32,000 bases of DNA. Source: an uncultured Acidobacteriota bacterium. Its GTDB lineage: Bacteria > Acidobacteriota > Terriglobia > Terriglobales > Acidobacteriaceae. Within the stretch, counting starts at the first letter, position 1, and the number at the start of each line of letters is the position of its first letter. Where the stretch lies: NCBI GenBank assembly GCA_963703465.1, contig CAVPEQ010000004.1:57893-89892 (forward strand), written 5' to 3'. This document shows, one piece after another, positions 1-32,000 of the stretch. Under the pieces are notes generated by a model that saw nothing but the letters and a program-made list of their open reading frames with translations, did no database searches and had not been told where the DNA came from. Position numbers and translations under genes: made by a program.

Positions 1-135
1 TACCTGTCGACTCGAATTGCGGTGATGTATCGCGGAAAAATCGTGGAGATTAATTCAACCGATCAGATCACGCAAAATCCGCAGCACCCGTACACCAAAA
101 CGCTGCTCGCAGCCACCCCGGAAATCGCAGTTTGA
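1..135 (+). CDS. ABC transporter ATP-binding protein, C-terminal fragment (Opp/Dpp-type tail); 5' end lies outside the window
   Basis: Frame 1 is open from the window edge to TGA at 133-135. It translates YLSTRIAVMYRGKIVEINSTDQITQNPQHPYTKTLLAATPEIAV*. The ...G.IVE......P.HPYT..LL tail is typical of oligopeptide/dipeptide ABC ATPases. Confidence 0.6.
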   Translation, partial: YLSTRIAVMYRGKIVEINSTDQITQNPQHPYTKTLLAATPEIAV

Positions 136-205
136 CCAGAGTATCTTCTATTTCCTTGAAGATAACGATCTCCAACCTGCACAACTGAACTCCCAGAGGG
201 GGGTA

Positions 206-308
206 CTCTGTGGCGTTTCTCTGTGAACCTCAGTGTTCTCTGTGGTGAAAGAATTTTAAAAGCATCAACCACAGAGGACACAGAGTTCCACAGAGGAAAA
301 ACACAGAG
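206..308. repeat. Family B hairpin (B1): inverted arms, each built from four CTCTGTG/CACAGAG units
   Basis: The left arm (206-248) has CTCTGTG at 206-212, 219-225 and 238-244, plus a degenerate CCTCAGTG at 229-236. The right arm (266-308) has CACAGAG at 270-276, 279-285, 289-295 and 302-308. The inner arms are imperfect reverse complements (about 26 of 31). The loop is 249-265. Confidence 0.85.
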
Positions 309-452
309 TAATTCGCAAGAGGGTTACACGGTAGGGGTTTTACCTTCCGAATCCTCGTGTCCGTCGTGGTTTGTGAATTTGACGCACCATCGACCATTCG
401 ACACCTGACATCTTCTCGATTTATCCTTCAACCGCCCATAACAGGAGGACAC

Positions 453-962
453 ATGAAGCTTGCAATTCTGATCTTGACTCTCGCATCGGCTGCCGCCGCT
501 CAATCTAAATCGCCCGTCTCTGACGCCCTGCGCCAGATGCTCCCCGGTCGCGAAAAGAACACCGTCGCCGCGTTCGAAGGAATGCCGGCCGACAAATACA
601 ACTACAAGCCCACCGCTGACCAGATGACGTTCGGCCATCTTGCAGCACACATTGTCGAAGCCAATAATTATTTTTGCGCCAATGTCGGCAACGTTCCCGA
701 ACCGAAGGTCGAGAAACTCAAAGGCACGGAAGGCAAAGACAAGCTGGTGGCCGCGATGAAAGCATCTTTCGAGTTTTGCCACACCGCACTCGAAAAAGCG
801 GACGATTCCACGATGAACGGTGAGATCAAATGGTTCGATGGCAAGCCGCATCCTCGGGTGATGGCGTTCCTCGGACTCGCCAGCAGCTGGGCCGATCACT
901 ACGGGGCAGCGGCAATGTATCTGCGCCTGAACGGCCTCCTTCCACCCACCGCAAAGAAATAA
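453..962 (+). CDS. DinB-family (DinB_2-like) protein with an N-terminal signal peptide
   Basis: ATG at 453 is preceded by AGGAGG at 443-448. The N-terminus MKLAILILTLASAAAAQ looks like a signal peptide. The sequence has a DinB-like helical-bundle character with conserved His positions (FGHLAAHIVEANNY, WADHYGAAAMYLR). The longer ORF from 357 has no RBS. Confidence 0.7.
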   Translation: MKLAILILTLASAAAAQSKSPVSDALRQMLPGREKNTVAAFEGMPADKYNYKPTADQMTFGHLAAHIVEANNYFCANVGNVPEPKVEKLKGTEGKDKLVAAMKASFEFCHTALEKADDSTMNGEIKWFDGKPHPRVMAFLGLASSWADHYGAAAMYLRLNGLLPPTAKK

Positions 963-970
963 AAAATGAT

Positions 971-1010
971 CCATGTGGGGGGCCATGTGGGGCGGGCGCC
1001 CCCGCCCGCC
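971..1010 (+). repeat. Family A GC-rich stem-loop repeat (A1)
   Basis: The sequence is CCATGTGGGGGG CCATGTGG GGCGGGCG-CCCC-CGCCCGCC. The 8-bp stem is 991-998/1003-1010. The leader CCATGTGGGG is duplicated at 971-980 and 983-992. The element starts 9 nt after the DinB-family stop codon. Confidence 0.9.
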
Positions 1011-1138
1011 TACACGATCGCCTGACCAAAAGCCAATTCCAAGCCGCAAGCCTCAGCAGCCTGCACTTTCACTCTGCTTAAGCCGGTTGGTAAGTTATAC
1101 TTCTCCGGCTAGGTAGGCTCGAACCACCCCGGAATTCC

Positions 1139-2164
1139 ATGGCTATCGGTCTCCGAACCGAGGACTTGCGCAAAATTTTCAACTCCGCGCCGCCGTTTGC
1201 GGCCGGGGGAGTTGGCGTTCCGCGCTCCACTGCGGCTGGCGACAAATCTGGCAAGCACGCCAAGCCGGAGATCGTGGCGCTCGACGGCATTTCGCTGCAA
1301 GTCGAAGGCGGCGAAATCTTCGGCTTGCTCGGTCCCAACGGCGCCGGCAAATCGACCACGGTAGGGGTGCTTACGACCCGTGTTCGGCCCAGCGCCGGAC
1401 AGGCGTGGATCGGCGATCACGATGTTTGGAAAGATCAGGCTCCGGTCAAACGATTGATCGGCGTGGTGCCGCAGCGGCCGAACCTTGATTTTTCTTTGAC
1501 CGCCGCCGAAATCCTCACCTTCCACGGCGCGTACTTCGGACTCAGCAGCAAAGACCGCAACCAGCGCGCCAGCGAACTACTCGAAAAATTCAAGCTCACC
1601 GACCGCGCCAATCAAATGGTGCGCGGATTTTCCGGCGGCATGATGCAGCGCCTTTCCATTGCCCGCGCTATGATGCACGACCCGCAAGTTTTATTTCTCG
1701 ATGAGCCGAGCGCCGGCCTCGATCCGCAAACCCGCATCCTGCTATGGGAGATTATTCGCGAGTACAACCAGGCGGGCAAAACTATTCTGCTGACCACGCA
1801 CTACATGGAAGAAGCGGACGCGCTCTGCAACCGGCTGGCGATCATCGATCACGGCAAGGTCATCGCCGTCGATACGCCCGCAGGACTGAAAGGCTCGATC
1901 CCTGGGGCCTTCGTGTTACGGCTACGTTTCGCAAAACACACGCCTGGACTGTTGCTCGGACTGCAATCGCTCTCCGGCGTCCGCGAAGTGCGCTCGCAAG
2001 ATACCACCGGCGCTGACGTTTACGCCGATCGTGGCGGCTCCCTCATTCCCGAGATTGCCAGCCTCGCCAGTACCACCGGCGCGGAACTGATGGACGTCCA
2101 CATCTCCGAGCCCAGTCTCGAAAATTTATTTCTTCATCACACCGGAAGGAGTCTGCGCGATTGA
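1139..2164 (+). CDS. ABC transporter ATP-binding protein (ABC-2/DrrA-like exporter ATPase)
   Basis: It carries Walker A GPNGAGKST, signature FSGGMMQRLSIA, Walker B LFLDEPSAGLD and an H-loop TTHYMEEA. It is 341 aa. Its stop overlaps the start of the downstream permease. Confidence 0.9.
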   Translation: MAIGLRTEDLRKIFNSAPPFAAGGVGVPRSTAAGDKSGKHAKPEIVALDGISLQVEGGEIFGLLGPNGAGKSTTVGVLTTRVRPSAGQAWIGDHDVWKDQAPVKRLIGVVPQRPNLDFSLTAAEILTFHGAYFGLSSKDRNQRASELLEKFKLTDRANQMVRGFSGGMMQRLSIARAMMHDPQVLFLDEPSAGLDPQTRILLWEIIREYNQAGKTILLTTHYMEEADALCNRLAIIDHGKVIAVDTPAGLKGSIPGAFVLRLRFAKHTPGLLLGLQSLSGVREVRSQDTTGADVYADRGGSLIPEIASLASTTGAELMDVHISEPSLENLFLHHTGRSLRD

Positions 2165-2928
2165 ACTGGAAAACTTTTGGCGCCCTGCTCGCTCGCGATG
2201 CCCACGTCGCCAGACGTAATGCGATCCAGCTGTTCCTGCAAACCTTCCTGCAGCCGCTGATGTTCGTCTTCATCTTCGGACGGGTGATGGTGCGCAGCGG
2301 CTACATGCCGGCGTCGTACAAAGCCTTGCTTCTGCCGGGAATCATGGCGATCAGCATGGTGTTCACCGGAATCTGGGCAGTAGCCATGCCGCTGATCGCC
2401 GAATTTCAATGGACCAAAGAAATTGAAGATCGCCTGCTCGCCCCGATCGGAACCGTGTGGCTCGCCATCGAAAAAATTTTATTCGGAATGATCCAGGCCA
2501 TAGTCGCCGGCCTGATCGTGCTTCCATTAGGTTGGCTTTTGCTGCGGCCCATCGATATCAATGTGCATGCCGCGCTGATGTTCGCGGGGGTCACCATTCT
2601 GGTCGCCGCATTTTCCGCCTGCGGAGGCCTGGCACTTGGCTGCACCGTGAACCAGCAGCACATCGGCCTGATGTTCAGCATGGTGCTTACCCCGATGATC
2701 TTCTTCGGCTGCACTTACTATCCATGGAGCGCGCTCAACGCATTTCCGATTCTGCAGAAGGCGGTCCTGATCAATCCTCTGGTTTACGCCAGCGAAGGCC
2801 TGCGCGCAGCGCTGGTGCCTGGATTCCCGCATCTCGCGATCACCGCAGTATTCGGCGGCCTGGCATTCTTCGATCTGCTGCTGCTGGTCCTAGGCCTGCG
2901 CCAGTTCGACAAGAAAGCCATCGGTTGA
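2161..2928 (+). CDS. ABC-2 type transporter permease
   Basis: The 255-aa protein has about six hydrophobic segments. A TTG start at 2161 overlaps the ATPase stop (TGA 2162-2164), which is the typical ABC-2 ATPase-permease operon layout. Confidence 0.8.
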   Translation: MNWKTFGALLARDAHVARRNAIQLFLQTFLQPLMFVFIFGRVMVRSGYMPASYKALLLPGIMAISMVFTGIWAVAMPLIAEFQWTKEIEDRLLAPIGTVWLAIEKILFGMIQAIVAGLIVLPLGWLLLRPIDINVHAALMFAGVTILVAAFSACGGLALGCTVNQQHIGLMFSMVLTPMIFFGCTYYPWSALNAFPILQKAVLINPLVYASEGLRAALVPGFPHLAITAVFGGLAFFDLLLLVLGLRQFDKKAIG

Positions 2929-2943
2929 AGCAGCTGGGACCAA

Positions 2944-3002
2944 CATGTGTTGAGCGGTCATGTATGGAGCGGGCATGTGTGGGGCGGGCGCCCTCGCCCG
3001 CC
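2944..3002 (+). repeat. Family A stem-loop repeat (A2) with a triplicated 15-nt leader
   Basis: Three 15-nt units are present: CATGTGTTGAGCGGT (2944-2958), CATGTATGGAGCGGG (2959-2973) and CATGTGTGGGGCGGG (2974-2988). The last unit runs into the stem GGCGGGCG (2983-2990), loop CCCT and stem CGCCCGCC (2995-3002). Confidence 0.9.
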
Positions 3003-3014
3003 AAGACTTCCTGA

Positions 3015-3488
3015 ATGGCAAACGTCCTCTTAGTCCACTGGAACGAACCAGAAGCCAAAGAACGTGCACGCACACTCAAAGCGTTCGGGTACAAACCCAA
3101 GATCTTGTTCGATCCAGAAAAGCCCAACCTCGCAGAAATTCGCGAGCACCCACCTGAGCTTTTCCTGATCGACCTCAGCCGCCTCCCATCACACGGCCGC
3201 GAAATAGCCGCACACTTCCGCCGCGCCAAAGCGACTCGCAAAGTGCCAATCCTCTTCGTCGGCGGAGACCCCGAGCGCGTAAAGGCCGCCCGCAAACTTA
3301 TCCCCGACGCCGAGTTCGCGACATGGGACGAAATCAGAGCCGGCCATCAAACGAGCCATCAAGAATGCGCCGCGAAATCCTTCCGTTCCCAGCACCATGG
3401 CGAGCTACTCCGCCTCAGCATTGCCCAAGAAGCTCGGCATCCGCGACAACTGCTCGATCATGCTAATCAACCCGCCGAATCGCTTTGA
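3015..3488 (+). CDS. Hypothetical protein with a weak CheY-like (pseudo)receiver fold; 3' end doubtful (probable frame disruption and fusion with the downstream DUF3052 ORF)
   Basis: The first ~108 codons (MANVLLVHWNE...LFLIDLSRLP...VPILFVGGDPERV...TWDEIR) have a beta-alpha periodicity like a receiver domain. After about 3342 the sequence becomes low-quality (GHQTSHQECAAKS...) while the +1 frame reads sensibly. Confidence 0.45.
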   Translation: MANVLLVHWNEPEAKERARTLKAFGYKPKILFDPEKPNLAEIREHPPELFLIDLSRLPSHGREIAAHFRRAKATRKVPILFVGGDPERVKAARKLIPDAEFATWDEIRAGHQTSHQECAAKSFRSQHHGELLRLSIAQEARHPRQLLDHANQPAESL

Positions 3489-3792
3489 ACGAAAGCTTGA
3501 CCCGCTGCCCGCATACACAAAAATCATCGACGATCCGAAAGATGCGAATGTGGCTATACTTTTCGCGATGTCCCAAGCCGAACTGGCGCGCGATTTTCGT
3601 TCGCTGGCAAAAGCGTTGCCCGAAAAAACCGCACTGTGGATCGCCTGGCCGAAGAAGACGTCGGGAGTGAAGACCGATCTCGACGGAAACATCGTGCGCG
3701 AATTCGGTCTTGACGCCGGCTGGGTGGATTACAAAGTCTGCGCGATCGATGAGACCTGGTCAGGCCTGTGCTTCGCCAGAAGAAAATGTTGA
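3397..3792 (+). CDS. DUF3052-family protein
   Basis: MASYSASALPKKLGIRD...ALWIAWPKKTSGVKTDL...VDYKVCAIDETWSGLCFARRK matches my recollection of the DUF3052 pattern (YSGTPLxKKLGI...WVxWPKK...TDL...VDxKVCAxDETWSG). The frame is open upstream to 3283. Confidence 0.7.
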   Translation: MASYSASALPKKLGIRDNCSIMLINPPNRFERKLDPLPAYTKIIDDPKDANVAILFAMSQAELARDFRSLAKALPEKTALWIAWPKKTSGVKTDLDGNIVREFGLDAGWVDYKVCAIDETWSGLCFARRKC

Positions 3793-3818
3793 GTGTGGGG
3801 CGGGCGCCCACGCCCGCC
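3787..3818 (+). repeat. Family A stem-loop repeat (A3)
   Basis: The sequence is ATGTTGAGTGTGG followed by GGCGGGCG (3799-3806), loop CCCA and CGCCCGCC (3811-3818). It overlaps the DUF3052 stop codon at 3790-3792. Confidence 0.9.
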
Positions 3819-3986
3819 ATGAGTCGAAGAAAGAAGTCATTGCGAAGGTGAAAAAACTCTGGACCGTTCTTAGTGTTTTGCTGGCCCTGCTTATTTCGTG
3901 GTGTGTGGTCTCGTCGGATCCTTCACAAACCGACACCCTCAAAAAAATCAGGATTCAAAAGGCTGGCGACTGTCTGTGAACAAATC

Positions 3987-5003
3987 TTATTCAATGTGGA
4001 CTAATTGGCTTGCCTCGGATTCTACCGGCGGTCTCTGCGGGTCTCTCCACCCATCCACCACCGATACCTGATGCACACACGAAACCGTGCAGTGCGGCGC
4101 GCACCCCTTCTCGGTGAGATACTCGCGGCGAATATCGGCAACCGAATATTGCTCAAGCGGGATCGCTGGATAACCACGCTGCTGCGAGCAGTAATGCACC
4201 AGCCCATCCTCGCAGATATACAGATACCGGGCGCCTGCGCGGCAGCGCCACTGGTTCGGCTGTCCCAACGCAATATTGTCCTGAAAAGAATTAATCCGGG
4301 TAAAGCTGCGTTTTTCGAGCGCCTTCATCTCGTGATAGACGCGGCGTTCTTCATCCGCCAGCGGCTGCAGCTGGCCCTGCCCGTCGTGAATAATTCCAAC
4401 CGTCGAGCTGAAGCCAAGCTCCAGGGCGCGCTTGCCGATGGTGAGCGCATCCTGCGGATTACACACCCCGCCGCCGACCACCGAATTTATATTCACGTGA
4501 AAGTCCGCGTGCTCGGCCAGCATCTGCAATTTCTTGTCGAGCACCTTCAGGCTCTTCTTCGAAACGTCGTCGGGGTTGACGTTATCGATCGAAATCTGCA
4601 GCCACTCCAGACCAGCGTCATTCAGGCGCTTAATGCGCTCCGGCACGATCAGGTAGCCGTTAGTGATCATGCCCGCGACCATTCCGTTGCCACGAATCCG
4701 ACGAATGATGTCATCCAACTCGGGATGCAACAGCGGCTCACCCCCGCTGATGGTGATCACGGAAGTCTTCAGTTCAGCCAGCTTGTCCACGCGCTTGAAC
4801 ATGGTCTCAAGCGGCACCGGCTTCGAAACATCGTCAAATTCATTGCAATATTTGCACGCCAGATTGCAGCGCCGCATAGGAATGATGTGCGCCAGCAAAG
4901 GATGATCGGTCGAAACCAGCGCGCCCAGAATCTTGCCCACCCCGCGCACAGTTCGCGAGGCAGCCTTAACTTTCCGGCGCAATTTGGTTCGGGTACTCAG
5001 CAT
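3987..5003 (-). CDS. Radical SAM enzyme with a Cys-rich SPASM/twitch-like C-terminal domain; substrate unknown
   Basis: It has the CxxxCxxC cluster motif CNLACKYC, the SAM-binding GGEPLL, and the C-terminal [19 protein letters not shown] ... [10 protein letters not shown]. It is 338 aa. Confidence 0.85.
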
Positions 5004-5153
5004 GGATGGTTGTAATTATTAGAACACAGGCGAAAGCTAAGTGCATCATTCTGAACAGCGTATGGGGGTATTGTAGGGCGAACGGTGATCAAGTCACATC
5101 GGGCGGGATCAGCAATGCCCGTGCGTGTCGGATACCCCTGCCGGTCAGCCGTT

Positions 5154-5207
5154 AATGTGTGGTGTGGTGTGGTGTGGGTGGTGTGGCGCGGGCGCCCTCG
5201 CCCGCGA
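5154..5207 (+). repeat. Family A stem-loop repeat (A4, CGCGGGCG variant) preceded by a GGTGT pentanucleotide microsatellite
   Basis: Perfect GGTGT units lie at 5161-5175 with degenerate flanks at 5157-5186. The stem CGCGGGCG (5187-5194), loop CCCT and stem CGCCCGCG (5199-5206) follow. Confidence 0.9.
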
Positions 5208-5272
5208 TTCGGCATTGATGAGAATGCGAAAGCGGAACATCACTCGAATCTCGTTCGTATCAACGCACAGTC

Positions 5273-6247
5273 ATGAATGACGGACCTCCATCACGCCGAG
5301 CTAGCTGGCTCCGCCGCATTGGCACCGTCCTCGTGATCTTATATGTCGCGGGAACAATCTTCGGAGGCATGTGGCTGGGCGAAGTCGCCACTCATCCCGG
5401 ACGTCGCCCGATTACCCCCACCGATGAAAGACAAGTCAAGCTCTACGCAACCGAAAATAAAATTGAATTTCGCGACGCCAGCATTACGGCTCGTGACGGA
5501 ATCGCGCTCCGTGGTTGGTTTTTTCGTCCTGCCCAAGCAAACGGCTCTACAGTAATTCTGCTCCACGGGGTAAGCGATAACCGGCTCGGAATGTACGGCT
5601 ATGGTCGATGGCTTCTCGCAAATCACTACAGCGTGCTTCTCCCTGACGCCCGAGCCCATGGCCTGAGCGGAGGACAGATCGCAACTTACGGGCTGTTGGA
5701 ATCTGAGGACATTCATCGCTGGGCGGATTGGGCCAGGAAAAATGAAAGACCTGGCTGCGTATTTGGATTCGGTGAGTCCATGGGGGCGGGACAGATATTG
5801 CAAGCGCTCGCGCGCGAGCCGGAATTCTGCGCTGTGGTGGCGGAATCACCGTTCGAGAGTTTTCGCGAGGTTTCATATGCGCGTTTCGGCCAGCCTTTTA
5901 ATTTAGGGCCATGGACGGGCAGAACTTTTTTCTGGCCGACTGATGAAGTCGGGTTCCTATATGTACGATTGAAATACGGATTAAATCTGGACTTGGTTTC
6001 ACCGAAAGAAGTCGTGAGAGCGTCGACAGTGCCAGTGTTGCTGATTCATGGGACGGCCGATCGCAACATTCCGTCTTACAACTCAAATGACATTCAGGCC
6101 ACAAATCCCGTGCACGCTGTTCTCTGGCTGGTACCTAAGGCAGGTCACTGCGGGGCTTACGATGTCAATCCCGAAGAATTTGGCCGCAGAGTTTTGAATT
6201 GGTTTTCTGCGCACTCGGTCTCTTCCGAAAAAACTAAAGCGTTATAA
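5273..6247 (+). CDS. Alpha/beta-fold hydrolase with an N-terminal membrane anchor
   Basis: It has an N-terminal TM segment (IGTVLVILYVAGTIFGGMWL), an HG oxyanion motif (LLHGVSDN), the nucleophile elbow GESMG, and late Asp/His candidates (HGTADRN, GHCG). It is 324 aa. Confidence 0.85.
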   Translation: MNDGPPSRRASWLRRIGTVLVILYVAGTIFGGMWLGEVATHPGRRPITPTDERQVKLYATENKIEFRDASITARDGIALRGWFFRPAQANGSTVILLHGVSDNRLGMYGYGRWLLANHYSVLLPDARAHGLSGGQIATYGLLESEDIHRWADWARKNERPGCVFGFGESMGAGQILQALAREPEFCAVVAESPFESFREVSYARFGQPFNLGPWTGRTFFWPTDEVGFLYVRLKYGLNLDLVSPKEVVRASTVPVLLIHGTADRNIPSYNSNDIQATNPVHAVLWLVPKAGHCGAYDVNPEEFGRRVLNWFSAHSVSSEKTKAL

Positions 6248-6262
6248 CCGTAGTGCACAAAT

Positions 6263-6290
6263 TCGCGGGCGAGGGCGCCCGCGCCACATT
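6263..6290 (-). repeat. Family A stem-loop repeat (A5, CGCGGGCG variant, inverted orientation)
   Basis: Positions 6263-6288 are the exact reverse complement of 5182-5207 (26 nt). The stem is 6264-6271/6276-6283 with loop AGGG. It lies between convergent stop codons and overlaps the stop of the JAMM gene. Confidence 0.9.
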
Positions 6291-6723
6291 AGACTACTTC
6301 AATCTTTTCATCTTCCAGCTTCTTGTCATTCTCATCTGAGCCCGTAAGCTCGAACGAATTGGTCAGCACTGCTTTGCCTTTTTCCACGCTGGTGATCACA
6401 TACGAACAGCTGAGCCAGTGGGCTTCGGCGAAGTCGGTCGGCGACCACTGCGCCGGATGGTCGGGGTGAGAATGATAAAACCCGATGATGTCTTCGCTAC
6501 GCTGCCGGCCCTCGCGCTGAATGCGGACCAACTCTTTCGGGTCGATGTTGTAACGGTTCTGCGGCGAGTCGGTGCGGGTATTTCCGGCGCGGGCGATCGA
6601 AGTCACAACACGGGTGCCATCGTCGTCCATGCGGCCGAGCAGGACTCCGCAGCACTCATGCGGATACGTTTCCTCGCCGTGGCGGCGAAGCGCGTCGTAG
6701 TGGGATTGGCCGAGGCGCAACAT
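6289..6723 (-). CDS. Mov34/MPN/JAMM-family metallopeptidase (Mec-like)
   Basis: It carries the JAMM motif HSHPDHPAQWSPTD (HxHx7Sx2D) and the upstream Glu (PHECCG). It is 144 aa and lies immediately downstream of the cysteine synthase. Confidence 0.85.
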   Translation of the reverse strand: MLRLGQSHYDALRRHGEETYPHECCGVLLGRMDDDGTRVVTSIARAGNTRTDSPQNRYNIDPKELVRIQREGRQRSEDIIGFYHSHPDHPAQWSPTDFAEAHWLSCSYVITSVEKGKAVLTNSFELTGSDENDKKLEDEKIEVV

Positions 6724-6804
6724 CAGCTGTTAGCTCTTAGCCTTTAGCTTTTAGCTGAACCCGATTGGGTTTGGCTAAAAGCTAAGAGCTAATGGCTAAA
6801 AGCC
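6724..6804. repeat. Family C hairpin (C1) built from GCTAA[AG][AG] heptads
   Basis: The left arm is CAGCTGTTAGCTCTTAGCCTTTAGCTTTTAGCTGAA (6724-6759). The right arm is TTGGCTAAAAGCTAAGAGCTAATGGCTAAAAGCC (6771-6804). The arms are imperfect reverse complements (about 22 of 26). The hairpin fills the whole cysM-to-JAMM intercistronic gap. Confidence 0.9.
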
Positions 6805-7806
6805 GCCTTCCGTCCAAAATCTCTCGCTCAAATATTTATCGCCGGAGTCAGGGAAGATTGTGACCATCACGGCTTCGTCGTCCTTCTTTAATTTATGTGC
6901 TACCTGCAAACATCCGGCGATGGCCGCTCCTGCCGAGATGCCCAGCAGTAGGCCTTCTTCACGCGAGGCGCGAATCGCATAAGCATAGGCGTCTTCAGTT
7001 GCTATTTCGATGTCTTCGTCGGCCAGCTTGGGATCGTATATCTTCGGCACGATGGCGCTGGCCATGTGCTTCGCGCCCTCGATGCCATGAAACGGCGAAT
7101 CCGGTTGCAGGGAAATGCAGCGTACGTTGGGGTTCAATTCTTTCAAGCGGCGCGACGTGCCCATGAAGGTTCCACTGGTGCCGAGCATGGCCACGAAGTG
7201 CGTGACCCGTCCTTCCGTTTGTTGCCAGATTTCTTCAGCTGTGCCATGGTAGTGAGCCTGCCAGTTGGCCGGGTTCGAATACTGGTCAGCGTAAAAATAT
7301 TTTTCCGGATCGCGGGCGTAGAGTTCGCGTGCCGTAGTAATGGCTCCATCCGATCCGTCAGCAGGGTCGGTGTAGATGATGTTTGCCCCGTAAGCGAATA
7401 GAATGCGCTTGCGCTCAACCGAAACATTCTCCGGCATGCACAGCGTGACCGGAAATCCATCGGCGGCGCCGATCATGGCATAGGCGATGCCGGTGTTGCC
7501 GCTGGTCGAATCGAGCAGAGTTTTGCCGACTGAAAATTTTCCGCTACGCCGTCCTTCTTTCACGATGTTGAAGGCAGCGCGATCTTTTACTGATCCACCC
7601 GGGTTGTACCACTCGGCTTTCCCGAGCAGTTGCACATTAGGCAGATCGCGGACAATGCGCCCCAGCCTCAACAAAGGCGTGTTGCCGATGCGCTCCAAGC
7701 TGCTCTGGCCGAGCTTGGAGTGGCCAATCTCAGTCTCAGGTTCGTCGATTTTGACAGTTGAAGGCCGCATGCGCTTGTGACTATCGTAATGTCGCTGAGA
7801 ATACAA
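6796..7806 (-). CDS. cysM: Cysteine synthase (PLP-dependent; CysM/CysK family); alternative start at 7770
   Basis: It has the PLP-lysine motif GGSVKDR, IGNTPLLRL, the SGNTG loop and GTSGTFMG. It is 336 aa from 7806. The adjacent JAMM gene suggests the CysO-dependent CysM type. Confidence 0.85.
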   Translation of the reverse strand: MYSQRHYDSHKRMRPSTVKIDEPETEIGHSKLGQSSLERIGNTPLLRLGRIVRDLPNVQLLGKAEWYNPGGSVKDRAAFNIVKEGRRSGKFSVGKTLLDSTSGNTGIAYAMIGAADGFPVTLCMPENVSVERKRILFAYGANIIYTDPADGSDGAITTARELYARDPEKYFYADQYSNPANWQAHYHGTAEEIWQQTEGRVTHFVAMLGTSGTFMGTSRRLKELNPNVRCISLQPDSPFHGIEGAKHMASAIVPKIYDPKLADEDIEIATEDAYAYAIRASREEGLLLGISAGAAIAGCLQVAHKLKKDDEAVMVTIFPDSGDKYLSERFWTEGGF

Positions 7807-7910
7807 ATCAGCGCTTAGTGGTTAGATTATAGAAGAGCGCTCTAGGATACAGTGGTTTGGGTATGCGTCGATTAAGTGAGCGACGCATCTAACGATTGAA
7901 GGCAAGCTTT

Positions 7911-8001
7911 TTGCTATTAGCTCTTAGCCTTTAGCTGAAGCGATTTTGTTTTGGCTAAAGGCTAAGAGCTAAAGGCTAAAAGCTAGCAGCTAGGAGCTGA
8001 A
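7911..8001. repeat. Family C hairpin (C2) with an extended heptad array on the right arm
   Basis: TTAGCTCTTAGCCTTTAGC (7917-7935) pairs perfectly (19 bp) with GCTAAAGGCTAAGAGCTAA (7954-7972). The right side then continues as heptads AGGCTAAAAGCTAGCAGCTAGGAGCTGAA to 8001. The loop resembles that of C1. Confidence 0.9.
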
Positions 8002-8004
8002 TTA

Positions 8005-8478
8005 ATGGCAACCACCGTTGAGCAACGCACATACGAAGACGCAGTTCAGTGGCTTCGCGATCATGGCTTCGACTTAATCGAAGCCCCCGGCAGGCCCGGA
8101 CGCGTGTTCGTGAGGAAGTACAACGTCTCTGCCGCCATCGACAAAGATGGCGAAGACGGCGTGAAGATTTTCGCCTACCCTGGCTACGTGATCAACGGCG
8201 AGATGTCGAAGCTCATCAACCGCGGCTACCAGCAGGTGTTGAAAACCTCAAAGACCGAAGTTGCGGCCACCGCCGACCATTTAAAAGCTCTGCAGCAGTT
8301 CAGCGAAGAGTTGAAAGAAGCCCTCGGCCTGCCCAGCCTGTACAACGAATCGCTCGGCACAGTCAGCGAAGCTTATCAATATGACCGCGTAGTCGGTCGC
8401 GATAAACCGGCGATTGACCGTCCGAAGCGCCCGTGGGAAAAAGTTCGCCTGGCAACCAAGAAAAAAGGCCGCGCCTAA
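8005..8478 (+). CDS. Hypothetical protein (157 aa, basic C-terminal tail)
   Basis: The ORF is clean, with ATG at 8005 and GGAG at 7993-7996. I recognise no motif. The sequence is protein-like, MATTVEQRTYEDAVQWLRDHGFDLIEAPGRPG..., ending KKKGRA. Confidence 0.6.
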   Translation: MATTVEQRTYEDAVQWLRDHGFDLIEAPGRPGRVFVRKYNVSAAIDKDGEDGVKIFAYPGYVINGEMSKLINRGYQQVLKTSKTEVAATADHLKALQQFSEELKEALGLPSLYNESLGTVSEAYQYDRVVGRDKPAIDRPKRPWEKVRLATKKKGRA

Positions 8479-8490
8479 AGGGCTTTGGCT

Positions 8491-8538
8491 TTCCTCTGCG
8501 AACTTCGCGATCCCTCAGCGATCTTCGCGGTTAAATGC
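8491..8538 (-). repeat. Single-arm repeat related to family B (CTTCGCG/CTCTGCG units)
   Basis: TTCCTCTGCGAACTTCGCGATCCCTCAGCGATCTTCGCGGTTAAATGC has the same unit layout as left arm 217-250 (TTTCTCTGTGAACCTCAGTGTTCTCTGTGGTGAAAG), with CTCTGTG replaced by CT[CT][TC]GCG. No inverted partner lies nearby. Confidence 0.6.
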
Positions 8539-8561
8539 TTTTTAGCAGTGGGTACCGCCAC

Positions 8562-10586
8562 TCACTCAGCGATCCCAAAAAATTTCTCCACCTGCCCGAT
8601 ATCCGTCGTGCGCCGATAATTCGGCAGGCTCTCCACAAACACCCGCCCGTACTGTTTTTTCAGAATACGGTTGTCCAGCAACACCAGCAGTCCACGATCA
8701 TGCAATGATCGGATCAGCCTTCCGAATCCCTGCTTCAACGTAATCACCGCCGCCGGCACCTGGTACTGAAAAAACGCATTCCCGCCCTCGGCATCCACTG
8801 CCTTCACCCTCGCTGCGACTACCGGATCCGACGGCACCGCGAATGGCAACCGGTCGATAATCACGCAACTCAGCTGCTCGCCCTGCACGTCAACTCCTTG
8901 CCAGAACGAAGACGTCGCAAACAGCACGCAATTCGGTGTGACGCGAAACTCCTCGAGCAGCGCGCTCTTCGGAGCATCGCCCTGCAGCAGCATGGGAAAC
9001 TCAACCTCGCCCAACAATCTTTGATAAATGTCGCGCATCTGCGCGTAACTGGTGAATAGAACGAAGGCCCGCCCGCGAGTAATCTCCAGCAGTTTGCGAA
9101 TGCGGTCGGCAGCCTTTACGGAAAATTGCGGAGTGCGCGGATCGGGCAAATCCGGCGGAACATACAAAATTGCCTGGTTCGGATAATCGAAGTGCGAGGG
9201 CAGCACCAGATCTTTTGCGTGCTCGATTCCCAGCCGCTGGCGTATGTAATCGAATCCTCCGCCCACTGCCAGTGTGGCTGAAGTCAGCACCACGGTATCG
9301 AGCTTCGACCACAAGCATTCTCGCAACACCGGGCCAACATCGATTGGCGTAGCCTGCAACGACACGTTCAGCTTCTCTCGCCCCGTGCGTCGCCGTTCAA
9401 TCCAGAACACTGTATTGTGATCTTCCGATTCCATCGCGAAACCGAGCTGCACCTGCAACTCCTGCGCCCGCCGTGAGAACGCATAAACTTCTTCCGGCTT
9501 AGACGGTAAGTTTTCCAGCTCGGCGCCGATGTGGGTGAGCGAGCGCTGCAGTCCGAGAAATTCCTCGCCATTTTCTTCTAAAAATTCTCGCCGATTTTCA
9601 AATGCGAATCGCCCCTCCCCTTCGGGCAGCAGCGAAAAGAAAAACCCCGAGCGTTCCCGCAAGCTCTTGATGGCGCCGGAAAGCCCGGACGTGTACATTC
9701 GATTCCGCTGCAGTGATCCCTCAACGTCCCGGCACAACTCTTCCAGTCGCGCCGCGCTGACAGAAATCCCAAAATAATTTCCTGCAACGTCTTCCAACTC
9801 ATGCGCTTCATCGAAGATCACCGCCCCCGCTTCCGGAAGAATCCCGGCATCGGGCGCGCCGTCAGCCTGCTGCTTGATGGCCAGGTCGGCAAAAAACAAG
9901 TGATGATTGACGATGATGATGTCGCTTTCCATCGCCCGGCGGTGCATTTCGGTGACAAAGCACTTGTCCCACGCACTGCACTTCTGACCCAGACAGGTGT
10001 CGGCGCGGGCATCGAGCTTGTGCCAAAGCGCGCTAGCCTCAGGCAGAGAAGCCAGCTCCGAGCGGTCGCCGCTGGCTGTGTTTTCTTCCCACGCCGCAAT
10101 CGCGCGGTACTGTTCGATCTCATCAAGCCCGTTCAACACCGGCTGTCCGGTCAGGTCGTAAAGTTTCTTCCGGCACAAATAATTATTGCGCCCCTTCATA
10201 TAGCAAACGCTAATTTTGCGATTGCCTTCCGGATACAGCGCCTGCTGAAGAAACGGAACGTCTTTGTGAAAAAGCTGCTCCTGCAGATTCTTGGTTCCGG
10301 TCGAAATGATCACACGCTTGCCCGATCGAATCACCGGCATTAAATAAGCCAGCGTCTTGCCGGTTCCGGTGCCGGCTTCGACAATCAGGTGCCGTCGCTC
10401 TTCCAGCGCCTGTTCGACCGCCTGCGCCATCTGCAACTGCCCGCGCCGAAATTCATACGCAGGATGAGTCTGCGAGAGTACTCCACCCGGCCCAAAAAAC
10501 TGGTTGAGTGAAGGGCTGCCTTTGGGAATGGAAACAGCGGGCTGAGAACCGGCAGGCACGGAGTCTCTATAATAGCTGCGAGCCAC
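8562..10586 (-). CDS. dinG: ATP-dependent DNA helicase, DinG/XPD (Rad3-related) family with Fe-S Cys cluster
   Basis: It has Walker A AGTGTGKT, the DEAH box FDEAHELED, four Cys (CYMKGRNNYLC ... CLGQKCSAWDKC) consistent with the Fe-S domain, and C-terminal helicase motifs (SSFWQGVDV, QGFGRLIR). It is 674 aa. Confidence 0.85.
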   Translation of the reverse strand: MARSYYRDSVPAGSQPAVSIPKGSPSLNQFFGPGGVLSQTHPAYEFRRGQLQMAQAVEQALEERRHLIVEAGTGTGKTLAYLMPVIRSGKRVIISTGTKNLQEQLFHKDVPFLQQALYPEGNRKISVCYMKGRNNYLCRKKLYDLTGQPVLNGLDEIEQYRAIAAWEENTASGDRSELASLPEASALWHKLDARADTCLGQKCSAWDKCFVTEMHRRAMESDIIIVNHHLFFADLAIKQQADGAPDAGILPEAGAVIFDEAHELEDVAGNYFGISVSAARLEELCRDVEGSLQRNRMYTSGLSGAIKSLRERSGFFFSLLPEGEGRFAFENRREFLEENGEEFLGLQRSLTHIGAELENLPSKPEEVYAFSRRAQELQVQLGFAMESEDHNTVFWIERRRTGREKLNVSLQATPIDVGPVLRECLWSKLDTVVLTSATLAVGGGFDYIRQRLGIEHAKDLVLPSHFDYPNQAILYVPPDLPDPRTPQFSVKAADRIRKLLEITRGRAFVLFTSYAQMRDIYQRLLGEVEFPMLLQGDAPKSALLEEFRVTPNCVLFATSSFWQGVDVQGEQLSCVIIDRLPFAVPSDPVVAARVKAVDAEGGNAFFQYQVPAAVITLKQGFGRLIRSLHDRGLLVLLDNRILKKQYGRVFVESLPNYRRTTDIGQVEKFFGIAE

Positions 10587-10605
10587 AAATCAGCACAGAG
10601 CCGAG

Positions 10606-10635
10606 CCATGTGGGGACGGGCGCCCCCGCCCGTCC
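10606..10635 (+). repeat. Family A stem-loop repeat (A6, 9-bp stem variant)
   Basis: The sequence is CCATGTGG followed by GGACGGGCG (10614-10622), loop CCCC and CGCCCGTCC (10627-10635). It sits in the divergent dinG/der intergenic region. A small palindrome GTCGAGC-TAT-GCTCGAC follows at 10637-10653. Confidence 0.9.
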
Positions 10636-10672
10636 AGTCGAGCTATGCTCGACGAACTTTTGTTAACCTCAA

Positions 10673-12301
10673 ATGAATTCAATTCCTCTCATCGCCATCG
10701 TCGGCCGGCCAAATGTCGGCAAATCCACGCTGTTCAATCGTCTTGTTGGTTCCCGCCGCGCCATCGTCGGCGACGAACCCGGCATCACTCGCGACCGTTT
10801 GTACGGCGAAGGCCACTGGCGCGGATATGACTTCCGCATCGTCGACACCGGCGGCATCATTCCCGAAGACAAAGATTTCATCCCCTCAGAGATTTTCCGC
10901 CAGGCGCGGGTGGCGCTCGACGAATCTGCCGCGATCGTGATGGTCGTCGATGCCCGCACTGAATTGGCCGGCCCCGATCTCGAACTGGCGCGACTGTTGC
11001 GAAAAACCGGAAAGCCGCTATTCGTAGCGGCGAACAAAGTTGACTCTGACAAGCAGTCATCTCTCGCAGACGACCTTCATCGGCTGGGCATCCGCGAGAT
11101 CATTTCCATTTCCGCCGAGCACGGCCGCGGAGTTGATGACTTGCTGGATGCAATCCTCGCGGCGCTACCGAAAAAAACCCTCACCACAGAGGGCACAGAG
11201 AACACAGAGGGAAAAGCCACAGAGGAAAAACCTGAAGAGGGAAGAATTACAGCGGGTGCCCCGTCCTTCCCGCGTTCTGCGCGGGAGGCTGGGGATGTTG
11301 ACTCCCAATTACCCAGCACAGACGAGACAAAGGACTATCACAAATCCAAGCCCCAGTCTCAAAGGTCGACGCGTCGCCGGGAATCGAAGGTCTTGCCGAA
11401 GAGCGAAGACCGACAACCGACGACCGACGACGAAACTGAAAATGTGGAAGCTCCGGCGCCCTCGGAAGTCAGCGTTGCCATCATCGGCCATCCTAATGTC
11501 GGCAAGTCCACGCTGCTGAATCAACTTACCGGCGCTGACCGCTCGATCGTCTCCCCCGTCCCCGGCACCACGCGCGACGCGGTGGACGAAGTCGTCGAAC
11601 GCGATGGCATGAAGTTCCGTTTCATCGACACCGCGGGAATTCGCCGCAAGGGCAAGACCCACCTCATGGCCGAAAAGCTCTCAGTGGTAATGGCGCGCAA
11701 GCATCTCGAAGCCGCCGACATCGCCCTGCTGGTCATCGACGCCACCGAAGGCGTCAGCGCTCTTGACGCCGCAATCGCCGGCTATGCCCACGAGAGCGGG
11801 CGTTCCATGATCATCGTGGTGAATAAATGGGACCTGGTGACGAGCGGCGACAAAAAAGCCGTAAGCCAATCTCGGACGGCGAGAATTCAAGACGGCAAAC
11901 GCCCCGACGACCGTACCGCTTACGAGCAGCGCCTGCGTTATGCGCTGAAATTTCTGAATTACGCTCCGGTGCTTTTTGTCTCAGCCGCCAAGGGTAAGGG
12001 CACGGATAAAATCTTCCCCACGCTCGAGAAAGTCGCCGCCGAACGCCGCAAGCGCGTGACCACGGGCGAGATGAACCGCTTCCTCAAGCACGTCGACTTC
12101 GACCGCGCTTCGGTCCCAGTGCGCCAGCGCGTGAAAATTCTCTACCTGACCCAGGCTGCCGTGGCTCCCCCGACCTTCATTCTGTTCACCGACCGCCAGG
12201 TGAAGTTGCACTTCTCCTACCAGCGTTTTCTGGAAAACCAGATTAGAGCCGCATTCGGCTTCGTAGGCACACCTATCTGGATTAAAGTTCGAGCTCGCTA
12301 A
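10673..12301 (+). CDS. der: Ribosome-biogenesis GTPase Der (EngA) with an unusually long inter-domain linker
   Basis: It has two G domains (GRPNVGKST...DTGG...NKVD and GHPNVGKST...DTAG...NKWD) and a KH-like C-terminus. It is 542 aa. About 100 codons separate the two G domains. Confidence 0.95.
   Translation: MNSIPLIAIVGRPNVGKSTLFNRLVGSRRAIVGDEPGITRDRLYGEGHWRGYDFRIVDTGGIIPEDKDFIPSEIFRQARVALDESAAIVMVVDARTELAGPDLELARLLRKTGKPLFVAANKVDSDKQSSLADDLHRLGIREIISISAEHGRGVDDLLDAILAALPKKTLTTEGTENTEGKATEEKPEEGRITAGAPSFPRSAREAGDVDSQLPSTDETKDYHKSKPQSQRSTRRRESKVLPKSEDRQPTTDDETENVEAPAPSEVSVAIIGHPNVGKSTLLNQLTGADRSIVSPVPGTTRDAVDEVVERDGMKFRFIDTAGIRRKGKTHLMAEKLSVVMARKHLEAADIALLVIDATEGVSALDAAIAGYAHESGRSMIIVVNKWDLVTSGDKKAVSQSRTARIQDGKRPDDRTAYEQRLRYALKFLNYAPVLFVSAAKGKGTDKIFPTLEKVAAERRKRVTTGEMNRFLKHVDFDRASVPVRQRVKILYLTQAAVAPPTFILFTDRQVKLHFSYQRFLENQIRAAFGFVGTPIWIKVRAR
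11181..11232 (+). repeat. Family B single arm (B2) inside the der coding sequence
   Basis: CACAGAG lies at 11185-11191, 11194-11200, 11203-11209 and 11218-11224. Spacing and flanks resemble right arm 266-308. It is translated in frame as TTEGTENTEGKATEEK. Confidence 0.8.
11252..11296 (+). repeat. Family E palindromic element (E1) inside the der coding sequence
   Basis: The sequence is GCGGGTGCCCCGTCCTTCCCGCGTTCTGCGCGGGAGGCTGGGGAT. It matches the reverse complement of 17428-17470 in blocks of 11, 7 and 11 identical nt. It has an internal hairpin. Confidence 0.8.
11405..11434 (+). repeat. Family D heptad tract (D2) inside the der coding sequence
   Basis: GAAGACCGACAACCGACGACCGACGACGAA resembles the GACCGAA/GGCCGAC heptads at 30868-30899. 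It is translated as EDRQPTTDDE. Confidence 0.6.
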
Positions 12302-12315
12302 ATGATTGAAAGGAA

Positions 12316-12693
12316 TTAACGGGGTGGTTGGCTGTTTAGCAACTGTTCCAGCCGATTCAAGAGATATTGCGGATCTTCTTCGCCCTTGCGTATCCAAAGG
12401 TCGGCGATGCCCAGGCTTTCATCGAGCAGCTCCCCGTATGCGGAAAGAATAATAATCGGCACCGCGGGATTGATCTTGCGGATTTCGCGCGCCACCTGAA
12501 GGCCGTTCATATCGGCCATCCAGTAGTCAAGAATGACCGCGTCGACCGGCTCAGACTTGAATGATTTGATTCCTAAAGCCCCTGATTTGGCGGCAAGAAC
12601 CCGATAGCCAGCTGATTCCAGCAAGTGCTGCCTTAATTGGAGCGCGGTCTGCTCGTCGTCAATGCAAAGGATGGTGGAGGTTTTAGATTCCAT
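12316..12693 (-). CDS. Single-domain response regulator (CheY-like receiver)
   Basis: From ATG at 12693 the protein reads MESKTSTILCIDDEQ...AVILDYWMADMNG...IIILSAYG. The acidic pocket DD, the phospho-acceptor D and the conserved S are present. The longer ORF to 12867 would overlap the LacI gene. Confidence 0.8.
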   Translation of the reverse strand: MESKTSTILCIDDEQTALQLRQHLLESAGYRVLAAKSGALGIKSFKSEPVDAVILDYWMADMNGLQVAREIRKINPAVPIIILSAYGELLDESLGIADLWIRKGEEDPQYLLNRLEQLLNSQPPR

Positions 12694-12797
12694 TTCGAGG
12701 ACACGCACAAAGGCACCACAGGCAGCTTGGTTAGCCTGATACAGATGCTGGCACTGAAGCAATACAGTGAACAGTGTAGAGGCGGGCCCGACAGGCA

Positions 12798-13838
12798 CTA
12801 CCGGGCTACGGGGCCACTTGATTCCCGGATCGCGATCTCTGGCTGTACCGCAATCTCCCGCTGCCACTGGCCTTTATGTTCAATCTGCCGTACCAGTAAA
12901 TCTACCGCAATTTCTCCCATTTTGCGCAGTGGCTGTCTTATCGTCGTCAGGCTCGGATAATGGAACGCCGCTGCCGGAATGTCATCGAATCCAACCACTG
13001 ACACATCCTGCGGCACGCGCAATCCCGCTTCCTGGAACGCCCGGACGGCACCAATTGCAGAAATGTCGTTGTAAGCGAATAACGCGGTGAATGGCCGCTT
13101 CTTATCTATCAGTTTCCTAGCAAACGGATAACCCAGGCTCGGAGTCGAGTCGGTTGAGTCGATCTGGATCACCAGCTCGGGGTCGAGTTCCAGTCCGATC
13201 TCCTGCGCTACGTCTTGAACTGCTTTCCATCGACTCTCTGAATCCGCGCTATCCGGATGCCCTTTTAGGATTGCAATCCGCCGGTGCCCCAGCTCCATCA
13301 GGTGTTTGAGCGCTAACTCAGCCGCTCGGTGGTGATCGAGCACGATGTTGGTGACGCCCTCATTGTCCATATGGCCGGGAATCGCTACCGCGGGAACCGG
13401 CAAAGAGTGGGAAAGATTAAAGTCTAGAGTAATCAGCCCCTCTGCTCCCCGCTGCAATAACAGCCGGCAATATTTGTCGAAGAGTTCCTGGTTGTGGCGG
13501 TGTACGCCGGTCACGAAAAAGTAATTCTTATCCCGGGCACTGGCTTCAATTCCGGCAATGACAGTTGAACTATATCCATCGCCGATCTCGTGCGCGATCA
13601 CCCCGATGGTGAATGTTCTTTGTTTGCGAAGCGAACGGGCAAAAAAGTTTGGCCGGTAATCCAGCTTGCGGGCAGCAGCAATAATGCGCTCACGGGTAGG
13701 CTTGGGGATGTGCTTGGCGGACGGGGCGTCGTTCAATACTGCAGAAACGGTTCCCGCCGAAAGCCCCACGTGGGCGGCCACCGCCTTCAGTGTGACAATG
13801 CTTCCGTTCGAATCCTCTGTTTTCTTTTGTTCCGCCAT
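12798..13838 (-). CDS. LacI-family transcriptional regulator
   Basis: It has an N-terminal HTH (TLKAVAAHVGLSAGTVSAVLND) and a periplasmic-binding-protein-like sugar-binding core (FAYNDISAIGA..., VVGFDDIP). It is 346 aa. Confidence 0.9.
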   Translation of the reverse strand: MAEQKKTEDSNGSIVTLKAVAAHVGLSAGTVSAVLNDAPSAKHIPKPTRERIIAAARKLDYRPNFFARSLRKQRTFTIGVIAHEIGDGYSSTVIAGIEASARDKNYFFVTGVHRHNQELFDKYCRLLLQRGAEGLITLDFNLSHSLPVPAVAIPGHMDNEGVTNIVLDHHRAAELALKHLMELGHRRIAILKGHPDSADSESRWKAVQDVAQEIGLELDPELVIQIDSTDSTPSLGYPFARKLIDKKRPFTALFAYNDISAIGAVRAFQEAGLRVPQDVSVVGFDDIPAAAFHYPSLTTIRQPLRKMGEIAVDLLVRQIEHKGQWQREIAVQPEIAIRESSGPVAR

Positions 13839-13973
13839 AGTCCTGACAGCTCAGGATGAGACTCGTCCGGTAGTTGTTCGCGACGAAAGGCCTCTCATTA
13901 TATTGCAATCGTGTACTTTGGCGAGACGTAAGGTCTCGCCACGATTCACTTGCTTAGACGTATGACGACGCGA

Positions 13974-14525
13974 TTAGCCTCGCAACCCGGCTCGCCATAG
14001 CAGATAACTAGCGCTCTCCTTCATCAGCGCCACCATACTCAACCACAAAGACTTCGGCCTGGAGTCAGGCCGGGGTGCGAGAAACACCCGTAAGCCTTGA
14101 TGCATCAGCAGCATACGAATGCGGAACATGTGGTAAGAGTCGCTTACCGCCAGGCAACTGTTCATATGATTTGTCCGCATGATGGTGGCAACGCGCTCCG
14201 CAGATTCTGCAGTATCGGTAGCCTGAGTCTCCCCGATGAGGGCAGATTCTGGGATCCCCTTGCGCATAAGGTAGTCGTGGCCGACGCCACCTTCGCTGAA
14301 TTTAGGATCAGCCGCTGATCCCCCGGTCGTAATTACAACCGGCGCCAGTCCCTGGCGGAAGAGTTCATTGGCATGATCGAGCCGCGCCCTGAATACCGGT
14401 GATGGCCGTCCGTCATACTGCGCGGCTCCAAACACGATGATCGCATCCGCAGAATGAAGCTCTTGTTTTGTGGAGTCGTTGAGGATGGTTGCGAAGATTG
14501 AAGAGAATACGGCCAGCGCCATCAA
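13974..14525 (-). CDS. DUF218 / YdcF (SanA-ElyC-like) family protein; start codon uncertain (TTG 14525, ATG 14522, or an upstream CTG)
   Basis: Motifs AIIVFGAAQYDGRPSPVFRARLDHA, VVITTGG, and TDTAESAE...VSDSYHMFR are typical of DUF218. It is in the same frame as, and directly after, the corrected tsaC stop. Confidence 0.8.
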   Translation of the reverse strand: MMALAVFSSIFATILNDSTKQELHSADAIIVFGAAQYDGRPSPVFRARLDHANELFRQGLAPVVITTGGSAADPKFSEGGVGHDYLMRKGIPESALIGETQATDTAESAERVATIMRTNHMNSCLAVSDSYHMFRIRMLLMHQGLRVFLAPRPDSRPKSLWLSMVALMKESASYLLWRAGLRG

Positions 14526-14591
14526 GGCCGCGAGCGACAGTCGTCCAGAACAGCCAGCGGCTGGATTTCCGCTCAGCTTCCGCCGTAGCCA

Positions 14592-15246
14592 TCACCCCTG
14601 CGCGAAGAATTCCGAAATCTCCTGGGACGGAATGGCACCCTCCCGCAGATATCTTCCAGCGCGCCTCGTCGTCGGTCAGATCAATAATGGTAGAGGCGAC
14701 TTCGCGCGGTGACTCCCCGCCATCCACAATGATTGGAATTCGCGTGCCCAGTTGATCTCTAACCGCCGCCGCCGTGGTGCATTCAGTCTCGCCACTGAGA
14801 TTGGCAGAAGTCGCAGTAATTGGAATCTGTGCCGCTATGACCACCGCCAGCGGAATGGGAGCATTCGGAACGCGCAGAGCCACGTTTCCCGTGTTAGCTG
14901 TGACCTTCAAGGGAAGCCGTGATGCAGCTTTTACAATAATGGTTAAAGGCCCGGGCCAGAACTTCTTCGCCAGCTTGTAGAACTCAACCGGCAACGGCTT
15001 AGCCATTTCTTCCGCCTGCTCCACGCCCTCAATCAGCAGGGACAGCGGCTTGTGGCGGGAGCGCGACTTGATTTCATAAACTCGCTCCACCGCGCGCAGA
15101 TTAAAAGGATCGGCTGCCAGGCCGTAAAAAGTGTCAGTAGGCATACCCAGAACTTCGCCGGCGCGAATTTGATCGGCGGCGTACCGGACGAGCGACGGCT
15201 CCGGTTTCTCACTATTAATTTTGACTATCTCCACCCGCACTTCCAC
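14592..15246 (-). CDS. tsaC: Threonylcarbamoyl-AMP synthase TsaC (YrdC/Sua5 family) with an apparent frame disruption near 14649 (possible pseudogene or sequence error)
   Basis: The YrdC-domain motifs are present (PTDTFYGLAADP, KSRSRHKPLSLL, WPGPLTII, TSANLSG, STIIDLT). After WKI (14658-14650) the conserved tail LREGAIPSQEISEFFAQG* continues in the +1 frame to TGA at 14594-14592. The uninterrupted ORF 14413-15246 instead reads an implausible tail across the start of the DUF218 gene. Confidence 0.8.
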
Positions 15247-15335
15247 TCTCCGAACCCTTTTTATTTTAGAGAGTTAAGATAACACAGCACGCGTTCCCCA
15301 GCCGAGTATCGCGTGTGATTTCCCATTAGGAGCTA

Positions 15336-16199
15336 ATGTTGGAAAATACGCGACATGCCGGTAGCGACCGCCTGCGCCGGATCGAAGGCCGCCACAACTC
15401 GCTGCTAAAGGAATTGCGGCAAGCCTTCAGCCGAGGCGAACTAACGGCTTCCGGTGAGTGCGCCATCGAGGGATTTCGCGTCATCGAAGAAGCCGTCCGC
15501 AGCGGGCTTCGTTTCCGCGCCGTTTTCGTCAGCGAATCCGGCCAGGCCCGCGCCGCGAAACTGCTTCCGCAGATAAAGTCGCAGGTCGAAACTGTATTGA
15601 TCCCCGACAAGCTGTTTGCCAACACAGTTCCCAGCGAGGCTCCTCAGGGCGTGGCTGCTTTGGTCCATGTGAAGACCCACACTCTCGATCAGCTTATGGA
15701 GAACGCTCCGGGGCCGCTGTTGGTAGTCGCCGGCCTACAGGACCCAGGAAATTTGGGCACAATCCTGCGTTCAGCCGAGGCCTTTGGAGCTGCTGGCGTG
15801 GTCTTAGGCGAAGGCACCGTGAGTGTTTACAACAGCAAAGTGGTAAGAGCCTCGGCGGGCTCGGTTTTCCGCGTCGCCGCTCTAAAAGCCGACCTGAAAG
15901 GCGTTATTGAAAAGTTGCGCAACAGCGGTGTCAGGCTGGTTGCGACTTCATCCCACAAAGGCATCGCGCTTCCAAAGACAGATCTCAGTCGCCAGATAGC
16001 CATCTTCATCGGCAACGAAGGCGCCGGTCTCGACAAAAAGCTCATAGCAGAAATGGACGAGCTAATCATGATCCCACATTCACCACGAGTCGAATCCCTG
16101 AACGCAGGAATCGCCGCCAGCATAATCTTGTATGAGGCATCACGGCAGAAAACCATCATCACCACGGAGACACGGAGGCACGGAGAAAACGCGGGCTGA
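15336..16199 (+). CDS. TrmH/SpoU-family RNA 2'-O-methyltransferase (RlmB/TrmH group)
   Basis: It has the SpoU motifs LQDPGNLGTILRSAEAFG, IFIGNEGAGL and IPHSPRVESLNAGIAASIILYE. It is 287 aa. The last ~13 codons (TTETRRHGENAG) are encoded by repeat B3. Confidence 0.85.
   Translation: MLENTRHAGSDRLRRIEGRHNSLLKELRQAFSRGELTASGECAIEGFRVIEEAVRSGLRFRAVFVSESGQARAAKLLPQIKSQVETVLIPDKLFANTVPSEAPQGVAALVHVKTHTLDQLMENAPGPLLVVAGLQDPGNLGTILRSAEAFGAAGVVLGEGTVSVYNSKVVRASAGSVFRVAALKADLKGVIEKLRNSGVRLVATSSHKGIALPKTDLSRQIAIFIGNEGAGLDKKLIAEMDELIMIPHSPRVESLNAGIAASIILYEASRQKTIITTETRRHGENAG
16160..16191 (+). repeat. Family B arm (B3, CACGGAG variant); perfect 32-nt direct repeat of 16585-16616
   Basis: The sequence is CACCACGGAGACACGGAGGCACGGAGAAAACG, with CACGGAG units at 16163, 16171 and 16179. 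It overlaps the 3' end of the methyltransferase gene. Confidence 0.95.
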
Positions 16200-16203
16200 T
16201 TCA

Positions 16204-16578
16204 ATGTTGGTTCACGAACACCTTACGGAACAAATAATTGGTGCAGCGATCGAGGTGCATCGAGAACTCGGCCCTGGTTTACTCGAATCAGCCTATGAAC
16301 AATATTTTTGCCACGAACTGCACCTGCGAGGCTTGGCATTCCAGTGCCAGCTAGATGTGCCAGTCATGTATAAAGGCCTAAAGCTCGATTGCGGATATCG
16401 ACTGGATGTGGTCGTAGACGAAACCGTCGTGATTGAATTGAAGGCCGTCGAACAAATCTTGCCGATTCATCAGGCGCAGTTGCTCACGTACCTACGATTA
16501 AGTGGCAAGAAAGTGGGACTAATCATCAATTTCAATGTCGCAGTCCTCAAGAATGGAATTGTCAGAAGAGTTTTATAG
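16204..16578 (+). CDS. GxxExxY protein (PD-(D/E)XK nuclease-like, PDDEXK_3 / TIGR04256-type)
   Basis: From ATG at 16204 the protein reads MLVHEHLTEQIIGAAIEVHRELGPGLLESAYE... (GxxExxY = GLLESAY). It also has D...VIELK (the D..ExK-like core) and QLLTYLRLSG. It is 124 aa. The listed ORF start at 16132 lies within the upstream repeat and gene. Confidence 0.85.
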   Translation: MLVHEHLTEQIIGAAIEVHRELGPGLLESAYEQYFCHELHLRGLAFQCQLDVPVMYKGLKLDCGYRLDVVVDETVVIELKAVEQILPIHQAQLLTYLRLSGKKVGLIINFNVAVLKNGIVRRVL

Positions 16579-16584
16579 CCGAGC

Positions 16585-16703
16585 CACCACGGAGACACGG
16601 AGGCACGGAGAAAACGTTGTTTTATGATTTGGAGCGGCAAATTGCCGTATGTTCCAGGGTGTTTATAACAAGTTTTCTTCGTGCCTCCGTGTCTCCGTGG
16701 TGA
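16585..16703. repeat. Family B hairpin (B4/B5, CACGGAG variant)
   Basis: Arm 16584-16615 (CCACCACGGAGACACGGAGGCACGGAGAAAAC) and arm 16672-16703 are reverse complements at 30 of 32 positions. The 56-nt loop (16616-16671) contains the palindrome CGGCAA-A-TTGCCG. Confidence 0.95.
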
Positions 16704-16715
16704 AATGGTTTTTTC

Positions 16716-18155
16716 ATGAGTCTCTTCCAAGCGATTCCCGGCGGCAGTAACCCCGACGATCGCGGCCGTCCTCTCGCCGATCGCATGCGCCCGCGCACGC
16801 TCGACGAATACGTCGGCCAGGAGCATCTGATCGCGCCCGGCAAGCCTCTGCGCGCGCAGATCGAGCGCGATGACATCGGCTCACTCATCTTTTGGGGACC
16901 TCCCGGCACCGGCAAGACCACACTCGCAAAAATCATTGCCAGCATGGCTCGAGCTGAATTCATCGAGTTCAGCGCCGTGCTTTCCGGGATCAAAGAGATT
17001 AAGCAAGTGATGGCCGACGCCGAACGCGGACGCCAGTACGGCACTCGAACCATCGTCTTCGTCGACGAAATTCACCGCTTCAACAAAGCCCAGCAGGACG
17101 CATTCCTTCCCCACGTTGAGAAAGGCAACATTCGCCTGATCGGCGCGACCACCGAGAACCCATCGTTTGAAATTATTTCCGCGCTGCTATCCCGCAGCCG
17201 CGTGTACGTGCTCAAACCACTCACCGAAGAACAGATCGTAATTCTGCTGCGCCGCGCGCTTGAAGACGCAGAACGCGGCCTGGGCGCGATGAAATTGTCC
17301 GCCAGCGATGACGTTTTTCGCCAAATCGCAGCTTATTCCAGTGGCGACGCCCGCAGCGCCTATAACGTGCTAGAGGTCGCGGCCGCGCTGGCTACGGTCG
17401 ACACCCGACTCGGGAAAGAAAGTCAAAATACCCAGCCTCCCCGGAAAACGGGGAAGGCTGGGGCACCCGCAGAAATTTCCGGCGCACACGAGATCACCAC
17501 CGAGATCGTTCAGGATGCTCTCCAGAAGCGCGTGCTGCTTTACGACAAAGCCGGTGAAGAGCATTACAACCTGATTTCGGCGCTGCATAAGTCGGTACGC
17601 AATAGCGATCCCGACGCCTCACTCTACTGGCTGGCGCGCATGCTCGAAGCCGGCGAGGATCCGCTGTACATCGCCCGCCGCATTGTGCGAATGGCCGTCG
17701 AAGACATCGGCCTCGCCGATCCCAACGCGCTTGGGTTGTGCATGGCCGCACGCGACGCGATCGAATTCCTGGGCATGCCGGAAGGCAATCTTGCATTGGC
17801 ACAAGCTGCCGTCTATCTTGCCATTGCTCCGAAGTCGAACGCTCTATATACCGCGTATTCCGACGTTCAGCAGGATGTCGAACGCACCGCGGCCGAGCCC
17901 GTTCCGTTACATCTTCGCAACGCGCCCACCGGCCTCATGAAGAACCTCGGCTATGGTCAGGGATACCAATACGCTCACGATCTCGAAAACAAAATCGCAG
18001 ACATGCAGTGCCTGCCCGACAATCTGAAAGATCGCCGCTACTACCATCCCACGAACGAAGGCGTAGAAAAACGCATCCGCCAACGCTTGGAAGAAATCCG
18101 TTCGCAGCGATCAGCATCCCCAACCCGAGAAACTAAAACAGAATCCGGCGAATAG
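16716..18155 (+). CDS. rarA: Replication-associated recombination protein A (RarA/MgsA AAA+ ATPase)
   Basis: It has [14 protein letters not shown], Walker [10 protein letters not shown], Walker [21 protein letters not shown], and the MgsA C-terminal motifs ([36 protein letters not shown]). It is 479 aa. Confidence 0.92.
17428..17470 (-). repeat. Family E palindromic element (E2) inside the rarA coding sequence, inverted relative to E1
   Basis: The sequence is ATACCCAGCCTCCCCGGAAAACGGGGAAGGCTGGGGCACCCGC. The internal hairpin is CCCAGCCTCCCCG / CGGGGAAGGCTGGG. The reverse complement aligns to 11252-11296. It is translated as [15 protein letters not shown]. Confidence 0.8.
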
Positions 18156-18247
18156 CTCGGATCATCTTGTCTGTTAGCGCTCCCCACGTGTGATCATGGC
18201 TACAATTCCCAACCCGGCTGCAGATCACCTCTGTCATCGATCACTCG

Positions 18248-19465
18248 TTGCAGAGTGGACGAATCGAGGACCTCCTCAAGCTGCAGGAGTGGATTCCGAA
18301 GATCACGTCCATCCTTGATCTTGATCTCCTCATCGACCAGATTGTGAATCACGTTTCCTGTGCCTTCGGCTGCATCGAAGCCAACCTTTATTTGCATGAC
18401 GAAGAGCGCGGCGAGTTGGAACTTGCCTCCGTCTGTGGCTGCACCCTTCATGGCAAAGGCGATCGGCTGAAGGTCGGCATCGACGGAATGGTCGGGCGGG
18501 TCGCCGCCACCGGCAAAATGCACTACGCGCCGGACGTGAGACTGGACCCCTATTACCTCGGTTGCGAGGAATCCACGCTTTCGGAAGTGGCCATACCTCT
18601 TATCGTTGATCGCAAGGTGGTCGGCGTCTTTTCCGCGTCTCATTCGGAGGTCAATGCTTTTCCGCAGCAGCAATTGCGGTTGCTGCACGCGCTTTGCGAA
18701 CACATTGCTGTTGCGCTGCACAATTGCAGACGTTTTCGGGCCGAACAAGAGCAGCGCCAGCGCATGACTCGCGAGTCAGAAGAGGCGCGGATCATCCAGC
18801 AGGCGCTCTTGCCTAAGGCGTCGCCTTACATCCCTGGATTCGCCATTTCCGGACTTTCCGTTCCTGCGGGCGATATTGGTGGCGACTGGTATGACTTTAT
18901 TCCGTTCAACGACGGCTGCTGGGGACTGGTTCTGGCTGACGTGTCGGGCAAAGGCACTGCGGCTGCGCTGCTGATGTCGGCCACGCGCGCCATGCTGCGC
19001 TCACTCGCGGACACTTGCAGCTCTCCGGCGGAGACGTTGAGGAAAATGAATCAACTGATGGTTGAAGACTTCCCCTCAGGAAGATTTGTCACGCTGATTT
19101 ACGCCATTCTCGATCCAAAAAATCGCACCCTTAAATTCGCCAGCGCCGGACATCTGCCTCCGCTATTGGTCGAAGGCGACCATGCGCGCTTTCTGCCCAC
19201 TGAAGCCGGAACCCCGCTGGGCTTATCTATCACCGGATTTTCGGAGAGCGAAATTCAGCTACCACCCGGCTCGCGGCTGGTACTGTACAGCGACGGCATC
19301 ACCGAGGCTTCAGGTTTCAACGAGGAAGAGTACGGCTCTGAGCGCCTGCGCGAGCATGCGCTCAACCCACTGGCGTCGAGCGAAAGCATTCTGACCGATG
19401 TTCGACACTACGTAAACGGCGCAGGCTTGCAGGATGACGCGACCGTAATTTTTGTGAGAGCCTAA
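18248..19465 (+). CDS. GAF-domain-containing PP2C-type (SpoIIE/RsbU-like) serine phosphatase
   Basis: The N-terminal ~150 aa are GAF-like. The C-terminal PP2C/SpoIIE motifs are GGDWYD, ADVSGKG, SAGH, LYSDGITEA and QDDATVI. The first canonical start in the open frame is TTG at 18248. Confidence 0.85.
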   Translation: MQSGRIEDLLKLQEWIPKITSILDLDLLIDQIVNHVSCAFGCIEANLYLHDEERGELELASVCGCTLHGKGDRLKVGIDGMVGRVAATGKMHYAPDVRLDPYYLGCEESTLSEVAIPLIVDRKVVGVFSASHSEVNAFPQQQLRLLHALCEHIAVALHNCRRFRAEQEQRQRMTRESEEARIIQQALLPKASPYIPGFAISGLSVPAGDIGGDWYDFIPFNDGCWGLVLADVSGKGTAAALLMSATRAMLRSLADTCSSPAETLRKMNQLMVEDFPSGRFVTLIYAILDPKNRTLKFASAGHLPPLLVEGDHARFLPTEAGTPLGLSITGFSESEIQLPPGSRLVLYSDGITEASGFNEEEYGSERLREHALNPLASSESILTDVRHYVNGAGLQDDATVIFVRA

Positions 19466-19470
19466 GCGCG

Positions 19471-19884
19471 CTACCGGAATCGCGCCCGATGCTCCTTGAG
19501 TATGCAGAGATCCATCGCTACAAAAATGCCCGCTTTCTTAGCCTTCTCTGCCGCTTTGCGATGGATGACTTCTTCCTGCATCCACACCGCCGGAACCTTC
19601 AGCTGAATAGCCTGATCGACGATCTCTTCCACGTATTGTGAACGGCGAAAAATATTCACGATGTCGATCTTCTCCGGAACGTCCGCTAACGACGCGTACG
19701 ATCTTTCCCCGAGTGATTCACGAATGGTCGGATTCACGGGAATAATTTTGTATCCCTGCGATTGCATATAAGCCGAGACGCCATAGCTGGGACGCATTGG
19801 GCTATCAGAAAGCCCGACTACAGCAATGGTTTTCGAGCGCTGCAGCAGGTCGCGGATCGGATCAGCTTCAGGACGGGAGGCCAC
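19471..19884 (-). CDS. CoA-binding domain protein (YccU/CoA_binding_2 family)
   Basis: The pattern KTIAVVGLSDSPMRPSYGVSAYMQSQGYKIIPVNP...IDIVNIFRR...VWMQ is typical of the family. It is 137 aa. Confidence 0.85.
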   Translation of the reverse strand: MASRPEADPIRDLLQRSKTIAVVGLSDSPMRPSYGVSAYMQSQGYKIIPVNPTIRESLGERSYASLADVPEKIDIVNIFRRSQYVEEIVDQAIQLKVPAVWMQEEVIHRKAAEKAKKAGIFVAMDLCILKEHRARFR

Positions 19885-19925
19885 GCTTGTATTCTAGCTA
19901 GTGTTTGCGGTGAGTGCAGACGCCG

Positions 19926-21194
19926 CTAACCCTTGCTTGGATCTAATTTCTGCTTGAACATTCGCAGAGCAAGTTTTCGAACGGTATCGGAAACTTCTTT
20001 ATTGGCTGACAGATTCTTCAGGTCTTGGACCAGGAGATTTTTCATGAGCCCCAGACCGACATCCAGCGGCGTACGCGGATTGGCTACCAGGTTGCGAACC
20101 ACGATGTAATTTTTTGCAAATCGCCGCTTCATCGGGATCGCGCGCAACAAAGCTTCCAATACGTTCTTCTGGTTGGCAAATTTTTCCACTTCGCCATCCG
20201 TTATCTTTGGCGAATCCAGCACCGCAAGCGCAACCACTTTTGTCCCGTCGCGCACCAGAATCGACCGCTCTTCTTTTGTTCCCTTCATCGCCAGCTGGAT
20301 TCGCCCCTTCACGTCGAGCTTGGCAATTTTCTGCAGCACACTGCCACGTTGGTCGTCTTCCGGATTGGTCAGCTTCTTGGGCGGCATCTTCACCGTGGGT
20401 GACGTTCTGACTGGAGCCGCGACCGCCGAGGCGGCCGCGGCCAAGGCCTTTGGCTCTGCGACGCTGACTTCTTCCTGAATTCCGCCAATCGGCTGAAAGG
20501 GCTTATTGGCCTCGGCCGCGATTTCACTGGCGTGCTCGGTCATGAATGCGATTATTACCTTCTCGGTTTCAGGATCCGACTCAGCCGTCCCGGGATCTGG
20601 AACTACCTCGAACTCTGCTGGCGCCGGCATGGCTGGGACAGCTTCCAGCGCAGGCGGCGGTTGCACTGGGATGTCGGCTTCGGGTTCACGCTCCGGCTTC
20701 GTCTCGACCGCAGCTGCCGCCGATTTGCCCGTGATCAGCTCTTGCACGTGTACGGATTGCACTCCGCTGAGCCGGTTATTTGCGGCCAATTCCTGCAAGA
20801 CCTGTTGTGACTTCTGTATTCGTGGGCTGGCCAGCATTGCGTCAATCCACTCGCCTTTCAAGGTGGACCCAATTTTTCCAATCTTCTCCAAGGTGACCGC
20901 AGAATTTTCCAGCAACAGCGGAAACAAAACCGGGCGGAGATTTTTTGGCGACAACCAATAATCCAGCACTTCTTTCGCCGTGCCTGGGTTCGAGGCTATT
21001 GCCTTGGCCGAGTTCTCGTCCCAGCCCGCGAGGGTGATGCGCGAGGTCTCGCCGAATATTTTGTTGTTGTCGGCCAGAAAAACCAGAATCTCGACCATCT
21101 CTTCGGCCGACACTTCCAGCGCGCCCTTGGCCGCAGCCATCATCTGGTTCGATGGCAATGCGCATCTGCGAACTAATTCCAGTAAACGGGCCAT
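19926..21194 (-). CDS. Hypothetical protein with helical-repeat N- and C-terminal regions and a central Pro/Ala/Glu-rich linker
   Basis: The start at ATG 21194 (MARLLELVRR...) avoids overlapping prfB. The C-terminus (...ILVRDGTKVVALAVLDSPKITDGEVEKFA...LVANPRTPLDV...) resembles HEAT/LRV-like repeats. I cannot assign a family. Confidence 0.6.
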   Translation of the reverse strand: MARLLELVRRCALPSNQMMAAAKGALEVSAEEMVEILVFLADNNKIFGETSRITLAGWDENSAKAIASNPGTAKEVLDYWLSPKNLRPVLFPLLLENSAVTLEKIGKIGSTLKGEWIDAMLASPRIQKSQQVLQELAANNRLSGVQSVHVQELITGKSAAAAVETKPEREPEADIPVQPPPALEAVPAMPAPAEFEVVPDPGTAESDPETEKVIIAFMTEHASEIAAEANKPFQPIGGIQEEVSVAEPKALAAAASAVAAPVRTSPTVKMPPKKLTNPEDDQRGSVLQKIAKLDVKGRIQLAMKGTKEERSILVRDGTKVVALAVLDSPKITDGEVEKFANQKNVLEALLRAIPMKRRFAKNYIVVRNLVANPRTPLDVGLGLMKNLLVQDLKNLSANKEVSDTVRKLALRMFKQKLDPSKG

Positions 21195-21285
21195 AGATTT
21201 CGGATACGGAGTTGTACCCTGTAGGGTCTCGCACCTGCACTGCCGTTTCCAGCATTTTCGAGGGAAGGTCAGGTTACCGAAGGCA

Positions 21286-22405
21286 CTATGCGGACGAATC
21301 GCCAGAGGTCGTTCCATCGCGTCGCATACGCAGATAAGCATGAATAAACGGCTGCAAATCACCATCTATCACGCGATCTACGTCGCCGACCTCGGTCTTG
21401 GTGCGGTGGTCTTTAATAAGCCGGTAAGGCTGCAGCACATAAGACCGAATCTGTGATCCGAAATCGATATCCAGCTTTGAGTCTTCGATCTTACGCGTGG
21501 CTTCGCGCTTCTTCTCCATTTCAAATTCGTAAAGCTTGGAGCGCAGCATGCTCATGGCGCGATCTTTGTTCTTGTGCTGCGAACGCTCGTTCTGGCAAGC
21601 GGCCACCAATCCGGTAGGAATATGCGTAATTCGCACCGCAGAATCCGTGGTGTTCACGTGCTGTCCGCCTTTGCCGCTCGACCGGTAAGTATCGATGCGC
21701 AGGTCATCGGGCTTAATGTTCACCTCGATCGACTCGTCAATCTCCGGTGAGACAAAAACGCTGGCAAAGGATGTATGGCGCCGCTTTGCCTGATCAAACG
21801 GCGATATTCGAACTAATCGATGCACGCCGATTTCGCTGGTCAGCAGGCCGAACGCGTATTCGCCATTCACGCCGAAGGTCGTCGATTTAATTCCCGCTTC
21901 TTCCCCCGGCTGATAGTCGTAGAGGACCGTCTGAAATCCCTGGCGCTCGGCCCAGCGCAGGTACATGCGCATCAGCATCTCCGCCCAGTCCTGCGATTCG
22001 GTTCCTCCCGCGCCGGGATGGATGGTGACGATGGCATTACGGGCGTCGTTCTCGCCCGACAACAGCGTCTCAGTCTCAAGCCGTTCCACGCGCGCGCGCA
22101 GTGAATCGATGTCCCGGCGCAGATCGGCTTCCACGCTTTCCCCCTCGCGAGCCAGATCGAAATAAGCAGCGATGTCGTCGGTGCGGCGCTGCAGGTCAGC
22201 CTCGGTGGAGAGCATGCCCTCCAGGCGCTTCTTTTCGCGCATCACCTGCTGAGATTTTTGCGGGTTCGACCACAGGTTCGGGTCGGAGGCTTGCTTATCG
22301 ATTTCTGCTAGCTGCGGACGAAGTTTGCCGGCGTCAAAGGTACTCCCGAAGTTCGCGGACTTTTTGTTGCAATGCCGAGTATTCGTGTTCCAATTCCTGA
22401 ATCAT
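21286..22405 (-). CDS. prfB: Peptide chain release factor 2; join(22405..22337, 22335..21286) through a programmed +1 frameshift
   Basis: ORF0 is MIQELEHEYSALQQKVRELREYL followed by TGA. The +1 frame continues DAGKLRPQLAEIDKQASDPNLW... and carries SPF (ISPFD) and GGQ (GKGGQHVN). Confidence 0.95.
22333..22347 (-). promoter_or_regulatory. prfB: prfB programmed +1 frameshift site: SD-like GGGAG, 3-nt spacer, CTT TGA C
   Basis: The minus strand reads GGGAG (22347-22343), TAC, CTT (22339-22337), TGA (22336-22334), C. This is the same architecture as the E. coli prfB site (AGGGGG TAT CTT TGA C). Confidence 0.9.
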
Positions 22406-23991
22406 GCTGTACGTCTGCCTTTGGCGGGAATAAGAGCGGCAATCACCGCTCCGATTGAAATTATCGCACACAGATATGCCAGCCAATCACCGTAGCGCGT
22501 GTAGAACGTGGTGCGATCGTTCAGGCCATAAGACGCTTGCAGCACGGTGCGAACTTTGCGCGGCACGGATTGTTCGACTCTCCCATCTGGATCGATGGCG
22601 GCAGTCACGCCGGTATTGGTGCTGCGCAAAAGCCAGCGCGCATTCTCAATCGCCCGCATCCGCGCCTGCTTCAAATGTTGCGCGTACGCGCCGCTGTCGC
22701 CATACCAGCCGTCATTTGAGATGTTCACGAAAACCTGAGCGCCGTTTTTTGCAAACTGCCGCACTTCGTCAGGGAAGATCGACTCGTAACATATGAACAC
22801 GCCAAGTTTTTCGTCGCCAGCTTGCAACGGCACGCGCGCTTGGCCGCGCGAAAAGTCACCGACTTCTTTGGTCAATCCTCCCGCAAACCCAAGCCAATCT
22901 TTGAACGGCAAATACTCGCCGAACGGCACCAGATGAACTTTGTCGTACCGCGCGACGAATTCTCCATCCGGGCTGACCAGCGCCCCCGAGTTGAAAATCT
23001 GGCTGGGTTGCTGGGGAGACAATTTCGCGTTCTCCACGCCGATACTGCCGGCGACCACCCACGTATGACCGCTGGTCGCCAGCTTCCCGATCGCCGTCCG
23101 AAACAGCGGATCGCCACCATAAAAAGGTGCCGGCGATTCCGGCCACGCGATCAGGCTCGGATGTTGCAGCATTCCCCCCGGAGGGTTCAGGCTCATCGTG
23201 CTGAGATTGGTTAGAGTGTCGTCGAAAAACTGTTTAGTCCAGTCATTGCTATCCAGCACCGGAATATTTTCCTGCACCAGCAGCGCAGTTCGCTCAGTAG
23301 GAAACTTCGGCGCCGGAATCCATTGCGCGCTTTGTAAAAGCAGCGCCGCAGCCACGGCCGCAAACAGTAAAGACCGTCGCCGGCTGCGATGTATAAGAAA
23401 TGCCGCCGCAAATGCGGCATTCACGATCATGATCTCGAGCGAGATTCCATAGACTCCTGTGACAGCCGCCAGCCTGGACAGCGCAATATTGTCCACCTGC
23501 GTGATTCCGAGCAGGTCCCAGGGGAAGCCGGTAATGCGGGTTCGCGCCAGTTCTACCGCGACCCACACAAACGGCGACAACACCAAAGCCGCGCGTTGCG
23601 ACCATTTTGCGAGCACGGCGATAACTAACCCAAACAATCCGTGATACAAGCCCAGGTACAGACTGAAGAGAAACAACAGACCGGCAGCCCCCGCGCTGTT
23701 GATCCCGCCATACTGCTTCATGGTGCTGTAAATCCAATAGCAACTGCCGCAGTACCAGAAAATCCCGCAAACGTATCCCAGCAGAAATCCTTGCAATGGC
23801 GTGGCTGGCAGCAGCTTCACCGCGCCTTCCAACTGCAGCCTGTCAGGACGCCGCGACCGCAGCAACGCCACCAGCAACGGAGCGACCGCGATCCAACTGA
23901 GCACGTACAAATTCGGCAGGGGAAAAATTAAGACCTGCAACACCGCCGACGCGACGGTCAGCAGCCATGCCTTGCTTTCGATTCCACGCAT
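22402..23991 (-). CDS. lnt: Apolipoprotein N-acyltransferase
   Basis: It has a multi-TM N-terminal half and a C-terminal nitrilase/CN-hydrolase domain with the catalytic context (LLVQENIP, KVHLVPFGEYLP, VFICYESIF). It is 529 aa. Its stop overlaps the prfB start (ATGA). Confidence 0.9.
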   Translation of the reverse strand: MRGIESKAWLLTVASAVLQVLIFPLPNLYVLSWIAVAPLLVALLRSRRPDRLQLEGAVKLLPATPLQGFLLGYVCGIFWYCGSCYWIYSTMKQYGGINSAGAAGLLFLFSLYLGLYHGLFGLVIAVLAKWSQRAALVLSPFVWVAVELARTRITGFPWDLLGITQVDNIALSRLAAVTGVYGISLEIMIVNAAFAAAFLIHRSRRRSLLFAAVAAALLLQSAQWIPAPKFPTERTALLVQENIPVLDSNDWTKQFFDDTLTNLSTMSLNPPGGMLQHPSLIAWPESPAPFYGGDPLFRTAIGKLATSGHTWVVAGSIGVENAKLSPQQPSQIFNSGALVSPDGEFVARYDKVHLVPFGEYLPFKDWLGFAGGLTKEVGDFSRGQARVPLQAGDEKLGVFICYESIFPDEVRQFAKNGAQVFVNISNDGWYGDSGAYAQHLKQARMRAIENARWLLRSTNTGVTAAIDPDGRVEQSVPRKVRTVLQASYGLNDRTTFYTRYGDWLAYLCAIISIGAVIAALIPAKGRRTA

Positions 23992-24108
23992 GAATGAAAA
24001 AGGATATCAGGGGATGGGCAACGATGACTGTGTACCAGCGAAGCTGCACGGTTCCGTCGTGCAGGGCAGGGCAGATCGTTCATCGGGCTCTAATATTCTG
24101 CCCGGTCC

Positions 24109-24954
24109 TCATGCCGCATCGTCGTACGCGAGGGAAGATGAGAGCTCCCGGTATGCATCAGTCTGCTGCCGGAGCGTTGCGGCCACTTGCTCTGCGGTGC
24201 CAACGGCATCTGCACCTGCAATGAAGCGCCGTGGCGGCTTTTCCTGATCGGAGATCGTAATCAATGCCCGCGCAAGCTTGGCGGGATCGCCGGACTGCTG
24301 GCCGTTGTAGCCTCTCCAGAATTCCATTTGCTTCGCTCTGCGCTCGTTATAGTCCTCAATGGTCCGCTCTGCGAAATTTGTAGATTCTTCGGTAAGAAGC
24401 TCTGTCCGGAAGAAGCCCGGATTGACAGTGATGGTGTTGATGCCAAACGGTTCGACTTCAGCCTGCAGCGACTGCATCCAGCCCTCAAGGCCGAACTTCG
24501 ACGCGGCGTAGGCGGTGCCGAACTCAAAACCGATGAGCCCTGCCGTCGATGAGATCGTGATTATGAGCCCTGAACGCTGCTTGCGCATGACTGGCAGAAC
24601 GGCGCGGGTTACGTTCATCGGGCCAACCAGACTGGTCGACAACTGCCGCTCCATCTGCTCTGGCGACAATTCTTCAAAAAATCCTGCATAAAAGTTTGCG
24701 GCATTGTTGACCAGCACATCTATGCGGCCAAACCGGTCAACGGCCGCCTTAACCGCAGACTCCGCGTCAGCCGGTTTGGTGATGTCCAATTCCACGATCA
24801 GAAGTTCGGCAGATTTTCCAAGGGCCTTCGCCACCCTGGCAGTATTGCGGCCGGTAGCGACGACTTTATGGCCGCGAGCCAAAGCCGCCTTGGCGATATC
24901 CACGCCCAGGCCGCGGCCGGCGCCGGTGACGAGCCAGACTTTACTGGTGGCCAT
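24109..24954 (-). CDS. SDR-family NAD(P)-dependent oxidoreductase
   Basis: It has TGAGRGLG (TGxxxGxG), NNAA, and the catalytic S...YAASK (YxxxK). It is 281 aa. Confidence 0.9.
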   Translation of the reverse strand: MATSKVWLVTGAGRGLGVDIAKAALARGHKVVATGRNTARVAKALGKSAELLIVELDITKPADAESAVKAAVDRFGRIDVLVNNAANFYAGFFEELSPEQMERQLSTSLVGPMNVTRAVLPVMRKQRSGLIITISSTAGLIGFEFGTAYAASKFGLEGWMQSLQAEVEPFGINTITVNPGFFRTELLTEESTNFAERTIEDYNERRAKQMEFWRGYNGQQSGDPAKLARALITISDQEKPPRRFIAGADAVGTAEQVAATLRQQTDAYRELSSSLAYDDAA

Positions 24955-24990
24955 GCTTCTTCCTCCTGTATTCGGTAGGTTGTCAGTTCC

Positions 24991-25617
24991 TCAAACCTGT
25001 ACGCTGCGCGCGAAACTGGAATGGGCCTTCAATCGTTGCTCGACAAATTCCACAACTTCGCTGCTCACATAGTCCGGTGGATCGATCATGAACACCGGGC
25101 GGTCTGGCAGTGAAATTTCCGGCCAGTTGGGTTCGCGATTTCCGCTACGGTGAACAATCACTGCATCGGCCCGTGAGAGATACTGCTGGGCCGAGTTCTT
25201 AAAATCTTCATTCGCCGGATCCAGCACCGAGATATAAACGTCTGGCTGGATAAATTTGAGAATGCTGTTCGACTCCAGGATCGCGTTCTCGGCCTCCTTC
25301 AATCTGCGCTCGATCCCCGGCATCGCCTTTTCCAGCTTGCCTTGAGCAGTGCGCACCCAGAAGGAATGTTTCGCGCCCGCCAGCAAAAAACGCGAGCTGT
25401 CAGTTTTCCCGGACGCATCTTTTTCCTCCGTGACCGCCCACGCGTGGTCCGCAGTTTCGCACTGGCAAGGTTTACCGTTGAGCGAACATCTTCCGTGACC
25501 AAATTGTGTAAGCTTGAACGCAGTCCAGTTGTAGGCAGGCAACTTCGCGATCAGCCCGGCAACGACGCTGGTTTTGCCGACGTTCCGCGAGTGCCCACCG
25601 ATAACAACAATCGCCAT
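24991..25617 (-). CDS. Uncharacterised P-loop NTPase (BioD/MobB-like SIMIBI-type Walker A)
   Basis: The N-terminus [22 protein letters not shown] (GxxxxxGKTS) resembles dethiobiotin-synthase/MobB-type loops. It is 208 aa. The start ATG shares one nt with the lpxD stop (TAATG at 25619-25615). Confidence 0.5.
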   Translation of the reverse strand: MAIVVIGGHSRNVGKTSVVAGLIAKLPAYNWTAFKLTQFGHGRCSLNGKPCQCETADHAWAVTEEKDASGKTDSSRFLLAGAKHSFWVRTAQGKLEKAMPGIERRLKEAENAILESNSILKFIQPDVYISVLDPANEDFKNSAQQYLSRADAVIVHRSGNREPNWPEISLPDRPVFMIDPPDYVSSEVVEFVEQRLKAHSSFARSVQV

Positions 25618-26604
25618 TATTCCTTCTTGCCCAATCGCGCCAGGCTAGCCAGACTGCGGAGATATTCTCGCAGCGGCTTGGCCGGAGTTCCCCAGAACGC
25701 GACGCCTTTACCGCGCAAAATCTTCTTCGGCAACACTCCCGCTTGCCCGCCTAACAGTACGCCTTCTTGGATGCGCGCGTGTTCGCCTATGCCGACCTGA
25801 CCGCCGATGACCACGTTATTTTCTATGGTTATGCTGCCCGAAAATCCAGCTTGCGCCGCGATAATCACGTCCTCGCCAAACTGGCAGTTGTGGCCGATAT
25901 GAACCAGATTATCAATCTTCGTGCCGCGCCCAATGCGCGTCGTCTCCAGCGCGCCACGATCGATGGTCGTGTTCGCCCCGATCTCCACGTCGTCGCCGAT
26001 TTCAAGTTTTCCGATCTGCGGAAACTTTTCGTGATGCCCGCTTTTTGGGTCGCGAACATACCCAAACCCATCGCTGCCGAGTACCGCGCCCGCATGCACA
26101 ATCACGCGATTTCCCAGTCGCGAACCCGGATAAATTGTCACATTCGGATAAATCTCGCAGTCCTCGCCAATCTCTACGCCGTCGCCGATCACACTTCCCG
26201 CGCCGATGTTGCTGTGCGTTGCCGATGACCGACTGTCCGACTACCGCATTCGCGCCAACTGAAACCCCGCTGCCGACTTTCGCGTTCGGGTGGACCACCG
26301 CACTGGAATGGACACCTGCTGACTGCGCCGAACTTCCCCGTAACAAATTCGCCGCGCGAGCAAACGCCAGCCGGGAATTATCGACGATCAACAGTGCGTG
26401 TGGCGCCCGCGTTTTCGCGGCAAACTCACCCGCTATAACCGCCGACGCTTTTGATTTGAGTGCGGCAGCGAGGTTCTCCGCGTTTTCCGCGAAGACTAGA
26501 TCTCCGTGCCCGGCGCTGACTACGCTCGCCACTCCTACGACTTCGACGTTACCGTCCCCAACAACGCGCGCGCCAATTTTCCCCGCCAGCTCCGTGAGCT
26601 TCAT
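25617..26604 (-). CDS. lpxD: UDP-3-O-acylglucosamine N-acyltransferase LpxD, split by an apparent frame disruption near 26211-26214 (possible pseudogene or sequence error)
   Basis: The N-terminal part (from ATG 26604: [18 protein letters not shown]...[26 protein letters not shown]) and the C-terminal part ([28 protein letters not shown]...IGHNCQFGE...) are consecutive hexapeptide-repeat LpxD sequence in two frames. The total length of 988 nt is 3n+1. Confidence 0.85.
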
Positions 26605-26772
26605 CGTCTTTGTTGTATACGTTTGCGGCGGGAAAGAAAAGCAAGGAAGCCACCGCCCAAGAGCCCATTGTGATTGATACTCGCTGCCCACAATCCTTCG
26701 CGAACCTTAGTGTCCTTCGGGTAAATGCTGTTCGCTCGCAGTTCCCACGTGCCTGTGATTAAATTGCCCTTC

Positions 26773-27489
26773 ATGAAAATTGTCGCCGTAATCCCGGCCC
26801 GGCTTGCCTCCACGCGGCTGCCTCGCAAAATGTTGCGGGAAATTAATGGGAAGCCGCTGGCCGTCTGGGTCTACAAAGCGGTGCGCGCATCGTCCCTGCT
26901 CGACGACGTCATTATCGCCACCGACTCCAAAGAAATCCTCGCAGCCTGCGAGAAGCACGCCTGCAATGCCCGCATGACCTCCGACCAGCATCGCAGCGGC
27001 ACCGAACGCGTGCACGAAGTTTCGCAATCCATTCCCGCAGATGTCTACATCAACGTGCAAGGCGACGAGCCCATGATTCGCTCTGCTCACATCGAAGCGC
27101 TGGCCGGGTTGATGAAAAATCCCGACATCCCGGTAGGAACCCTGAAAACTCCAGCCTCATCAGATGACATCGCCAATCCCAACGCCGTAAAAGTCGTGGC
27201 CGACGCAACCGGGCGCAGCTTGTATTTTTCCCGCTCCACCATCCCCCACGATCGCGATAACACTCAGCCCAAGTACTTCAAGCACCTGGGAATCTACGCC
27301 TACCGCAAGCCGTATCTCGATAAATTCGTAACCCTGCCGGAATCGAATCTGGAGCGCGCCGAACGCCTCGAGCAGCTGCGATTTTTAGAAAATGGAATCC
27401 CCATCTACGTAGCAGAAACCGCTTATGACAGTATCGGCGTGGACACCGAGCAGGATTTCCTGCAAGTAAGTAGGCTGCTTGCGAAATAG
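26773..27489 (+). CDS. kdsB: 3-deoxy-manno-octulosonate cytidylyltransferase (CMP-KDO synthetase)
   Basis: From ATG at 26773 the protein reads MKIVAVIPARLASTRLPRKML..INGKPL...IATD...HRSGTERV...VQGDEP. This is the typical KdsB pattern. It is divergent from lpxD. Confidence 0.9.
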   Translation: MKIVAVIPARLASTRLPRKMLREINGKPLAVWVYKAVRASSLLDDVIIATDSKEILAACEKHACNARMTSDQHRSGTERVHEVSQSIPADVYINVQGDEPMIRSAHIEALAGLMKNPDIPVGTLKTPASSDDIANPNAVKVVADATGRSLYFSRSTIPHDRDNTQPKYFKHLGIYAYRKPYLDKFVTLPESNLERAERLEQLRFLENGIPIYVAETAYDSIGVDTEQDFLQVSRLLAK

Positions 27490-27566
27490 GCTTGCCACCG
27501 TTTCACTGAGGACTTGGGTGTGTAATCTCCTGATTTCGACCCTCACCCTAGACAATGATGGCGTGA

Positions 27567-28079
27567 TTGAATCAGAATACCGCTGTGACTCTACTCAATT
27601 TCCTTCCTGCGGCCACCGTCATGGTGCTGCTTGTCGGGTTTGTCGCCATCCTCTTCACGTTTCGCACACGATCTATGCGCGCTTTTGCCGCCAGACGGGG
27701 TTTCAAATACATCGGTCCCAGTGTTCCGAGTTTTTGGGGCTTCTACTATTTCCGCAAGGTCAAACCCCCTATTCCGCTTCCCCACGCTTGTCATCTGGTA
27801 GGTGAAATCAGACAGGCTTGGAATGTAATCGAGGGACAACAAAACAGATCATCGGTTCTCATTTTCGACAGCGCAATCGGGGGACGCACCTATTGCACAT
27901 TTATGGCGTCCCAAGCCGAACAAAACCCATTCGGACTGGATACTCCGCCAGACCGCATATTTCAGTCGGGTGGATGGACCGTGCATTATCGAGTTCGGTG
28001 GCCTTCGATCATCCCGTGGACAATGAGCATACAGCGCCTCGACGACCATGTGAATAAGTTGCTGATTGGCTCGGTCTGA
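27567..28079 (+). CDS. Hypothetical membrane-anchored protein (170 aa, TTG start)
   Basis: It has one N-terminal TM helix (LLNFLPAATVMVLLVGFVAILFTF). I recognise no motif. An intrinsic terminator follows it. Confidence 0.5.
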   Translation: MNQNTAVTLLNFLPAATVMVLLVGFVAILFTFRTRSMRAFAARRGFKYIGPSVPSFWGFYYFRKVKPPIPLPHACHLVGEIRQAWNVIEGQQNRSSVLIFDSAIGGRTYCTFMASQAEQNPFGLDTPPDRIFQSGGWTVHYRVRWPSIIPWTMSIQRLDDHVNKLLIGSV

Positions 28080-28119
28080 GAGCCGAGTTGTTACAAAATC
28101 GCTACGGCACTCACAACAA

Positions 28120-28151
28120 GTTGAAGGTCTGTGCAGACGCCTTCAACTTTT
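28120..28151. terminator. Probable bidirectional intrinsic terminator between convergent genes
   Basis: The stem GTTGAAGG (28120-28127) / CCTTCAAC (28140-28147) has an inner TCT/AGA helix and is followed by TTTT (28148-28151) on the plus strand. On the minus strand it is followed by TTGTTGTG. It overlaps the stop codon of the M48 gene (28143-28145). Confidence 0.55.
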
Positions 28152-29282
28152 AGCTTTCGCCCAGGCTTCCGCCGCCGCCACCCTCCGCGCAATGGCCGGA
28201 TGCGAATGAAACCACCACTCCACCCACCGCGATGGCGTTCTTTCAGCAAGATTCTGATCAGCCAGCTTATTCATCGACGAAATAAACGGCCCGGGAGTAG
28301 CAATGTTTGATAACGCATATCGATCAGCCTGGCGCTCATGAAAGCGCGACAGCCCATTCAGGGCCGGCATCAGGACAAAAGACAGCACCGTGAAAGTGAG
28401 CACCAGCAGCGGCAGGTTCGCAAAATCCGACATCGATTCGAATATGTGCCAGCGATTAATGGCATAGTGCAACGTCCAGTTAGCGGCCCAGAAGCCAATG
28501 AACGTGACCACCGCCTGCACGCCGATGCTCTTAAGAATGTGTTTGTGAACGTGATGGCCGAGTTCATGCGCCAGCACCGCTTCGATTTCATCCTGCGAAT
28601 AATTCTCGAGCAAGGTGTCCGCCAGAATGATGCGTCGCGTCGCTCCCAGCCCGGTCAACGCGGCATTCGCCTTCTTGCTCTTTTCCGACAAGTGCCACTT
28701 GTACACCCCGCGGATTCGCGTCCCCGCCCGTTCGCCCAGCCGCACCAGGCGCAACTTCAAATCCTCATCATGCAGCGGTTCAAACTTATAAAAGATTGGA
28801 AACAGCACCACCGGCGCCAGCTGCGCCATCAGAATCGCAATCCCCAGAAATCCGATCCACGCCACCAGCCACCAGTGTGCCGGAAAGTCGCGGATAATCA
28901 AGTACAGCAACTCAACCAGCCCCGCGCCCAGAATCGCGGTCAGCAACAGGCCCTTGATCTCGTCCCAAATCCAAGCCCGCAGCCGCTGGTTCGAAAGTTG
29001 ATACCGGTGTTCGACGCGGAAGCCGTAATAGTCGAGGCCGAGCGAAACCGCCTTGCTCACCGCGATCAGCATCAGCACATACAAAAAAAGTGCCAGCGCA
29101 TAACTTTGAGCCCCGGCATGCCATGCTAAGTCCCGCAGCCACGCGGTCCAGCCCGTGAGCAGCAGCACAACTAGCAGCCCCAGCCCGAGCAGAAACTCGC
29201 TCAAACCTACGCGCCGGCGAATCTGGTTGTACTTGCGCGCCTCGGCGGAATCGGGATGTTGGACTGTGCCCGGAGAAGCCAT
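28143..29282 (-). CDS. M48-family zinc metallopeptidase (Ste24/HtpX-like, membrane-embedded)
   Basis: It has HELGHHVHKH (HExxH), a downstream ERQADRYAL, and multiple TM helices. It is 379 aa. Confidence 0.85.
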   Translation of the reverse strand: MASPGTVQHPDSAEARKYNQIRRRVGLSEFLLGLGLLVVLLLTGWTAWLRDLAWHAGAQSYALALFLYVLMLIAVSKAVSLGLDYYGFRVEHRYQLSNQRLRAWIWDEIKGLLLTAILGAGLVELLYLIIRDFPAHWWLVAWIGFLGIAILMAQLAPVVLFPIFYKFEPLHDEDLKLRLVRLGERAGTRIRGVYKWHLSEKSKKANAALTGLGATRRIILADTLLENYSQDEIEAVLAHELGHHVHKHILKSIGVQAVVTFIGFWAANWTLHYAINRWHIFESMSDFANLPLLVLTFTVLSFVLMPALNGLSRFHERQADRYALSNIATPGPFISSMNKLADQNLAERTPSRWVEWWFHSHPAIARRVAAAEAWAKAKS

Positions 29283-29359
29283 CGGCTAGATTATTGCATT
29301 GCCAGGCAAGTGGGCGCGAGGTACGAAAGAGGAATTGCAACTTGTACTAGCGGCGTATA

Positions 29360-30841
29360 CTAAGCGCCCTGCACGAAGGCTTCGCCGGTACCCAATATTT
29401 CCTGCACCAGCTCCGGCGATGCCGCTTCCGCATAAACCCGCAATAACGGCTCCGTGCCCGAAGCGCGAAACAGGATCCATGCCTCAGCCCCATTCCCGTT
29501 GGTCGGTGCATCGAGAAAGAACTTAATCCCGTCGAGTGTTTCTTTCTTGATCACGCCATATTTCCCGAGGCGCTTTGTGGATTCCGACTTCGCCCGTTCG
29601 ATGGCGCCGAACTTAATATCGTCAGCGATGTGAAGATCGCGGCGTCCATAAAAATGCGGCCCGTATTCCTTCTGTAACGAAGCCACCAGCGCGCCCAGCG
29701 GCTTCTTCTCTTCCGCCAGCACATTCGCCAGCAGCAGGGAATTCAGAATACCGTCGCGCTCCGGAAGATACCGCGAATATCCGATCCCGCCCGACTCTTC
29801 GCCGCCAATCACGATCTCCCGCTCCATCATCAAATCGGCAATGTGTTTGAATCCGATCGGGCACTCGTTCAACTTGCGCCCATATTTACCTGCGATGCGG
29901 TCGAGCATGCGCGTGGTATTGAACGCGCGCACCACCTCGCCCGGCCACTGCTTGCGCCGCAACACCCACTCCAGCAGCACAGAAAATATTTTGTGTGAAT
30001 CCACAAAGCTGCCGTCTTCCGCGACTGCGCCAATTCGATCGGCATCGCCGTCGGTCGCAAAACCCGCATGGCAATGTTCGCGCACCACCGTCTCCTGCAG
30101 CATGCGCACATGCGGCTCGATCGGCTCAGGATTAATCTCCGGGAACAGCGGATTGACTTCCTGCCGTATCGCCACAAAATCGATCCCGTGTTCTTTAAAA
30201 ATTTGCGCCAGAATCCCGCGCCCCGAACCGTACATGGAATCCACAGCAAATTTAAATTTCGCTTTCGCAATCAAATCCAGATCAGCAAACTTGCAAACCG
30301 CGCGAATGTACGCCGGCTTCAGATCAACCTCCTCGATCTTCGCCTGCTTGCCTTTCGGAGCCGTTCCCGCGGCCACCTCCTGCTCGATCACTTTCATGAT
30401 CGCCGGGGTCGCCGATCCGCCAAACTTCGCCTTGAATTTGACGCCATTCCAATTCCACGGATTGTGGCTTGAAGTGATGACCACGCCCCCGGCAGCGCCC
30501 ATGTTTTTCACCGCAAACGAAATCGCCGGAGTCGGAGAGTAATCGCTGGCCAGCTTAATCGGAATTCCTGCGGCAGCCAATACCTCCGCCGCAGCCCGCG
30601 CGAATTGCGGCGATCCAAACCGCGTGTCATAGCCCACGATCAACCCGCGAGACGGATCTTCATGCTTCAGCACATACGCCGCGATCGCCCCCGCAACCCG
30701 GCGCACATTTTCAAACGTGAAATCGTCGGCGATGATCGCGCGCCAACCGTCAGTGCCGAACTTGATGGGAGCCATCGGTCGCCGGTCATCGGTCGTCGGC
30801 AATGGCGGATTGATGTTTGCGGTTTTAGTTTCTGTGACCAT
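29360..30841 (-). CDS. Phosphoglucomutase/phosphomannomutase-family (alpha-D-phosphohexomutase) enzyme; start ambiguous (30841, 30775 or 30865)
   Basis: It has FGTDGWR, the active-site TSSHNPWNWNG, the metal loop TDGDADR, and GGEESGG. ATG at 30841 follows GAGGATAGGGAG. ATG at 30775 (MAPIKFGTDGWR) fits the usual N-terminus of the family but has no SD. Confidence 0.9.
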   Translation of the reverse strand: MVTETKTANINPPLPTTDDRRPMAPIKFGTDGWRAIIADDFTFENVRRVAGAIAAYVLKHEDPSRGLIVGYDTRFGSPQFARAAAEVLAAAGIPIKLASDYSPTPAISFAVKNMGAAGGVVITSSHNPWNWNGVKFKAKFGGSATPAIMKVIEQEVAAGTAPKGKQAKIEEVDLKPAYIRAVCKFADLDLIAKAKFKFAVDSMYGSGRGILAQIFKEHGIDFVAIRQEVNPLFPEINPEPIEPHVRMLQETVVREHCHAGFATDGDADRIGAVAEDGSFVDSHKIFSVLLEWVLRRKQWPGEVVRAFNTTRMLDRIAGKYGRKLNECPIGFKHIADLMMEREIVIGGEESGGIGYSRYLPERDGILNSLLLANVLAEEKKPLGALVASLQKEYGPHFYGRRDLHIADDIKFGAIERAKSESTKRLGKYGVIKKETLDGIKFFLDAPTNGNGAEAWILFRASGTEPLLRVYAEAASPELVQEILGTGEAFVQGA

Positions 30842-30899
30842 CAGCTCCCTATCCTCTTCGCGCACTGGCCGACGACCGAAGACCGAAGGCCGACGACCC
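30774..30899. repeat. Family D hairpin (D1) built from GACCGA[AC] / [AG]TCGGTC heptads
   Basis: Arm 30774-30800 is ATCGGTC GCCGGTC ATCGGTC GTCGGC. Arm 30868-30899 is GCCGAC GACCGAA GACCGAA GGCCGAC GACCC. The arms are reverse complementary at about 22 of 27 positions. The loop is 68 nt. Confidence 0.8.
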
Positions 30900-30905
30900 G
30901 TTTTC

Positions 30906-32000
30906 TCATACCAGCTTCTTCAACTTCTTCTCATCCAAAAATTTCACGACTTTGCCTACGTCCTGCGAATTGGCCCGCGTGGTCACCAGCAAGGCGTCTT
31001 CAGTCTCGACGACGACAATATCGTTCACGCCCACCACCGCCACAAATTTCTTCGGCGAGTGAACGTAATTGCCGCTGGCGTTCAGCGTAAAAATCCCCTC
31101 CGATGTAACCAGGTTTCCATCCGCCGGAGTGCTCTTGCCCACGTGGTGTTCGTGCAGCGCGGTCCACGAGCCCAAATCGTTCCATCCGAAATCCGCGCGC
31201 AAACAAAAAATATTGGATTCCTGCTCGCCCTTGGCCGAGCGCGGCTCAAGCACGGCATAATCGACGCTGATGTCCTCGCATTTCGGATACAGCCGCTTGA
31301 AGGTCGCCGCAAACTTCCGGGTACCGAAGTCGGCGGCGATTTTCTCCAGTAGTGCGGCAGTCTTGGGCAGATGCTCGGTCAGCGCATTGGTCAGTGTCTT
31401 CGCGCTCCACAAAAACATACCGCTGTTCCAGTAAAAGTTCCCGGAGCGCACGAACTCCGCCGCACGTTCGGCATTTGGCTTTTCGGTGAAACGCAGCACG
31501 TGCCGGGCGTTTCCCGAGGCCAGCGATCCCGCCTCGATGTAGCCGTATCCGGTTTCCGCGCGCGAGGGCTCGATGCCCAGCACCACAATGTTTTCCCCGG
31601 CAGCCGCAATCTCAATGCCCTCACTCAGAATTTCGCGGAAGCGCACTTCGTTCGCAACCACATGATCAGAAGGAAACAGCCCGATCACCGCATCAGGATT
31701 CTCCCGCCGCAAAATAAAAGCCGCCAGGCCGATCGCGGGCGCGGTATTTCGTCCCATCGGTTCGGCAACGATGTGCTCCGGCTTCAGCTTTTTCAACTGC
31801 CGCACAATCTCCGGCCGCAGATCTTCATTGGTGATGATCCAGAACTGTTTCGCCGCCGCCAGCGGCAGCAACCGCGCCACCGTCTGTTGGATCATGGTCT
31901 CTTTGCCGTCGAGCGCGAGCAATTGCTTGGCGCGCTTTTTTCGGCTGAGTGGCCAGAAGCGCGTGCCGCGCCCTCCGGCAAGAATTACGGGATAGAAGTT
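30906..32000 (-). CDS. Mannose-1-phosphate guanylyltransferase (GDP-mannose pyrophosphorylase); 5' end outside the window
   Basis: The frame is open to the window edge. The N-terminal region reads ...PVILAGGRGTRFWPLSRKKRAKQLLALDGKE... (the nucleotidyltransferase G-loop). The rest resembles ManC without a C-terminal isomerase domain. Confidence 0.88.
   Translation of the reverse strand, partial: NFYPVILAGGRGTRFWPLSRKKRAKQLLALDGKETMIQQTVARLLPLAAAKQFWIITNEDLRPEIVRQLKKLKPEHIVAEPMGRNTAPAIGLAAFILRRENPDAVIGLFPSDHVVANEVRFREILSEGIEIAAAGENIVVLGIEPSRAETGYGYIEAGSLASGNARHVLRFTEKPNAERAAEFVRSGNFYWNSGMFLWSAKTLTNALTEHLPKTAALLEKIAADFGTRKFAATFKRLYPKCEDISVDYAVLEPRSAKGEQESNIFCLRADFGWNDLGSWTALHEHHVGKSTPADGNLVTSEGIFTLNASGNYVHSPKKFVAVVGVNDIVVVETEDALLVTTRANSQDVGKVVKFLDEKKLKKLV

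Follow-up and report, generated by a model that had tools for sequence, protein, structure and literature searches.

Does the coding sequence of an essential GTPase contain pieces of dispersed repeats, and if so, how did it come to hold them? The question is raised by the der (engA) gene at positions 10673..12301 (plus strand) of the window, by which we mean the whole 32,000-nucleotide stretch of acidobacterial DNA analysed here. Der is essential in model bacteria and has a role in ribosome assembly. The initial annotation had proposed that the linker between its two GTPase (G) domains is a mosaic of three repeat families, all read through in frame. Our follow-up bears this out: at the DNA level, all three segments match dispersed, mostly non-coding repeat families.

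The linker between the G domains of Der

The der ORF encodes 542 aa, comprising G domain 1, a 102-residue linker, G domain 2 and a KH-like domain. Pfam identifies the protein as Der, with MMR_HSR1 on two stretches and KH_dom-like at residues 461-540, and phmmer aligns it to 2hjg_A (E 1e-101) over residues 5-163 and, in a second block, 266-542. By alignment to B. subtilis Der, G domain 1 ends at residue 163 and G domain 2 starts from residue 266 (nt ~11468), with the second P-loop, GHPNVGKS, beginning at nt 11486. The linker (11162..11467, plus strand; residues 164-265) has no aligned counterpart in B. subtilis Der, where the corresponding segment is 14 residues long. Its frame is open throughout, without a stop codon, and linkers of 36 to 125 codons across the tabulated orthologues agree with the length tolerance first proposed for this region. 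AlphaFold assigns a pLDDT <50 and no secondary structure to residues 172-261, a stretch that falls between both G domains of solved Der structures; the linker is thus predicted to be disordered, as the structure check proposed with the initial annotation anticipated. Roughly half of the linker is repeat-derived, and the other half, 11304-11391 together with short stretches between and outside the modules described below, matches none of the repeat families found here. From the conserved open frame we infer that the linker is translated. ITAGAPSFPR is a candidate tryptic peptide of Der, and TLTTEGTENTEGK is a further stretch of the protein.

Modules 1 and 3 match single arms of intergenic hairpins

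Module 1 (11172..11232, plus strand) consists of a flank and four CACAGAG units, translated as KKTLTTEGTENTEGKATEEK. It shares homology with an intergenic hairpin at 200..312 (no strand assigned), namely with the right arm and its flank towards the loop. This hairpin is located upstream of a DinB_2-family gene (ORF 357..962), and its three CTCTGTG units, AT-rich loop and four CACAGAG units fold with -56.2 kcal/mol (z -8.1). CACAGAG begins at 11185, 11194, 11203 and 11218 in der (spacing 9, 9, 15) and at 270, 279, 289 and 302 in the intergenic copy (spacing 9, 10, 13), so that the period varies from 9 to 15 around a 7-nt motif. The likeness to 266-308 that had been noted for these four units and their spacing extends to an exact 15-mer (11217-11231 = 288-302) and to an 18-mer at 94% identity (11183-11200 vs 268-285). 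The motif occurs 12 times in the window vs 2.7 expected, a count reached in 0 of 100 shuffles, and every copy lies within 206-308, within 11185-11224 or at 10594. Homology outside the units is provided by the der gene of a relative, L003, which is 89% identical to window positions 257-301 over 45 nt, loop flank TAAAAGC.TTAACC included.

Codon usage in the linkers points the same way. ACA-GAG makes up 41 of 105 Thr-Glu pairs (39%) in linkers, whereas the G domains of these genes have it in 3 of 223 (1.3%), and the Leu codon preceding the array is TTA in 13 of 24 cases, TTA being 1.7% of G-domain Leu codons. TTA before the array matches the repeat flank TTAACC. The codons carry the nucleotide signature of the repeats. 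The same array is found in frame in a DinG-like helicase, where it reads SPQRHRDTE in six genomes and is absent in five. The helicase gene is a neighbour.

Module 3 (11392..11434, plus strand) comprises five to six CCGAMGA heptads and the flank CTTGCC, translated as LPKSEDRQPTTDDE. A kinship with the heptads at 30868-30899 had been suggested, and it holds: Tandem Repeats Finder returns one period-7 consensus, CCGAAGA, for 11396-11431 and 30869-30898, both keep a strict period of 7, and module 3 is 82% identical to the latter region over 34 nt. The heptamer GACCGAC is by itself not significantly enriched in the window (8 vs 4.1 expected), so that the family becomes clear only through the degenerate double heptad CCGAMGACCGAMGR, which was seen 7 times vs 0.07 expected (allowing <=1 mismatch) and only at the module 3 and 30869-30898 sites. 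The reference copy at 30773..30898 (again without an assigned strand) is an intergenic hairpin of -60.2 kcal/mol (z -4.3), with a nucleotidyl-transferase gene on one side and a gene of the phosphoglucomutase family on the other. The phosphoglucomutase ORF overlaps the left arm of the hairpin; its Pfam domain starts only at residue 34. Related CCAACGA arrays in other der linkers also match non-coding hairpins, for example at L003 6148-6252.

Module 2 is a complete hairpin with a second copy in rarA

The description of all three segments as structured repeats applies to module 2, which folds, but not to modules 1 and 3: each of these is a single arm that forms no hairpin of its own (RNA folding z -1.9 and -0.5). 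Module 2 (11245..11303, minus strand; plus-strand translation ITAGAPSFPRSAREAGDVD) is an imperfect palindrome that forms a complete, GC-rich hairpin of ~55 nt, with an RNA fold of -28.7 kcal/mol (z -2.4). Seven aligned copies give the family consensus AGTCAAAAT-CCCCASCCTCCCGC-AAAGAA-CGCGGGAAGGNTGGGG-CACCC. The palindrome that the initial annotation had assigned to a family E is therefore a real hairpin; its sole homologue in the window, however, is not intergenic. This second copy (17421..17477, plus strand, reverse to module 2) shares 20-21-nt blocks at 90% in an alignment of ~55 nt, folds with -29.6 kcal/mol (z -5.1) and lies in frame within rarA/mgsA (16716..18155), in the AAA lid domain. 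There, the Pfam AAA_assoc_2 match spans residues 192-295 for 79 profile positions, a gap in the lid domain. The insertion site in rarA is occupied in L001, L037 and L186 and holds a different sequence in L003. While the window offers no sign that the palindrome is mostly intergenic, the claim fares better in a metagenome sample, in which 66 of 89 related hairpins among the matches listed have no spanning long ORF. Separately, we considered whether module 2 belongs to an abundant GC palindrome, GTGTGGGGCGGGCGCCCNCGCCCGCC, with six copies in the window (at 985, 2977, 3793, 5181, 6263 and 10609), and rejected this, as the two share no alignment and the only relative of module 2 in the window is that in rarA.

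Among der orthologues, the hairpin of the window is 92% identical to the L001 copy in the same orientation, and 88% and 84% identical to the L002 and L004 copies, both in the opposite orientation. It is common to orthologues down to ~74% protein identity. Among the orthologues compared, it is absent in P0032, half-deleted in P0020, P0046 and L037 (the last retaining the left arm only) and present in the remainder. Synonymous sites within the hairpin are not significantly better conserved than in the G domains (12/15 vs 0.65), and we make no claim of structural selection on module 2.

Repeats in der and other genes across Terriglobales

We assembled 76 Terriglobales der loci in which both P-loops could be located. 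When their linkers were pooled and searched against 1.45 Mb of der-masked Terriglobales DNA (threshold >=34 bits, outside long ORFs), 33 non-coding matches were found, vs 0 and 1 for G-domain controls of equal length. At least five repeat families are represented, and individual matches reach 100% identity over 25-26 nt. In all 76 of the 76 scorable genes the G domains and linker share a single open frame, and because this frame is kept across linkers of such different lengths, all length changes are multiples of three. Given this frame and the essentiality of Der, we infer that the protein stays functional with the inserts. Alignment of the orthologues, which had been proposed as a way to date the insertions, indicates that they are old: modules 1 and 3 are common to Terriglobales der orthologues and so order-wide, and the hairpin reaches as far as noted above. 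The modules of the window are thus inherited, and the hairpin is shared within a subclade, with subsequent inversion or replacement and partial deletion.

In a wider locus set of 1.9 Mb (about 20 kb per genome), CACAGAG-type and CCAACGA-type arrays occupy many non-coding sites. Motifs of acidobacterial arrays include CACAGAG, CACGGAG, CGCAGAG, CCGAMGA/CCAACGA, GCTAAAA and others. The non-coding arrays are commonly inverted pairs that make long hairpins, with z down to -13.6, and many copies sit directly after stop codons. No Rfam family was found at gathering thresholds; at E up to 1, the long hairpins gave sub-threshold microRNA-precursor and Actino-pnp matches, which we set aside as generic hairpin matches. 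A GxxExxY gene (PF13366, PD-(D/E)xK-like) lies at 16204-16578 between inverted CACGGAG arrays, in the window as well as in L001, L003 and L201-L214, and was considered as a mobiliser of the heptamer-array hairpins. All of these cases are one orthologous locus (SpoU methylase, GxxExxY, RarA), and the 1.9 Mb of loci contained no further GxxExxY gene. They therefore do not point to a general association, and we rejected this candidate.

The hairpin family also enters other proteins. A metagenome scan recovered at least 120 hairpin stretches, and at least eight of the hairpins among the matches listed are in frame within identified conserved proteins. Pfam domains flank the insert in MutS, TilS, TsaD (twice), MiaB and an S9 peptidase and confirm these hosts, and a second peptidase (L145) and RarA (L186) were recognised by sequence. 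The hairpins occur in several frames and both orientations, and their translations differ by frame (SKSPPSRKEREKDGAP, VPTLSQRTREGWGTP, GAPPFAVFEGWEE, GVPHPSPEGRVGD and others, at least five of them in host proteins), matching the theoretical reading frames. All six frames are free of stops in the hairpin core, the CACAGAG arm and the CCGAAGA arm, and five of six are in the GTCAAAAT hairpin subfamily and the CCAACGA arm.

Proposed origin and maintenance of the linker modules

We consider it very probable that the Der linker was enlarged by in-frame uptake of small, dispersed and normally non-coding repeats. The pieces would be one arm of a CACAGAG hairpin with its loop flank, one complete GC-rich, REP-like hairpin and one arm of a CCGAMGA hairpin. 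Such elements may spread, for example, by transposition of hairpin DNA, or be copied via recombination or template switching, and selection would retain only those insertions that keep the frame and fall in a linker or loop with room for additional residues. The G1-G2 linker, being flexible, would then be a safe place that gathers pieces of several families over time, and the added residues may serve as a translated, disordered spacer that has hardly any specific function in the protein, or none. Modules 1 and 3, as half-elements, are not explained by the simple insertion of a hairpin: an arm would have to be lost later, or a single arm copied.

It is very improbable that the resemblance is a coincidence, in which an acidic, low-complexity linker rich in Thr, Glu, Asp and Pro grew by replication slippage and came to contain ACAGAG and CCGACGA independently of the repeats. 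Modules 1 and 3 are short tandem repeats of the kind that slippage typically produces, BLAST matches within the window are short (E-values 0.008 to 2), and GACCGAC alone shows no clear excess. The matches nevertheless run into the non-repetitive flanks AAAGCTTTAACC and CTTGCC, codon pairs and Leu codons depart 30-fold from the gene's own usage and do so toward the repeat sequence, double heptads far exceed their expected count, and linkers have many more non-coding matches than the G-domain controls. Moreover, the 55-nt hairpin is not of low complexity; its further copies, which lie in either orientation and also in other genes, are 84-92% identical. Scarcely credible is the reading that the linker is non-coding, whether as an open spacer in a split or decaying der or as an artefact of repeat assembly. 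Repeats are error-prone in assembly, and the der gene of L040, accession CAWFMU010000019.1, does carry a stop codon and a compensated frameshift within its CACAGAG array; L040 and two loci with frameshifts in G domain 1 are, however, MFD-series MAGs, in which sequencing error is probably the likelier cause. Both G domains lie in one stop-free frame in every scorable gene, and Der is a single polypeptide in every solved structure. A protein identical to the Der of the window is encoded in an independent JGI assembly (P0001, a 2.9-kb contig), and relatives at 85-91% identity that carry these modules were drawn from NCBI, ENA, JGI and Logan. An exact look-up of the window protein in the contig index gave no match.

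Uptake of repeats would account for where the modules came from; how they have been kept is a further matter. Comparison of the window with L003 gives 86% identity for module 1 vs 49% at 4-fold sites in the G domains, and in 14 of 15 codons of the module even the third position is identical. Pairs across clades give 62-69% for module 1 vs 36-48% at 4-fold sites, and the rare codons ACA and TTA are retained in several divergent der lineages. Passive sequence would be expected to decay, and the DNA of module 1 is conserved above neutral sites; more than relaxed tolerance is therefore acting on it, and candidates include re-insertion, gene conversion and selection on the nucleic acid. It is conceivable, if rather unlikely, that the modules are kept at the nucleotide level in der, by repeated gene conversion from the many non-coding copies, a form of concerted evolution, or because the motif is selected as DNA or RNA, for instance because it is bound by the factor that recognises the intergenic arrays or forms a structure in the mRNA. 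Substitutions in the arrays are A/G transitions that alter the amino acid about half the time, which argues against constraint on the protein, and the der array in both the window and L003 bears the flank of the non-coding array of its own genome. On the other side, the synonymous sites of the array have decayed in L048-L053 and the peptide TTEDTEDAEE is retained, which resembles ordinary coding evolution, and modules 1 and 3 have no structure of their own. That the repeat pieces in der are, order-wide, actively held identical to the non-coding families by gene conversion or selection on the motif, rather than being fossils of old insertions, is accordingly a proposal that we view with some doubt.

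Comparison with known repeat systems

Our search of the literature on these sequences or on intragenic repeats of Acidobacteriota found nothing specific. While we found no description of in-frame repeats in this phylum, the kind of phenomenon is already known elsewhere, from Rickettsia palindromic elements (RPE) and intragenic REPs. RPE were reportedly described in protein-coding genes by Ogata et al. in 2000. A summary of RPE is given in PMC3733652. The analogy to RPE that was drawn for the Der linker is supported by the presence of the hairpin, in different frames and both orientations, in RarA and in the Pfam-confirmed hosts, and by that of the CACAGAG array in the helicase of some genomes. 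Like RPE, the acidobacterial elements are small dispersed palindromes found between genes and in frame in conserved genes, in tolerant or surface regions, and the repeat is present in some orthologues and absent in others. The sequence families are unrelated, however, and the acidobacterial hairpin measures ~55 nt vs ~100-150 nt for RPE-1. The hosts differ as well: RPE belong to a reduced intracellular genome, the acidobacterial elements to a soil phylum that is free-living and has a large genome. Also unlike RPE, several unrelated families lie side by side in one der linker, two of them as single-arm heptamer arrays.

In-frame REP-like insertions are known in several other phyla (PMC3733652). 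REPs of the GTAG and CGTC superfamilies are stem-loops of 20-40 bp, mostly intergenic near gene ends, with a minority in ORFs, and for Acidobacteria Di Nocera et al. 2013 list only Koribacter TIR elements (PMC3733652). Intragenic REPs resemble the elements described here in favouring replication, repair and RNA-related hosts, which in our case are MutS, RarA, the DinG-like helicase and tRNA-modification enzymes. Copies of intragenic REPs are often inverted pairs (PMC3733652), and by analogy an inverted pair could be the source of both orientations of the der hairpin. A GTAG/CGTC tag is not consistent in the acidobacterial hairpin, whose end is AGTCAAAAT in most copies and CGTCAAAAT in L002, L154 and L165, and the larger hairpin superfamily CCCACCCTTCGC...GCGAAGGATGGGGCACCC has neither a GTAG nor a CGTC tag.

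Proteins can likewise be lengthened or altered by MITEs, as in Coxiella burnetii (PMC5896051; review PMC10969869). They share with the der modules the property of being non-autonomous repeats that enter coding sequence without destroying it and add peptide segments. MITEs are 70-300 bp long, however, and have terminal inverted repeats and target-site duplications, whereas the acidobacterial hairpin measures ~52-60 nt. Inverted arms are present in the acidobacterial array hairpins of 100-130 nt. Heptamer repeats offer another comparison. Cyanobacterial STRR sequences are dispersed tandem heptamer repeats. Heptamer repeats of GGGAATC and GGGGA(C/T)T have been described in Xanthomonas and Nostoc (PMC4692102). 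Both groups form short arrays, typically of about four units of a 7-nt motif, which are dispersed in the genome and cluster within ~50 bp of gene ends. Modules 1 and 3 and their non-coding relatives partly resemble such arrays. The Xanthomonas and Nostoc repeats differ in being G-rich, proposed to form quadruplexes and under-represented in coding DNA. The acidobacterial arrays comprise many motif families, are, unlike STRR, mostly inverted pairs and are found in frame in der and the helicase.

Implications

Few groups of soil bacteria are as abundant as the Acidobacteriota, whose proteins are known mostly from metagenomes. Repeat segments in Der, RarA, MutS, TsaD, TilS, MiaB and the helicase inflate protein lengths and fragment domain models, and repeat-derived segments create many spurious 'hypothetical proteins'; annotation and marker-gene phylogenies should allow for them. 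The inserts also form a natural map of sites in essential proteins that tolerate 15-100 extra residues, and they carry the notion of selfish DNA in genes beyond reduced intracellular genomes, to the large genomes of free-living bacteria. The strong DNA conservation of the der array makes sequence exchange between coding and non-coding copies testable with whole genomes. If active upkeep of the repeat pieces proved true, the coding sequence of an essential gene would hold a live cis-element or recombination partner. In that case, more broadly, the housekeeping proteins of Acidobacteriota would still be gaining disordered loops and linkers from dispersed repeats, and in a systematic way.

Three repeat families are read in frame in the Der linker

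In this member of the Terriglobales (Acidobacteriota), the der gene (10673..12301, plus strand) is an ORF of 542 amino acids encoding two G domains and a KH-like domain. Alignment with B. subtilis Der covers residues 5-163 and 266-542, and the 102-residue linker between the G domains (residues 164-265, nt 11162-11467) is without counterpart in the B. subtilis protein, whose linker is 14 residues. The end of G domain 1 and the second P-loop had been placed correctly to within a few bases by the initial annotation, and the disordered insert it expected is consistent with an AlphaFold model on 36 orthologues, in which residues 172-261 are predicted with pLDDT <50 and no secondary structure. Three repeat-like modules together make up ~160 of the 306 linker bases; for the remaining bases no match to any repeat family was found. 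These include a basic mid-linker stretch, KSKPQSQRSTRRRESKV (11333-11391), also with no repeat-family match, which is kept in the subclade as KP.SQRS.RR and may be a functional motif inside an otherwise repeat-derived linker.

Module 1 (11172-11232) is a CACAGAG array, with units at 11185, 11194, 11203 and 11218, that matches the right arm of an intergenic hairpin at 200-312 (a 15-mer matches exactly and an 18-mer at 94%). This hairpin, upstream of a DinB_2-family gene, has three CTCTGTG units and, beyond an AT-rich loop, four CACAGAG units (-56.2 kcal/mol, z -8.1). The window has 12 copies of CACAGAG where 2.7 are expected, a count reached by none of 100 shuffles; they form two clusters, in the der linker and in this hairpin, plus one lone copy just upstream of der. 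In the orthologous der locus L003 the match reaches the loop-side flank (89% over 45 nt with window 257-301, TAAAAGCGTTAACCACAGAGGACACAGAGAACACAGAGGAAAAA), and the flank AAGCTTTTAACC precedes many non-coding arrays of this family. Only one arm of the hairpin is carried in der, where it lacks a self-fold (z -1.9).

Module 3 (11392-11434) has the period-7 consensus CCGAAGA in Tandem Repeats Finder, identical to that at 30869-30898; over 34 nt that take in the flank CTTGCC / CTGGCC, the two sites share 82% identity. A degenerate double heptad was counted 7 times in the window (0.07 expected), confined to these two sites. The second site is one arm of a hairpin at 30773-30898 (-60.2 kcal/mol, z -4.3) between nucleotidyl-transferase and phosphoglucomutase-family genes; the der copy is again a lone arm (z -0.5).

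Module 2 (11245-11303) is an imperfect palindrome (-28.7 kcal/mol, z -2.4). Its sole relative in the window, at 17421-17477 in reverse orientation, is in frame within rarA/mgsA (16716..18155) and lengthens the AAA lid domain by ~25 residues (Pfam AAA_assoc_2 spans 104 residues for 79 profile positions). Seven der and rarA copies from four genomes give the consensus AGTCAAAAT-CCCCASCCTCCCGC-AAAGAA-CGCGGGAAGGNTGGGG-CACCC. The GC palindromes at 985, 2977, 3793, 5181, 6263 and 10609 belong to another family than module 2. The segments had been described as structured repeats that are intergenic elsewhere in the window; the structure holds for module 2, and the intergenic counterparts hold for modules 1 and 3.

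The GC-rich palindrome GTGTGGGGCGGGCGCCCNCGCCCGCC has six copies, all intergenic (985-1014, 2977-3006, 3793-3822, 5181-5210, 6262-6289 and 10609-10638), one of them 35 nt upstream of the der start. N-terminal extensions of some der orthologues, e.g. GRPRPP, resemble translations of this family. At 2944-2989 a 15-nt unit (CATGTGTGGAGCGGG) is repeated three times in tandem, running into a GC palindrome.

Repeat-derived linkers across Terriglobales

The comparison drew on 80 der loci of GTDB species representatives; the linker was located in 75, giving 76 with the window. Both G domains lie in one stop-free frame in all 76, with linkers of 36-125 codons. Repeat translations are found at the linker start (LTTEDTENTE or LTAENAENAE), mid-linker (SPPSRKKREKDGAPS or GAPSFPRSVREGGD, SAGVPPAV, or DPSASLRAS) and near the end (PTTDDQRPTTD or PTTNDQGPTTND). 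The pooled linkers gave 33 matches of at least 34 bits outside long ORFs in der-masked loci, compared with 0 and 1 for equal-length G-domain controls; the matches to non-ORF DNA fall in five repeat families, some at 100% over 25-26 nt. ACA-GAG accounts for 41 of 105 Thr-Glu codon pairs in linkers (39%) versus 3 of 223 (1.3%) in those genes' own G domains, and TTA is the Leu codon before the array in 13 of 24 cases versus 1.7% of G-domain Leu codons. This match enrichment and codon signature rule out a purely protein-level or compositional origin of the linkers. Being present throughout the order, modules 1 and 3 are old; in L048-L053 synonymous sites of the array have decayed, with TTEDTEDAEE retained.

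Five loci fell outside the 76: two truncated, two with G domain 1 frameshifts and one (L040) with a stop. In L040 (10001-11401) a linker stop and compensated frameshift lie inside a CACAGAG-type array (…ATNH*GHGGRRGNTG…), reflecting either sequencing error in the repeat or real disruption. The three loci with a frameshift or stop are all MFD-series MAGs, and in these, L040 included, sequencing error would be the likelier cause.

A separate 17-residue insertion relative to B. subtilis Der (phmmer alignment) lies in G domain 2 (11834-11911, residues ~388-413, within VTSGDKKAVSQSRTARIQDGKRPDDRTAY). All aligned Terriglobales orthologues retain it at the protein level and no repeat-family match was found, which suggests a lineage-specific functional insert.

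The hairpin varies between orthologues, and the CACAGAG array is conserved as DNA

Orthologous der hairpin copies are 84-92% identical to the window copy. The hairpin is oriented one way in the window and L001 and the opposite way in L002 and L004, so the translations differ (GAPSFPRS.REGGD versus SPPSRKERGKDGAP). L003 has a degenerate copy in the L002/L004 orientation, L037 has kept the left arm (AGTCAAAACCCCCACCCTCT) and lost the rest, and the related Der protein P0032 is without the hairpin altogether. The difference in orientation could stem from an inversion, from independent insertions, or from an ancestral inverted pair that lost one or the other member; such pairs are frequent among intragenic REPs (PMC3733652). 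Whichever applies, the der hairpin DNA behaves like an element rather than a conserved peptide.

Between the window and L003, module 1 shows 86% identity and the third codon position agrees in 14 of 15 codons, compared with only 49% identity at G-domain 4-fold degenerate sites. For cross-clade pairs the values are 62-69% for module 1 and 36-48% for the G-domain sites. The substitutions are A/G transitions, and roughly half of them change the amino acid. Conservation beyond neutral expectation does not fit passive tolerance of the array. It could be explained by gene conversion from non-coding copies, by re-insertion or by selection acting on the nucleic acid, and these causes are inseparable at the scale of the comparison, 20 kb per genome.

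The same repeats occur in other genes

A metagenome scan for GNGAAGGNNGGGGCACCC gave, among the matches listed, at least 89 hairpins of the superfamily CCCACCCTTCGC-loop-GCGAAGGATGGGGCACCC, including the AGTCAAAAT subfamily of der. Of the 89 listed, 66 are not spanned by an ORF that extends 60 or more codons in both directions, and 8 are in frame within identified conserved proteins. Pfam matches flank the insert in six (MutS, TilS, TsaD twice, MiaB and an S9 peptidase); a second S9 peptidase (L145) and RarA (L186, same insert site as in the window) were recognised by sequence. Among the inserts, at least five different reading frames are represented. The hairpin core and the CACAGAG and CCGAAGA arms are stop-free in all six frames, and the AGTCAAAAT subfamily and the CCAACGA arm in five of six, making in-frame survival easy. 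The MutS (L086) and TsaD (L191) genes also carry further in-frame repeat peptides, NPTHDDETVMNGAPS and PTHGDTTAMNGAPS, in several copies per protein, which points to at least one more putative coding-compatible repeat family in Acidobacteriota.

The DinG-like helicase adjoining der has an in-frame CACAGAG array, SPQRHRDTE (…IERRGRGFSPQRHRDTETSK…), at ~8600-8700 on the minus strand in loci L008, L009, L031, L056, L063 and L065. The array is absent from the helicase of the window (8562..10586), L001, L003, L004 and L048.

Other arrays in the window adjoin genes. A GxxExxY (PF13366) gene (16204-16578) lies between CACGGAG arrays (16159-16703), with perfect 32-nt direct copies at 16160-16191 and 16585-16616, an inverted copy at 16672-16703 and a hairpin at 16580-16710 (-81.3 kcal/mol, z -13.6). 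The gene lies directly between one array and its inverted partner in L003 and L201-L210, all cases being one orthologous locus (SpoU methylase, GxxExxY, RarA). The SpoU-family rRNA methylase ORF (15336..16199) continues ~20 codons past the Pfam domain through the array before its stop (…IITTETRRHGENAG; 16134-16199), so the C-terminal tail comes from the repeat; in L201 the array is immediately followed by the stop. Hairpins of GCTAAAA / GCTAAGA / AGCTTTT heptads at 6725-6803 and 7902-7998, 82% identical over 79 nt, flank a pyridoxal-phosphate enzyme gene (6796..7806) and are another motif family sharing the array-hairpin architecture.

Relation to known repeats

The observation of a three-family in-frame mosaic is confirmed by repeat-family homology and the open frame. 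Its interpretation as in-frame colonisation is supported, with corrections, by the predicted disorder and by the same families in other genes, where orientation, frame and presence vary. The elements would have spread by some route, with selection retaining only frame-preserving copies in tolerant loops; the Der linker may be one such place, where pieces of several families gathered.

The closest precedents are Rickettsia palindromic elements and intragenic REPs. The latter are known in Opitutus, Thauera, Thioalkalivibrio and Rickettsia and favour repair and RNA-related genes (PMC3733652), as do the acidobacterial inserts. A further precedent comes from MITE insertions that change proteins in Coxiella (PMC5896051). 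The heptamer arrays look like the dispersed heptamer repeats known from cyanobacteria and Xanthomonas, which occur close to the ends of genes but less often than expected within coding DNA (PMC4692102). The acidobacterial hairpin is without the GTAG or CGTC tag defining REP superfamilies and is therefore not assigned to them. No Rfam family matched the elements, and in the literature searched we found neither a description of such repeats for Acidobacteriota nor, in bacterial papers, the element sequences.

In-frame selfish repeats as such are already known; what is new here is the phylum and the repeat families. Two features are unusual: one linker combines several families into a mosaic, with single arms of heptamer-array hairpins among them, and one of these families is conserved as DNA well beyond neutral expectation.

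Follow-up and report, generated by a model that had tools for sequence, protein, structure and literature searches.

A GxxExxY gene in a 32,000-nt stretch of DNA from an uncultured Acidobacteriota bacterium (hereafter, the window) lies between two inverted arrays of a tandem heptamer. The same bracket is found in nearly every relative examined, across several phyla, and hairpins of this type that lack the gene are much commoner than the gene itself. Together, these two observations point to an undescribed gene-plus-repeat system. We tentatively propose that the nuclease is the cognate enzyme of the hairpins, in a system that acts on DNA and resembles either REPIN/RAYT or homing, a reading to which we give somewhat less than an even chance. 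Our search of the literature on GxxExxY, PF13366 and PDDEXK_3 found no paper describing a repeat association.

Architecture of the element

The element is flanked by two genes of the forward strand: upstream, a SpoU-family RNA 2'-O-methyltransferase gene (15336-16199; PF00588, E = 2.4e-35; syntenic in 19 Terriglobales genomes) and downstream, the gene of the recombination-factor ATPase rarA/mgsA (16716-18155; PF12002, E = 8e-72, and synteny). These profile matches bear out the neighbours that an earlier note on this DNA had named. The left arm (F; 16149-16191, forward strand) consists of AAAACCAT, TCAC, three CACGGAG units at 8-nt spacing, and AAAACG. It is followed by the GxxExxY gene (16204-16578, forward strand; 124 aa plus stop codon), of predicted PD-(D/E)XK fold, a second direct copy of the arm (16585-16616, forward strand), a loop (16617-16671) and the right arm (R; 16672-16712, reverse strand).

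The perfect 32-nt direct repeat described earlier around the ORF is indeed present: its first copy, 16160-16191 of the left arm, is identical at 32/32 positions to 16585-16616, which also forms the left arm of a short hairpin. Two details of the earlier description change. In the best register, 16159-16190 and 16584-16615 are complementary to 16672-16703 at 31/32 rather than 30/32 positions, and with 32-nt arms the loop measures 55 nt, not 56 nt. The inverted repeat runs 8 nt farther out, where AAAACCAT (16149-16156) pairs with ATGGTTTT (16705-16712), the outer extension of the right arm. A 23-nt core, CACGGAGACACGGAGGCACGGAG, is present in three copies in the window and in none of 100 dinucleotide-preserving shuffles. 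Folded as DNA, the short hairpin (16585-16703) reaches -47.8 kcal/mol, with z = -11.5 against shuffles.

The methyltransferase reading frame passes through the left arm, which encodes its last ~13 codons (TTETRRHGENAG, then stop), and the GxxExxY gene starts 4 nt past the methyltransferase stop codon. No promoter-like site was seen between these two genes.

Other heptamer repeats occur in the window. A related empty hairpin of the same superfamily (205-310), with four CACAGAG units per arm, has the opposite polarity, CTCTGTG arrays coming first. A solitary arm of four CACAGAG units (11183-11230, forward strand) is translated in frame within the inter-domain linker of der/engA. Hairpin families of GCTAA-type and GACCGA-type heptamers are present as well, with no linked gene in view.

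The GxxExxY protein

The family assignment made in the earlier note is upheld: the protein of the window scores 148.4 bits against TIGR04256, GxxExxY (cut-off 35; E = 1e-43) and 141.7 bits against PF13366, PDDEXK_3 (cut-off 22; E = 1.7e-41). The latter is its only Pfam match, and no transposase domain was detected. The catalytic residues are present on alignment: G25-L-L-E28-S-A-Y31, D68 and E78-x-K80 are invariant among 21 close and 12 distant relatives. The predicted order of secondary-structure elements, α-α-β-β-β-α-β, fits the PD-(D/E)XK core fold, and a dN/dS of 0.145 against the orthologue of locus L013 indicates purifying selection on the protein.

An AlphaFold model reaches a pLDDT of 78; its comparison with the PDB by Foldseek gave nothing below E = 0.07 and was uninformative, and a sequence search of the PDB returned a chance match alone, with no solved structure. 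The PADLOC defence search yielded no more than a weak match to Cas4 (E = 0.005), the PHROGs search for a phage role gave no match, and no close GxxExxY relatives were found in viral contigs. The family as a whole is very large, with ~22,000 clusters at 50% identity. A role in DNA repair, to which the neighbours rarA, ligA and radA would point, was rejected: other sites lie in unrelated host operons (secDF, fab, ispH-shc, aldehyde dehydrogenase, carboxyltransferase).

Bracketing by inverted heptamer arrays

Loci were compared as segments of 12-40 kb. Among the close relatives, the nearest upstream array is F and the nearest downstream array R at 62 of 78 scored loci. Under a strict definition, the bracket is present around 48 of 81 GxxExxY genes and around none of the 2166 other ORFs that encode 100 aa or more at the same loci. 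The gap between an arm and the adjacent start or stop codon is 0-20 nt, and the heptamers, of consensus C[AG]C-N-[AG]A[AG], are arranged in tandem and inverted around the gene.

The pattern extends to distant relatives. At many loci in clades of 45-66% identity, inverted tandem arrays are found no more than about 20 nt from the gene, with cores that include CACGAAG, CACCAAG, CACAAAG, CGCAAAG, CGCAGAG and others. Bacteroides finegoldii, Bernardetia, Sphingomonas and Gemmatirosa carry the same bracket in their annotated records, and it recurs at about 150 loci in at least seven phyla. The association and its generality are thereby established, and the tie between the gene and a structured repeat family, first proposed from the window alone, is kept in nearly every relative examined. 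The arms themselves are conserved: synonymous sites are saturated beyond L013, and the arms are still near consensus. Both array polarities occur around the GxxExxY gene; solitary arms and direct arm-gene-arm layouts also exist.

Empty hairpins

An arm-first sample of 725 kb contained 219 arms and 44 short empty hairpins, with 0 GxxExxY genes. In Gemmatirosa, 5 hairpins were counted in 40 kb, versus 3 gene matches on the whole 1.1-Mb replicon. Hairpins were also found in phage contigs without a GxxExxY gene. Some hairpin loops contain a further hairpin.

Within a locus, the heptamers of other arrays match the gene-flanking ones at 0.27 versus 0.10 when permuted, and none of 2000 permutations gave a value as high. 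In B. finegoldii, the signature CACAGAG-CGCAGAG-CACAGAG is common to the arms of the gene and to other arms. Such a match of types would also follow if the gene merely adopts the existing hairpins of its genome.

We looked for other cargo genes in hairpins and rejected this possibility: in the arm-first sample, ORFs between distant arms were either ordinary phage genes, lying between two separate hairpins (Mu gp27, P22 coat), or had no Pfam match.

History of the methyltransferase-rarA site

The site between the methyltransferase gene and rarA is occupied by a GxxExxY gene in 19 Terriglobales species, and the identity of the protein there follows that of the neighbouring genes. Loci L008, L014, L015, L017, L019 and L020 have an arm-gene-inverted arm layout without the second direct copy; the only right arm of such loci is the orthologue of the right arm in the window. 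Judging from the aligned orthologues, this simpler layout is the ancestral one at the site. The second arm and the 55-nt loop are confined to the clade of the window and L013 (the loop is ~80% conserved in L007), so they are a later addition 3' of the gene and not the footprint of its insertion. The earlier picture of a hairpin whose left arm was duplicated around an inserted gene is thus not sustained, as the orthologous loci ancestrally show a single left arm.

Population variants L002-L004 carry a diverged second copy of the loop-arm module (loop2 plus arm), and the window's own population differs in unit number and in extra loop-arm modules. The arm-gene-arm-loop-arm layout arose independently in L073, L214, L219 and L288. 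These recurrences, and the variation within one population, suggest ongoing local rearrangement. The loop was considered as an internally deleted remnant of the gene and rejected as such: its split-anchored alignment scores -5, whereas shuffles average -4.5 and equal or exceed it in 585 of 1000 cases. To see whether the loop belongs to a dispersed family, 2.2 Mb of fetched DNA were searched by blastn-short, which detected it at this locus only.

The confinement of the second arm copy and loop to one clade, and of the loop to one locus in all DNA fetched, would fit a one-off tandem duplication beside an ordinary gene and a terminator hairpin. Such a local accident is already contradicted by the recurrence of the bracket across clades, at about 150 loci in at least seven phyla, and by its absence from all 2166 other ORFs. 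The direct-repeat layout arose more than once, and the core is absent from all shuffles; we regard this explanation as highly improbable.

The comparison of empty and occupied hairpins among relatives, suggested in the earlier note, gave one half of the contrast: all 19 orthologous loci are occupied, and no vacant allele was found among them or in 6 population contigs. No pair of empty and occupied alleles was found at any one site. To find a vacant allele, the RarA and methyltransferase proteins of the window were looked up by exact sequence, which returned no record, and the flanks of other conserved GxxExxY sites were not found in the window. Degenerate copies are few: L016 holds one partial GxxExxY copy.

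Movement and boundaries of the unit

The boundaries of the unit are clear, as DNA homology between sites starts and stops at the outer arm ends. No target-site duplication was seen at the compared junctions. The proteins at the methyltransferase-rarA site are polyphyletic, copies at the ligA site nesting among them, and similarity across phyla reaches 60-70%. L036 and L040 are two copies 19 kb apart on one contig. The gene lies in housekeeping operons (secD|secF, fabD|fabG, ispH|shc) and is co-oriented with its upstream neighbour in 97 of 113 cases and with its downstream neighbour in 77 of 96. A classical TIR transposon or MITE was rejected, given the lack of target-site duplication, the two array polarities and the missing transposase domain.

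Much of this would fit a selfish, promoterless endonuclease gene that cuts the loops of independently spread hairpins and is copied into them by repair; the hairpins would then be a generic intergenic repeat, and the gene would have no part in multiplying the empty ones. The gene does take the loop position in hairpins of either polarity, and its copies at different sites have only the arm-to-arm segment in common. Polyphyletic proteins at one site, site switches, co-oriented placement in housekeeping operons, the similarity across phyla and the phage contigs with hairpins but without the gene all agree with homing. However, homing endonuclease genes tend to decay after fixation, and here one site is kept through saturated synonymous divergence under purifying selection, with few degenerate copies and no vacant allele of an occupied site found. 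We consider such a purely homing gene unlikely.

DNA-level or RNA-level signal

Alternatively, the arms could pair in the read-through transcript, forming a ~30-bp stem around the ORF like that of the intervening sequences (IVS) of 23S rRNA. A double-strand RNase such as RNase III would excise the cassette or control its translation, empty hairpins would be mRNA-stabilising or terminator-like elements, and the function of the protein would be unrelated to the repeats. Size and layout do resemble the Coxiella IVS (PMC4990558). An RNA fold predicts the long-range stem, the inner arm unit has a GGAG at Shine-Dalgarno distance from the ATG, the gene has no promoter of its own and is co-oriented with its operon neighbours, and variable arm positions agree between arms above expectation.

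However, mismatches between the arms show no excess of G:U (28, versus 27 A:C, on the sense strand), and pairing fails at the spacer positions in between one third and one half of the loci. The heptamer sequence itself, beyond its pairing, is conserved across phyla, and solitary arms and direct arm-gene-arm layouts are tolerated. An Rfam search gave only generic miRNA-precursor and long-hairpin matches, all below the gathering score. Pairing in RNA also offers no account of why one protein family is bracketed and no other ORF is. We find this explanation unlikely; the lack of G:U bias, the two polarities and the nested hairpins suggest a signal at the DNA level.

Comparison with known systems

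The likeness to REP elements and their RAYTs, drawn in the earlier note, is apt. In both cases inverted copies of a hairpin repeat that is dispersed in the genome stand on either side of a small nuclease-type gene, with few genes and many repeats; the signatures of B. finegoldii and Gemmatirosa show a gene flanked by dispersed repeats of its own genome. RAYT genes keep the same extragenic space in related species, with largely vertical inheritance (10.1101/2021.07.10.451892). The GxxExxY gene occupies one site in 19 related species and its identity follows that of the neighbouring genes, yet the proteins at that site are polyphyletic, two copies can share a contig and similarity crosses phyla. 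In contrast, the protein is a 124-aa PD-(D/E)XK protein and not an HUH/Y1 transposase (PF01797). The arms are tandem heptamer arrays of 8-10-nt spacing, not a single GTAG-headed REP palindrome, and the gene usually sits inside one hairpin, at most 20 nt from each arm. Unlike RAYT genes, it also switches site and crosses phyla. At L009, a Y1_Tnp gene is found at a distance of 2 kb from the element, outside the unit.

The 23S rRNA IVS of Coxiella measures 428 nt, carries a small ORF, is closed by a 28-bp stem at its ends and is cut by RNase III (PMC4990558). IVS of this kind (Coxiella, Leptospira; S23p four-helix-bundle ORF) have several features in common with our element: a length near 430-450 nt, terminal inverted repeats that form a stem of some 28-30 bp, and a single small promoterless ORF inside it. 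IVS are suspected selfish elements (PMC4990558), a suspicion that extends to ours. Unlike the IVS, the window's element lies between protein-coding genes rather than in rRNA helix 25 or 45, its ORF belongs to PF13366 rather than PF05635, its arms consist of periodic units whose sequence is kept across phyla, and no sign of selection at the RNA level was seen in it.

Free-standing homing endonuclease genes and TnpB-type homing likewise involve a promoterless nuclease gene at a defined sequence, embedded in host transcription units, and share the spread proposed here, by break-induced copying from a loaded copy. TnpB-type homing keeps transposons in place. Here, in contrast, the proposed target is a dispersed repeat, so each genome would offer many eligible sites. 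The flanking homology consists of arms of about 30 nt only, and one site shows long purifying selection with no empty/occupied allele pair found.

Finally, the STRR heptanucleotide repeats of cyanobacteria are tandem 7-nt units in inverted intergenic arrays. Similar 7-nt arrays, of the GCTAA type and others, are present in the window and in the fetched loci.

Proposed mechanism and implications

In the model we favour, the unit would be a promoterless GxxExxY gene between two inverted heptamer arrays (three CACGGAG, 8-nt spacing, TTCAC caps). Binding, cleavage and copying at the arrays are the steps that we infer. The protein would recognise the arrays, probably as a multimer, and cut at the arms or beside them. 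The break would be repaired from another hairpin, with the arms of about 25-30 nt serving as homology; repair would thus multiply empty hairpins and, now and then, put the gene into a new hairpin site. The gene would then stay for long at fixed sites in host operons, transcribed by read-through. The protein may mobilise the hairpins or the gene may home into them, the two alternatives raised in the earlier note.

The arm-gene-arm-loop-inverted arm layout of the window would be a derived state, beginning with a break in the DNA that separates the gene from the right arm. The arm-ended 3' strand may then have invaded an ectopic empty hairpin and copied its loop and partner arm, before end joining.

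On a wider scale, GxxExxY proteins might serve a pan-bacterial system of tandem-heptamer hairpins as its enzymes, a PD-(D/E)XK counterpart of REPIN-RAYT. They would generate, maintain and home into the repeats in Acidobacteriota, Planctomycetota, Bacteroidota, Pseudomonadota and Gemmatimonadota as well as phages, and the system might explain STRR-like heptamer repeats too. We advance this broader proposal as a possibility, and a doubtful one.

The system is present in culturable, tractable bacteria such as Bacteroides finegoldii, whose GxxExxY proteins include WP_032839887.1, and is therefore directly testable. If true, our reading would offer a first clue to the function of a family that ranks among the largest uncharacterised families of small nucleases, and would explain the origin of widespread periodic hairpin repeats of bacterial and phage genomes. 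A small enzyme that reads a 7-bp unit in arrays could then also be a useful tool. It would further mean that the lifestyle of a domesticated enzyme with its population of repeats arose with a fold other than that of HUH transposases.

The GxxExxY gene and its repeats

The GxxExxY gene of the window (16204-16578; 124 aa; TIGR04256, E 1e-43; PF13366 PDDEXK_3, E 1.7e-41) lies between two direct copies of CACCACGGAGACACGGAGGCACGGAGAAAACG, at 16160-16191 and 16585-16616. As the earlier note had claimed, these copies are perfect (32/32). The 23-nt core of the repeat has 0 occurrences in 100 shuffles of the window. The inverted copy described in the same note is present at 16672-16703, but matches at 31/32 positions in its best register instead of 30/32; the inverted repeat extends another 8 nt outward, where AAAACCAT pairs with ATGGTTTT. 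An arm consists of TCAC, three CACGGAG units at 8-nt spacing and AAAAC. The short hairpin formed by the second direct copy and the inverted arm is very stable.

Upstream, the arm encodes the last 13 codons of a SpoU-type methyltransferase, whose stop codon is 4 nt away from the GxxExxY ATG; rarA is the downstream neighbour. Between the genes there is no promoter-like or terminator-like site. In CACAGAG-armed orthologues (comparison locus L036:5937-5980), the methyltransferase stop and the GxxExxY start appear to overlap in an ATGA, and the GxxExxY frame continues across the left arm (MRLITTEAQRHRE...), which thus becomes an N-terminal extension of the protein. Many database members of the family likewise have N- or C-terminal tails encoded by arms.

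The methyltransferase|rarA site in relatives

A scan of species-representative genomes yielded 80 loci with 60-92 % protein identity. In 19 of them, all Terriglobales (Acidobacteriota), the gene occupies the methyltransferase|rarA site, and its protein identity (63-92 %) declines in parallel with that of the methyltransferase (54-91 %) and RarA (73-94 %). Compared with the closest orthologue the gene has a dN/dS of 0.145, and synonymous sites are saturated beyond it; it has therefore long been resident and evolves under purifying selection.

Locus L008 and the orthologues at 74-81 % have a plain layout of arm, gene and inverted arm. In the window and in L013/L007 of its clade, and only there, the stop codon is separated from the right arm by an extra arm and loop; the direct repeat is thus a derived state, added 3' of the gene, and not, as previously proposed, a left arm duplicated by insertion of the gene. 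Six metagenome contigs encode an identical GxxExxY protein between the same gene pair; two or three of them hold an extra, diverged module of loop2 plus arm, and their arms count 2, 3 or 4 units, so that the population is polymorphic on the 3' side. In the variants L002 (1085-1290) and L004 (590-800), with identical protein, the module consists of an arm of two units, CATTGG, a second loop (~75 % similarity to the first) and one more arm, which in L004 has four units: this is a structural polymorphism inside one population.

Arrays bracket the gene across phyla

In close relatives, the nearest array is of the purine-rich form at the start of the gene and its reverse complement at the stop in 62/78 scored loci, mostly 0-20 nt from the ORF. 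By a strict test, 48/81 GxxExxY genes are bracketed, versus 0/2166 other ORFs of >=100 aa in the same DNA. The family counts 22,362 clusters (50 % identity, E <= 1e-3). When a metagenome scan was started from distant members, in clades at 45-66 % identity, inverted tandem arrays again appeared around the gene, with heptamer cores that are variants of C[AG]C-N-[AG]A[AG] (CACGAAG, CACCAAG, CACAAAG, CGCAAAG, CGCAGAG and CGCCGAG). The bracket is also seen in annotated records: Bacteroides finegoldii (radA, then arm-GxxExxY-arm, then the next gene), Sphingomonas (fabD, GxxExxY, fabG), Bernardetia (inverted arrays around the gene) and Gemmatirosa (a complete hairpin on each side). The sites are unrelated housekeeping operons, e.g. 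secD|secF, ispH|shc or aldehyde dehydrogenase|aminotransferase, and the gene is co-oriented with its upstream neighbour in 97/113 cases and with its downstream one in 77/96.

Constraint on the arms

At the fourth heptamer position, which is variable, the two arms agree in 92 % of loci (47 % expected); spacers agree in 53-67 % (36-40 % expected). Arm mismatches show no excess of G:U over A:C (28 versus 27, plus 47 transversion-type), the heptamer itself is kept across phyla, and both array polarities are found around the gene. Judged from these sequence patterns, the heptamer unit is probably recognised at the DNA level, with the two arms in concerted evolution; the same patterns speak against an mRNA stem as the only target of selection, although an RNA-stem (IVS-like) variant is possible.

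Movement and rearrangement

In a neighbour-joining tree, proteins of the methyltransferase|rarA site split into at least three clades, the CACAGAG-armed group joins proteins of another site, and two ligA-site copies are nested within the window's clade. On alignment of ligA- and rarA-site DNA, similarity runs from TTCACCAC to GTGGTGAA(ATGG) between unrelated flanks, with no evident target duplication. Terriglobales and Planctomycetota share proteins of up to 70 % identity with the same arms. The unit is therefore vertically persistent, yet switches site and host.

Derived layouts of three kinds have each arisen repeatedly and independently: arm-gene-arm-loop-arm (L073, L214, L219, L288), hairpin-gene-hairpin (L041, L090, L091, Gemmatirosa) and tandem arm-gene repeats (L016 and L073). 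Alongside the tandem repeats there are fused double GxxExxY proteins of 260-295 aa, in some of which catalytic residues of the second domain have been lost. These arm-gene-arm-gene arrays and double-domain proteins (protein entries P0121-P0133, L016:5748-6414, L073:80-740) suggest that the working unit is a dimer and that the arms have mediated repeated tandem duplications.

Hairpins without the gene

A search of viral contigs with the arm as sole query yielded 725 kb of sequence with 219 arms, lying between ordinary phage genes, and 44 hairpins of the arm-loop-arm type (loops, 9-130 nt); no GxxExxY gene was found in these 725 kb. The Gemmatirosa replicon has five hairpins in 40 kb versus three gene matches in its entire 1.1 Mb. 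Other arrays of a locus match the gene-flanking heptamers at 0.27, versus 0.10 when permuted (0/2000 permutations as high).

Several viral-contig loops hold a second hairpin composed of another repeat unit, or a palindrome rich in G+C that resembles the window's; loops are thus targets of insertion. In phage-like contigs, CGCAGAT, CACGAAG and AATTTG-type hairpins are nested in CACRGAG hairpin loops (L098:1405-1582, L108:230-405, L109:3344-3475, L110:5771-5944, L132:2150-2303, L134:2134-2301), a pattern implying that insertion favours such loops.

Other repeats

The window's palindrome, the REP-like GTGTGGGGCGGGCGCCCNCGCCCGCC, has six copies (985, 2977, 3793, 5181, 6262 and 10609), and a similar one lies within a CACNGAG hairpin loop of viral contig L095 (3648-3757). 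A 148-aa Y1 transposase gene (PF01797, RAYT/IS200-like; L009:6587-7033) follows a GxxExxY unit at a distance of 2 kb; it may belong with such palindromes rather than with the heptamer hairpins.

At 205-310, after an ABC-ATPase gene, lies an intergenic empty hairpin whose arms each have four CACAGAG-type units, in the opposite polarity (CTCTGTG arrays, then CACAGAG). Repeat arms also appear to have colonised the coding linker of der/engA (10673-12301): its 542-aa GTPase ORF has an insertion of ~100 aa between the two GTPase domains, with an in-frame CACAGAG x4 arm (TTEGTENTEGKATEE, 11183-11230) and, ~170 nt further, a GACCGA-type tandem array (11392-11425). Tandem GACCGA-type arms (TCGGTC... 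/ ...GACCGA) with a 53-nt loop form a hairpin of a third periodic family at 30775-30893. Two 79-nt hairpins of 7-nt GCTAA-type units (6725-6803 and 7905-7984) flank a PLP-dependent (PALP) gene (6796-7806, minus strand); this periodic family is distinct from the heptamer hairpins of GxxExxY, with no linked gene in view within the window.

A candidate gene-plus-repeat system

No description of a repeat association was found in the few papers retrieved that mention GxxExxY or PF13366. The likeness to REP elements and RAYTs drawn in the earlier note holds for behaviour, in which REPIN-RAYT is the nearest analogue; the unit is not a member, because it differs in the fold of its enzyme, in how the repeats are built and in mobility. 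In form, the nearest analogue is the ORF-bearing 23S rRNA intervening sequence, which differs in location and ORF family.

The observations agree with a gene-plus-repeat system whose enzyme, the GxxExxY nuclease, would bind and cleave heptamer-array hairpins. Breaks made at the arms would be repaired with other hairpins as template, the arms providing the homology. For the window's layout, an arm-ended 3' strand would prime on an ectopic hairpin, whose loop and partner arm would be copied before the ends are rejoined. A homing-only variant of this model is possible. The gene-plus-repeat model would explain the bracket around the gene, the excess of empty hairpins and the type matching within genomes, as well as arm conservation, arm-bounded site switches, nested hairpins and the derived layout of the window.

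Follow-up and report, generated by a model that had tools for sequence, protein, structure and literature searches.

REP-type hairpin elements in frame in der and rarA, members of a dispersed repeat family of soil Terriglobales probably spread by a RAYT transposase

Two palindromic elements in der and rarA

The window, which is the whole stretch of 32,000 nucleotides analysed here, derives from an uncultured bacterium of the Acidobacteriaceae (Acidobacteriota, Terriglobales). It carries the genes der and rarA on the forward strand, each with one in-frame copy of the same palindromic element. Two other repeats are found in der. The features are:

10673..12301, + strand: der (engA), host gene, 542 aa, with a 102-aa linker between two GTPase domains (Pfam MMR_HSR1 twice, KH_dom-like)
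11183..11230, + strand: second repeat of the der linker, CACAGAG units, in frame (TTEGTENTEGKATEE) and separate from the element (repeat family D10, inverted pair I13)
11253..11305, + strand: REP-type hairpin element in der, sense, in the inter-domain linker, encoding AGAPSFPRSAREAGDVDS
11392..11425, + strand: third repeat of the der linker, GACCGA type, in frame (PKSEDRQPTTDD) (repeat family D14, inverted pair I9)
16716..18155, + strand: rarA (mgsA), host gene, 479 aa (Pfam AAA, AAA_assoc_2, MgsA_C)
17419..17469, − strand: REP-type hairpin element in rarA, antisense to the gene, in the AAA lid domain

The initial annotation had located the element at 11252-11296 (+) and 17428-17470 (−). The letters quoted for both segments and the peptides given for them are correct, and both copies are stop-free in the frame used. 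The element length of ~45 nt was too short, the unit measuring ~51-53 nt when foot, hairpin and tail are included. Upon pairwise alignment, the similarity between the der and rarA copies runs past the ends first assigned to them into a shared 3' tail, AT(G/T)TTGACT. The der copy is built from a foot GGGTG, an imperfect hairpin with arms CCCCGTCCTTCCCGCG and CGCGGGAGGCTGGGG and one bulged T, and a tail ATGTTGACT. The rarA copy gives an 18-residue peptide on the coding strand of its host, and its tail TATTTTGACTT is intact. Each copy folds as a hairpin, as had been proposed, with −28.7 kcal/mol for der (z = −2.2) and −29.6 kcal/mol for rarA (z = −4.9).

A family profile made from 107 metagenomic copies only, with the rows of the window and of the related loci L002, L008 and L009 excluded, matched the der copy (11253-11305, +) with E = 9.3e-12 and the rarA copy (17419-17469, −) with E = 2.5e-10, and nothing else in the whole window fell below E = 4. 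These values bear out the first reading of both segments as copies of one palindromic element. Both have the rarer GGCTGGG variant of the family, a change that breaks one base pair. In der, the variant dates from the window lineage itself, since L009, where both copies are present in the same arrangement as in the window (RarA 94% identical), has GGGTGGG. The blocks that are identical between the two window copies are mostly family consensus and provide no evidence for recent copying from one gene to the other. An AATT likeness upstream of both window copies is absent from the family consensus.

The Pfam domain content of the host genes agrees with their naming as der and rarA. Bacillus subtilis Der (2HJG) aligns only to Der residues 5-163 and 266-542; the alignment skips the linker, where the der copy had been placed, and the insert is absent. 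In RarA, the AAA_assoc_2 match spreads 104 residues over 79 profile positions, which puts the element in the lid domain, and Escherichia coli MgsA (PDB 3PVS) aligns to residues 14-230 and 253-471 and has no counterpart of the inserted segment. The AlphaFold model of RarA is poor (mean pLDDT 47.8), with residues 231-255 below 50 between better-modelled helices, and was not relied on. While both genes had been called essential, this applies to Der, which is essential in model bacteria; RarA/MgsA is not generally essential.

The other two repeats in the der linker have relatives elsewhere in the window. A palindrome of the same CACAGAG units lies at 200-310, and CACAGAG/CACGGAG doublets were counted 13 times in 10 loci versus 0 in shuffles. 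An intergenic copy of the GACCGA-type repeat lies at 30865-30898, with 82% identity. The der linker thus shows itself as a mosaic of dispersed repeats.

A dispersed family in soil Terriglobales and its association with RAYT genes

Further copies were sought by pattern. The strict pattern of the initial annotation gave seven matches in a collection of genome contigs that does not include the source genome; six of these look like chance matches in unrelated phyla, and the related one is L002, from an Acidobacteriaceae metagenome-assembled genome. In metagenomes, the degenerate pattern GTGCCCCNNCCTTCN{8,30}GAGGSTGGG matched at least 120 stretches. The DNA of the matches listed holds 139 pattern copies, and an nhmmer census of it returned 181 copies in 124 loci (772 kb), a number for pooled loci and not a count per genome. 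The family is large and dispersed, belongs to soil Terriglobales (Acidobacteriota) and is abundant in soil metagenomes.

The family consensus reads GGGTGCCCCAYCCTTCTCGCG-TTYTTT-GCGAGAGGGTGGGG-ATTTTGACTT; its 5' part, with the preceding base, is cGGGTGCCCCAYCCTTCTCGCG, followed by TTYTTT. Outside ~51 nt the consensus has no information. The family hairpin has one bulged T, and compensatory stem changes distinguish the sub-families. In this sample, which was ascertained by a pattern requiring the conserved outer stems, paired bases occupy 94.9% of the stem cells, versus 51-64% when the partner is slid. Covariation was also found at positions that the search pattern does not fix: columns 22-41 contain UA 60 times and CG 20 times, and columns 13-46 contain CG 73, UG 31 and GC six times. 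No Rfam family matched at the gathering score in the window, nor did permissive thresholds give anything at the canonical copies in L054, L065, L073 and L074. Nothing relevant to the sequence motif of the family was found in the literature or in supplements.

A candidate enzyme lies between copies of the repeat. In locus L054, the ORF at 600-1268 matches NCBIfam NF047646 (REP-associated tyrosine transposase) with 108 bits versus a cut-off of 80, and also Pfam Y1_Tnp. Its flanking copies, inverted relative to each other, span 500-544 (+) and 1213-1257 (−). L106, L123 and L024, a locus identical with L078, show the same architecture and together with L054 make four independent metagenomic loci. 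The RAYTs of these three have the motifs HVH/HIH, WQ and YLHRNP, the gene of L024/L078 being frameshifted. In each flanked locus the GGGTGCCCC end points away from the RAYT gene. Because inverted copies flank a RAYT gene in four loci, the family is a REP/RAYT system despite its foot GGGTG instead of GTAG. There is no RAYT among the ORFs of the 32-kb window, and its two copies of the element may be relics that no longer move.

Copies within genes and alleles at orthologous sites

The coding context was read from gene calls in the metagenomic loci, made with a crude codon-usage caller, and about 20 hosts were checked with Pfam. Of 139 pattern copies, 43 lie inside called ORFs (17 sense, 26 antisense) and 90 are intergenic; in the nhmmer census 39 of 181 copies are inside high-scoring ORFs. 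The intragenic share is thus ~22-30% of the sampled copies, with ~70% outside ORFs, a fraction that is approximate, as the sample was ascertained by pattern and orthologous copies are counted repeatedly (for instance AlaS six times, S9 peptidase five times). Intragenic copies use all six reading frames. Pfam confirmed alanyl-tRNA synthetase (AlaS) as host in six loci, where a single gene holds up to four copies, and MutS2 as host of two copies in opposite orientation. The other hosts confirmed by Pfam are S9 peptidase, TilS, ArgC, Dus, GT2, MnmG, NDH-2, agmatine deiminase, QueA, a YggS-like protein and rhomboid protease. The element cuts the Pfam domain of TilS, MnmG and QueA into two matched stretches.

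The initial annotation took the two segments for lineage-specific insertions, and orthologues with and without the insert were indeed found for both proteins. The RarA and Der homologues come from metagenome-assembled genomes of Terriglobales and Acidobacteriaceae. Among RarA orthologues (81-100% identity) the insert site is hypervariable. Most have some version of a 13-residue peptide or of PHPPQRTGKGGAPS at this site; two have lost just the 12-residue core, and one has two tandem copies. Three orthologues of 450 aa (86-89% identical), L008 (P0069) and two similar ones, are without the whole segment, and in syntenic DNA the rarA site of L008 is empty, with 90 nt missing. In the rarA of L132 (P0060), exactly 36 nt are gone between ACCC microhomologies, so that the hairpin alone is deleted and a remnant of the tail stays.

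The der linker was compared among 120 orthologues. Close relatives, L009 included, carry a forward copy (GAPSFPRSVREGGDVD), and many relatives of 72-87% identity carry a reverse copy (SKSPPSRKERGKDGAPS), L008 and L131 being loci with the element in opposite orientation. One orthologue has no element (L130) and one has two. In DNA alignments, the insertion points of the forward and reverse copies are 15-28 nt apart in homologous flanks; a simple inversion in situ is therefore less likely than repeated independent insertion, or excision followed by re-insertion. Partial losses occur here as well. In L132 the hairpin of the der copy is lost while remnants of tail and foot are kept, and in L133 the tail and one hairpin arm are kept and ~30 nt of the rest is lost. 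Such hairpin-loss alleles bear the mark of slippage during replication across a DNA hairpin, with the reading frame under selection. The der and rarA copies of the window are old, vertically inherited insertions, each orthologous to copies in relatives of 81-94% protein identity.

Origin of the insertions and comparison with known systems

Both window sequences are most probably copies of a REP-type family of Terriglobales that was spread by a RAYT, tolerated in frame and passed on by vertical inheritance. The initial annotation had already suggested a mobile or recombining element tolerated within coding sequence, and the dispersed family, the use of six frames, the RAYT genes flanked by inverted copies and the orthologues with and without the insert all support a mobile palindromic element. 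By analogy with REP/RAYT and IS200/IS605, the RAYT, an HUH/Y1 enzyme, would spread the family in trans by acting on the hairpin in single-stranded DNA, and by the same analogy it probably recognises the conserved foot and the start of the stem, GGGTGCCCC. Surviving insertions would be mostly intergenic, with selection removing most of those in genes, and frame-preserving insertions in surface loops and inter-domain linkers would be spared and then transmitted vertically.

The unit of ~51 nt is G+C-rich and stop-free in five of six frames, and gives peptides rich in Pro, Gly, Ser, Lys and Arg. Its shortness, its five open frames and the hydrophilic, Pro/Gly-rich character of its peptides would account for the tolerance of in-frame insertions in loops and linkers. 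The open frames were also considered as an adaptation; in a rough hand calculation, five of six frames open in 51 nt at that G+C content has p ~0.2, which is not significant alone. Translation presumably makes the der copy a part of the Der linker and the rarA copy a part of a loop in the RarA lid domain, both presumably neutral. Over time, copies would be duplicated, replaced or reduced by loss of the hairpin alone, probably by slippage from one ACCC microhomology at the hairpin base to the other.

An unlikely alternative is that the repeats are RNA or DNA structural signals selected by the host, such as terminators, mRNA-stabilising hairpins or pause sites at domain boundaries, and that the der and rarA copies act on the mRNA. 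The consensus resembles a terminator, a G+C-rich hairpin followed by ATTTTGA, and the intergenic copies are biased to gene 3' ends, with 28 between convergent and eight between divergent genes. Hairpins are also kept equally well in both settings, at −28.1 kcal/mol in intragenic and −28.2 kcal/mol in other copies, a comparison biased by the search pattern. Against this, a sense-oriented terminator would do harm within der. The T-run is about as frequent in sense intragenic copies (31%) as in antisense intragenic copies (40%) and in copies not in a strongly supported ORF (39%). As these values do not really differ, avoidance of terminators through loss of the T-run in sense copies was rejected. 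The RAYT-flanking copies in four loci and the empty and opposite-orientation alleles point to mobility rather than to a structural signal, and no Rfam family matches. A secondary role at the RNA level, as a terminator-like hairpin with T-run, may nevertheless exist for intergenic copies.

A MITE origin of the element from a conventional DDE-type insertion sequence, with mobilisation through terminal inverted repeats, target-site duplications and no role as a RAYT substrate, is very improbable. MITEs as reviewed in PMC10969869 are likewise short non-coding palindromes in dispersed positions, but with ~51 nt the element is below their usual 70-300 bp. Neither a target-site duplication nor a conserved target sequence was found, and no direct repeat is conserved in the flanks of the family copies. 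No DDE transposase lies next to any copy examined, whereas RAYT genes lie beside copies repeatedly.

Still less credible is a selected peptide module, a flexible linker motif exchanged between proteins by recombination. Hydrophilic peptides with much Pro and Gly, located in linkers and loops, speak for it. The two window copies are nevertheless opposite in orientation and their peptides unrelated, and conservation tracks the pairing of bases rather than codons. The initial annotation had argued that protein-level constraint could not account for the nucleotide identity. This was upheld, most family copies being intergenic, and a peptide-level explanation is excluded because the intragenic copies use all six frames. 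The module is effectively refuted by orientation, frames, intergenic copies and pairing-driven conservation. Chance similarity between two G+C-rich segments, for which nothing speaks besides their small size, has a negligible probability and is refuted by shuffles (the pattern GCGGGTGCCCCNNCCTTCCC has exactly two matches in the window versus 0.04 expected) and by the independent profile (E of 1e-10 to 1e-11).

With copies of a RAYT-spread family as the preferred reading, two lineage-specific inserts in conserved proteins are explained without a new function. In a major soil phylum, this REP/RAYT family is abundant and has apparently not been described before, and it will cause spurious ORFs and puzzling low-complexity inserts in annotations of Acidobacteriota. 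It also offers a large natural data set on selfish hairpin DNA tolerated in proteins, in which one and the same site has alleles that are empty, filled or inverted, and others with a duplicated element or with the hairpin deleted. A broader proposal, possible but doubtful, is that this REP family is unusually compatible with coding sequence and repeatedly colonises the same linkers of essential proteins in either orientation, building, together with at least two other repeat families, much of the ~100-residue Der linker in the window lineage. RAYT-driven repeats might then be a regular source of protein loops and linkers in Terriglobales.

The acidobacterial family resembles the REP/REPIN-RAYT systems of E. 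coli, Pseudomonas and Stenotrophomonas (PMC3116915, PMC3733652). These likewise consist of short palindromes, imperfect and with a conserved single-stranded foot, dispersed in many copies mostly downstream of genes, and inverted copies flank the RAYT gene (REPtron), whose product has HUH, WQ and YxHxNP motifs. For the acidobacterial family, a hairpin, a REPtron in related metagenomic contigs and a mostly extragenic location towards gene 3' ends were found. Its conserved foot GGGTG differs from the tags of the GTAG and CGTC superfamilies; by this tag test it falls outside those two, not outside the broader class of RAYT-associated repeats. Unlike REP/REPIN sequences, it has a conserved 3' tail ATTTTGACTT in most copies, its copies are mostly single and not doublets, and its intragenic share, ~22-30% of the sample, is far higher.

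Di Nocera et al. (2013, PMC3733652) described REPs in frame within real genes of Opitutus terrae, Xanthomonas, Thauera and others. Many of the host proteins are related to DNA repair and to tRNA or RNA, the same site is used in orthologues, and dimers and double insertions occur (PMC3733652). The acidobacterial copies are similar in being in frame, in their types of host, in the use of one site among orthologues and in multiple insertions. They differ in sequence family and phylum, and both orientations in one linker and remnants of hairpin-only deletion are documented here.

In the same phylum, RAYT-like Y1 transposases with flanking TIR repeats, named TIRYT, were reported for Terriglobus saanensis, Koribacter versatilis, Acidobacterium capsulatum and Granulicella mallensis (Di Nocera et al. 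2013, PMC3733652); at least one of these repeats, that of K. versatilis ORF1552, belongs to a repeated DNA family (PMC3733652). Phylum and architecture, a RAYT-like Y1 transposase between inverted repeats, are shared with the present family. The motif reported as common to them, GGGGWSAS, does not fit the element (GGGGCACC). In-frame REP and RPE insertions were already known; the family itself is apparently undescribed, the TIRYT repeats being compared by their reported motif only.

The Rickettsia palindromic elements (RPEs; Ogata et al. 2000) are selfish, palindromic and inserted in frame in unrelated housekeeping genes (PMC10969869, PMC3733652). As with the acidobacterial family, surface positions tolerate them and their inheritance is vertical. 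Neither PMC10969869 nor PMC3733652 mentions a RAYT partner of RPEs. At ~100-150 bp and in Rickettsia, RPEs are set apart by length and host phylum from the acidobacterial element of ~51 nt, which behaves in the manner of an RPE and is not classed as one. The in-frame phenomenon of RPEs and of other REPs is extended here to free-living soil bacteria, with a candidate transposase.

Dispersed repeats within coding sequences

The start of the linker between the two GTPase domains of Der (TTEGTENTEGKATEE, window 11183-11230) is kept in most Der orthologues and is closely similar to one arm of a long palindrome of CACAGAG units at window 200-310. Further along the linker, another repeat is found in frame.

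Window 11392-11425, GACCGA-type repeat in the der linker

An intergenic copy at window 30865-30898, which has an inverted partner at 30775-30807, matches this one at 82% identity, and PTTDD-like motifs from this repeat region recur among Der orthologues. Based on the likeness between the palindrome arm and the linker start, the der linker seems to be a mosaic, with at least three distinct dispersed repeats in frame.

The hairpin element, a REP-type repeat of foot, hairpin and tail, has been altered in a single genome, that of L132 (GCA_050746025.1, contig JBOGLH010000103.1).

L132 228-1847, der
L132 6064-7467, rarA

The hairpin is deleted from the element copies of both genes, leaving tail and foot in each. 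This double deletion could be a coincidence, or the lineage could be actively removing hairpins.

Sequences of the element, or resembling it, were also observed in two other genes. The REP-associated tyrosine transposase (RAYT) encoded at 600-1268 of locus L054, between inverted element copies, carries an internal segment (SRKPRDKGGAPTV) similar to the reverse-frame peptide of the element, and its C-terminus extends into the copy that flanks the gene downstream (PTLSPKDGEKDGAP). On this evidence the gene for the transposase seems to have taken in copies of its own repeat. The second gene is a fragment of alaS.

L125 3-1922, alaS (alanyl-tRNA synthetase) fragment, four element copies in one gene

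Two of these lie next to each other in reverse-forward order, at 636-685 (-) and 700-749 (+), and would make a larger palindrome within the coding sequence.

Palindromic repeats bracketing single genes

Besides the hairpin element, the window holds a second palindromic repeat family, GTGTGGGGCGGGCGCCCNCGCCCGCC, with all six copies located between ORFs.

Window 985-1014, 2977-3006, 3793-3822, 5181-5210, 6263-6288 and 10609-10638, GTGTGGGGCGGGCGCCCNCGCCCGCC family copies

Two copies constitute a perfect 26-nt inverted pair (5182-5207 and 6263-6288) bracketing an alpha/beta-hydrolase gene (5273-6247). GGGCGGGCGCCC occurs nine times in five related loci, against about one in shuffled sequences.

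A PLP-dependent enzyme gene (window 6796-7806, minus strand) is likewise flanked, by two palindromes sharing 82% identity.

Window 6725-6803 and 7905-7998, A+T-rich palindromes of 79 nt each, composed of GCTAAAAGC and GCTAAGAGC units

For GCTAANAGCTAA, 19 occurrences were counted in nine related loci, compared to 0-2 in shuffled sequences.

A conserved ORF and a variable nuclease gene

Window 19926-21365 (-), 479-aa ORF

A Pfam search with this ORF gave no match at E <= 0.001, and its codon-usage support was low with a crude caller. It is kept in synteny in related loci L008 and L009 as a gene of 424-428 aa, also without Pfam matches.

Window ~16195-16578, within region 16132-16703, PDDEXK_3 ('GxxExxY'-type) nuclease gene (Pfam E = 3e-41)

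Located between a SpoU methylase gene and rarA, the nuclease gene is bracketed by three copies of a 32-nt repeat (CACCACGGAGACACGGAGGCACGGAGAAAACG): two direct ones, at 16160 and 16585, and an inverted one at 16672. L009 has the gene, but L008, L130, L132 and L133 lack it at the corresponding position; on this pattern the gene looks like a small mobile insertion.
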